DNA of 63,697 nt, the filler included, from Hyphochytrium catenoides (lineage: Eukaryota; Protista; Hyphochytriomycota): assembly GCA_900088475.1 (NCBI GenBank). It is 8 parts of 8 records of this genome, joined end to end, with 100 filler letters (N's around TTAATTAATTAA, not from the genome) between each part and the next. Parts side by side here need not be neighbours in the genome. Positions count along the whole stretch, not along the records: positions 29,970 to 37,220 come from FLMG01001085.1; 7 more parts are not named here. The stretch is one strand, 5' to 3'. A program made the translations under genes and the position numbers. Below the pieces are notes generated by a model. That model worked only from the letters and a program-made list of their open reading frames with translations, did no database searches and was not told where the DNA came from. Below are positions 1 through 63,697 of the stretch, piece by piece. How positions within the stretch are numbered: the stretch's first letter is position 1; every line of letters begins with the position of its first letter.

Positions 1-624
1 AGAGAGAGAGAGAGAGAGAGAGACGATGGCAGCGGGAGTGTCAGGGCAGACAATGAATGGCCAATTGACGTGGTGTGGGGCAGACCAAAGGGAAGGAAAG
101 AGGAGAAAGGGGAGAGGAAAGGACATCTAAAAGATGGAGAGAGAGGAATAAAGAGAGAGAGAGCGCAGCAGTTCCGATACCAGTGAACTAGGAAACAAGC
201 CAGGAGAGAGAGGAGAGTTGAGAATGTACCGGCAAGCTGAGAAAGTTGATCGCTCCGCCATGGGCCCGATCTTCCAGTGTGTGCCGCTGCGCCTTCGTCT
301 GTCGGCCAGAGGCGCCGCCAGCGCCAAGCTTGTCTCGACTCCGCTTCAGTGCAGAGCTCCCAGCTGGAGGCATCGTCTGGCGCCAGGCAACGGAGACGCG
401 TGGAAGGTAGGCGGACACGGAGCAAGAGAGAGAGGAAAGAAGGAGAATGAGCAATGGAGAGGGAAGGATTGCTTGAGGACGGACGGAGAGAGACGGAGTG
501 GTCAGCAGCGAGACAGAGGTAGGCAGAGTAACAGAAAGAGCAGGGGATTGGCAGAGATACTCCCAGACTGCCACAGCAAGTGTTGCCAACGCGAGTGACT
601 CAGTGGCTACGCGGAGTGAGTGTG

Positions 625-625
625 C

Positions 626-656
<31 letters not shown>

Positions 657-1070
657 CTGTGATATCCTCTGGACGAGGCCAGCAGCGGTTGAGAGGTAGG
701 AGGAGCAAAGAGGAAGATTGCGCAGCTTCATCGGCGTCACACCAGCTACTCCGGAGCTTCAGGAAGAGAGGAGCAGAGAGAAGGGAGAAGAAAAGAGGTC
801 TCTCTCTCTCTCTCTCTCTCCCCGTCTCTCTCTCTGTCTCTCTCTCTCTGTGTCTCTCTGTCTCTCTCTCTCTCTTTCTCTCTTCCTCTCTCTCTCTCTC
901 TCTGTCTCTCTGTCTCTCTGTCTCTCTCTCTCTTTCTCTCTCCCTCGCTCGCTCGCTCGCTCTCTTTCTACCTCTCTCTCTCCTCGGCCTCCTGTCCTTT
1001 TGCTTCTCTGCCCACCCCCCGCTCTCCTATCATTCTTTTTCATCTCTCGCACGCCGCTCTCTCTCTCACA
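625..1070. repeat. (CT)n-rich microsatellite tract
   Basis: Read directly; explains the SL/RE-rich ORFs. Confidence 0.95.
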
Positions 1071-4000
1071 CAGCCCACTCCATCTCTCTACGAGATCTCA
1101 CTCGATGCGCAAAAAGAGTTAACTCAGTATTTCTCTCCATTATCTGTGCTCTGTCTGGCGCCATGTTGACTCTCTTTCCTTGTCGCTACATTCTGGCTCC
1201 TCTTTTCTCAAAGGGTTTTCATATGAGAAGGCAGGCTCACCTACAGTACAGCAAGGTACAAATCCCCCGAAACGAAATCTTCCATTTGATAACCAATAGA
1301 GTCAGTAGCGGTTATCACTAGACGCCTACAAAAGGAGTCGAGTGATATGATTACTCCGTATTACTTGATATGATTACCGCACTTTGTTCATCCCTCATCA
1401 GTGCTCTCGATTCTCCGATATTCCCACGATGGAACTTGCATTTCTACGGTCCCTTTCACGACTCAGATCCGATGATTTCCAGCTAGAGCTCGAGAGCTCG
1501 AGAGATTCAAGAGCAGCTTTCTATGTACCAACAATAACCCTGGCAATGGGCTCGAGCTCCACTTCCAATCTCTGTCTCTGTCTCTGTCTCAACTCATTGC
1601 TGTCGTTTCGAGCCTTTTGCGAGATTGCAACTGCATTGCTGCTGTATTGCGAAGTTGCGGCTGTGGTGAAGAAACCCGAGCGACGCCACGGAAGATGGAG
1701 CAATACCTTCTTCTGCCTTATCGCCGCCATCTTCTGAAGACGACGACGTCTTCTTCTTGACAGGTTGGCCTCTGCCACGAGCAATATTGAGCGTTAGGGT
1801 CTCGGACATGAATTGACCTTAAAAAATGTCCAGCAACAAGACCTCCTTACCCTCTAGTACTCGAATGGTAGTTGTGAGCCTCTTGCACACAGTCAACAAG
1901 GGGGCCTCCAAGACCTCCTTTGAAGTAGCAGCTACTGTGTACAGACAGATAGAGTAAGCTGCAGCTAAGACTCTTTACCCTCTTATACTGGAATGGTAGT
2001 TGTGAGCCTCTTGCACACAGTCAGCGGGGCTCCAACCACATGGGCTAAATGAGTCCACTAGTTCAAAGTAAGGAATAGAGTTCGAGGGAAAGAACCCGCC
2101 ACCACTGTGGCTTGAGACGGTTGCGTCGTGCAGGTGAGCAGCAGAAGCTTTACTGGAGAAATCCTTGAGCGCCATACGGAGAAGAATCTAAGTCTGAAGT
2201 TTCTCTAGATCGTGGCGAAAAGTGCCGAGACCGATGACGCTGTAATTAACCGATGTCGCAAGCCCTAGGATGATGAGGCTCCATCTGCGATCAAGAATTG
2301 CAATAACGGTTAGTTACACCACACCAATAAGTTAGTTCTCCACCGTAAGTTGCACCTAGAGAGAGGTGAGGTTAATTAGAAGTACGAGGGTTCTTGCCAA
2401 GCTGTGCGGCTGCAAGTTGTGCCGCTAGTTTGTTGGGGAGACTTTCCGTGGTGGAGCTATGCCGTGTGCCCTGGGCTGTGTGGAATAACTCGCGAAGCTT
2501 CAGAGTAATCCTGGAGCTCTTGATGATGCTGCTTCTCGGCAACGTGGTCATTAGCCCTCTTGTTGTTTCTTGGCCATGGCATTAGTAACGCTATATCCCA
2601 GAATCTCCGCGATCCATGAAGAAAAAAACGCGCTACGTTACATGCTATGGAGCGTATTCCTCTACAGCAGCCAGGTGGACCCCTGCTCTTGCTTGCCTTG
2701 TCGAGTTTCTGACGGTCTCGGCGCTCCGCCTTGTTCTCCTCTTCCTGTTGTTATTGTTGAGGTGTTTACCGATGAGAAGACTTCCTTTTTCTCCGATGCC
2801 GACGGTGGAGGAGGAAAGCGAGTTGAAGAGACCACGGCTTTGTGGCTCTCTCTCTTCTTCCTTCTTCTGCTGCTTCTTCTATCTCTTCTTCTCCTTCTTC
2901 TCATCTTAGTATATAGTAAAGCAGAAAAGAAGACCCTTGCCGCCCCTTCAGAAAAGGCAAGATGCANNNNNNNNNNNNNNNNNNNNNNNNNNNNNNNNNN
3001 NNNNNNNNNNNNNAGACTAGCTGAGCGCAGTGATGGAGACCCACGAAGGTCCCACTCAATGTACCAGAGTAACATCCTGACCAGATGGCTGGAAATTGGC
3101 TAAACCAGTCCATTCAGTAGTAAGACATTAGGGAGGCACGGGGAACATAACTTTCGCTGGCCTCTTCTCCTGACGTTAGGGAAGCAGCATCACTTTTGGG
3201 AAACAGTCGTCACGGTACGTACCAGCTAGTAGGGCGAGGGTTGCGGGAGACCACCACTTGAACAACAGAGGAAGAAGAGGACGTTTGCAAGGAGCTAAAT
3301 CTAAAGCAAGAGGTACGGAGTCTGGTTCCTCCTAGTCCTAGGAACTATATCTGGCAGTGGATGGTACCGACCAAGCCCTTATCAAAGTAGTGGAAATGAG
3401 ATGAATGATGGCACCTTATTGTCAGCAACACTAAGCAAAGATAAGTCGACAGAAGGTCGCGTGCTACTGCTAGTGCGGCCATTGAGGATCTCCGAACAGA
3501 GGAGCTGCACGAGTGTTCTCTTGCTAGCGAAGAAGAAAAGAAGTTGTTTTCTTTGATCGAGGTATTTCTTCTCCAAAAGAGGAAAAGGCGTACGAGCGTC
3601 TACTTAAGGATAGAGGCCAGAGAGTGCCTCACGAGCTTAGGGTTATCCGCATCAACAGCAACTGCCGCGGCTTCAGGCTTCTGCTTAGTATTATTATACT
3701 CTAACAAGAGTGATGTGTCGCTGTTTGTCTTCTTCTTTTCCACATCGTGATGTGCCACGAACTGCCGACTGAGCTGCAGGTTTGCCAGCTGTAGTAGTTC
3801 TTGTCAACTTCTTTGGCTCTAGAGATGGCACGTTCATCACCCTACTAACCACCTCAAGCTCAAGCGCCATTCTTCGCCGTCGGATGCCACCATTGACTCT
3901 AGACCTCCAGAGAGAGTACCCAGCGTCCTGATGAGGAGCTGAGAAACTATTTCCTCCATCTCCACTGCCCGACATTGGCGAAAAAAACGCTAATAGCTAT

Positions 4001-4220
4001 AACATGAGTTGGCTGTTTGGCAGCAGCAGATGCTTGTTCGCTGCGAGGATCAATCTTTGTGATGGAGACGAGGAGTGAGATGAACAGCACCACCGCCACT
4101 GCTTGTTCGGGTGCCCTCCATAGCAGCCGGGAAGTTCGAAGAACCAGCAGTTGGTTGCATTGATAACACCTTAGTGGTCTTTAGTTTTAGAAGGATCAGC
4201 AACTCTAAGAGCAATCTTCG

Positions 4221-6019
4221 CTAATTTATTGACGGCTGGATGCGATGAACGGACAGCCGCGATGATGATTGCCGCCAGATGAGGGCGGCAGATGCAGAGC
4301 CTCCACGAACAAAGCGGTTGTAGGCATCTAGAAGCATGCGGTACACCTGCTCCTCAACTGCATCGAAGAGTTTATGAGCGTCAATAATCTCCCCCGTGCC
4401 CTCTTTGGTCTGCTCTTGAATTGCAGCGACAGTTGTGGAACGCAGCCTATCCAGTATGTTGATCTCATAGGGCGACCCTTTGTTGAGGAAGTCTTCCCTA
4501 ATCTTTAGAGTCACTTGCAGTTTCAGCTTTGGGTCTGTCTGGCTTCTCAGTTCATTCAGAGCCTCAATGAAGATGACATTCTCCACAGCAAACTCCTTGA
4601 CCAAGTACTGTTTGAAGATAGGCAAGATTGAAGGTCTCTGAAGCGCAGCTTTTAGCTCTGCTGGTGTCGATACGAAGGTGATCTCGTCACCACCGTCGCT
4701 GCGCTCGCTACCCGGACGCGAGTTCGCCATGGCTTCTCCGCTGTCTTTTAACGGCTGGCACGCCTTCTGCTCTTGTCGTCTTTTAGCAGCCATCCCCGCC
4801 ACCTCTCGTTCCAGGGCTGTCTCGGCTTCCTTGATGTAAGAAAGTCTCACCGGGTTGGCCGTGCCGTACCACATGTAGGAGAACACTGCGCCAACATAGG
4901 CAAGCTGACCTAAGACGTAGGCATTCACTCTCTCTTTGTCGTTTAGCCGCGTAGCATAGGTCGCCATCGCGTTCAGTGGCGCCCCCATGATGAAGAAGAA
5001 GATGATATTCTTCCAGTTCTGGTTGAGGTTAAAGGCGTCATTCGTGTCGCGAATGAGGTACGTAAGTAAAGCGTTAAGGCCCATGAGACCCCACCAGATA
5101 CCGCGCTGCAGACCAGCCTGATGGAACAGCGATAGCGAGGGACGGGCGTAAGCGACAATGACACTGTAGCCCAGAACTTTAGACCTCCAAACCCTGACTC
5201 GACCTTGTGCTCTCATTCTTCTGCACCCTCGCTGGTTCCTTATGCCACTACTGCCTCATGAAACCTAGAAAATGTCCCTCCTCCTCATTTTGACGATCCT
5301 GCTGCCTCCTCTCGTTTCTCTTTCTTCATTTTCAAGCTTGATCTTCCTGCCCTCTAGTCCTCTTCACCCGCGTATTGACAGCTCTTCCCCATCTCCCACT
5401 AGTACTCTCTCCCTCTAGATGCGCCTCTGGCCCCTACCTCTGCTGTAGAGCCGAACTCAAGGCATTCAGACCGGGTCATGGGCAACCCTAAGTATGCTCG
5501 TCTGGATACCAGGCGGGTAACTGTGAGGAGCAAGAAGAGGATAGCTCCCAGAATTACAAGGCCTTGCTTCTGTCCAATGGAAGAGAGGGAATGAATGTGA
5601 CGCTCTAACCAGCCTCTCGAGCGCTTCGTCGCTAGTATCATTTCCTTTTGCCATCGGAACCGTGCCCAAGTGGAGAGAAGCTGCACTAATGTCCCACTAT
5701 AGAACGGGAAGTAGTCGGCATAGGAGATGATGATATGCAAACCGCATGGGATCTCCGGGAAGACAATGGACTGCATCAAGGACATTACATAGAGGGAAGC
5801 TCCCACCTGCGTCGTGATTGTCAAATAGGCTGGCGTGGAATTGACGGGGAAGCAGTCTCGTCTTTTCCAGATGAGGAAGCACAGAACGGGGGCTAGGGAT
5901 AGATTGAGTATCAGTACGAAGAGTCCCAGCTCAAACGCCCAGGTCTCCTTGCCATTAAGGTACGTCTCCAGCCCAGCTCTTCCCAAGGTGTCGCTGCCAA
6001 CGCCACCAGCATACTCCAT
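4221..6019 (-). CDS. 7TM-RGS protein (seven TM helices plus C-terminal regulator of G-protein signalling domain); 2 exons, intron about 5118-5437
   Basis: Phase-0 splice GAG|gtaggg...ttccatcag|GCT joins ORFs 5399-6019 and 4221-5216. Seven hydrophobic segments are followed by RGS motifs FKQYLVKEFAVENVIF, IREDFL..GSPYEINI and LFDAVEEQVYRML.DAYNRF. Confidence 0.88.
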
Positions 6020-7691
6020 AATACTGATATGTCTTCTGCCACGCTATCACTATTCAAAGGTGGGGCGACCCTAGAGTATGTACCGGCAGAAGAAGGTTCT
6101 CTGCGGACAGCAACTATCAACAAGTAGCATCAGCATTGGCTGCTCGACACTGCAAGCAGCGCTGGCTTCTACACAGGATCGCAAGGATAGAGAACAAGAG
6201 CATCGCATACAAACGCTAACTTCACCACCTTGCAGGTGGTAGTCTGGGTTGAGGATTGAGAGCTCAAATATATCATAGGTAGTAGTAGTTAGGCGCTTTG
6301 ATCATTAACACCATCAGTGCCATATTCCATTCACAAGCTTATGGGGCTAAGGAGCAAGGGGCCATTGTCTGGAAAGAAACGTCCGTCTACTTCTACACCT
6401 CCAAGGCCCCCCATCACAATCTGTTTCTCCTTCGAACCTTGGAACAATGAACCCGTCCATAGATGTTTGGTTTGGTGCAACAGCACGAGAGACTAGAGAC
6501 CGTCAGGCTCACTTAACAAGCTAGCGAAACGCCAGCGCAACGACTGCGATCAATGCCTCTGAGTGAGCAGCAGAGAACCAGTGAGGTGGTTTCCGATTGA
6601 CCCGTGTTATTCCTTCCCTGTCCTCTTACTACTAGAACTACCCTGCTGATCGATGGGGGATGGTGCTGAGGAGGGAGATTGGCCCTTGCCTTAGAGGCTT
6701 CAACGAAGCGATAGGAGTTAAGATAGACCCCAGTGGACGCCAGGCTACGCTGAGAAGAGTCCTCGACCCAGGGCGGATCAGTGCAGGAGAAGGATCCGGC
6801 GCTGCTGTTCTGCTTCTTTCAAGGTGACAGGTGAAAAACGGCCCTGGCAGTTACCAGAATAAGGCCGGACGCATCAGTGATCCCACATCTTCTCTACCAC
6901 TTATCAGGGATACCACTTGTAAATCAGCTGCTGGGGGAGGAGTGAGGCCACCGTTACATTGTAAAGAGAAGCAGCAGACAGAAGAGAAGCACTTCGTCTG
7001 CTGCCTGTTCGATCAGCTCGAGGTAAGCTCCTGTCCTCTCCTCTGGTGGCAGGACTCTGCGAGCACACAGAAGAACAGAGCTTGAGCCGATGGAAGGCTG
7101 TGCGCCACCTCCTCTTCTGCTTGGGGTGAATAGCAGCCTTCAGTCCAGGATGATGGCCTGGGCAGCACTGGTCTACCTGCCCAAAGCAATGGACGCCGTT
7201 GTTAAAGTAGAGAAGCAGAGAAAGCTATGCTGTCCGGATGACAGCTATGGCTCTTCTGACTATCAATGTAACCGCTCATCTTCTCCTTGCTCTCTGAGCT
7301 GCGACCGACAGGCGATGGCTATGAGGCTAATCACCCTCCTCTCTTCTCCGCTTAACTCCTCCCATGGAAGACCTTGGTGTTACTTCCCGTAGCAAGTTTA
7401 TCTTGGAGCTCCTTATTCTCTAGGTCGTCCTGCCTGGGAAAGCTCGATCTGTCGTGGTGATCTTGCCTCCCTCATGGGCTTCTACCCTTGAATGGCGCGG
7501 CCCGTCGTGGACACTAGCTAACTTCTACGGCGTAATAAAGATTTGCTTGAACTTTTCGTAGCCACCGCACAGGGCTTGGCCAACTAAGAAGGCTGTGGCC
7601 TCTGCCATCTTCATTGTTGACACTAACAAGTCGAAGGGAAAGAGGAGAGCAGCACAGCAGTGCCGCTCAGCATAAGTAGAAGTAGAAGAAA

Positions 7692-10600
7692 ATGCGTAAC
7701 ATGATGACTGCCAGTCTTCAGAAAATTGGCACACTGGGGAGACTTTGGATCTCCATACTTCTGATACTATGGATTCTGTTCTCCCCACTGAAGACTTTCT
7801 TACTCTACACTGGCGATGGCACCGTTATCCGAAGCTATCATGCGCGTTACTACGCGTCAAACTTAGGCAACGGGACACCAGAAGCTGCCGAAGTTAAGAA
7901 CGAGACAGCCACCCTGGGGACGACGGCAGAGTCATCCGCCGCCTCATCTAGCTGCCTGCCTACTATCGCTTACCTCAATCAAAGAAGGGTGATCGCGTAT
8001 GATCGCGGTTGCCTCTGGGCCGTAGAGAAGCTCTATCCGCATTGCAGCACGGAAGTCAATCCCAAAAGCACGGCGCAGTGCTTCATCCTCTATGACAAGC
8101 CTATCTTTACCTCCAACACCACGAAATCCGAATCTGCCGTGACCACGGATGACTCCATGCCGATCGTCATGACGTTGCCTGGCTTCACCTCCATCTACGC
8201 AGACATCCTCATCGATCTTCTCAGCGGTTCGTGCTCCTTAGATGGCGTCTGCCTTCAAGCGAACCTTCCTCTTCTCTTTGAGACGGTCGCCACGAACGCC
8301 AGTCTGGAGCTCCTTCAGGCCATCCAGGCTGTACAAACAGTTGCCGACCTTGGGGATCCGGAGGACATTGTCCTATCGGTGGCAGACCAGGCAGCCACAA
8401 TGTTCACCGGGGACTTCGTGTTCGGTCTAGTGACCAGCAGTCTCTGTCCTAACGCTCTGTGCTTCAGCAACGGAGCGTCCAATTCCTTCATAAAGAGTGT
8501 GGGAGCCCTCAGCACCTTAGTAAGTGACACCAGAAGCGCTGACCAAACGGATAATTGGTTCTGCTTTGAAGACTGCAACAAGACAGCCATGTCCATTGGG
8601 ATGAACTCGGGATACATATCGGGCATCACCATGCTTAATGCAAGGGGCTTTCTTGAGATGCACAGCTGCGGACAGCTCGTCGCCGATCTGATGCAGCTCA
8701 AGGACGACGAGCCCCACACCCTACGTCGCATCCCTTCTGAGCTTGCGCTTTATCTACACTGTCCTGCATTCAAACAAGGTATCCTAGATGACCTGGAATA
8801 CCTAACGTCAATCAGCTCTCGACTGACTCTGAAAGTGGAACAGCACTCCGCGGCCGGGATAGGCTATTTGAAGGATATCTCCGTGACCCGAACGGTAGCC
8901 CAGGCGGGAGTGACAACCGCGAAGGCAGCGGATATTGTAAGAGGAATCTATGATGGGCAGAATGCAGGCTACATAGCCAACACTGCCTGGTGCAATTATT
9001 TCAATGACACTGTGTATGCCTTTGACTCCGACTTAGAGCTACTGACGGAGCCTGTTCTGGCGGCTGCAAGAAGCTGTCTCCAAAGGCGATGGGTCGATAC
9101 ATACAGAAGGACCATCTGGATTACCAGGCTGAGCATCGAGGGCTCCATTGTCATTCGCGGCGCCAAGGCAAACGTCACTCTAGTCCTCAGAGATCCCGCA
9201 ATGGTGGACTTTGTGGAGAAGCAGCTGGCTGCCATTTCTCTTGGTGGTTCTTTTTCTAGCTCTTCCCCCGCCACCCGCTTATCTTCGTCGGCCCCAGCCA
9301 CTCCGCTTGACCGCAGATACATCACCAGGGGCATGGCTCTTGATGGAGAGGCCCTTGCTAACTATACTGCTCGAGTCCTGGATCTCATCTTCCCAAATGC
9401 CACGGGGATGTTACCCCTTACTCTTAATGGAGCAACAGAGCGGGTGATCCTCAGAAGTTCAGGCATGAGTCCTATGCTGAGGCTAGAGCCAAGACGGAGG
9501 GCCTATGTGAACGCGGACCGGAGGCAATTCGCCAACACAGCGCCACTTATTGCCTCATGCGTGGGCAGTCCCTGCCAAGCCAGCAACCCGTTCTATTTGC
9601 CGTCGGATCAGTCCATGGTTATGTTTGATTCTGCAGGTCTGAGCTATCGCGTCATAGAGGATGATGTCGCCAATAGACTTAGAGCTTCAGTTCGAGATCT
9701 GACCACAGCAAAGAACTCCATCTACGCCATGGAGTTTTACGGGCGGTCATGCCCGCATTATCCCAACTGGATCGTGATCCGTGGTGACCGCAGTCTTCAC
9801 GAAAGCTCGAAGGTGGACGTGAGCCTCGTGACGGCAAGTACCATTCTCGAAAGTAGATTGGGCTATAAGGAAGCATGCCTTGTTTCGTCCTATGCTCAGT
9901 TTTCTGCATCGTATCCCGCCGACCTGACGGCGAACGCGACTGAAGGAGAATACCAAGCAGACGGATGCAGCTTTCGACTTCACCGCATGACGTTGTTGAA
10001 TCCAGTTGAGTGTGGGAGCACTATCAGGGGAGACAAGGACAATGGAAGGCTGAACGTCTACGACTCTAGCGCCAACGAAAACCTGATAGCTCTCCGCCCT
10101 TCTCTCTTGGAAACCGTGGAAACAACTGCGAACGGTCTTCAGAGCTATGAGAATGGCATAATCTACGTTGGCATTCTGATCAATATGATGTACACCTTCC
10201 GACTGCTGAGGCAGATCCTCCTCCGTCTCATGATAGTCAAGAAAGTGCTGGGCACGTTCGATAGTCAGACTGCCAGGAGGGATATCTTGTTCCGGTACAA
10301 CGGGCCGCTAATTGAGTTTGTTGACTACACGGAACGACAGGTGGCGAGATGTTCCGTCATAGAAAAGATCGCGCTATGTCTGCCTTCCATGGTGACAATG
10401 GCAAGGATGATCCGGCCCATACCACTATTACGTCGGGGCGTCATTGCGTCCGAGCAGTACGTGCTAGTCTCTGACGGAGCTTTTCAGATTGGAACATCCG
10501 CGACTGATTGGCTGGTCTGGCTTATCGCAGCCATGTCGATCGGTAGCGTCATGACGGCCTACCCAGAGATGAGCGGCATTGCTGTCACAGCCCGGTTGCG

Positions 10601-11255
10601 GCGATGGGCGAGCGCTACGTTTAGTGCTATGGTTCTCATCCTTAGCTCTTCAGGAGTATGTGTCATTGCCCCTGACGTACTTCCCGACTGGATGCTATCG
10701 AGGGTTGAAATAGGGCTTCTGGCTGTCTGTTGGTCCGTTGGGGTTGCTGTCCTCCTACAGGAGCCTATAGATAAAAAGAATGTCTCCGTCAAGCCCAAGG
10801 ACGCGCTGTCAGCTGGAGCAGCGCTTGAGCAGCTGGGCCTCGCGGCTGACCTCGTGCTGCCACCTGCCATGATCTATCCCGGGCCCGACAAATCCTCTTC
10901 CAAGGTGATGGTGAACGTATTCTGGCTCGTTAACTATGTAATGGAGGGCTTCCTAATGTCCTCAAGCGGCGGGAGTCAGTCGTCAGTAACGAAGCGTAAC
11001 GTCAGGCCGACTCTAGGCAATACAATATGGCCCTTTGCGCTAATCCTCTTCAGGCCAGGACATCTAGAAGTGAAGATGTGCAGTGAGGTGCCCAAGGATG
11101 GAGTCCGACTAGGCACGCTCCCCAACGGCACCACCGTGTACTTCGACAGTCTTATGCAAGAAGAAGAACGGTCACGTTCCAAAGCTGACGCTGGAACAGA
11201 GGACAAGAACGTGGTCTACAGCAGAGCTCTATTGGAGGGCTACCTCGCCGAGTGA
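7692..11255 (+). CDS. Intronless 1187-aa membrane protein of unknown function: N-terminal TM, large Cys/N-glycosylation-site-rich domain, several C-terminal TMs
   Basis: 3.56-kb uninterrupted non-repetitive ORF. TM LWISILLILWILFSPLKTF, many NxS/T sites, hydrophobic segments from IIYVGILINMMY to IGLLAVCWSVGVAVLL. Confidence 0.85.
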   Translation: MRNMMTASLQKIGTLGRLWISILLILWILFSPLKTFLLYTGDGTVIRSYHARYYASNLGNGTPEAAEVKNETATLGTTAESSAASSSCLPTIAYLNQRRVIAYDRGCLWAVEKLYPHCSTEVNPKSTAQCFILYDKPIFTSNTTKSESAVTTDDSMPIVMTLPGFTSIYADILIDLLSGSCSLDGVCLQANLPLLFETVATNASLELLQAIQAVQTVADLGDPEDIVLSVADQAATMFTGDFVFGLVTSSLCPNALCFSNGASNSFIKSVGALSTLVSDTRSADQTDNWFCFEDCNKTAMSIGMNSGYISGITMLNARGFLEMHSCGQLVADLMQLKDDEPHTLRRIPSELALYLHCPAFKQGILDDLEYLTSISSRLTLKVEQHSAAGIGYLKDISVTRTVAQAGVTTAKAADIVRGIYDGQNAGYIANTAWCNYFNDTVYAFDSDLELLTEPVLAAARSCLQRRWVDTYRRTIWITRLSIEGSIVIRGAKANVTLVLRDPAMVDFVEKQLAAISLGGSFSSSSPATRLSSSAPATPLDRRYITRGMALDGEALANYTARVLDLIFPNATGMLPLTLNGATERVILRSSGMSPMLRLEPRRRAYVNADRRQFANTAPLIASCVGSPCQASNPFYLPSDQSMVMFDSAGLSYRVIEDDVANRLRASVRDLTTAKNSIYAMEFYGRSCPHYPNWIVIRGDRSLHESSKVDVSLVTASTILESRLGYKEACLVSSYAQFSASYPADLTANATEGEYQADGCSFRLHRMTLLNPVECGSTIRGDKDNGRLNVYDSSANENLIALRPSLLETVETTANGLQSYENGIIYVGILINMMYTFRLLRQILLRLMIVKKVLGTFDSQTARRDILFRYNGPLIEFVDYTERQVARCSVIEKIALCLPSMVTMARMIRPIPLLRRGVIASEQYVLVSDGAFQIGTSATDWLVWLIAAMSIGSVMTAYPEMSGIAVTARLRRWASATFSAMVLILSSSGVCVIAPDVLPDWMLSRVEIGLLAVCWSVGVAVLLQEPIDKKNVSVKPKDALSAGAALEQLGLAADLVLPPAMIYPGPDKSSSKVMVNVFWLVNYVMEGFLMSSSGGSQSSVTKRNVRPTLGNTIWPFALILFRPGHLEVKMCSEVPKDGVRLGTLPNGTTVYFDSLMQEEERSRSKADAGTEDKNVVYSRALLEGYLAE

Positions 11256-12660
11256 TGAGAGGGTGCTGGGCGTGCAGTGCTCTAATCCAACTCTTTCGCG
11301 AGCTTCAGCCAGGAAGCTTTACAGATTTGTCTGTTATTGCATCTTGAACTAGTCCCTTCATCTTTTATCATCAACTGCATTTCTACGGGGCGATGGAAGG
11401 AGGCTGTTATCCTTGAGAAAGGTACTCTCTCTCTGAACAAGAAGAAAAATGAGCTATCCTACTTGAGGGTAAAAGGCTGCTAGGTAGAGAGTGTTGCCTC
11501 ACGAGCGTTGAGAAGCATCATCACGAGTGATGCATCATTGGTCTGAAATATCAGGTGTACAAGGGCGACTCCAAGAGCCAACCATATAAAGCTGGTCCAG
11601 ACTGGATGATCGGCCCCTTCGTAAGGACGCGGCTGCTGCTAGCTTGTACCACCAAGAAGAGAAGAGAGAGCATGATGGTTTGCGCTTCTTTTTAAGTGTA
11701 CAGCCGGACATCTGGCTCATGGTGCCCCCGCCATTTCATAGTCTTTAGTGGGCTAGCCCCTAATAATAGCATAATAGCAACTGCTCGAAGTCTACGGATG
11801 GGCCATGCTTGTCTTCATTACGGTTGGTATCGTCAGTTAGGGCAACCCGACTCACATTACTCTTATCATCATTCCTCATCAGAGGAACGTAGTGTCGCTT
11901 GCCGAACACGCGAGGCGTTGATAACGTGAAAGGAGTAGCCTGCTGCTGCAGCCGAGGCACTGGTGCTGGCTTATGATGCTGCTGCTGCTGCTACTACGCA
12001 GAACCTTTACTATCTTCATATTTGTCATACCTTCATAATAGTCCTCCGCTGTCGACGACGGTGTGATGACGGGAAGTTGGGAGCTGTTTGTTGATGCATA
12101 ACCGCAGCGCCTATTGCTATCTTATTATTTATTATAAGATGAGACTAACCAAATGGTGTTATTGATGGCATCGTCCGCATGCAGCATGTGTTCCGGCTTG
12201 TCGCGTGACATTCTCTTGATGAAGCAGGGCCATAATAGTAGTTTCGAACATGGCTGGAGCACATCTACAACCAGCTTGTCGCAAGAAAGCAATATGCAAC
12301 ATCACTTGGCAGCCTGCAACAACTCCTTAATGCGCGGTTGGAGGCAGCGAAGGAAAGGGACCTGTCACACGCTCAATGGCGGCGCCACTGTGCTTTTGGA
12401 GGTAAAGGTGTGCAGTCGCTAGCTGGCGGCAGGCGAACTGCGGAGCCCTTTCTATCAGGGACTAACGAAGGGGAACCTATCTTATCATCGATTGCTGCAA
12501 AAGCAAGTCTTAATCCACTTAAAGCTAAACTGTTTCATGGACGCTGAAAGGCTGCTATCATTAGTACTGCTCTAATGCTAGCTTCACCTCTCTTATCCTT
12601 CTCTCCTTTCTCCCTTCTTCTTTCTGCTGTCCCTCTTGTGCACCTCTCTTCTCTGCGCGT

Positions 12661-12960
12661 TGATGCTCCAAACGATCACAATCGATACTCCTCCTCCATC
12701 GTGCTTCACGGTGCTGGATCTCCACCTGTCATCTGACTCTGAAGATCTACTTTGCCTAGGCCTTTCTAAGAGCTTGTTCGCTATCCGTCATTCTATCTCA
12801 AGGTGATCTTCTGCCCGTCCCTTCCGCGCCGGTTGGAGTCACCGACATACCTTAGCTCTCAGCTGTCATCATGACTCGTGACCGATACACATCATCTTTC
12901 CAAAGGCAGAGTCGAAGATTTGCCCGATAATAATACGCTCCATGTCGCGGCTGAAGGCTG
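12661..12960 (-). mobile_element. Possible degenerate Tc1/mariner transposase relic
   Basis: Minus strand 12661-12720 reads STVKHDGGGVSIVIVWSI, resembling the Tc1 motif TVKHGGGSIMVWG. Surrounding frames are broken and no TIRs were found. Confidence 0.3.
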
Positions 12961-13920
12961 AAGCTACCGATCGAGGGCTAATGTCCGTCTTACTCTAGGA
13001 GCCTGAGGATCTGAGAGATCTGCGGCTGTGCCGAAGATTCGATTGGCGCGAGAGGCTGAGGAATCTGCGACGAAGAGACAAGGAATCTCCTTTCTGTTCA
13101 AAATGCAGATATTTTCCCTCTCGTGCTTCTCTGTCTCTGGCCCTCTTACCTCTCAGCTACATCTGTCTCAATGGTATTATCTAGTACTGCTTATATTGGA
13201 CATGTCTCTCTCCACTAGGGCTCTATTATTATCTATCTCTTTCTATTCTGTCTCGTTTCCATAACGCATAGCAGGTGGTCCCACCCACCAACACATCTCC
13301 CTCACCCGCCCGCACATCCGACAACCAGCTTTGAAAGCAGAATATCTAAACCTTAACCTCTCCCAACCTAGATGGATCAGATGAGAATGGCAATTACCCA
13401 GTAGATTAACCGCTCAGCCAGTACGGACTGAGGAAGTGCTTCTTTAGCTGTTTATCCTGAGGATCAGCCACAATAGTTCCCCAGCCACTTGGAATTACTT
13501 AGACGCTCCATTCCCGTCTACCTAGAGATAGACCGCCCCAAAGGTGGGGGTGTCAAGTGCTGTACTTCCGTATCAAAATTTGCCTTTCAAAAGATTCGCT
13601 CCTACATACAGAACTGTGGGTCTATCTCATTCACACTTTTTAACCATCTATCCAAAAGTCTGTCTCCCTTTTTGATAAATCTCGCCAACCAAAAAGGCTA
13701 TCCATAAGAGAGATAAAACGGCATTCTCTGTCTCTGAGATCGTGCAATATTCCCTGCCTCTGTCTCCCAAGTTGGGTCTACTCTGTCTTCCCCACTGGCT
13801 CTCTCCCCTGTCACTCTCACACTTGCCAACCGCCGAGCGCATCATCACCGCCCAGCCCCTAACAGCCCAGCACCGAACCGTCAGCCAGACATAGGAAGAG
13901 AGACAACCACCGCAGAAGGG

Positions 13921-13947
13921 AGCAGGAGAGAGAGAGAGAGAGAGAAG

Positions 13948-13979
<32 letters not shown>

Positions 13980-14053
13980 AGAGAGATAGTGTGAGAGAGA
14001 AGGAGACAGAGAAAGAGAGTGAGAGGAGGAAAGAGAGAGGGAGAAAGGAGAGA

Positions 14054-14096
<43 letters not shown>

Positions 14097-14180
14097 TGTG
14101 AGAGAGAAAGAGACAGACTAAGAGAGAGAGAGAGACAGGAGAGAGAGAGAGAGAGAGGCTCTACTACTAGGAGAGAGAGA
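13921..14180. repeat. (AG)n microsatellite tract
   Basis: Read directly. Confidence 0.95.
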
Positions 14181-14478
14181 CTCAGAAATAACGCAGGTAA
14201 TGAATGCCAAAGGCTGATGCGACGCTGACCGCCCCACAGTCCCACACTGGAAATCCCACTTTTCAGAGTCAAAGCTCCTTTGGCAGTGACGAAGACCGAT
14301 GTTTGCGCTCCGATGAGCTTCATCACTCAATCAAAGAAGTCTGCAATCAAGAGAAATGGCGCTGTAAAAGTATAAGGAAAGGCAACTACCCTGCCAACCA
14401 GTCTGTCTTTCTCTCTCTCTCCTTGTCCTTAGGACTCCTGAAGAAGGCGAACTTGACTCCCATTTGAAGCGAGACAGA

Positions 14479-15345
14479 ATGGACTCAGCAGGGGCAGAAT
14501 GGGTGAAAGAGGTTGGGGAGATGGTCACCTCCGTCTTCTCGGAGCCTTTGGTGCAAGTTACTCTTATCTCCTCGCTCACAGGACTCACGGTGATCTACGC
14601 AGCTGTCCTCATGATATTCTCTGAGGAGATGAAGCAAGCAAGAGCCAGATCCTGGGTGGTCACGCTCATCGCGTCCGTTGTTCTCTCTCTCTCTTCTCTC
14701 CCATTCCTGCTGGAGTTCCTCTACTATGGCGGGGGAGATGTACGGATACTGCATCACTCTTCTCTCTCTGCTCTGAGCGAGGGAGATGATCTGATGATGT
14801 CCTTCTCCCTCATCGTCTCTTCTTTCTTCATGGCCTACCTGATCGCCGATATTATGTTAGGCTTGATCTCTTATCCGACCGAATTAACGCTGGTGACGGG
14901 GTGGATCCATCACACCGTTTACTTGGGGCTCCTCACCGTGCTGATCTATCACCGGTTAGCGCCTGCTTTCTGCCTCATGGCCTTCCTCGAGGTGCCCACG
15001 GTGGTGCTGGCGCTGGGACATCTCTCTAAAGCGCACCGGAGAGACAATCTCTTTGGTGCACTCTTCTTTCTCTCTCGCATCGCCTTCCACGGCTATATGA
15101 TCCATCAGTTCTATCATCACTTCCCTGGTCTCTGGTGGAGATGGTTTGCAGGTATCTATCCCCTGCATCTCTACTGGTTTTCTTCTTGGGTGAGAAAGCA
15201 GGTGTCTCTCTATCGAGAGAAAAGAAAAGAGGCTCCTCTCTCGAGAAAGAGTCTTCTAGATGAACCAAGAATGGCACGATTGCATAGACAGACTGACAGG
15301 CTCCTAAAGATGGCCATGGCTCCACTGCGCAGGCGGCACGCTTAA
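14479..15345 (+). CDS. TLC (TRAM/LAG1/CLN8) domain membrane protein, intronless
   Basis: Motifs ARSWVVTL, YLIADIMLG..SYP, TGWIHHTVY, LEVPTVVLALG and FGALFFLSRIAFH. First ATG at 14479. Confidence 0.88.
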   Translation: MDSAGAEWVKEVGEMVTSVFSEPLVQVTLISSLTGLTVIYAAVLMIFSEEMKQARARSWVVTLIASVVLSLSSLPFLLEFLYYGGGDVRILHHSSLSALSEGDDLMMSFSLIVSSFFMAYLIADIMLGLISYPTELTLVTGWIHHTVYLGLLTVLIYHRLAPAFCLMAFLEVPTVVLALGHLSKAHRRDNLFGALFFLSRIAFHGYMIHQFYHHFPGLWWRWFAGIYPLHLYWFSSWVRKQVSLYREKRKEAPLSRKSLLDEPRMARLHRQTDRLLKMAMAPLRRRHA

Positions 15346-15955
15346 CTCTGGAAAGAGAGAGAGCAAGAGAAGAAATGGAAGAGAGTGGAGTTATGGGTTG
15401 TCTTCTCCAGCCGTCAGTTATTTTGCATCAAGTCGATATAGAGCTTATGTTTATATGGAAGAGAGAGAGAGATTGCGTTCTCTGTCCTGGCCCTTCTAGA
15501 TCCTGAGTCACCTGCATTCGGTGCTCAACAATGCTTCTTTGTAGAATAAAGTCCAATTATCAATCTTTCCTTGGCACGTCTTTCTCTCTCTCGGCCTTTT
15601 CTCTTCATCAAGCTTTAAGTGAGAGAAGGATAACCTTCTTACAGGTATTTATTGCTTTTGAATCTCTGGTAGGGAGAGCTAATAGCTCCTAAGGTGAACT
15701 TGACAAGCAGAGATAGCGGAAGGGAGCACTAGGGCAAGGAGAGAGAGAGAGAGAGAGACGAACGGGAAAGAGGACTCGTCAACCCCCTGGGTCAAGTAGG
15801 AACAAAGCAGGCAGATAGGTGTTAAGACATAGTACGAATGGAAAAGCCAGGCAGTAAGGTCGAGCTTGCTAAAACCTGTGTTTGGAGAGAGAGGTGGAGA
15901 TTGGTGAAGAGAGAGAGAGAGAGAAAGAGAGAGTGAGGAAGATGTTCTACACCGG

Positions 15956-16517
15956 TCATTTGACTAGGCGCTCCATCTCCACCAGAAGAGTAGGCTCCAT
16001 CGGCAGCGTGATAGTCTTTCGATAGCCAGCCTTCTTTGGGTCAAATGACGGGCTTAGCTTGATATTGAAGTTCATCAGCAGCAGCGCCGTCACCGCCTTG
16101 ATTTCCAGGTAGGCCATTTGCTGGCCCAGACACGTTCGAGGCCCAGCTTGAAAGACAGGGAACTTGAAGGCGTTGGGATGGGAATACCTTGCAAGCAGAA
16201 GGAGAGGGAAGACAAGAGGAGAATAAAGAGATAAGAGACCGGGATAGGAGAGAAAGAAGGGCGATGAAGAAAGAGAGGGAGGCAGAGAGAGAGATGAGAA
16301 GAGAGGAGATTCTATCAATATCTGGAGGAGGAAGATAAGATTAGGGAGCCTAGCCATACGGAAGAGAGTGTGGTGGGGGAAGGGAGAGATGTTGAAGGAG
16401 GAATGTGGCACCGGGTTTAAAACGAAGAAAGTGGCCGAGACAGAGTAGAGAAGAAAGAAGACGATTGTGGAGAGCACCAAGTGGACCCAGAGAGAGAGAG
16501 GGAGAGAGAGTGAGAAG

Positions 16518-16549
<32 letters not shown>

Positions 16550-18530
16550 CACAGAGAGAGAGATGGAGAAAGAGAGAGAGCAATTCTAAGAGGAGATACA
16601 GCGCGAGAAATTTGACACAGAAAGAGAGAGAGAGAGCACAGCCAGGAGAAGATAAAGGGAGAAAAACAGGGAGGAGAAGATTGAGGCAATGCGGCGCCTA
16701 TCAAGGCTGAGACAGGGAAGGTGTCAGAGAGATAGAAAAGCGGACTTCAGGAGTGGAATAGAGTGGTACCGTCCATCCTCCGTAAGATGCCTGCAGGGTT
16801 TATATTCTAGGGCATCGTCGCCCCAGATATCTTTCAGCCTTCCCATCGTGTAAGGCGAGTAGCACACCAGAGAGCCCGCAGGGACCAGGTAGCCGTCGGG
16901 GAGAATATCATCAGACACGCACTGAGGAGAGAGAGAGAGGAAGAAGCACAAACGGAGCCGCAGAGAGCGTAATGAGTGAGAGTAAGAGAGAGAGCCTACT
17001 AAATGGCAAAGCGAGAAAGAGAGTGTGAGTCAAAAGGAAGTCAATGCAGAGTTATGATACCCTGCTAGAGCGTGGACTGAGGAGACGATCAGAAGAGGAG
17101 AAGTGGTCACGTGCAATTATGATCATAAAGTAGCTCCCAGATAAAGAGCCGAAGGATAGAAGCGAGAGCTTCAAGATAGGACAGACAAAATAAGACGGAC
17201 AGAGAGCCAGGAAAGCAAGACAGAGAATGAAGAGAGACCAAGAGACACAGAGAGCGAGAGAGAAAGAGAAAGAAAGAGAGAGAGAAAGAGAGAAAGAAAG
17301 AAAGAGAGTGACAGAGAGAGAGAGAGAGAATGTGAGAGAGAGAGAGAGAAAGAAAGAAAGAGAGAGACAGAGAGAGAGACACACACAGAGAGAGAGAGAG
17401 AGAGAGAGGAGAGCTGGATTGATTAAGTTGCGATGAACCGTAGAGAGAGGACACTGAAGGACAACCTCAAGAAAGAGAGAAGGCGTGGAAAAGAGAGGAC
17501 GCGCAGATCGACCTACGCTCTTGATATCGCTGGGGACTGGAGGATGCAGTCTTAGCGTCTCTGTCACTGCTGCCTGAAGATAGTGGAGCTCTCCCAGCTG
17601 CTCATAAGAGGGACACTCTCCATATATCTCTCCCATTACCTTCCTCAGCTCCTCTCTCAGCTTCTCCTGCTCCTCAGGACGCTGTAGAAGCTCGAAGAAG
17701 GTCCAAGAAAGAGCGTTGGCGGTGGTGTCTCTCCCTGCCAGGATGAAGTTTATCACCACGTCTCTTAGGAACTTGTCTCCATAAGGCGAGCCGTCCTCCT
17801 GCTTGAGACCCATGAAGCGCGAGAGAAGGTCAGATTTTCTCTTGAGTTCTTCCTGAGAAAGCTTTCGTCTCGCTGCGATGACGGAGTAACAGAACTTGTC
17901 GATAACTTTGAGAGACTGGGAGAGAGTGCGCTCGGGGCCAATGTTGAAGAATCGGAGCATCTGTGCGATGAGCGAAAAATTGGAGAGATATGGTGGGCGA
18001 CTGGTGATGTGGCCAGAAAGAGAGAGAGAGAGAGAGAGAGAGACTGAGAAGCAAGAACGAGAAGGATGACANNNNNNNNNNNNNNNNNNNNNNNNNNNNN
18101 NNNNNNNNNNNNNNNNNNNNNNNNNNNNNNNNNNNNNNNNNNNNNNNNNNNNNNNNNNNNNNNNNNNNNNNNNNNNNNNNNNNNNNNNNNNNNNNNNNNN
18201 NNNNNNNNNNNNNNNNNNNNNNNNNNNNNNNNNNNNNNNNNNNNNNNNNNNNNNNNNNNNNNNNNNNNNNNNNNNNNNNNNNNNNNNNNNNNNNNNNNNN
18301 NNNNNNNNNNNNNNNNNNNNNNNNNNNNNNNNNNNNNNNNNNNNNNNNNNNNNNNNNNNNNNNNNNNNNNNNNNNNNNNNNNNNNNNNNNNNNNNNNNNN
18401 NNNNNNNNNNNNNNNNNNNNNNNNNNNNNNNNNNNNNNNNNNNNNNNNNNNNNNNNNTTGAGCATGAAAGCCAAGAAGATGTAGCGGAGAGGAAAGAGGA
18501 AGCCAGAGCGAGCGACGGAGCGAGCGAGTG

Positions 18531-18582
<52 letters not shown>

Positions 18583-18652
18583 GGCGAGAGACAGAGAGCG
18601 AGAGAGACTGCTTGACACGAAAAGAGAGAGTTTGACAGGTAAAGGTTTAGTG

Positions 18653-18683
<31 letters not shown>

Positions 18684-19779
18684 CTCTTAACACAGAGAGG
18701 AGAGAGCCCAGTACCTTCCAAAAGACAGGCATCTGGATTCTGTCGCTGGTGAGCGCAGTGGCTTTATCAAAGGCCTCAGAGAAGAGAGGAGGATGGAGAG
18801 AGAGAGAACCCAGATCGACCCCGAAGCCCACTTTCCCGATAAACTCTAAGGTATAACGCTGAAAGATGTCCTGAATGTCAATAGTGACGGCCCTCGCTCT
18901 TCTCTCTCCTCCTCTTCCAGTCCCCTCCTTGTACTCCATCCCTTTCTCTCTCTCTTCTTCGTTGTTGTCTCTTCTCTTTTCCGATAATTGCGGGTTCTCT
19001 TGCAGGAGAGAATCGAGAAGAGAGAAGAGTTTCTCTCCTGTCTCTCTGAGGATAACGCACTGGTACTGCTTGAACTTGTTCACACTGAACTCATAGGAAG
19101 CCGTCTTCCGATGCATCCTCCACAGCTGTTCATCAGAAACATGGAAGCCCGTGAAGAATTGATGGAAGAAGAGGAGAGACAGGAGATGGAGAAAGAGTCT
19201 GGTTAAAGTCATGACCATGAACGGAGCGAGAGACGCGAGAGAAAGAGAGAAAATTTGAAAAATGGAAAGATGAAAAACTTCCGCATTCATGGGGGAAGAG
19301 AGAAGAGAGAGAGAGAGACGAGAATATGTATGAAAGAGGACTAGAAATGATTGCAGTGAGAATAGGAGGAGAAAAACAAAGAGAGAGAAGAGACTGATGG
19401 TCGGCAATGAATGAGAGAGAAAGAGAGAGACAAGGAGGAGAGAGGGGAAGAGAAACTTGCTGCAGAAGAACAACAGGAGAGGATAAAGAAAGGGAAGAAG
19501 AGGTGACAATTCTCTGACCGCGCCGTCGCTGTTGAAGATCCCGTCACCTAAGAGATCTTCGAAGACTTCCAGAAAGAGAGGGCCCTGCGGTGGTAAGCGG
19601 TTACTATGAGGAAGAAAATGGTGATGAGACTTGTTCTCTCTCTCTCTGGGTTTTTGCCCAGCTCTCGCTTGTCTCTCTATATACGTCTCCTTCTAAGCTT
19701 TCTCTTACCCTCCCGTCTTTCGTAGTCCCCTTTCCCTTGTGGTGCGTCGGGTTTTCTATCTCTTCTTCTTTCTCTGTCT

Positions 19780-19837
<58 letters not shown>

Positions 19838-20892
19838 ACCCTGGCCCTAACCCTTCCCTCTGTCTCTCTTCCTTTCTCTCTGTCTCTCTATCTCTGTTCG
19901 TCGTTCTTCTCGCTCTTGCCCTTATTATACACTAGCCTATTCTCTCGCCGCCCTTCTTTCCCCTGCCCCTACTCAATCTCTCTCTCTCTCCCCTCCCTCT
20001 CTCTGTGTATCTGTTTCTCTCTCTCTCTCTGTTTCTCTCTCTTTCTCCCTCCGTGTCTCCCTCTTGTCTAATTTGTCTACCTTGGGATAATTGTCAAAGT
20101 TGGTCTTTAGAATATGCTCCACATTCTTCGGATCATTAACGCCGATGATGATGTTGGAAGGGGAGAGCTCATGGAAAGGAAGAAGATGACGGAACGTCTT
20201 TCTCCCCGTCTTTCTCTCTGTCTCCTCCGCGGCTAACCTCGACTCATCGTGGATGGGAAGTCTGTCTCTCCGAAGAGGGAAAAGATCATCGAGCATGTGA
20301 CCCAAAAGAGGAATTTGGAGGTGTCCGTACTTGGGAGGAAGGTTTTTTCTTGAGAAAGGAAGGGAGAGATGAAAGAGATGATAAACAGATTGAGCGCCGC
20401 AGGGAGACACAGAGAGAGAGGCAGGACAGACAAAGAGGACAGAGAGGGAGGCAGGGAGAGAGACAGGCAGAGAGAGAGAGAGAATTAGGAAATTAGTGTT
20501 GAGAAGGAGAAGGATGGAGGAGAGCGCAGAGGATACGAGGCACCATCTTGGGAGTCTGGAGGACTAGAAGGAGGGAGAGAGCCAGTAATAAAAGGGAGAG
20601 AGAGAGGAGACGGAAAGAGAGGAATCGGCGACGGTGGGCGAGACCATGAAAAGAGAACCAGGGAAGGATAAGAAGCTGTTCATTGGAAAGAGATAGAGTG
20701 AGAGATCAGACAAATAGGCTACCGGGAGAATATTTCTGTGTAGTTCCCAACGACGAGCCAGAGTACAAAGCTGCCCCATAGGAAGGCGAAAAAGATTGGT
20801 AGGGCGTGATAGAAGAGGAAAGAGAGATCTCCACGAAGAAGCTTCTCCAGCCCTTCCTCTTCTCTTCCCTCTTCCTGCAATGGGAAAGACAT
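15956..20892 (-). CDS. Cytochrome P450, CYP86-clan/CYP704-like (fatty-acid hydroxylase type), about 8 exons including a ~27-nt micro-exon
   Basis: Spliced product has an N-terminal anchor, NVEHILKTNFDNYPK|GPLFLEVFEDLLGDGIFNSDGA|LWRMHRKTASYEFS, I-helix AGRDTTA, K-helix ETLR and heme motif FQAGPRTCLG. An N gap (18072-18457) lies within an intron. Confidence 0.93.
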
Positions 20893-21067
20893 CCTCTCTT
20901 CTTCCAGACAAGGACCCGATAAGTCTAAGGAAAAAAGGGTAAGGGAAGAGCGAGAGCGATACTGGGACGAGAGAGAAGAAAGACTGCAGGCAAAACCCAA
21001 AACCCAGAAGAGACAAGAGAAAGAAGAAATGCGCGCTAGGAGAGAGAGAATGATTGAGATAGGAGAC

Positions 21068-21119
<52 letters not shown>

Positions 21120-22097
21120 AGGAGTAGACGACAAGAGAGTCTGACGAGTAGACAGACCCGGAGGAGAGAGTCGCAAAGGAGAGAGAAGGGGTGAGAGGCG
21201 CAGAATGGGCCCCCGAGGATGGTCCTAAGCAAGAAGCAAACAAACAACCAAAAAAGCAAACAAGTAAGAGACAGAGGAGCGAGACCAGTGGGAGAAGAGA
21301 GGGAAAGAGAGAGAGAGACTGAAGAAAGAAATGTGTTGAAAGGAGAAAAAAAGACAGAGTCTACTCGAGAGAGAACCTTACTTGAGAAGAATAGGAGAGC
21401 TACGTTCCTCTGTTTGCCCCGAGGTTTCTTTCTTTTCTTATCTCTAGGAGAGGCGGCGCCGTTCGCTTGCTGAAGAGTCAGGAAATGCAAAACTGGGGCT
21501 CGGTCCTCTAAGGCAAAGGAAGAAAGAGAGAGAGAGAGAGGGAGAGAGNNNNNNNNNNNNNNNNNNNNNNNNNNNNNNNAGAGAGAGAGAGAGAGAGAGA
21601 GACAGAGACAGAAAGAGGAAGAGAGGAGGGAAAGAAGCTTCATCATCAGCTCTGCAGACAGAGAAGACATGGAGACCATAACAAAGAAGGAGCGAGGAGG
21701 GAGACAGACCGGGAAGAGCTTTCTACGTTGACGACTGTGAATTTTGGAAAGGTTTTTAGGCATCACGCTCACAATATTCACAATAATAAGCCAATAATAT
21801 TGTCAAATATTATACACGCAGAGGGGAGGATACAGCTGTGTAAATGATAGAGCTGGCTGTAATGTCAAAAGCGTTGTTAAATATAGTGAGAATCAATGAG
21901 TTCCAAACACGACAGTCTGGATCCCACGTGACGATTTAGGCAAGGATGGGCTGGTTTTCTATGGCAAACTCTTAGGAGATTTAGAACAAGTCACCGACGA
22001 ACCTAATCTCCAGGGCCATTAGGAGAGATCCTTCACGGCGGGTTGGTGCGGCCGTGACTGAGATCTTTACCCAAAGAAGTTGCAGTGCCCCCTCTCT

Positions 22098-22197
22098 NNN
22101 NNNNNNNNNNNNNNNNNNNNNNNNNNNNNNNNNNNNNNNNNTTAATTAATTAANNNNNNNNNNNNNNNNNNNNNNNNNNNNNNNNNNNNNNNNNNNN
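22098..22197. other. Artificial contig-join spacer; identical spacers at 29870-29969, 37221-37320, 52403-52502, 55110-55209, 57170-57269 and 58359-58458
   Basis: Each is 100 nt: 44 N + TTAATTAATTAA (all-frame stop linker) + 44 N. Confidence 0.98.
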
Positions 22198-22239
22198 GGA
22201 GCAGGTTCGAGCTGAGATGATGGAAGAGCCTAAGGCTTC

Positions 22240-22403
22240 TTAGCTTCTCTTCTCTTCTTCTTCTGCCTCTTCTTCTTCACTTTCTTCTTCTTCTAGAATT
22301 AGTCTGTTAGTAGCGATAGTAGTAATTCTTAGCTTTTCTTCTCTTCTTCTGCCTCTTCTTCTTCTTCACTTTTCTTCTTCTTCTAGAATTAGTCTGTTAG
22401 TAG
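22240..22403. repeat. Two-copy ~90-bp tandem repeat (CTT-rich unit ending tctagaattagtctgttagtag)
   Basis: Near-identical units start at about 22240 and 22330. Confidence 0.75.
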
Positions 22404-22583
22404 TGAGACGTAAGTAGTTTTTCATACTGTAGTTATAAAACTGTCAAAAAATAAGAAACAAACAAAGGAATGGAAGGGCTTCCTCTCCACACTGATAACC
22501 TATTATTGATTATCGATGAGTGGAGGAAGCGTGTTGCTGGGGGTTTCTCTAAAGTGGTCGTAAAGGTGTNNNNNNNNNNNNNN

Positions 22584-22614
<31 letters not shown>

Positions 22615-23352
22615 ACTCTCTCTCTCTCTCTCTTTCTCTCTTCATCACTCTGCCTTCACTCTCGTTGCCTCCGCTCTCCATCACGCTTTTTCTCCTGCCC
22701 TCTCAGTCTCTTTTTCCCCCGTCCGTGCCTTCTTCCAAAGTCTTCGTCGCTCTCTGCATTGAGACAGGAACAATAACCTGTTATGTGTGTCAGCACCATC
22801 GACGATGAGGAGAAAACCTGAGGCAAACTGACGAAACCAGCAGGGTAAAGAGAGGCAGGCGGTGGATGATGAGCGATAAGAGCAGGCGGGCGAGAGAGAT
22901 GTGACAACCTGCTGTGGTGGCTGTGCTGTCTCTGGATAGAAAGCGGTTGGATGTGGTGGCCACGCCGCAGCACGCTGACACGGTTATGACGACGACATGT
23001 ACAGCGAACCCCGCTGCTGCTGTTCCCACCAACCCATCTCTCCTCATCTTGACGTCGCCTCTCTCGCTTCTGTGTCAATCATCATCTTTGGGGTTATGCT
23101 ATTCCTCTTGCTGCTGCTGCCAGACGCCAGAGCGTTTCCGTAACCTGTCAAGCAAGGCACGAAATGAGCACTGACTACTACGGATATCTACAAGATCTTA
23201 GAAGCATAAACAGTTTGGCGTGAGGTTGCTTGGGGGTGATGACAAGCGTCTTTGTATGAAAGGTTGACGCGTCAAAGCTAAGCTCTCCATAGCCTTCCCT
23301 ACCTTGTAATAACCACTGGGTTTACTCAGGACGTTTCTTAGGCAAGTAATGA

Positions 23353-25798
23353 ATGGCACCGCAATGCCGGTACTGGGCGGTGCGCCCGATGGAAGGTTAT
23401 TTGCCTGAGATCCTCAATTTCTCTGAGATACTCATATCGTCCTCTTGCGTTCCAGCATGGATTACGAAGTTTTACCTTTCGCGCCTCAGGCGCTCCACAG
23501 TGTACGGCTTGGCGTGCAACGTCACGGTCATCCTAGCCGTGGTGGGCATGACATGGACTATAGCAGACCACGGTAGCGGCGGGACAGAGAGCAGTACTGC
23601 TTCGGCAGTCTTTGCCTACCTGTGCGCCTTTTGCAATTGCTTTCACATAGTAATAACTCTGCCGGAGATGCATATCCTGCTCTCCCGGAAAATGTTCACT
23701 CACTTTGAGACGTGGTACTTTCTCTACCAGTGCGCCCCTGCAATCGGTCTTTTCGTATATTGCAATGGGAAGCGGAGGCAGTATGCTAGGGCGATGGCCT
23801 TTGCCGCGGGAACGTTAAATGCTGGCATTAACCCTTTAAACACCGATGCAATGCCCCAGACCGGAGGCTACAAAGGGTATCTGCCGCTCGCCATGCTATT
23901 CATGGGAACCTCACTGGGGCTTGGGATGCTCTTATGGTAAGGCATGATGAGAGGTTGAGCATACAGATCTAAAAGCGCTATATTATTGTGTCTAACCTGA
24001 TGTATCCTACTCCAGGATGGCCGGAATGCTTTACACTGAGGCGTATGAGGGCCTAACGGAGACGGAGATCATCCTCTATACAGTCCCAATTCGACCATGG
24101 CTTATCGCTGCAGACTCCCTTGTAGTCGTGGCAATGTTAAGCCTGAAGTTCTTTGTTAGGCACTCTGTCACCCATCTGAGGCACAAAAGGCAAGCTGGGC
24201 AACTTCGCTTTTCAACCATTAAGTGGCCCATTCTAGTGGAGGAAGTGGTCTGCTGCTCTAGCGCTGCGGCCGAATGCAAAGAGATTCTGACTCGGCAAGC
24301 TGCCTCACCGGGAGGAGGAGAAACAGCACAGAACCAAGAGCGAGAGCCAGAGAGATTGAACCACGACAAAGCAACCCCATCATCCGATCCGAGGGCAGCG
24401 TTGGAAGGCCAGGGAGGTCACGGCCAGGATGACACTCTTCCCAAGAAGGGCAGATGGCCCATCAAGGTCACACATCACAAGCCAGCATCTAGGTGAGCAG
24501 TCACCACGTGACTTAGATACCCTGAGGCAGACCTTCAGTCCCTGCCCACATCGATTTCAGCACTAGAAGTCAGTAGTTAGGAGATGAATGGCAGAGCTAC
24601 TGACTCGAAGGGGCATGTTACGGCTCATAGCGCCAATCTGACGTCGTAAACTAAGAAGAAACTTCTCTCTCCTCTCTATTGCTTTAGGCATGCCAAAGGT
24701 GCGAAAAGGGAGTATGTGGTCTACCCTATTCATAAGGAGATCATGCTGGACGCGTATGAAGATCTTTTGAAGCTTCTTTGGGAGCGATGCAGGCGACAGG
24801 TTCCTCCTTCGGAAGTTACGGCCAGCGGTCAAGGGCAAGATGGCCCAGATGCTTTGAATGAAGTCCCATCACGACGGTGTCGTTCATCTGAGGCGCCAAG
24901 GCTCCTGGGTCATGAGAACCTACTCGTAGGAGCTGCTCTGATCACCTTTGTTCTTCAAGTTATATCTTTGGCAACCCTTGAAGAACCAGGAAGGAGTACC
25001 TTGGCTATCATTTTGCTTATGATCAGCGTTGGGATCACCTGCTTGCTCCTCTCCAGGGCTCACCCTACCCTGCTGCTTAAAGTGCTGAAGTCCTTTGACT
25101 TCGTGGTGACGCTACTCTCTCTCCTGAAGTACGTCTTCTTCGCCTCATTGGTATTGAAGCGGGATCCCGCCAGGTAACTACGCAGCAATCCTCATGCAGG
25201 GAAGGAAGATCATAGACGCTCCGTTGTCCATTCCTTTGAAGGCGTTCAAAACAAGCGCTATTGACTGATGACTGCTATTTTGACCTTGTACCTACCCTTG
25301 TCCTAATGCTGCCTGGCCTTCTTCTGTTTGATGTTGTGCACATAATATAGGATGGCGGTGGTGCTTTCCTTCTCCATTACCTTGGTGGCGAGCTTTGTAG
25401 TCCAAGACGCGGTTATTATGCCGCTGGCGCGACGCAGGCAGCGGATGCTCGTCTTCCAGCTTCTCCTACTCCTGCTTGAAGTTCTTTCCGGTCTCTACCT
25501 CGTCTTCCTCCCTGAAGGAGGAGAAGAATTGGCTATCAAAGAGAACCACTACCGGACTGGCCCTGGTTTTCTTTCAAGCGTCTCAGGATCCCCCGTCAGC
25601 GTTGCCCTGGACGCCCTTGGCACCCTCGTGTTTTACACCGGCAGGAGCCTTTGCATGCTACTATGGGCTCCGAATCAGCTGGTATCTGTTCTGTCTCCTG
25701 TCGGATATGAGATCCGCTACGTACTGCCTCTTGGACAACGACAAGAACAGCGGCTTTCTCAGCAATCGGAGCGGAAGCGTGACGATCCCCAGCTCTGA
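23353..25798 (+). CDS. Multi-pass membrane protein of unknown function with two related halves, 4 exons
   Basis: ORFs 23353, 24017, 24716 and 25352 join in frame via GT-AG introns (e.g. tctag|gtgagc...gctttag|g-cat-gcc). About 10 hydrophobic segments; paralogous to 27242-28917. Confidence 0.8.
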
Positions 25799-27214
25799 CG
25801 GCCTTTGAATGACAGAGCACATTTTAACGGACTGCAGCGGCCTTGTTCCCTTCTATAGGAATGCAGCGCATGGATAAGACAGATGGCAAGAGCGAGGCAG
25901 GGTCTCTCTTGACTGATGGTGCGCCTGTTCCATTGGGATTTGCTGTACTACTCTTCTCTCAGAGTTGCTTCTTCACCAGGCCAGCAGCCATGCGCTTGTC
26001 GGTTCCTACTAGCAATCTACCTCCTACCATGGATCCTAGCTCCTAATAAACCTTCTCCTCTTGGAGTCTTAGGGCTTAGCACCGCTTGAGGAAGGCTGTA
26101 AGGTTTGAAGAGTTCAAGCTTCACCAGATTATGAACCGCACTCTTCACTTTCGATGTAACAAGTTGGCCTTCGAATAAACGCAGAGTCTGTCACTCCTTG
26201 AGACTGAGAGAGGCACTAGAAGATCTTGAATGGCTGTCGGGCACTATCTTTGGTCTCTGTTGGCACTAACAACTAGGGCACGACTGAAGAAGATATAAGT
26301 GTATGGCAGCAGAGAGAGATGGACTCCAGCTTGAAACCACTTGGTTGACTGTCCTTCGAGAGACAGATTGCTTCTCGTGTGAGGTCTATCATAGTACTCC
26401 GTACGAGGAAAAGCATACCTCAGCACTTTATGCTGAATGCATAGCCGGCAAGTCTCTCTCGCAGCAGCATCCTTTGGGCCCCATCCCTTACTAGTTCCTA
26501 CTCATCAGTCAGTAGAATCGAGAAGAAGAGGCACTCATTAGTAGCTTCCACTTATACCTCTAGCAACCAAGCAGCCCTTCCCTGGGTGGTTATGGGTCTC
26601 TCTCCAACGCTGCCCCTTCTTCTAAACTGCTTTTCTCTCTTCCAGCGGCCCTACTAGCTCCTCCGCCCTTCCAATAAAGTTGATGCCGTAAGTGCTATGG
26701 CCAGCATCGTCCTCTCGGTCCTTCTCGCAGCGTTCAATCTTGCCTACTCTGTCAAGAACTCAGCTGACTCTGCCTTGGCATAAGCTGACTCTGGTTAGGA
26801 CATCAGGAAGCGAAGTACATTATCACAAGGGCCAGAGAAGGGTGAACCGCTTGCACTGCCGTTAACTGAACAAGACAGAGCCAATACTCTGAGCCGCTTG
26901 CACTCCTCCTAGCATACTAACGGCGCTTGCACTAGCACACTGACTGAACCAAGCGACAAAAAAAGAAGTAATAAGTGAACAAATAAAGTGAATCTGAGTT
27001 TGACGGGTCTCAGACAGTGCATCGGCTTGTGTGCACTGTGAGACTGTGCTGACCCCACCAGGAACATTCAAACGTGGTCGGGTCCCCGTCGCTCCCCAAG
27101 AGAAGCTGGTATCCTATAGATCTCCTCCCGTTTGGACGGGCCTAACCGGCACCCTAAGAGGCCTTTCCAGGTCACTAGGAGGAACTACTACTCCCTAGTA
27201 CATTTCAACCGGTT

Positions 27215-28917
27215 ATATGTACTTCAGGAGCGAAAAGAGAGTCAACAAAAGTCAAAGGACTTCAGCACTTTCAGCAGTAAGCTAGGGTGAGCCCTGGAGA
27301 GGAGCAAGCAGTTCGTCGCAATGTTGCTCATGAACAAAATGGTAGCCAATAGACTTGATAGTGGTTCTTCAAGCATCGCTACCGCTATGGCTTGAAAAAC
27401 AACTATGGAAAGGGCAGCTCCTCCCAGGAAAGCCTCACGACCAAGGAGCCGTGGCGCCTCCTGTGAGCCCCTTTCCGGTGCCAACTCCTCTGAGCTTTGA
27501 ACTCCCTGCGTAGGTTCTCCAGGAATAACTTGGTGCCTGAATCGCTGGCAAACAATCATGAAGAGGTCTTCATACGTGTCAAGGATGATCTGCTTATGAA
27601 CAGGGTAGACCATGTACTCCCGCTTGGCACCTTTTACCTGCCTGAGAGAAGAGATTAGAATCTTATCTGGTGAGTTTATATTTGCCTCGTCAGCTCGCTT
27701 AGCACTCTTCTGCCTTTCGTCCTCCTCCAATTGATGGTTTCATGATCAAGATGAAGTCACATAGCAGCGGGCTGTGGGTGGGCAGCCCCAGAACTCTGAT
27801 CGAGGCATCTGGAGTCGCAGTGGCTCACCTGGATGCGGGCTTGTGAGACTTGACTTTGATGGCCCGTCTCCCACCACGTGACAGTGTGTCCTCCTGGCTT
27901 TGATGATCTCCTCCCAAGGCTTTCAGCCCTGTCCTCTGACTGGCTGTCAGTGCTTTGTCGTTCACCTTCTCTTCTTCTCCTGGTAGGCTCTTTGGTGCGG
28001 TGTCTCTCTGCTTTGGGCCACTTCATGCTTGAGAAGCGGAGTTGACCGGTTCGACTTCTGTGCCGCCAGTACGTGAGCGTGTTCCTAATCAATAACCTCA
28101 AGTGCAGCATTGCCACGACCACGAGAGAGTCTGCAGCGATGAGCCAGGGTCGAACTGGGACTTTGAAAAGGATTATTTGCGTCTCTCTTAGGCCTTCGTA
28201 CGCCTCATTGTAAAGCATTGCGGCCATCCTGGAATATACAGGCACATTCCGTGACCACGGTGTTAGACACATCGCTCTCTGGATATGCCAAGCCTTGCGG
28301 ACGCGCCTTACCATAGAACAAGTCCAAGCTCCAGTGAACATCCTCCGAAGAGAAGCGTGAGGGGCAGATAACCTTTGTAGTCACTTATTTGGGGATTCAC
28401 ATCGAGGAGTAATGGGTTAACCGCAGCGTGCAGCTTTCCAATGACAAACGCTATGGCCCGAGCATATTGCCTCCGCTGTCCGTTGGAATATATGAGAACA
28501 GCCATTGCTGGGGCGCATTGATATAGAGAATACCAGGTCTTAAACTGTGTGAACATCTTCTGGAGAAGGAGGGTGTGAATATCCGGCAATACACTTGTTG
28601 CGAGATGAGAGAAAGCGAATAGGGGCACCAGGCAAGCAAAGACTGTGGAGACCGTACCGCTCTCGGCCCCACCACGTGCACGATGCGCTATAGTCCATGC
28701 CAAGCCCATTACACCCAGGATGATCATCGCAAGGTGACAAGCCAAGCCGTACCATGCTGAGCGTCGGAGTCGCGTTAAGGTAAAGCTTGGTAATCCATGA
28801 GGGAACGCATGACGAAGCCATTACTGTTTGGAAGGGATCAAGCACATTGGGCAAGTAGCCTTCCGCCGGGTGCACTGCCCAGTATCGGCAATCCTCCAGC
28901 ATTGTTGTCCTTGTCAA
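27215..28917 (-). pseudogene. Inverted, frameshifted and 3'-truncated paralog of the 23353-25798 gene
   Basis: Shared peptides CRYWAV.P.EGYLP, WY.LYQCAPA, PWLIAADSLVVVAML and KGAKREY.VYP.HK. +1 frameshift near 28777, a second frameshift and stop after VLKSFDF, and no last exon. Confidence 0.82.
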
Positions 28918-29686
28918 ACAACAAAGATAGCACCCACCGGCAGCCTCTCATCTTCAGCAATCCCCACATCGTCATCTCTTTCTCACTATGGCTCCTACTG
29001 GCGGCAGCCGTAAGACCAAATTGAGTGACTTTAACAACCCTGTCCTATACTGCTCGTGGGCCTCATAAACAGTGAATGCTCTCTCACATGTGCCATCAGC
29101 AATGGGGTAGAAGTGATTAAGCAAAGAGGAATGGTGGGTCCTGGCGGGGGATCGCGTCTTGACAAGAGGAGGATGGTCAGTATAAAGAGGGATGGTACGC
29201 ACCCAGAAGAAGAGAGCGGGCGTCTCATCAGTCTGAGGAAGACTCAGCTTCAGTCCTAAGCACGTTCTTGCTCACTTCTTCCCTTGAGAGACGAGGAGGA
29301 GCAAGATCTCCCGTCGCCCTCAGGATCAGCCTCTGCGGCCTCGATCCTGTGGGCACGAAGCCGCCGTAACCCGTCACTATTATTACAGAAGTACTAACAA
29401 CCAGGGAACTAAAATCCATGCGGAAGAAGGGCCGTTACACCAAAGGATATATATTACTATGCGAGGAAAGAGGACGGCTAGGTTTGAGGGGTTAAGAGGA
29501 GGGCGGTCCACCTTCTGCGGTTATTATCTATAGATGAAGGTGCACTCAGCGGTTCATCAGGTCCAGCAGGAAGACTAATAGAAGGTGATGGCAACTAACG
29601 TGCCCTAGTGGCGGGTCACAGTCAATCATAACGTCTAGGGGGTGGCTGCCAGCCCTGAAGAGATTATATTAGATAGAGAGGTAGGG

Positions 29687-29790
29687 AGATAGGGAGATAG
29701 ATAGATAGATAGAGAGATAGATAGATTGATAGATAGATAGATAGAGAGATAGATAGATAGATAGATAGATAGACAGATAGATAGATAGAC

Positions 29791-29849
<59 letters not shown>

Positions 29850-29869
29850 CAGATAGATAGATAGATAGA
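29687..29869. repeat. (GATA)n tetranucleotide microsatellite at contig end
   Basis: Long gatagata run read directly. Confidence 0.95.
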
Positions 29870-29969
29870 NNNNNNNNNNNNNNNNNNNNNNNNNNNNNNN
29901 NNNNNNNNNNNNNTTAATTAATTAANNNNNNNNNNNNNNNNNNNNNNNNNNNNNNNNNNNNNNNNNNNN

Positions 29970-31532
29970 GAGCAAGGGGCAAGGCGAGAGAGAAGAGAGA
30001 GCAGCCTGTCAGCTCAAGAACCTCTCATCCCCAAATGCAACCACCTCTTTGCCCTATCTGCAGCGCCCTTTCTCAGCCAAGAATATCAATGGTCTCTACT
30101 TCCCGCGTTTTCTCTCCTTCCTTCTACTATTCTTTAGTCTTCCGCTTGGCTACTGCTCTATAACAACGCGCACCTGGCCAATGTTAGAGACACCATAGAG
30201 GAAGGAGCCTGCCAGAGCGAGCATTGCCCCCTTCACTCTGTCCTGAGAGCCGCCACTCTTCTCAGAGAAGTTGTAAGCAACAACAGTGGCGATACCCGCA
30301 AGGGTGATGCCCGTTCCAATCGCATGGATTAGGTTGTACCTGATAATGAAAGACAGGGTTAGAACACGCAGTCAAGTTAGAGAGCCATCTCAGAAACTTC
30401 GACCATGACAAAAGCGAGGACAAGGAAGCAATCTGCCTGAACATCTTTAAAAAACAGAGAGAGCGAGAGTCAAGGTTGGGATGCCAGACCAGCGGGAGAG
30501 CAAGAAACTTTTTACGAAGAGGAGAGAGACGGATGTCCTACCTCCTCTTGAAGACGAAGTAGCTTAGTACAATAACCGTGGGGATCGTGAAGGTGTCAAT
30601 GAGACTGATGGTGGCGATATCAGCGTACTGATAGGCCTTCACCACCAAGAAATTGGCCTCCACATCCACCACCGCCAACATTGGATAGAGGTACCAACGG
30701 GACTAAGTAGGCGCGACGCAAAAGGAGAAGGATAGTTTGAGGAGGTTGACAAGGGCAAGAGGTAGGAGAGACGAGGCAGGGGCGAGAGTGGCCAACAAGG
30801 GCCGGGGTTGGGGAGGAGGGAGAAGATGGGAGGAGGGAGAAAGAGAGAAAGAGAGAAGAGTGAGTGCCCAAATGACGTGATGGTAGGCATAAGAGCAGAT
30901 ACAGAGTGGGACAGTTGGAATGGCGAGTCTCCGTAGTGCCATCACGGCCATACTTAAAGCGAAGAAGCTACCGTCTCTGAGGCCAGATGAACCAACAATC
31001 CTGCTGCTCTTCATTATCTTTGTCTCTCTCTTCCTCGATTGCCTGCCCCGCTTCTTCGAGCTAGTGATTTACCTTTACTCTGGTCCAGTCCTCGTTCGAT
31101 CGCCATCTGGGGATGAGAAACAAAGTGCAGAGCAGGTAGTTTGGCAAGCTCTGTAACATTGGGACATCCACCCCGTTCCGGCTCAGATACTGAGAAAAGA
31201 CTCCTGTCCCAGAGATTGCCAGGGAAATGGCCTAGATCATGTGAAGACGTGGAGCAGAAGCCACCAAACGACAAGGTTCAGTATCCTGTCCTCTTCAACG
31301 AGCTAGACTCTAGTTGTTCGCCTTCACTGCCAATCGCATATCTCACCTGTCCCAGGGCAATGGCGTAAAGCTTGGGGGCGAGGCCACCCTTGGCAGTGAT
31401 CTTGGTTTCCATGGTCAACGCTTTGTCGCCGTAAAGTGGCTTGAGATAACCTTCTTTGTTTCCAGAACGGAGTGAACCAAGAAGAGGAAGTTTTTCCTGC
31501 TCCGCGAGAGATTGTAGATTGAGTTCTGTCAT
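29970..31532 (-). CDS. SLC35F1/F2-like (DUF914) solute carrier, 3'-truncated by contig end; start at 31532 or 31412
   Basis: Spliced exons AIALGQ|AISLAISGTGVFSQYLSRNGVDVPMLQSLPNYLL..|SRWYLYPMLAVVDVEANFLVVKAYQYADIATISLIDTFTIPTVIVLS..|..GAMLALAGSFLYGVSNIGQ. DVEANFLVVKAYQY is the family signature. Confidence 0.88.
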
Positions 31533-31714
31533 GCAGGTAGTCACAGGCTGCCGCGTTTGCTTTCCTATCTGATAACAAGGAAGCTTCCTTCGCTTCTTGT
31601 CTGTTTCTTGAAGAGCGCTTGGCTCTTCTCTCTCGGTCCTGGTTGGGATTGGGTGGAAAGAGAAGCAGCTCAAACGTTGAGCTCAGCTGATGGAGAGGAG
31701 GAAGAGGAAGACAG

Positions 31715-31745
<31 letters not shown>

Positions 31746-31758
31746 CAAGAGAGAGAGC

Positions 31759-31793
<35 letters not shown>

Positions 31794-32027
31794 GGAGGAG
31801 CAGGGAAGTAGAGAAGGTGGCTAGGGGGCGGAAGGGTTCAAAGAAGGTGGTGAAGCACGTGTTCTTCTGGCACTTCCCGTCCCTTCTGGTACAAGGACTG
31901 GAAGGATCGTCTCGCTGTCAAAGCAAGCAAGTCCTTCAAGGGACGGGGGCTTTCGAGAGACAAGGGATGGTTAGAGGGACCGCACTATGACGTCTCACAC
32001 ACTGGTGGAGAGTATCTTCCTCTCTCT

Positions 32028-32081
<54 letters not shown>

Positions 32082-33017
32082 ATCTTCCTTTCTCTCCTCT
32101 CTCTCTGTTCTCCCTCTCTCTCTCTCTGTTCTCCCTCTCTCTCTCTCTGTTCTCCTTTTCTCTCTCTCTCTGTCTCTCTCTCTCTGAGCTTTCTCTCTCT
32201 CTCTCTCTCTCACTCACATTCAGGTCTCACTCTGTCCCTTCCCTTTCTCTGTCACCATTCTATTCTTCCTCGTTCCTCTTTCTGTCGAACTCTCTCACTG
32301 TACGAACCTTTCGTGCTACATAACTCTCTCTCGATTCCTCTCTGTCTCGTGTATGTCGTATCTCATCCGTTCTCTGTCTGTTCTCAGCGTCAGTCTGAGA
32401 ATTGACGGGTCTCACAACCACAACCAATGGTGTACACCTCACGAGGAATATCTCTAGGGTACAAACAGGCCGTTAGCGGGTCCCGTAAAAATATTTCTGG
32501 TACTTAGAATTATAAAAAGCGCAGAAACCCAAAACTTCATCCGGTCAAGGTTCAGGGCCATCACATTACTTCTAGAAGTATCCCCTTGCCTTTTTATTGC
32601 TTTGACTGGCGCTTACCAAAGTCAAAGGTAAACTATGTCGAATATAACAGCCAATTCCAGATAGAATTATTAGGTAGACCCTAAATAGACCCCTGCCGCC
32701 CTAAACCAAGTGATTCATGACGAATTCTAGATCTTTCCCACAGAATGTATGAGCATCTAGAACATAAAGTGTCTTTAGATCTTCCACAATCACCTGCGCA
32801 GGAAATGTATGAGAATTTAGAACAACAGCGTATCTTTCGAATTGTCTGACCAATCTATTACTACTGCTACTTTGTATTAGATGACATCTTCTTATAAGGA
32901 AAATTGGTGGATATTATTGCCGCTCGAAAGGACACAGCGCCCATCATCAGCCTTAGACTTGGAGGGAAGGAGGCGGCAAGCAGTGGACAACAGGACTCTC
33001 GCTGCTTCTGATCAGTT

Positions 33018-33070
<53 letters not shown>

Positions 33071-33186
33071 TTTGTTAAGTGATGCTCCTCCTCTCTTTGT
33101 TCTCTTTCTCTCTCCTCCCCTGTGTGTCTCTCTCTCCTCTTTGGCCTTTCACTCTTCGTTGTCTCTCTCTTCCCTTTCTCTTTCTT

Positions 33187-33224
<38 letters not shown>

Positions 33225-34285
33225 CCTGTGCCTTTCTCTCATTTGTCCCAACTCCCTTTATTTGACTCTCTCTATCAAGCCTATCACAAGCTCTTGACAT
33301 CCTGGCGAATTCTTTGACTCTGCCCTCTCTTCCAGTTCCCTATGACAGCTTCCTACTGTCTCTTGATACATCCAGCCCAGTCAAGCCAGAGAGTCCAGTC
33401 AGAGGAGGAGGAAGGAGGAAGGACGAGGAGAGGCTGAGTGTAGGAGACGGGAACACAGAAGGATCAGACAGAAAAGACAGAGAGTGTGATGCAACGAGAG
33501 AACAAGCCCAAGAGTAACATTAGGTTAAGGTAATAATAGACTAGCTACTCTTCTCCTCGCCTCTTCCCCACCCATCTTCTCTCTTTATTTCCTGATTTCA
33601 GCTGATGTATGGACCCTCAGAGCCTACGACCGAAGGGCGGGAAGCATGAAATTTAAACCGAGACAGCGACCAGACACTTGCAGCCAACAGTGATCATGTA
33701 AGGAGTTGTCCGTGAGACACAACGCGTGTTTGCCTAACTGCCAGAGATAATAAGGAGCCATCGAAAGGCTAGAAGGCGTGTGGTTGTCGAGATCATGTGG
33801 GTTTGAGGTGGGTGAGTAGATAAGGAGAGATAATGGTCAGATGTCAGATCATTCAGGAGGTCACGAGATAGATGGGGATGGAGGTAAGTTCGCCGTCTGA
33901 TTGGAAGAAGTGACCCTTCAGCGGTCTTCTGTTCGTCCCTTTTCCTCGATCCTGACCTTTCTTAAAGTTCTCTCCTTCTTCCGTCTCTCTATCTCCCTAT
34001 TCAATACTCCACCTTCCATTCGCTTTTATTTCATTTGTCCCCTCTTTTATCTCTTTCTCCTTCTTCTTTTTCCTTGTAGAGCTTGCCAACTGCCACAGGC
34101 TTCCCCCTTCGGCAGCGCCAGTCCCTCCGCCAAGGTGTAGGAGCCACAATCTCAAGCATCGAAAAGATGCTCCAGAGTATCCAGACGAATATTTGCTATT
34201 GAAAAGTCAAGAGAAACACTTTCAAACAAAAAAGATAAGCTAACGACAGACCAAGCGTTTAAGGACAGAGAAGAAGTATCTGGCT

Positions 34286-37220
34286 ATGGGACTCTTCTCC
34301 GTGCCCGCTCATTTGCTAGCGCCGGCCACCATGAACGCCATCGAAGCACTACTATTGCTCGTCATGGCCTTAGGAGTTATCCTTCGACTACTAAAACAAG
34401 TTACCTTCTTCCATTTCTTGCCGGTGGTGACAAGCTTGTTGAAGAAAGAGAGATTGGTAGTGTTCCTTCCTCTCCTTCAGAAGGATAAGGCCACTGCGTA
34501 CAACGCGATGATGCTTAGGGGTAAGTGCTTCTCTAGTCGGGTGATCGATGCCAAATGCTGATGTGCGCTGTGTATTGCTCTTGCTTCTCCCTGCCCTGCA
34601 GTCTATGCCGATGGTGGAGGAAGCCCGACGACCAAGAAGCAGACTGAAAAGGAAAGCGAAGTTGTTTACTCTCATGTTCTGGATATCATGAATTTGGCAC
34701 AAGCTGAAGTGCTTGGTCAGAACTATACAAATGCTAAGGCAAGTGCTAATGGTGACACTTAGGGAAAAGGAATAAATCGGGATGTAAATGCGACAAGGGT
34801 AGAGTAAGAGAGAGCAATGTCAACGACGGTGAATAGAGTCGAAGGGCTGTGGAGGAAGCGTTCAGAGATAAAGTTGCCTACCCTTACACCTCTCGGCACA
34901 GGGCTAATTTTGACTAGCTTGCTCACTGTTTTCTAGGCGCTCTATACCCAGGGCCTTGCAATCCTTGAGGTCAAGCTGTCACCCATTTGCTCATGGCTCT
35001 TGGAGGTGGAACTTCTAGCCAGAAGAGCGGACATCGAGGCAGCTCTTGGCGAATGGCAGGAGAGCCTTAGAGAATTTGAGTATGTAGCTTCGTCAAAGTG
35101 ATGTGAAGAAGCGAAAGAATCATGACGCCATAGAGAAGGCGGTTACCACGAAAGGGACAGTTAGTTGGATATTGTTCACTGGAGTTGACTTCGTCCTATT
35201 TTCGATTAAAATTATGTGACAGACTCGCGCTAGGAGCTCTTACGGCTGCGGAAAATGCGTTGGGAAAGCACGAGGGTCAGCTCATTAAGGACTTGAGGAA
35301 CGAACTCTTGGGAGCCTATCAGAACGTCACCCGAGACCAGGTTAAAGCAATCAAGGACGAGTTAAGAGAGGCTCAGCGGGAGGAGCAGAGACATCGCGAG
35401 CTTACCTCCTCCTTAGCGCAGCAGTCCCAAGGTTAGACTTGTTACACCCTCCATTCCCAACTTTTCTCCCTAGTGGGGAGGGATTCTTCCTTTCCTATCC
35501 CTCTTCCCAAATCCCTTTCTTTCATTGTTGCCCTTTTGCCTCGCTCTCCTACTTTACTTGTCCATTCTCCGTCTTTACTGGTCACCTTCTGCCCTCGGAG
35601 GCAGTAGTATCAAGCTTGCAAAGCTGTCTGAGGCTTGACCCTGTTAGCGCTGACGGCTGCATTGTTGGCCTCCATCTCCTCCGTGAGCTTCTGGAAGTTC
35701 ACGGGCACATCGTCCCTATCACGAGCCGTCCGAGTCAGGACGGCTTCTTTACCTGGTCAATAAAAAGAAAAGACCGGTATCAGGAACCGAACGAGAAAGA
35801 CACAGACAATGCTGCACCATCCAGAGCTTTCTGGAACTCTACGCTCATTGATAGCTAGTATTCTCGCGGCTGCGTTAGAGTTTGAGGAGAAGGAACCGGT
35901 TGGAGCTACCATCGTCGAGTTTCCAGACAGCTCTGGATGGTGCAGCTTTGTACCTGCCTTCCTCGTTCTGTACCGTGATACTGTCCGTCTTCTATACTGC
36001 CTAGGTAAAGAAGTCGTTTCCGCTCAGACGCCTCGGGAAGAGACGATGTGGCTAAGAAACTCTAAAAGCTCATGAATGCGATGGAGGCCGACAGACCAAC
36101 CCTCAGCGCCAACATGGCCAGGCTTCAGAAAGCTCTGGGAGGTCGATACGTCTTTCAGTCCGAACCCCATCATACGCGTGGAACCCTTACCACTCTCTTG
36201 CTTGTAGACGAACAAGCTGCATTCTTGCAAATAGCCAGTGAGAAAGATGAGCTTGCTAAACAGATCCATTTCCTGACTGCGGCCTTGGATACTGAGAAGG
36301 AAACCGTCAGAGCTACCACCGAAGAGCTCCAGACAGCTCTGGAAGGTGAAAGCCTTCAATTAGATACGTAGAGCATGGACACTGATCATTCCTCCATTTC
36401 TTCTTTGCAGCCAAAGACGCCCTGCTCGCGCAGACATCTAGCGACAGAGATCAATTAGCTTTGAAGCTTCATAGGCTTGAGGCCAAAATCGAGGTCGACA
36501 AAGCAGCAGTTAGAGCCAAAACGACGAAACTTCATGCAGCAATCCCAGGTCTCTACTACTCTCTTCGTGGCTGGACACATCCATCTGCTACGTATACTTA
36601 CCTTTTCTCACCACTCTGCAGCCAAAGACAATGCACTGTCACAATTGTCGTCTGAGAAAGAAAACGTAGCCTTGGAGTTGAAGAAGCTCATGGACGCCGC
36701 GGAGGCCAACCAAGCAGCCGCCAGCGCCAACATGGCCACGCTCCAAGAAGCTCTGGAAGGTTGATGCTACTTTCTCCAGGGCGGACCCATCAAACGACTG
36801 GAACGCTGACCGTTTTTTATTTCAGCCGAACAAGCTGCATTCTTGCAAATAGCCAGTGAAAAAGATGAGCTTGCTAAACAGATCCATTTGCTGACTGCGG
36901 CCTTGGATACTGAGAGAGAAACCGTCAGAGCTACCACCAAAGAGGTCCAGACAGCTCTGAGAGGTGAAAGCCTTGAATTAGATACGTATAGCATGGACAC
37001 TGATCATTCCACCATTTCTTTGCAGCCAAAGACGCCCTGCTCTCGCAGACATCTAGCGACAGAGATCAATTGGCTTTGAAGCTTCATAGGCTTGAGGCCA
37101 AAATCAAGGTTGACAAAGCGGCAGTTAAGGCCAGTACTGCGGAGCTTCATGCAGCACTCGCAGGTCTCTACTACTCTCTTCTTGGCTGGACACATCCATC
37201 TGCTGCTTGTGCTTACCTTT
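34286..37220 (+). CDS. Hydrophobic N-terminus + TPR-like region + modular 46-aa coiled-coil repeat protein; partly disrupted and 3'-truncated by contig end
   Basis: Exons 34286-34520, 34602-34738, 34937-35079 and 35223-35431 splice in frame and give NLAQAEVLGQNYTNAKALYTQGLAILEVKL. The 138-nt repeat exons follow. Confidence 0.7.
36005..37220 (+). repeat. Tandem exon-intron array: three 138-nt exon types (A,B,C) repeated with a ~617-bp period
   Basis: Exons 36005-36141 (137 nt, damaged), 36208-36345, 36411-36548, 36622-36759, 36826-36963 and 37026-37163, all AG/GT bounded and phase 1. Confidence 0.9.
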
Positions 37221-37539
37221 NNNNNNNNNNNNNNNNNNNNNNNNNNNNNNNNNNNNNNNNNNNNTTAATTAATTAANNNNNNNNNNNNNNNNNNNNNNNN
37301 NNNNNNNNNNNNNNNNNNNNAATCAGAGGCCGAGAATTTTGCTGATAGCGTATCGTTTAGCGTACCCCGGTGGAAGTGCTCTTATATTCGGGGAATCTTG
37401 TCTTGGAGATGGCGCTGTATTACTACGTGGAATACAGTTCAGACGCGGCCTCGCTCAGTCTCTGGACCCCAAGGGAAACCTGCCTCAGAGACGTGAGAAC
37501 CCTTTCTTGTCGGCTGGGAGACAGGGGAGAAGAAAGTTG

Positions 37540-37555
37540 AAGAGAGAGAGAGAAA

Positions 37556-37616
<61 letters not shown>

Positions 37617-37728
37617 AGAGAGAGAGAGAAGAGTATGTATATGCACATCGACCACAAGGGAGTGAGAGAGAGTGCGAGAGAGAGAGAGAGAGAGAGAGAG
37701 AAAGAAGAGAGAGAGAGAGACAGAGACA

Positions 37729-37762
<34 letters not shown>

Positions 37763-37920
37763 AAGAGAGCGAGAGAGAACAAAAAGAGAGAGAAACAGAG
37801 CGAGAGAGAACAAAAAGAGAGAGGAGAGAGCGAGAAAGAGAGTGAGAGAGAAGAGAAGGTAGAGAGAGCTATGCACACTAATCACAAGGGGATAGTAAAG
37901 AGGAGAGAGAGAGAGAGAGG
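37540..37920. repeat. (AG)n microsatellite tract
   Basis: Read directly. Confidence 0.95.
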
Positions 37921-38236
37921 AAGGAAGGGTAGGGAGCGCGGGATCACAGCTTATCAAGTGAGAGACAGGTGATGCTCTTGCTCTTAGAAGAGGTGCGGTG
38001 CACAACTGCACAGAGACAGCAGGAGGGAGAGACAGACTACCTATTGGAGTTCAGCGCCCTCACCAGGTGCGCGCGCGGGGAGACTGCGAGTCTGAAGGCA
38101 TTCTCACGTTTTCCTCAGTCTGAGATTGCGCTCTGCAACCCGCTGACACTCTGCGTTATTGCTAAGCTGGATAAGTGTGGGCTAGGGAAAGAGACAGAAA
38201 GAGAGAGAGACAGAGAGAGAGAGACTGTGTACGAGA

Positions 38237-38868
38237 ATGCACCTCTCCTCGTTGTTTCGGCGAGTTTCTTTGGCTGCCGTCATCGCCCTCTCGGTTGGCA
38301 CAGCAGTAAGCGGGAAGAGAATTCCTTTACATTTGCTTATAAAGCAAAGCGCAGCCCTTAGTCTACAGGCCACGTCACCAGCTTTCGATGATGTCTCTTC
38401 CCCTCCATCCCTCCCTCTCGCGGATGATCACCAAGGTGCGGATAGGTTTTATAAAGGCCTTGAGGAGCTGTTTCCTTTATCTGATCCACCTTCCCGCGTC
38501 TCTCTGTCTCTCTCTCCCTCTCCGTCTCTTCGCGCAACATTCTCTGTCTCGCTGGCTGCCTATGTCTGGCTGTCTCCCCCTCATCCTCTCTCTCCGTTCG
38601 GCCATCATCTTCGCTCTCTGCTTCTGCTATTTTCTGCAGTGAGAAACCTTCCAGGAGCTCCGGAAGAGTTCAAGTTTCGAAACTGGGCTGGACTCCTCCC
38701 TGTCGATGACAGGAGAAAGGGTGGCAAGCTCTTCTACTGGTAAAGCCTCAGACTGTTCAAAGACCTAGCCATGGCTCTCTTGCTAAAAGTCAATGCTTGT
38801 TCTGCTCTGGTTTGACTAAATATCACTGTCTCATTGGTCTTGTCGCTTCCTCTTTACCATTCTGTCCA

Positions 38869-38907
<39 letters not shown>

Positions 38908-41499
38908 CTTCTCCTCCCTCTCTCTTCTTTCTCTTTCTCCGTTGCCATTTGGATTCTCTATCCTTTCTCCTGCTCACCCGCTTACTCTCTCTTCGCTCTC
39001 TCGTGCTCCAAGGCTTTTCGAATCCCCAGAAAATGCGGAGGAGAAGCCTTTGACAATTTGGCTGAACGGAGGCCCTGGTTGTTCCTCATTTGACGGTCTG
39101 CTCTTGGTAAGGATAGGGGAGTTAGCGATCATCCTCTAGCTCAACGACAGACTCGTTATGCTGATTCTCTTTCACTCATTTGCAGGAGTTGGGTCCCTTC
39201 AGGCCTAAGAAGGATGGCTCTCTGGCATATAATCCGTACAGCTGGCACCATGGTGAGGCACCGCTTTGAAAGCTTATGCGCCTTCTCTTCAACGAAAGCG
39301 TATCAGGTTGGGGGGCCCAGAGGACAGAGAGAGAGACAGAGACATAGGACGGGCATATGAGGAAAAAAGAGCAAGAGTGAGAGAGACGCATTCTACACTA
39401 TTCTTCCCATCTTTTAGGCGTGTCCTCTAGAGTCCATAGAACCTGGCTGACAGAGATTGCCTTCTCCCCCTCTCCTTCTAATCGTTTGCGTCTCTCTTGC
39501 TGTTCCTCTCTCTTGCTCAATTGATCCTCTGCGAACGGGGCCCGTTCGTCTGCTACTCTCTGTTCCCTTACCTCGTGCTTTGCAACCTTCTCACCCTGGA
39601 ACAGCCACGAACATCATGTTCATCGATCAGCCAGTGGGCACGGGCCTTTCAACCGTCGGTTCAACAGGCTACGCCCGGAACCAGTCCGCCGTCAACGAGC
39701 ACATGTACAACTTCCTCCTCAACTTCTTTAAAGTGCATCCACAGTTTCTGCTAAAGTCAGGCACCAGCCACACCAGCGTCCCACGAACGAGAGAAGTCTA
39801 CTTCTTTGGTACGGTCTCCGCGAGTGCAAAAAGTTTTCTCTGGTTACCGTGATTGCCGTCTTAGCTTGGCTGCTACGTCTTTGGCCACTGTGTACCCTTT
39901 CTCTCTTATGACTTTCCTTTCTTCTTCATTCTCTTTCCTGCTACTCGTGCTCTGCTAAGCCAAAGGTACACGCGGCCTCTTCGCTCTTTCTCCTCCTTCA
40001 ACAACCAAGCTTTCTCTCTCACTGGTCAGCCGCTTCTTAGCCCTCCTATCGTTGGAGATGCCGCTTTGGTCAATGTGCTCATATTTCTCGATTTTGCTTG
40101 CTTTATCTATTCAGGCGAGAGCTATGCAGGCCATTATATCCCTCATATCGTGGAGCACATCCTTTCCATGAACCAGCAGCAGCAAGTCCCTCTCTCTATT
40201 GACGTCAAAGGCGTTGGCATAGGAAATGGCTGGAGCCACCCGCTGGTCCAGTACAACTACGCACCCTTCTCTAAGGGCGCAGGGCTGATCAATAACTATC
40301 AGACGGTGGTACTCTCCGAGAAGTATGAACTGTGTAAGATGACGCTAGACACGGTACGGCTGCAGAGAACGAGAATGGCTTATCTGTCCACCACTCTTAT
40401 CCCTTACTGTCTCGACCCTGTCTCTACCCATCCATCTCTCGCACCCTATCGCTCGTTCTCTCGCAGACTATGGCTCGTTCACTTATCTTCATCCCCATCT
40501 CCCGTTTCCTGTTGCGCTCTGCCTTGCTTCAAGCTCAAGACGTCTTTACGTATGCTTTCTTCTGCTGCCGCCCACCTTACTTCGTGATGTCGCCGTCTTA
40601 GGGGCTATTACCTTCAAACAACCACTTTCTTTCACCTCCTTCTCCTCTACAGACTCCAGTTGAGCTATCTTTTATAAAGTTATGTTCTCTCTTATTGCTG
40701 TTGGCAGGGTGTCACCTGGTCCCATCACTGCGGCAATATCCTGGACGAGATAGTGGAGAGTAGCACCATCCCAGGCCAGCCCGGCGTCAACTACTATGAC
40801 ATTAGAATGTACCTCAAAGACAGCGGCAAGGACTGGCCCACTGATGCCCCTTACATGGAGAGCTACCTTAATCGAGAGGATGTCCGTAGAGCCATCCATG
40901 CTTCGGAGAACAAATCGCCTTTCACGGAGTGCAGCGGTCCTGTTGGCGCAAACCTATGGCAAGAAGATGGGATCTCGTCCATCCCGCAAGTGGTAAAGCT
41001 CTTAGAGTCTAACGTACGCGTTCTCTTCTACAACGGGCAATGGGACCTCATCTGCAATCACTTGGGGACTCAGACCTTTCTCAATGAGATGGAATGGTCG
41101 CAAGCCAAGAACTTTAGGCAAGCAGCTCGTTTTGTCTGGTCCCATGATGGACAGCCCGCGGGCTACGGAAGATCCACAGATGACCAGGCATTGACCTTCT
41201 TAGTGGTGTTGGGTGGCTCTCATATGGTGCCGATGGATGTCCCGAGCCCGGCGCTGAACATGCTTCAGCGGTTCTTGGCCAACCAGACGTACGATGATAG
41301 GCTTCAGGAGATTGAAGGCGACGAAGAAGGCGCAGAGATGGACCTGCAGACAATGGCCTCTGCTGCTGATTCCGAGACATCACGGACTTTTTTCCTCATA
41401 TCAGGCTCAATCAGTGCGATGGTCGTTATTTTATGGATGCTTGTCACGCGGCGTGGGCGGCGGCTCCTCCAGCCTGCAGGCTACCAGCCGATTGGATAG
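38237..41499 (+). CDS. Serine carboxypeptidase S10, Kex1/carboxypeptidase D-like, multi-exon
   Basis: Signal peptide; DDHQ|VRNLPG; WLNGGPGCSS; FIDQPVGTGLS; catalytic GESYAG, NGQWDLIC and GSHMVP; acidic linker, C-terminal TM and short tail with YQPI. Confidence 0.92.
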
Positions 41500-42493
41500 A
41501 CTTGATTGATCTCCATCTCTCAATAGACTTCTATAAAATTGTCAGCCGTTGAGTCCTACTAAGAAGTTGTATGGGTTCTACCTTTTTTACGCATGTGGAG
41601 TCTCCACAATCGGCAGCCTCAGTAACACGTGAGTTCATAAGAAGGCAGAGATCCCGATGAACGCTTTAGATCTCACGAGAGAGCTTTTTGGGGCCTCTCA
41701 GGCGCTTTACTCTCTCTCGCAAAACGGAGCTAGAGAGATAACGCGGGCCTTATAGAGACCGACAGCGATCAAGGGCGACCTATTTGTTCAGAGCTACGTA
41801 ACATTCATAGTGCTAGCTACCTCTTCTGTCACTTCATTGAGCTGAAATCCGAGAGCACGGACGCCACACTCGAGCCAACAAGGCCAATGATTGCAGGTGT
41901 CAGCCACACCGTTAAATTTGACTTTGACTCTGCGACAGGCCTAGGAGCTTTGTCGCTACTGCTTTTCTCTTCCAGGCACCTTCATTTGCTGAGGCCATTG
42001 GCAGCCAGAGAGACAGAGAGACTGTCTTTGCCCAAGCAGCAACCCTGGGAAGACCTTAGCACAGATGCCGATGGCGATGGGCCCTTGCCCTCGCCTGATC
42101 GCTGGTCGCTCAACATCATCACCGCTATGCTGAACACTCTAACCGAACCTTGATTGCATATTCCGAGTAATAGACTGCTTGCGCCGAAACTGGGATTTTA
42201 TGGGGATGCTCGTTTTGAACGTTTGCCGAGAATAAATGATCAGGTAGAAATTAACTATGGAGGAGAGCCTGTTATGGTCACCATTCAGAGTACGAAAACG
42301 CTTCGGAGTCGGGACTGTGGCGCTGTAACAGTGTCAGCTCCTCGGTCGGGCAAGGCTCCTGGCTCCTCGCCCTTCCCTTGTCTCGTCAGCTCATTAGCGG
42401 GCTGCAGATAGCTCTCAAGAGCTTAAGAGCTAGCCTGAAGGGGTTGAGAAGGTGCTCAAAGCAGAGCTCGAAGCCAAGAGGCGTGGCTGGAGG

Positions 42494-45263
42494 ATGGAGG
42501 ATAAGAAGCTTATCTTTACCGGCGGCCTAGTCACCGGGATCGTGGCTGCTGCAACAGCAGGGTTGGCAGTGCAGAAGCTATGGCCTGAGTCACAAAGAGG
42601 AGCAGCGAGTAAATCCAACCAAGCTTCAGGTAGAAGATTAGAGCTGTTCTTCTCTATGTAGCCCCGATGATGCTCACAGTCTTACCGATCGTTATAGCTC
42701 CATGCCGGTCGACTTTGGCGTCCACTCCTGAGCTGGACGAGGAACAATTCTCCCGCATCATCTCCTTCTTTGGCAAAGAAGGGCATGAGAACTTGAGGAA
42801 AGCATTTGTCATCGTAGTTGGCTTAGGCGGTGTCGGTAAGGTGATTGAAGAGGTCCAGGGTGACGCTGAAAAACGTGAAGGAGCAGTATGGGAGAAGATA
42901 GAAAAAGAGAGAGAGAGGAAGGGAGAGAGAGCGCGCGAGAGAGAAAGAGATATGTATATATGTATACGAAGAAGAGAATGAGAGGGAGAAGGAGGACTGG
43001 ATGCATGTCTCGGATAAGATAAGAGAGACCGAAGAGGGTGAAGAAGTCAAACGAGAGTTAGACTAACAGGCGCAACATCTCTTGGCGTGGCTGCTGTTGG
43101 CTCTGTGTGTTAACTGCTTCAGGAAGTCACGCGGCACACATGATAGCTCGGTCTGGCGTGGGGAAGATCCGCCTCATTGACTTTGACAATGTTACTCTTT
43201 CCTCCCTCAATCGCCACGCATTAGCGGCTAGGGCGGACGTCGGTCTCTCCAAGGTGCTCCAGGCTCCTTCAGCTTCTCTTTCTTGGTATTACTTCTATGT
43301 CTGGCTCCTATCATAACGCTGTCTCTCACGTCCTTGGGCTCGTGATGTTGCCTTTGCGTACACTCTCTTTATCTTTTCATATATTCCTTCGTTTTGAATA
43401 GGTCAGCGTGATGAAGGAGAAGCTTCTCGCTATCGTTCCCGGCTGTGACATTGAGGCAGTGCAGCAGATGTTCGAGGAGAGCAGAGCTGCAGAACTTCTG
43501 CAAGGTACTGCGACCCCCTTCAACCTAGCATTCTGGTTGATCTTCTCTGCTTTTCTCAAGGTCGGACATGTCGTTGTCGCGTGATCTCTCTCTTTTCGCG
43601 GCGTCCGCCTCCTTGCCGCTCTGTTTGCTTCGTCTCTGTTGCTCCTCACCCTATCTACGTAGCTCGTCCTTCTTCTTTAGTTATTCCCTACGTCAATGGC
43701 ACCTTTACTCTCTTCGTCTCACTTGACCCGCTCCTATTCCATGACGACTCCTGGCTCGACAGGGGCTCCAACTTACGTGTTGGACTGCATCGACGACGTG
43801 CCGACCAAAGTTTCTCTTCTCGAGTTCTGTGCTAAGAATGGCATCAAGGTCATTACAGCCACAGGAGCGGGTGCCAAGGCAGACCCTACGAGGATTCATA
43901 TCGGGACACTGTCAGATGCTATTAGTGCGCCACCATTTCCTCACTCTGTCTGTCTGTCACGGTCTGCCTGTGTCGCTCTGCCGCTCTCTCTATTACTTAG
44001 CCTTTTTTATCTCAACAATGGCCTTACATTTGGCTGTCTGGCTGTTCCTCGTTGCCGATCTTGTCATTTTCGCAGACACATTCTCCTCTACTTCCCCTTT
44101 AACTGTTCTGTGGTCCAAGCTGATTATAGTAACACGAGTGATCTCAAACCTTTAGAGGACCCATTGGCTTCTAAGGTTAGGTTCTTCCTCAAGAAGAAGG
44201 ATGTAGACCCTTTAGCCATTTCCTGCGTGTACTCCAGCGAGTCTCCTGTCTGCGACCTTCTGCCCCTGGAAGATGATCAGGCTGAGAACCCTGCAGCCTT
44301 TGGCAACGTGGAAAATTTCCGCTTAAGAGTTATCCCCGTCCTAGGTAAGTTATGGCTCTGCTCTATCTCTTCTTACCACATTAGTACTGACTGCTCCGTT
44401 TCCTTACCGCACCGCGGACGTCTTGCTGGCAGGTACAATGCCTTCCTCTGTCGGGATGGCAATGGCCGGTTTCGTTCTTAGCGAACTGGGAGGCAAGCCG
44501 ATTGAGTACGCGCGACTTCTTTCTGCACTAATAACGACTTTTAGAAGCGTAAGCGTCTCACTTTCTACCTCTCCCCTCTCTCCTCTTAATGTCCGACAGG
44601 CCCGTGCCTATCCCGAAACTCGCAAGAGAGCTCCGGAATAAGACGTACCAGCGTCTAAAGCAGCGGGAGCAAGATATTTTCAAGAACAGGTAAGGACAAA
44701 GTCTACGTCTACGAAGCTCTTTTATGGAGCCTCGAAGCCCCTAATTGGGACCCTCAACAACTTTCTTTGCCCACGACCTGCTGTGGCTCTCTTTCGCCAT
44801 AACCCCTCAGGGAGCCAATGGAGCTTGATAAGGTACATCTCTCCCTCCTGCCTGCACCCTTCGAGGAGCTGGTTGCTCTAATACTTGTCGCTAGCCTCTA
44901 TCGTCTCCTCTCTTCCTTCTCTGCTTCACCGGCCTGGCCATCTTTCTAGCAATTTATCCCTGCTATGTTCTGCTCTTTCCGTCTCGCCAACTCGGCTGAC
45001 ACACAATCGTACGGTAGGACGACATGGACAGCATTGTCGAGCTATGGAGAGGGAGAAGTCCAATAGGTGGCGCACGGATCACAGGGCGGGATAGGATCGT
45101 CCTAACGCGCTGGGACCAACAGCAGCCTGCGGCACCAGGCAACCTGATCCTGGCAACGACTAAAGAGGCGGACAAGCTGCTTACCGAAGGAAAGGATTGG
45201 ATTGATCCAGCGCGGGTGGCAGACATTGAGAGACGACTCGCGGCCATTGCCGCCAAGTTCTAG
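42494..45263 (+). CDS. tRNA threonylcarbamoyladenosine dehydratase (TcdA / yeast TCD1-TCD2-like, ThiF family), multi-exon
   Basis: N-terminal anchor; EQFSRIISFFG; VVGLGGVG|SHAAHMIARSGVGKIRLIDFDNVTLSSLNRHA; YVLDCIDD; GAGAKADPTRI; FRLRVIPVLG|TMP. Confidence 0.92.
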
Positions 45264-45431
45264 TGGTACATTTATATATTGTAGCCGGTTAGAAAGCGTC
45301 CGAAAGAAGACGACTAGGGGAAAGGGTGGTTGCGCGCGAGAGGGAATAAGTACGCGAGAAGGGGGCGGTAGAGCAAGATGCGCGAAGGTAGTGCGAGCTG
45401 AGCTGCGGGACTGCTCGCCCAGATTGCCACT

Positions 45432-46005
45432 TTAGAAACACTTCTCAAATACTTTGTCGAAGGTTGGGATCTGCGGGTTGGCGTCTAAGAGCTCCTTCGG
45501 TATATGCGAGTTCTCATTGAGCTCCTGCCAGACGACAGAATCGGCCACAGTTAGCCTCGCAGTCTAATCGCCGATCCTCATGGCGGAGGAGAGCTCACCT
45601 GAATGTCAGGAAATGTGCCAACAAACCGGTACTCACTATTTTCCCTAACAAAGACCTGCGGATACTTGGCTCTCTGGCCGCTAATCTCAAACAGCTTGTT
45701 CCGAAGCTCTCTATTCTCCTCCTGCACATGATAGTTAAGACATTGCCGCTCTGCGGTACAGCTATGAAGTCAGTAAACACTGAGAACAAAGTCTTACCAG
45801 GCTGCCGTCTATCTTCTCCACAGTGAGCTTCTTGGCCTCAAAGAGAGAGTCCAAGCCTCTATGGTGAGACTCCTGCTCGGTGGTGCTGAGGATCGACGTG
45901 ACCAGTGCCACTACCTGGGTGGGTGTCCGCCGTTAGAGGGCTCATTATGAGGAATAAGCAATATCTCAATGCTTCTCTATTGCTTACCTGTGGTTTCGAT
46001 TCCAT
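45432..46005 (-). CDS. Small SH3BGR/glutaredoxin-like fold protein, 4 exons (absent from ORF track)
   Basis: MESKPQ|VVALVTSILSTTEQESHHRGLDSLFEAKKLTVEKIDGSL|EENRELRNKLFEISGQRAKYPQVFVRENSEYRFVGTFPDIQ|ELNENSHIPKELLDANPQIPTFDKVFEKCF*; all three introns are phase-0 GT-AG. Confidence 0.85.
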
Positions 46006-46353
46006 TTTCCTCTGACGCTGAAGTAAATCCGGAGTCCAAGAAGGGAAGATGTTCCTGGTAAGTCCTGAGCGAAGACAACGGTGCTTCTGAGAGCGAGAAG
46101 ACGTAGGGAAGCGTTATGGGTTGGTCTGACAGAAGGTGAGGCAGACTTGCAGGTGTGGGACAATGCGTTGTAACAAAAAAGCTGGTATCGTTGTCAGCAG
46201 CAAGAAAGGCGCAGGGAGGTCTGGATTACTTGCTGATGGGACAATCAGGGTGTGACCTCCTCCTCTCTTCCTCCGAAGCGGAAAGATGATTTCCCTTTCC
46301 GTGGCTGATAAAGAGATAATCTGGATCACGAAATAAACATTGACTGTGAGACC

Positions 46354-46392
46354 AGAGAGAGAGAGGGGAAGAGAACGAGAGAGAGAGAGAGG

Positions 46393-46423
<31 letters not shown>

Positions 46424-46428
46424 AAGAG

Positions 46429-46478
<50 letters not shown>

Positions 46479-46479
46479 G

Positions 46480-46515
<36 letters not shown>

Positions 46516-46520
46516 AAGAG
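46354..46520. repeat. (AG)n microsatellite tract
   Basis: Read directly. Confidence 0.95.
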
Positions 46521-47055
46521 TCAGCGCTGGAGATGATGATGGGAGGAGCGGAGAGGAGAGTAGGGAGGGTTTAGGTTCTGATGAGGAAGGAGCCAAGAGG
46601 AGAGGCACTTGTCCTGAGATCCTGGGGGAGTCGAGAACACAACTATACAGATCATAAACATGCACGGCATCATTCTGTTATTTGATAGAGCTGATTCAGA
46701 ACAACCATCAGAACCCACAGAACGACCGGGATCACAGAAAAATACTTTGACGATTCCTGTCCAGAATCCTCCCACTTTACCCTCATTCTGTTTCTAAGAT
46801 GCATCGTGCCGATAAGGAATATATGCGCTGTTAGTCCTTACATAACAACAGGAGGACGAACGGACGCAAACCAATAAGAACAATCTTCCAGAGAGGAGCT
46901 TGAAGATCGGATTGACGATGAGACAGAGATCATATTAGGTCACCAGCGACAGAGTCAGAGCAGACGCAACCTGCGGCTGTTCACCGTGATTTAACATTCA
47001 TACATGGGCCCCAAGCTGCTATAGAAGGTATAAACATAAGGTGTACGTGCCGGCA

Positions 47056-49138
47056 CTAAGCTTTTTCGTTCACAGCTACCGGCTCCGGATGTGAGTCTTC
47101 GACAACCATGCTATCCTCTTGTGAGTCAGCGACTTCAGGTTGGGCTTTAGCCCTGTGATACTCCCGGCTGGCGTGGAACCAACTATTAGGATGATTTCCC
47201 ACCTGCCAGCATGAAAGTGAACAAGTTAGGAGGCCAAAGCTAGCAAACAGCGAGACGGACCATCTTACATTCTCCAAGTCTGCCCCAGGATGGCTCGCCT
47301 CAAAGTGCTGCACGCATGCTAGCTGATAGTCTTTCCTATCTACACTCGCCATGATGTTGTCCACTTGCCCTGCCGTTAATCGAAGCTTTTGCAGGTGCGA
47401 AGCGAGCTGATCTCTGCCAAAATGCCTGAAGGGACATCCTATATATAGACGGGCAGAGTTAGTGGCGGCTGGAGAATCGTTTATGAAAAGGGTAAAGAGG
47501 CAGCCAGTCTCACCGTGAACGCTCTCCTTGGTAGGGACCGGACCCATAATGATCTTCTGGCAGCTGAAGGGTGTGTAGTCTACACGCTTACCCTCCTTGC
47601 CATAGTTGAAGCGGATATTATAGAGGTACTGCTTGTTGAACTCCTCCAACGTCATAACCTTCGTAAACTCTGACTGCCAGAAGAGGATAGCGTCTTCCAG
47701 AGATAGGCCTGCGCCCTTAAGGAAGAGGCCATACTGCAGGCGACCCTGGTGCTTTAGCTTGTGTTGCTTCCTGAGCGTGTGATGCAGAGTCCTCATGCAG
47801 AGAGGCATCCAGGTGTCGGCTGCCATATCTAGCTGATCTGGCGTCAGTCGGGCAGTATTTGTGACATTGCCATAATCTCGGCCGATGTATTGCTTAGAGA
47901 GATTCATCAGGGTAGGGGCAAGCCGCTCATCACGCTTGATCATCCCAAAGCTCTTATACGCCGTCGCCAGTGCGCGCGAGAGCTGGGTGCGCAAATGTTA
48001 GCAGGGCTCTTAGTAGATAAGAAAAACACCTAGAACGTCTAGACTTACATTCATTCTAAACCTTGCAACAATGATTGATACCAAGTGGCTCACTGGGACA
48101 ATAGCAAACCCCTGCTCTACATAGACACGCCTATGGGCAACCTGTGCCAGGAATCACTTTGTTAGGGCAACGGGCGCCAACAAGAAGAGAAAGTAATGAG
48201 AGAAAGGACGGAGCGTTGATAGTCCCGTACCAGCTCTAGAGCATCTATGAAAGGGATCTTATAATACGAAGTGACAGTTGCCATGTTAGTTCCGAATTGC
48301 CCTGAAGCATCCTTTAGCTTCTGCTTTACGCGATCCGTCTCTCGAAACTTAATGAACCAAGGGAGCAGAAGGAAGTCGATTAGTGTCGTCTGCCACTGTC
48401 AAATGTGTAGAAGTAGCAGGCAAGCAGGGTGAACCGCCCTGATACTTCTGACTTGTGACAAGTGGCATAGACACTAAGCACAAGGGGTCCTACCTCTTCA
48501 TAGTGAAGGTTGTTGATTCGCATGAAGTTCTGCTTTTCTGCATCTGTTAGTCTCTCGAGGCGCAATCTTAGAGGACAAAGGACATAGTGAGACTCCAGAG
48601 GCTGGTTCGATGGGATGCATCTATCTTGACTCACTTGAACAGCGCTGTCTCTTGAGCAAGGAACCACCTTCGTAGCTCTTCGCTGTGGCAGTAACTTAGC
48701 CGCAGAATGAAATGAGAGATCAGATCCTTTCTCTACGGATACGTAGTGTTAGCGATTGCTAGAGCAAGAAATCCCCAAGGCAAGCTTACTCTCTGATGTG
48801 AGACCACTGAGGGCTCCTCTTGGTCGGGAGTGTCCGTAAGTGGTACGTTCTCTCTTAACGATTTGGTTGTCGCAGCCACAAGATCCGCCGCTGAAGAGTT
48901 TCTGTTTCTGTGCCACTCGATCGTCTTTAAGACTGCGCAGAAGTCCGGTTAGAGCATGAAGTGAGTGAATAAGGTAGCCTTGCAAGACAGTTCCACCTTT
49001 CAGTCTGTCAAGAGCAAACTCTTCAAACTCATCAATAGTAATCTCTTCCGTCGGTGGGGCAAGATACATGGAGAGAAGGGCTCCGCGGTCCCATTCTATC
49101 TTTTTAACGGTAAGTCGTTGATTCCCTGTGTTCTGCAT
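47056..49138 (-). CDS. PRI2: DNA primase large subunit, multi-exon
   Basis: [24 protein letters not shown]|VLK; [24 protein letters not shown]; Fe-S domain [39 protein letters not shown] and NHPN. Confidence 0.96.
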
Positions 49139-49442
49139 GGTCTTAGAATAATAATGCAGAGGCTAAGCCAAAGCCCGCCGCCTCCGATACCCGCTGCTTC
49201 CAATGCTGTGAAGTCCTACAGCTCAGGCCCCTGTTGCCTCCCCGTACAGGTCTATCGACTCCAGCTTGGAGATAATAAGCAGCTAGAGGTGTCCTTTCCA
49301 CTGTGCCTTGAGATGCGGAGCACATGGAGAGGGAGAAGAGGTACTAGAAAGGAAGACAGACGAGTCTTCATCTCTTTTCCGTATTAATCTACACTCTGTC
49401 TCTCTCTCTCTCTCTCCCTCTTCCTCACTCTTGGGCCGGCGG

Positions 49443-49454
49443 TTTGGCGCGAAA
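49443..49454. promoter_or_regulatory. Overlapping dual E2F-type site TTTGGCGCGAAA upstream of PRI2
   Basis: Exact reverse complement of TTTCGCGCCAAA, about 305 bp upstream of the primase ATG. Confidence 0.6.
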
Positions 49455-52400
49455 ACTTGAATAAATTTACCGCGCTTCAGAAGCCGCTAACGGTCAGAGA
49501 CATCAGCAGCATAATGATCAATGATCAACCAGCCGCAGCGGCAAATCATCATCGTCCATCGGGCCAGTGCAGCCGCAGTCAGAAGACCGCAGTGACGGTA
49601 CTGTCTGCAAGAGACAACCATCTCCCTTATCGAAGCTTTTCACTCATAAAAGTGTTCCTTTTCCCGCTGCAATAATCCTCATCGGGTTCCGGTAATGAGA
49701 CCGTTTGGCTCGTAGCTGTCTACTATCAGTTAGCATAAGCGGCGGCATCTCATCGTCTTATCTGTCTCACCTTCTTTACCTGCGAAGACAGTCATATTAT
49801 CTTACTGTTTGTGGGATCCATTCCCCCATTGGCATGCGGCCCTGATAAAGAGACCAACGACAGACGAATAGAACTAGAGAACGAGGGAAACTGACCCTTC
49901 CTTATCCACCATCACCTTGCACGATGATTGCACCAGATGCACGATCTTCCCTGAATAGAGCAGAGAAGGAGTAGCGGCGGCAGCACCAACGGAAGAGTTT
50001 CTTGATCAGTAGTGTTTACGTATCCGCTCATGAACATCCGAATCTGACCTCAGATTTGAAAGCTACTGCAGACGTAACGCTAAAGTCAGGACACTGGAGG
50101 AATATGATGCTTGTCAGAACACGCATTAGGTGGATCACGTCCCTGACACTAGTCGGGACAGCTGAGTATGCATCATCCCAGGGGATGACAAGCCGGCGAA
50201 GTTGTATTTTTGTTAGCCCCTGCCATGCACTTGACGGACATTTCGTCATTCTCGGAGGTACGCCGCTTTCCTGAAGAAGCCCGCTACTCTTTCTAACATC
50301 GCGGCGGAAGGGTTATCGGGCTTGACGGACAACCACTTCCGTCATGTCACCCGTGCTGATTGTTCATTTTGAGGAGATACAGAGGATTGTTTAGATTCCC
50401 CGACGACCTCAAGAGGAAGGACGGTCGGGATGTCTGACCGTCGTGAGATGGTTGGGGAGGTTATTGGACGAAGCCGCGTCTGAAGGTGCTCCACCACTGG
50501 CATCCCCTCGAGGTCTGCTGCGCCGAGCGCAAGCTGATACAGCCTTTTCTTATTTCTGGTCAAACGCTGTAAAAAGCGCAAATCCCTCGTCCGTTGAAGG
50601 CATTTTCCTAGCCGGAATAAACATATCTTGCGACGAGAATAGGTCTTATATGCCTCCCCACTCCACCCTCTCTTGATTAAAAGAAAGCTGAGAAGAGTCT
50701 CTCAACAAAGGCTTGAGGCGCGTCACTTGGCCATCAAGTCTCTCAAAAAGATGCCCTTTCGTTCCCACTGTCAGCTTCTGTGACAAGCAAAAGCTGAGAG
50801 GAAGTACCTAGAAGTGAAAGTGAGGTGCTCAAGGTAGAGCTGATAGAAGTCTTGATGCTTCACCGACGCTAAGTGATGCCTTTATTAGGGGAAGGCAACG
50901 ACACAAGGCCCTTTGCGACAAGAAAGCACTAGAACAGAGGAAGGGCATAAGAGAGATAGATAATGCTGATGTGTCCTAAGGTACTAGCTGTCGTCCTCTT
51001 CTTCCTCATCCTCGTACTCCTCATTCAGCCTCAAAAAGTCCGGCAACTCTGCATCAGAGTAGTTTTCGTCTTGAAAGAAGATTCTCCTGATTCTACAATT
51101 GCCCTGCACGCGCACCTGAACCGTGGAGAGATACTCAGTACCAAAGACTTTTTGCACTAAATCTTCCAGCTCTAAGGTCAGATAGTTCCAGTCTGACGTC
51201 AGCTGCATGGGCAAGAAACATCTGCGACAGAAGGAGATCAGGAGATGTGAGAGAAGGCCAAGTGGACAAACAAGAGCTCCCAAAGCTAATAAAGTGCTGC
51301 AAAGTCTGTCTGACTGAGTGCTAGCAGAGCGACATATCTTACATCAGAAGGTGTCAGTTGAGAAGAGAGGAGAACAAGCGGCAGGCTGTAAAGAGGAAAC
51401 CACCACTCGTGAACCGGGAGGGAGAGAGAGAGAGACTTTTATGAAGATTGGATGAGGCATTCAAGTGGTCACCACTTACTGGGCGGGCTGTACTCTGACT
51501 ACTGACGCATTATTTGACACATGGAGCACTCTGTAGGTCTTGGTCTTGTCGAGGATTTCCACCTCAAAGCTGAAGTAGAGATCTAGGTTCCGGATCTGCA
51601 AAGCGTGAATGAGAAGAAGTGGCGATTGATGGCGAAGACCGGTTGTGGGCTCTCTTCCTCATACACACCACTGGCCCTGTTCCTATTATCATCCTGCGTT
51701 CTATCTCTCTCTTTAGATATACATTTTTGTCTATCTATCTATTTATCTATCTATCTAGTCTCTGGATCGGTGTTCTCTCTGAGTCACTCTCTTTTCCTTC
51801 CCTCTCTCTCTCTGTAGCTTTTGGCCGCTGGTTTCTCTTTAGCCCAGCGTGCTAACAATCTGCACTAGCGCCTCGCTGAATGGTCAAACTCAACAGTTAC
51901 CTGCAGTACTAACGTCCGAAGGACGGAACGCGTTGGGAGAAGGACTCTGACATTAGAGCCAAACACTTCTATGACTCTTTCCTGCAATATATCGTCCTTC
52001 AGGATCCGGACCACGTCATCTCCTCCTAGCTCTTCACAATCTAGACGAAGTTCGAAGAAAGACAGCTAGGATGAGCCCTTACATGGACACAGGAGCAGAT
52101 AAGAAAGAGTTAAAGGATATCGGGAGATGGCAAGATAACCTAAGGTTCTCAAACTAAAGCTTGTAAGGCGTCACGATGACCAAGATTACAGGAGTATAGA
52201 GCCCTGAGGAGCAAGCGAATGGCTGACCAGACGTATGTTAAGGCAGCACAAGTCAGTACCCTCAGACATTGTATCTGGCCACCTGTGTCAGACGAGAAGC
52301 TCTTCTACGATGCCTACCTCTAATAGCCTGTTTGATGGCATCATTCTCCTCGAGTGTCTCCTCCGCTGACGCTGGAAGCACAGGCTCGAGAAAGAGCGCT

Positions 52401-55209
52401 CCNNNNNNNNNNNNNNNNNNNNNNNNNNNNNNNNNNNNNNNNNNNNTTAATTAATTAANNNNNNNNNNNNNNNNNNNNNNNNNNNNNNNNNNNNNNNNNN
52501 NNGAAACGTGCTTGCCTTGCACCTTCGCGGTAAGTTATCAACTGGGCTATCCTGAGATGAACAACCGGTGGTGCGCCAGCCAGGCCTGAGTCCAAAGCCG
52601 AGTCAGCGTGGGCTGGATCTCCCATGCTTTGTGCCCTACTTTCCCCTTGAAAGGAACTTCCTTGGCTTTCTTCCTGCCTGTGTGGGAGAGAACAGCTTCG
52701 AGCGTTTGGCCTGGCCTTCCGAAGTACCTTCTGTGGCGGCAGGGACGGTGTTTGGCTCGGCGCTCCGTGACTTGCGCCTTCGTTCTCGCTCACTGTTCGC
52801 CCTCCCTCGCCCCTCTGGTTTGTCTTCCTTGCTCGCGTCTTTGTTTCAACTGACCACTGCCCCTTATCTCCATAGTTATTATTAGGCAAAGAGAGGAGGG
52901 GTTTAGAACAGCTTAGAAAGAGAGGAGTTGAAGGGAAACTCCACCGCCTCGGAAATATTCCCATCCTGAAAGAGAACAAAACTTCATCATTCACTTCAAT
53001 CTTATCCTCTGATTATTCCTACTTCACATAGTTTATTGAAGGAAACATCAAAGAGGAAACATTTCGCGACGAGAGCTGAGGGGTGAGTGGAGCTTGGAAT
53101 TCTGGCCAGGTCCAAGTTCTATCCCAGACGTCTAGATTTACATAGATCTTCCCGAATAATAAATAATCACGGTAGCTGTAGATGGTTCTAAACTGCTCAA
53201 CTTCAAACTAGAGGCAGAAATTTCCGCTGCTTCTCTATTGAAATACAACTCCTATAAAATATATATAAGACGGAAGCCAGCAACTAGCCCACCCAGCCCG
53301 CCGCTGCCTCTCCTCTGCACTGCACAACAGGGAGTATTACTGTACCATAATTAGCACATCAACTTTGATCACTCCTCTCTATCAAACAGCGGAAAGAACT
53401 TCCTTTCCACCCAGCCCCATCGACCTCTAGCGATAGAAAGCCATAGAAAAGGGTCAAACATTGTCTTGTGGTTTGAAGGGATAGGATCAGGGTCACAAAA
53501 AAGATCCCACCGGTAGCTGGATCTTTTTGCCTTGCTACAACTCCATCGGCCCAAGCCACAACGAGAACTCTACTACTAGGCGGGGATACCGCTGCTGCTG
53601 TTGGCGCTGATGGCGAGCTGAGTGCCGCTGTACTGGAAAGGGAAAGGTAGAGTCGTAGGCTATATAATCCGATGGTTGAAGGCGCAGGCGGGCTTGGTGC
53701 TGCGTGGTAGTAGAGGAACTTCATTCAACAAATCAGCAATATCCATAAATCGAAAGCCTTCCTCCACCAGATGATGCCTGCGCTTGTTGCCATTATTAGT
53801 ACTTACCAGAAGAACAGTCCGCCGCTTGGCGTGCTTCCGTCCAGCAAGGCGAGCTCTGTTATCAATATGGGCCTCTAAAAAGAGGTGAACACCGTCTCGG
53901 TATCCTCAATTATTAGAGATTGCGGCCACCATCCAGCGAGAACCCGTGGCTAATTCTTTGCAGATTGGCGCATCGGTGCTAGTAGGCACCTATTGCAAAG
54001 TCGTTGTTGCGGTTTGTAGCTTGCCCTCAGACTAGATTATTATTAGAGAGATCGATAAGTAGCAAGTAAACTTTGAAGATGTTATCATCTGGCTTTATCG
54101 TTTCAGATTCCGTTCTTAGTCGTTGTTGAATTGTTGTGCCTACTCAAGGTTTCTAGACTACTAGACTACTATATTACTCAAACGGTGACTTATTTTCAGG
54201 GTGAGAATGGGCCAACAACTTGAATACTACTAGCATGGTAGCGATTCGATAGAAAAGCGGATGGCGGAGGTATGGGTTACTGTGATGAGTCGATAGGTGC
54301 GGGGAAGTAGCCTGTGGATGTTCTGCAGCTCTTAACTTATAGAACAGTAGAGAAGAACATTATTTTTGTGCAACAACGTCTCCTCCGAGGCAGTAGAGCA
54401 CACCATCAGCTATTGGGTTCACATTTGCGTATGCCCGGCAACCGGCACTGAGCAACGCGACTTGTCGGTCGCCCTTCTTGCAAGACATAGCAACTATTAT
54501 GATGAGGTTATTAATGATGACTCTACTTCGGTGCTGGCGAAGCAACCAGCTAGAAGAAGAACGAGCCCTTCGACGCCATCCTCCTCCCTCCTGCTGTAGG
54601 ACTGAAGGATAAACAAATCAACAACAAGCCACAAGACTGAACCTTGTAGAACTACAGGTACGGCAAGCGAGCCCCAAATCAACAACAAGCCACAGACCTT
54701 GGAGAACCTTGAGAGTCGTCTTGAGAAAGGACTGGATGTAGTCGTTGTTGACGTACGTTAGCGATTGTTCGATGTATCCTCCCAAAAGAATCACTAAAAA
54801 TAGGGATCAACATTGGATAGTCTTAGTTATCAATCGAGAGCTTGAAACACCCCAAATCCCCTCGAAAGACTTCAACTCCCCTTCCTCGCTTCCTCCCTCC
54901 AGCGCCTGGGATCTCCCAGAAAGGGAAGAAGCAGTCACAGCGAAATCCCATCCTCTCCTCGCTTATTGCCCCTCCTTCCAACAGCAGCAATCCCTCTTGA
55001 AAGCCGATAGCTCTATGTTGACAGCTCTATACCTACTTCTTTCCTCTTCTCCTCTCTCTCTCTCCCCTCTCTCCCCCCTCTCTCTCTCCTCTCTCCGTCC
55101 TCTCTCTCTNNNNNNNNNNNNNNNNNNNNNNNNNNNNNNNNNNNNNNNNNNNNTTAATTAATTAANNNNNNNNNNNNNNNNNNNNNNNNNNNNNNNNNNN
55201 NNNNNNNNN

Positions 55210-55671
55210 GAGAATGGCAGCAATGACATGCCCGATGAGGGGAGCACAAACAGCTCACTTCCAAAATCTACTACGAGTTCTTCTGGAGCCACTGGGAAGA
55301 AGCGTCTCCTAAAAGGCAGCGGGCTGGTAGACAACGAATATGCTGAAGGGTTCACCTTATTGCAGGATGGTCAAGGGGATGATCGACCTATGGGCAACAA
55401 GCGTGCAAAGTGCCATCAGGAACAGCAAAAGCATCTTGCCGCAATTAGAAAGGCAGCGGAGACGCTCAGCGGCAACTCTCACAGTAAGGGTCAAGAAATC
55501 AGAAAGCTCGCGGAGAATGTAGCACAAATGAATGAGATTTATGCCAAAGATACTCGCTCTAAACACTTGAGTATCCTCCTTAAGCACCTCAGCAAGCGGA
55601 CAGATGAAGATTCAAAGATGAAGCAAGAGAAGTTGCTGGAGATGCTGTACAACCAAGCTGTCAATAACTAA
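55210..55671 (+). CDS. Harbinger accessory (Myb/SANT-like ORF) C-terminal part, 5'-truncated
   Basis: RPMGNKRAK matches the RPxGxKxAK motif of the NAM-associated region, followed by a coiled coil; convergent with the transposase. Confidence 0.7.
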   Translation, partial: ENGSNDMPDEGSTNSSLPKSTTSSSGATGKKRLLKGSGLVDNEYAEGFTLLQDGQGDDRPMGNKRAKCHQEQQKHLAAIRKAAETLSGNSHSKGQEIRKLAENVAQMNEIYAKDTRSKHLSILLKHLSKRTDEDSKMKQEKLLEMLYNQAVNN

Positions 55672-56012
55672 ATAGTCCCTGGCTATGCCCCTTCCTCCAC
55701 AGAATTCTAGTCTCAGACAATCAAACGCGCAATTTCTCGTTCTAGATAGGCGTTGAGGCTACGCGGAGGACACGCACCACTTAGCTAAAGGTTCTTTCAG
55801 CTCTATAAATATTACGCTTTTGAGAGTGACAGTAAGGACCATGATTCACGCGATAGCCGTAGTGTCTTTAGTCATTTGACCTTTCTAGGAGCTAACTATT
55901 ATTCTCCCAATGCTTTGCTAGATAGGTCCTAATTTCTGCGAATATTTGTTGCCGTTGTGCCTGATTCAAGTCTCTCCCTCTCTCGCTTCCCTCCCTCTCT
56001 TCTTTCTCACCT

Positions 56013-57169
56013 TTACTCTCGCCTGCTTCCACTTCTTCTTAGCCAGAGGTACTCCATAAGCTCATCTCTAAGCTTCAAGTGTTCCTGCACGTTAGTAAGC
56101 GCCCTGAGCCTCTGCGCCATTCCTGCTATAGATGCGCCTTGAAGCGACTGCACGTCAGCTATGAGCTGCTCCCTGGTAGTTGCTGTGGCAGCCACAGTAT
56201 CTCCGCCTCCGGTTCTTACAGATCCAGTCGTCGTAGCATGTTCGCTAGGTGGAGCGGTCATTCTACCTAGGCCCCTTTCTTTGACTCTTTCATCTTCAAT
56301 GATCATGTTGTGCAAGATGATGCAAGTCTTCATGACCAGCCGCAGCTTCTGTACACTCCAGAAACGCCCCGGATTGGAAACGATAGCAAATCTCTGCTGA
56401 AGAACGCCAAATGCTCTCTCAACATCCTTTCTGGCAGCTTCCTGCATCGCAGCAAAGTGGGCTTCCTGCTCTGTGGCTGGTTGCGAGATAGTTTGTACAA
56501 ATATGCACCACCTGGGATATATGCCATCCGCTAAGTAGTAACCATGCTCTCTAATTTCTCCTCCGGGGCTGATCACGTATGGGCAAGTAGGAGCAGTCCC
56601 GGAGAGTATGTCATCCACCAAAGGTGATCTGTCTAGTACGTTGATGTCATTGCAGGCGCCTGGCATGCCAAAGAAGGCATGCCAGATCCAAAGATCATAG
56701 GAGGCTATGGCCTCCAAAACTACGGTCGGTTTACCATTTTTACCCTTGTACTGTCCAGCAAAGGCTTTGGGGCAATTCTTCCAAACCCAGTGCATGCAAT
56801 CCAGTGACCCGATTAGGCCAGGCCACCCACGGTCAGCATTCATCTTTTGCAGGCGAATCAGGTCCTCCTCTGTCGGCGCTCGTAGATACTCTTTCCCATA
56901 CTCTCGAAGAATCGCTCTGCAGAAGCTGAAGAGACTTTTGTTAGCGAGGGTTTCGGAAATGCGGCAGTATTCATCTGCGGAGTCCGCGGATGTTCCCAAG
57001 GCCAGGATCTTGATAGCGGCAGTTATCTTATGGAGCCCGGAAGCTCCTAGCTGTCCTATGGCGTTGGGATGAACCTGAAAAAAGCGGTACTTCTGGACGA
57101 GCCGATTATGAATCCTTTTAAACAAGCGAGAAGACATTCGATAGCGACGTCTAAAGTGATGCTCAGGAT
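56013..57169 (-). CDS. PIF/Harbinger DDE transposase (plant transposon protein type), 5'-truncated
   Basis: FRRRYRMSSRLF, PGLIGSLDCMHWVWKNCP, LWIWHAFFG, NDINVL, YYLADGIYP, RKDVERAFGVLQ and CIILHNMIIEDE; frame open up to the gap. Confidence 0.95.
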
Positions 57170-57269
57170 NNNNNNNNNNNNNNNNNNNNNNNNNNNNNNN
57201 NNNNNNNNNNNNNTTAATTAATTAANNNNNNNNNNNNNNNNNNNNNNNNNNNNNNNNNNNNNNNNNNNN

Positions 57270-57743
57270 AAACACTAACCCATCCACGATGGTGAAGGTC
57301 ATGGACGTTCTGGGCCCCTTGTGGGTCTCTTCTCTATCTTTCTCACCAGCAGTGCTCTCACCAGCTTCAGCACCGAGACCGCTCTCTGCCGATCGACCCA
57401 GGGCGTCATCAGCAGTAGCTAGTCTCTTCATAAGCCTTCCTGAGATGTAGCCATGCAAATATATGACACGACCGATTCGACCATGGACCATTGGCATGGC
57501 AATAGGCCATTCCTTAGGGGTCTCAAGACCATCCAACGAGGCGGGCGCAGTGAATGCGACATGGCAGACAAGGCTGGCGTCAACAATTGAGTTAACGGTC
57601 TCTTCATCGTAGTGGGCGCGATTCTGAAGACGACGTACGTAGTTGATCGCCTTTCGACTTGGCTGGGCTGTGGAAGAGGAGCCGTTCTTTCCAGCCCTCA
57701 GCTCCTGCGCATCACTCGTTGTGATGGAGTCCGTCTGGCTCAT
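57270..57743 (-). CDS. Flavin-nucleotide-binding split-barrel protein (pyridoxamine 5'-phosphate oxidase-like / NimA family), 3'-truncated
   Basis: VRRLQNRAHYDEETVNSIVDASLVCHVAF, PMVHGR..IYLHGYISGRLM and TIVDGLV. Confidence 0.82.
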
Positions 57744-58458
57744 GGTGCCCTGCAGTCGCTGCACAACTTCCGAAAGACGACGTGAGCGGAAGGAGTACCA
57801 CCGAGGAGTGATGCCAAAGAGTCTTGACTCACTCTTCAGCAGGACCGCGCTCTTCAGCAGGACTGCTGGCCGTAGGACGGCATTGGCCTGCGGCTCTGCT
57901 GAGTCATGGGAGAATACGGAGAAAGCGAGCAGTGTTATACAGAGGAGAAGCAGAGATAGAGGTTCATCTGTTTGAGCGCCTGCGCCACGAGATATTTTCT
58001 GATGGCTGCTGGGTGATAGGAGTAGATAATGACTGAGGAAGAAGTCTCCTGGCTGAAGGGACCCGTTCAGTGATGTTGAAGTGAGAGACAGAGGAGATCC
58101 TACAGGAAGAGACAGAGACGGAAGAGAGGGAAGGAGAGGAGGGGATAGACTTCAAGATGAGACAGACAGAGTAAGTGGGAGACAAGCTAGCCAGAGGACG
58201 GACAAGGGAGCAGGAGAGACGAGGGGGAAGATAGGAGAGGCCAAAACTACGAGCAATGAGAGAGGAAAGTGACAGAGTAATGCGAGTGAGAACAGAGAGC
58301 GAGAGAGAAAGAGAGAGAGAGCGAGATAGAGAGAGAGAGAGAAAGAGAGAGAGAGAAANNNNNNNNNNNNNNNNNNNNNNNNNNNNNNNNNNNNNNNNNN
58401 NNTTAATTAATTAANNNNNNNNNNNNNNNNNNNNNNNNNNNNNNNNNNNNNNNNNNNN

Positions 58459-59282
58459 CCCGAGCCACTTGGCTTGTAAACGTCTTGCTCTTCTGATTCT
58501 TCTGCTCAGAAAAAGGAAGAGAAGGCAGGAGTTAAAGCAAAAGACAAGAGAAAGTAAAATGCGAGGGGAACGACCAAAAGAGAGAGAGAGAGAAAATAGA
58601 GAGAGAGAGACCAGCAAAAAGAGAATAGGAAGAGAGGCGATGCTAGAGGGAAAAGGCGAGAGACATGAGAAAAAGCAGTAGTACAGGAGAAGAAGATGCA
58701 AAAAACAAAGAGGATAAGGGGTTGAGCAGAAGAGAGTCAGAGCGCTGGCTTGAAGGAGAGAGGACGAGAAAGAGAGGGAGAGAGATTGACTCCAAGTCTT
58801 GAACAAGGGGAGAGGATACGCCAAGGATTATTCAGCAAAGGAGAGGAAAAGCATGTGATAGAAGAGAGAGAGGCAGAAAGAAGGGCCACGGACAAGATAG
58901 CAATTGAAGGGTAACAAGAAAAAAGAGAAAGAGAGAGAGAGAGAGAGCATGTGGGAGAGAGAGAGAGAGAGAGAGAGAGAGAACTGTGAACAAGAGTGAT
59001 TACCAGCAGATTGTACGTGACAATCTCATTTCTCGTACAGAAGCAGACACCCAGCTCATTCTAATCCGCCAGGAAAGAGAGAGAAGACGGGGAAAGAGAC
59101 CAGGAAAAGAAAGGAACGGAAAGGAAAGAAGGAAAAGAGTAAGACAGAAGTGCAAAAAGAGACAGACAGGAGATGTGTGAGAGAGGGCGCAGCTTATGGC
59201 TGTTCTGACAATTCGATAATGGCGGAGTGTGCTAGAAAAGGAAACGAGATAAAATAGAGGCTCTCAAAGTCTGCAAATGAAA

Positions 59283-59315
<33 letters not shown>

Positions 59316-60310
59316 AAGGAAGAGAGGGGGCTGGCTAAGTGCAGCGTTTAAATGGATACGGGCCATCAGGAGAGACTATACTTTACTGGAGAGAGTGCAG
59401 AAATGAGAGAGAAAGTGAGATGAGAGTGAGAGAGGGGACGAAAAAGAGACGAGAGAGAGAGAAAGAGGAGGAGAAAGGGAAAAGACCAAATGACCCGTCC
59501 TTCCTCATTCAAGAAAGAGGTAAGAGGCTCACCTGGTTGGCTGGATTCCACCTGATTCTTTCTATCTCCGAACCCGAGAAACGAACGGTGCGGATCTGTG
59601 AAGGCAGGAGAGAATCGAGAGAAAGAGAGAAAGAGAGAAAGAAAGAGGGAACGAAAGTTAGAGACAAAGAGCGTCAGGGAATGCTAAGATTGAAAGAGGA
59701 AAGAACGTCTGACTATTGGCTTTTATAAGGAGAGGTACCGGGCCGATCGTCGGTGCAGGGTCTTGAAAGGTTCTCCCTGCTTGTTCTTCTCTCTTCTCTT
59801 CTCTCTCTCTTTCCTCTTTGTTCCGCTGTCTGTTGCTTGCGTTTCTCGCCACCTAGAGAGAGAGAAGAGACAGCATGGTGGTAAGGGCTGGACTTTATAG
59901 ACCAACTCCCTCTGACCTCTCCTATTGCTAGCTCGTTCTTCTCTTTTCTTCTATCTCTTATTCTGCCGCACCACATCTCTTTTCGCTCTCTCTCTTCTGT
60001 TCTTCATCACTCTCTCTCTCTCTCGCCTTGATCTTGCCCGCTCCCTCTTATCTCGCTTTGCTTTCTGGTCCCCGCATTCTCGCCGTCCCTCTCCCTCTGC
60101 CTGTAGTTCCTGTCGCATCCTAACCCTCTCTCCGTCTCTCTCTCTCCTCTCTCTCTTTCCTTTCCTCGTCTCTCTCTCTCTCTCTTTCTCTGAGTGTGTC
60201 TCTCCCTCTTTCTTCTTCCATCCTCTCCAATCTCTCTCTCTTCAGCTTCCGCTTTTCTCCTCTTTCTTCTTTCCCACTCTGCGACGCCGCTTTCTTTCTC
60301 TCTCTTCCTT

Positions 60311-60361
<51 letters not shown>

Positions 60362-63697: not shown

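What the first reader, a model, noticed from the sequence alone, without database searches (positions are those of the whole stretch)
36005..37220. One-exon-one-module array: symmetric 138-nt exons in ABC-ABC order forming a potentially length-tunable TPR-tipped coiled coil
Seen: five consecutive exons are each exactly 138 nt (46 aa) and phase 1-1, separated by 62-73-nt introns; a sixth, the first, is 137 nt. The three divergent types share a frame (AxxxxxxQxxSxxxxxA...LxxAL) and recur every ~617 bp together with their introns, and the array runs off the contig. B1 and B2 differ at 7 codons, 6 non-synonymous, while their downstream introns are nearly identical. Because all exons are symmetric, any can be skipped, duplicated or swapped in frame. 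46 residues is six heptads plus a 4-residue stutter. Established: exon-per-repeat LRR and TPR genes in Ectocarpus were proposed to diversify by exon shuffling. Inference: an analogous cassette system for a membrane-anchored TPR + coiled-coil stalk, which I do not recognise as described. This is the best candidate for a novel system in the window.
Basis: partly seen in the sequence, partly recalled or inferred. Interest (0 to 1): 0.78.

Follow-up and report, generated by a model that had tools for sequence, protein, structure and literature searches.

The report
Orphan helical-repeat gene, one exon per repeat
A eukaryotic gene fragment in which each 46-residue alpha-helical repeat has its own 138-base exon grew by ordinary tandem duplication of exon-plus-intron blocks; the repeat has no known relatives, and nothing here shows a new "cassette" system.

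Summary
The core observation holds. Five consecutive exons (B1, C1, A2, B2, C2; 36208-37163) are each exactly 138 nt, phase 1-1, with GT-AG introns of 62-73 nt, and the array is cut by the contig end. The sixth exon (A1, 137 nt) is not usable. It has a 1-nt deletion and an in-frame TAA, so it is a pseudo-exon. Upstream lie a truncated, frameshifted B remnant and an old inverted copy. Only B and C recur at 89-97% identity; the jump to high identity sits exactly at the B acceptor. So one recent 617-bp block duplication is visible, not a proven ABC-ABC array. Differences between the three types follow codon position (2<1<3), so the exons evolved as coding sequence. Each module is predicted as one unbroken helix with a heptad-like hydrophobic stripe. 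A module profile found no relative among 1.84 billion representative proteins, in Pfam, in the PDB or in metagenome contigs. The TPR label rests on one sub-threshold hit. The link to the upstream membrane-anchor exons is a model only. Combinatorial skipping or swapping is allowed by the exon phases but untested. Best reading: a lineage-restricted helical-repeat gene expanded by exon duplication, a known kind of architecture.

The parts
34286..34522 (+). putative exon 1: ATG, then a hydrophobic stretch (possible signal anchor), ending in phase 1 before GTAAGT
   Evidence: ORF and splice motif read from the sequence. No Pfam family. Model only.
34602..34738 (+). putative exon 2 (137 nt, phase 1 to 0), with a GC donor AAG|GCAAGT
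   Evidence: This is the only junction that keeps the frame into exon 3. No Pfam hit.
34937..35097 (+). putative exon 3, helical, with a weak TPR-like stretch
   Evidence: Pfam TPR_2 E=0.046, 14.3 bits against a cut-off of 27. Frame.
35223..35431 (+). putative exon 4, charged and helical, ending in phase 1 (CAA G|GT). It could join any phase-1 module exon.
   Evidence: It does not match the module profile (2.4 bits).
35597..35836 (-). old inverted copy of [end of a B exon + intron + A exon]. The A-type module at 35613-35756 on the minus strand is open, but its donor GT has become CT.
   Evidence: Inverted repeats I1-I3, 70-73% complementary. Alignment. 31.8 bits to the module profile.
35845..35938 (+). 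B0: the 3' part of a B-type exon. It is truncated at the inversion junction and frameshifted by one extra T before the CAGACAGCTCTGG motif.
   Evidence: Direct repeat families D4 and D5. Frames.
36005..36141 (+). A1 pseudo-exon, 137 nt: a 1-nt deletion near 36039 and an in-frame TAA at 36063
   Evidence: Only its 3' half matches the profile (21.5 bits).
36208..36345 (+). module exon B1, 138 nt, phase 1-1
   Evidence: 85 bits to the profile.
36411..36548 (+). module exon C1, 138 nt, phase 1-1
36622..36759 (+). module exon A2, 138 nt, phase 1-1
   Evidence: Predicted as one helix, residues 2-44, pLDDT 95.
36826..36963 (+). module exon B2, 138 nt, phase 1-1, 93% identical to B1
37026..37163 (+). 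module exon C2, 138 nt, phase 1-1, 89% identical to C1
37164..37220 (+). start of the intron after C2, 91% identical to the intron after C1, cut by the end of the piece

Best explanation
This is the 5' part of a lineage-restricted eukaryotic gene for a long alpha-helical repeat protein, probably a coiled coil. Each 46-residue module is encoded by its own 138-nt phase 1-1 exon.

The array grew in layers by tandem duplication of exon-plus-intron units. First, a unit of about 204 bp gave the three old types A, B and C, which are 27-40% identical as protein. Later, a three-unit block of about 617 bp was duplicated, with a breakpoint at the B acceptor. That produced B1-C1-A2 | B2-C2-..., 89-97% identical.

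The proximal edge holds debris of older events: a truncated B0, a broken A1 and an inverted copy. If the gene is expressed, this debris most likely lies inside a long intron between a phase-1 donor at 35431 and the B1 acceptor.

Shown: the exon anatomy, the duplication layers, the coding-type substitution pattern, the helical prediction and the lack of relatives. Inferred: the link to the upstream membrane-anchor exons, coiled-coil pairing, present-day expression, and copy-number change by unequal recombination.
For: - Five 138-nt exons with GT-AG borders, phase 1-1.
- Spacing of 615-618 nt.
- Identity between the two periods jumps to 0.9 or more at about 36200.
- Differences between the types at codon positions 1/2/3 are 18-22, 13-16 and 25-32 of 45. 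The exons align across types (z 4.2-6.5). Two of the three intron pairs barely align (z 1.7).
- The module is predicted as one helix, pLDDT 95.
- One heptad class is 77% hydrophobic and its partner 37%. Power at period 3.5 beats shuffles, p 0.006-0.04.
- A1 carries two separate lesions relative to its inverted copy.
- The exon 4 donor is in phase 1.
- No relatives were found, although the modules themselves score 73-85 bits against the profile.
Against: - There is no transcript evidence.
- The recent copies give no proof of present constraint. dN/dS is 0.54 from 8 synonymous and 15 non-synonymous changes. Under neutral change, 23 random substitutions leave all four exons stop-free 40% of the time.
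- The proposed 776-nt intron is 4 to 10 times longer than the others.
- The upstream exons have no homologues and need a GC-AG intron.
- Hydrophobic occupancy of the second core position is weak in the distal half of each module, so a canonical coiled coil is not assured.
Confidence: 0.65

Rival explanations
1. Decaying pseudogene. The array was once coding but is now a dead relic next to an unrelated small membrane-protein gene. The intact look of the five exons reflects only the youth of the last duplication.
For: - A1 is broken twice, B0 is truncated and frameshifted, and an inverted copy has lost its donor.
- dN/dS of the recent pairs is 0.87 for B and 0.42 for C, not separable from 1.
- The neutral chance of staying stop-free is 0.40.
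- No homologue exists anywhere.
- Exon divergence is about equal to intron divergence.
Against: - A2, B and C kept the exact length, the frame and the GT-AG borders through about 45-50% nucleotide divergence, while the neighbouring copies decayed.
- There are no indels in 276 aligned exon positions, against one in 122 intron positions.
- The codon-position pattern is that of coding sequence.
Confidence: 0.2
2. The symmetric exons are skipped, duplicated or swapped in a regulated or combinatorial way to tune the length or surface of a membrane-anchored stalk. This would be analogous to the exon shuffling proposed for the LRR and TPR receptor genes of Ectocarpus.
For: - All module exons are phase 1-1 and of equal length, so any subset stays in frame.
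- Inverted and inactivated exon copies lie beside the array, as described for Ectocarpus ROCO genes (PMC3341825).
- A patch of clustered changes lies in the second half of exon C.
Against: - No transcripts are available, no second locus is in view, and there is no mosaic pattern of exon exchange.
- Only one recent block duplication is visible.
- dN/dS is below 1.
- The modules are not LRR or TPR, and no NB-ARC, ROC-COR or other signalling domain appears in the visible exons.
- The phase symmetry follows from duplicating one exon and needs no further explanation.
Confidence: 0.1
3. Assembly artefact. The second period is a mis-joined allele or a collapsed repeat, not a true tandem copy.
For: The contig ends inside the repeat, which is typical of assemblies that break in repeats.
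Against: - The two periods are separated by the distinct A2 unit.
- They differ by 6-11% with a 3-nt intron indel.
- They sit in one continuous sequence with consistent splice phases.
Confidence: 0.05

Closest known systems
Exon-per-repeat LRR (72-nt exons) and TPR genes of Ectocarpus: ROCO and NB-ARC-TPR candidate receptors (PMC3341825)
   Same: - One repeat per exon.
- Equal-length exons that keep the frame.
- Inactivated and reverse-oriented exon copies in or beside the array.
   Different: - The modules here are 46-residue single helices with no LRR or TPR match.
- No NB-ARC or ROC-COR domain is in view.
- The introns are 62-73 nt.
- No multi-locus family or exon exchange could be shown.
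- There is no signal of positive selection.
Super-repeat exon blocks in giant filament genes: nebulin 35-residue modules in 7-module super-repeats, and titin (from established knowledge, not tested here)
   Same: - Helical or modular repeats.
- Symmetric exons.
- Blocks of several exons duplicated in tandem, giving a higher-order period. Here the block is three modules: 138 residues of coding sequence and about 617 bp of DNA.
   Different: No sequence relation. The organism is an unknown microbial-type eukaryote with very short introns, and the repeat length is 46 residues.
Intragenic tandem repeats of fungal cell-surface genes that change length by recombination (established knowledge, not tested here)
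   Same: Near-identical in-frame tandem units would allow copy-number change by unequal recombination.
   Different: Here the repeat unit carries introns, the protein is helical rather than Ser/Thr-rich, and no population data exist.
Generic long coiled-coil proteins: the nearest named ESM Atlas clusters are AKAP9 coil, TACC and CDK5RAP2 coil, all scoring below 0.9
   Same: Ala/Leu/Glu/Lys-rich composition, a continuous helix and a heptad-like stripe.
   Different: No alignment-based relation. These hits are leads only.

Membership tests
Tandem exon-duplication array (symmetric-phase, exon-per-repeat) | Consecutive exons of equal length that is a multiple of three | tested here: met
   Five exons of 138 nt. 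The sixth is 137 nt and broken.
Tandem exon-duplication array (symmetric-phase, exon-per-repeat) | The same intron phase on both sides of each exon | tested here: met
   Phase 1-1 for all five. Junction codons read GCC.
Tandem exon-duplication array (symmetric-phase, exon-per-repeat) | The exons are homologous to each other, and the introns were duplicated along with them | tested here: met
   Exon types align with z 4.2-6.5. Introns C and A align with z 5.1. The recent copies are 89-97% identical including their introns.
Ectocarpus-type exon shuffling in receptor genes | The repeat is an LRR or a TPR | tested here: not met
   No LRR or TPR hit in any module. Each module is a single 43-residue helix.
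Ectocarpus-type exon shuffling in receptor genes | Exons exchanged among several paralogous loci | not testable with these tools
   Only this 7.25-kb piece of the genome is available. Nothing was found in the metagenome contigs.
Ectocarpus-type exon shuffling in receptor genes | Positive selection on the repeat exons | tested here: inconclusive
   Pooled dN/dS is 0.54 from 23 changes.
TPR protein | Match to a TPR profile above the curated cut-off | tested here: not met
   TPR_2 at 14.3 bits against 27, E=0.046, in putative exon 3 only. A motif split across exons 2 and 3 could not be tested because the joined sequence was left out.
Coiled coil | A continuous alpha-helix | tested here: met
   AlphaFold2 predicts helix for residues 2-44, pLDDT 95. 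Within the five modules the only proline is the last residue of C1, and there is no glycine. The junction residue is Ala.
Coiled coil | Heptad a/d hydrophobic pattern | tested here: inconclusive
   One heptad class is 77% hydrophobic and the partner class only 37%. Periods of 3.5 and 3.6 cannot be told apart. 46 = 6x7+4 implies a register shift at each module.
Coiled coil | Oligomerisation | not testable with these tools
   This needs the joined protein or an experiment.

The most novel reading that the evidence does not exclude
The array continues well beyond the contig end as a copy-number-variable locus. Its symmetric 138-nt exons would be combinatorially included, setting the length of a membrane-anchored helical stalk. 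That would make it a new orphan family with a splicing- or recombination-tuned ruler.
Probability: 0.07. Interest if true: 0.6.

Novelty: new member of a known kind. Interest (0 to 1): 0.25.

Why it matters
If the gene is expressed, it is a clean small example of how a repeat protein is built by layered exon-plus-intron duplication. The failed copies, one of them inverted, are still visible at the edge of the array. The module family has no relatives in very large protein collections. It does not open a long-standing question, and the architecture itself is textbook. Its main value is for annotating this genome: it marks a likely repeat-caused assembly break and a gene model that automatic callers will probably get wrong.

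Tried and rejected
- Pfam on the five modules and four upstream exons gave nothing above threshold.
- A profile of the five modules against 1.84 billion representative proteins gave one hit, E 1.2e-4. It is a TPR-like-repeat protein (no family scan was run on it) that matches a short LEAALQ-like stretch. I judged it chance.
- The same profile against PDB sequences gave nothing below E 0.16.
- Metagenome contigs held nothing, by degenerate peptide pattern or by an exact 26-mer of exon B.
- The ESM Atlas gave only generic helical or coiled-coil neighbours below 0.9 for a module, and unnamed clusters for exon 4.
- Rfam and tRNA scans of the piece found nothing.
- The bacterial promoter and terminator scan is irrelevant to a eukaryote and was empty.
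- Literature searches for a 46-residue coiled-coil repeat found nothing relevant.
- I rejected the idea that A1 is a single sequencing error. It carries two independent lesions relative to its inverted copy.
- I rejected exon 4 as a hidden module. It scores 2.4 bits against the profile.
All searches were made exon by exon, by reference.
- The word-index protein search was not used. Its length window excludes full-length relatives of single exons, and the exhaustive profile search had already covered the question of absence.
- The organism could not be identified with the collections at hand. The contig is not human-like.

Full report
**What is in the sequence**

The piece 29970-37220 is eukaryotic. 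It has about 50% G+C, (AG)n and (CT)n microsatellites, and short GT-AG introns.

From 36208 to 37163 there are five consecutive open segments of exactly 138 nt:
- B1 36208-36345
- C1 36411-36548
- A2 36622-36759
- B2 36826-36963
- C2 37026-37163

Each follows a pyrimidine tract plus AG, is followed by GT, and is open in phase 1-1. The split codons at the junctions read GCC (Ala). The introns between them are 65, 73, 66 and 62 nt. The intron after C2 is cut by the end of the piece at 37220.

**What is not as described**

The first exon, A1 (36005-36141, 137 nt), cannot be translated. Read from its acceptor it stops at TGA 36073. Read back from its donor it stops at TAA 36063.

An old inverted copy of the same segment lies at 35597-35836 on the minus strand (arms 70-73% complementary). 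Aligned to that copy, A1 shows a 1-nt deletion near 36039. The TAA aligns to CAG in the inverted copy and to AAG in A2. These are two independent lesions, so A1 is a pseudo-exon rather than one base-calling slip.

Just upstream, 35845-35938 is the 3' part of a B-type exon. It is truncated where the inverted arm begins and is frameshifted by an extra T. The inverted A-type copy is still open, but its donor GT has become CT.

A module profile finds copies in the piece only at these places: B1, C1, A2, B2 and C2 at 73-85 bits, the 3' half of A1 at 21.5 bits, and the inverted copy at 31.8 bits.

**Layers of duplication**

Windowed identity between the two periods is 0.47-0.82 over A1/A2 and the intron that follows. 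It rises to 0.90-0.97 from about 36200, exactly at the B acceptor, and stays high to the end of the piece. One dip to 0.75-0.80 falls in the second half of exon C.

The recent event is therefore a duplication of a block of about 617 bp that starts at B, giving B1-C1-A2 | B2-C2-.... A1 belongs to an older layer.

The three types are 27-40% identical as protein and 51-56% as DNA without gaps. The exons align across types with z 4.2-6.5. Introns C and A also align (z 5.1), while the other two intron pairs barely do (z 1.7). So the original unit was one exon plus its intron, about 204 bp.

**Is it coding?**

Between the types, differences fall at codon positions 1/2/3 as 18-22, 13-16 and 25-32 of 45. 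That is the pattern of protein-coding evolution. A2, B and C also kept their length, frame and splice borders through roughly half of their bases changing, while the neighbouring copies decayed.

The recent copies say little:
- B1/B2 differ at 6 internal codons (5 non-synonymous) plus the junction codon.
- C1/C2 differ at 12 codons (8 non-synonymous).
- Pooled Nei-Gojobori dN/dS is 0.54, from 8 synonymous and 15 non-synonymous changes.
- A simulation shows that 23 random substitutions would leave all four exons stop-free 40% of the time.

**What the module is**

With the five-module alignment, AlphaFold2 predicts one unbroken helix over residues 2-44, mean pLDDT 95.

The composition is 20% Ala, 15% Leu, 11% Glu and 10% Lys. 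One heptad class is 77% hydrophobic and its partner 37%. Power at period 3.5 exceeds shuffles (p 0.006-0.04 per module), but period 3.6 does as well. After splicing, the junction residue is Ala. The only proline is the last residue of C1.

A long continuous amphipathic helix, probably a coiled coil with a register shift every 46 residues (6x7+4), is the most likely form. Pairing was not tested.

**Relatives**

None were found:
- Pfam gave nothing for any module.
- The module profile, searched with HMMER against 1.84 billion representative proteins, gave one hit at E 1.2e-4. It is a TPR-like-repeat protein (no family scan was run on it) that matches a short LEAALQ-like stretch, which I take as chance.
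- The control shows the search had power. The window's own modules would score E 1e-15 to 1e-19 at that library size. A single module as diverged as the inverted copy would miss the cut (E 0.011).
- PDB sequences, metagenome contigs searched by two approaches, and the ESM Atlas added nothing beyond generic coiled-coil neighbours.

**Upstream gene model**

A plausible model is:
- exon 1, 34286-34522: ATG and a hydrophobic stretch
- exon 2, 34602-34738: GC donor AAG|GCAAGT
- exon 3, 34937-35097
- exon 4, 35223-35431

Exon 4 ends in phase 1, so it could join B1 across a 776-nt intron that holds the decayed copies.

None of these exons has a family match. The only TPR signal is TPR_2 at E 0.046, below the cut-off. 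'Membrane-anchored' and 'TPR-tipped' are therefore unverified.

All tests were made exon by exon.

**Comparison with what is known**

Equal-length symmetric exons, one per repeat, multiplied in tandem, are the classical signature of exon duplication. Block duplication giving a higher-order period is known from nebulin and titin (established knowledge).

The Ectocarpus ROCO and NB-ARC-TPR genes share the one-repeat-per-exon layout. Notably, they also have inactivated and reverse-oriented exon copies within the array (PMC3341825). The modules here are not LRR or TPR, no signalling domain is visible, and no exchange among loci can be shown.

**Verdict**

This is a real exon-per-module array of an orphan helical repeat, made by ordinary tandem duplication, with a decayed 5' edge and an unknown 3' extent. 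The cassette or length-tuning idea is permitted by the anatomy but has no support yet. A decaying pseudogene remains a serious rival.

Noticed in passing
window 30150-31532, minus strand: A neighbouring multi-exon gene of the SLC35F solute-carrier family. One exon (30538-30681) matches Pfam PF06027 at E 6.8e-16.
   Followed up: partly
window 31718-31797, 32020-32215, 33017-33225: Long (AG)n and (CT)n microsatellites, 80 to about 210 nt, fill the intergenic space between the two genes.
   Followed up: no
window 34738-34740: A probable GC-AG intron (AAG|GCAAGT). It is the only junction that keeps exons 2 and 3 of the upstream model in frame.
   Followed up: partly
window 36496-36535 vs 37111-37150: Identity between C1 and C2 drops locally to 75-80%, and most of their non-synonymous differences cluster here. 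This could be a conversion patch, relaxed constraint or selection; the changes are too few to tell.
   Followed up: partly
window 32430-32900: An AT-richer stretch (about 41-45% G+C) holding two similar 22-nt motifs (GAATGTATGAGCATCTAGAACA-like) about 70 nt apart. Its origin is unknown.
   Followed up: no
window 35597-36149: A palindrome-like arrangement: an inverted copy, an 84-nt spacer, then the direct copy, centred near 35878. This suggests an old fold-back rearrangement at the edge of the array.
   Followed up: partly
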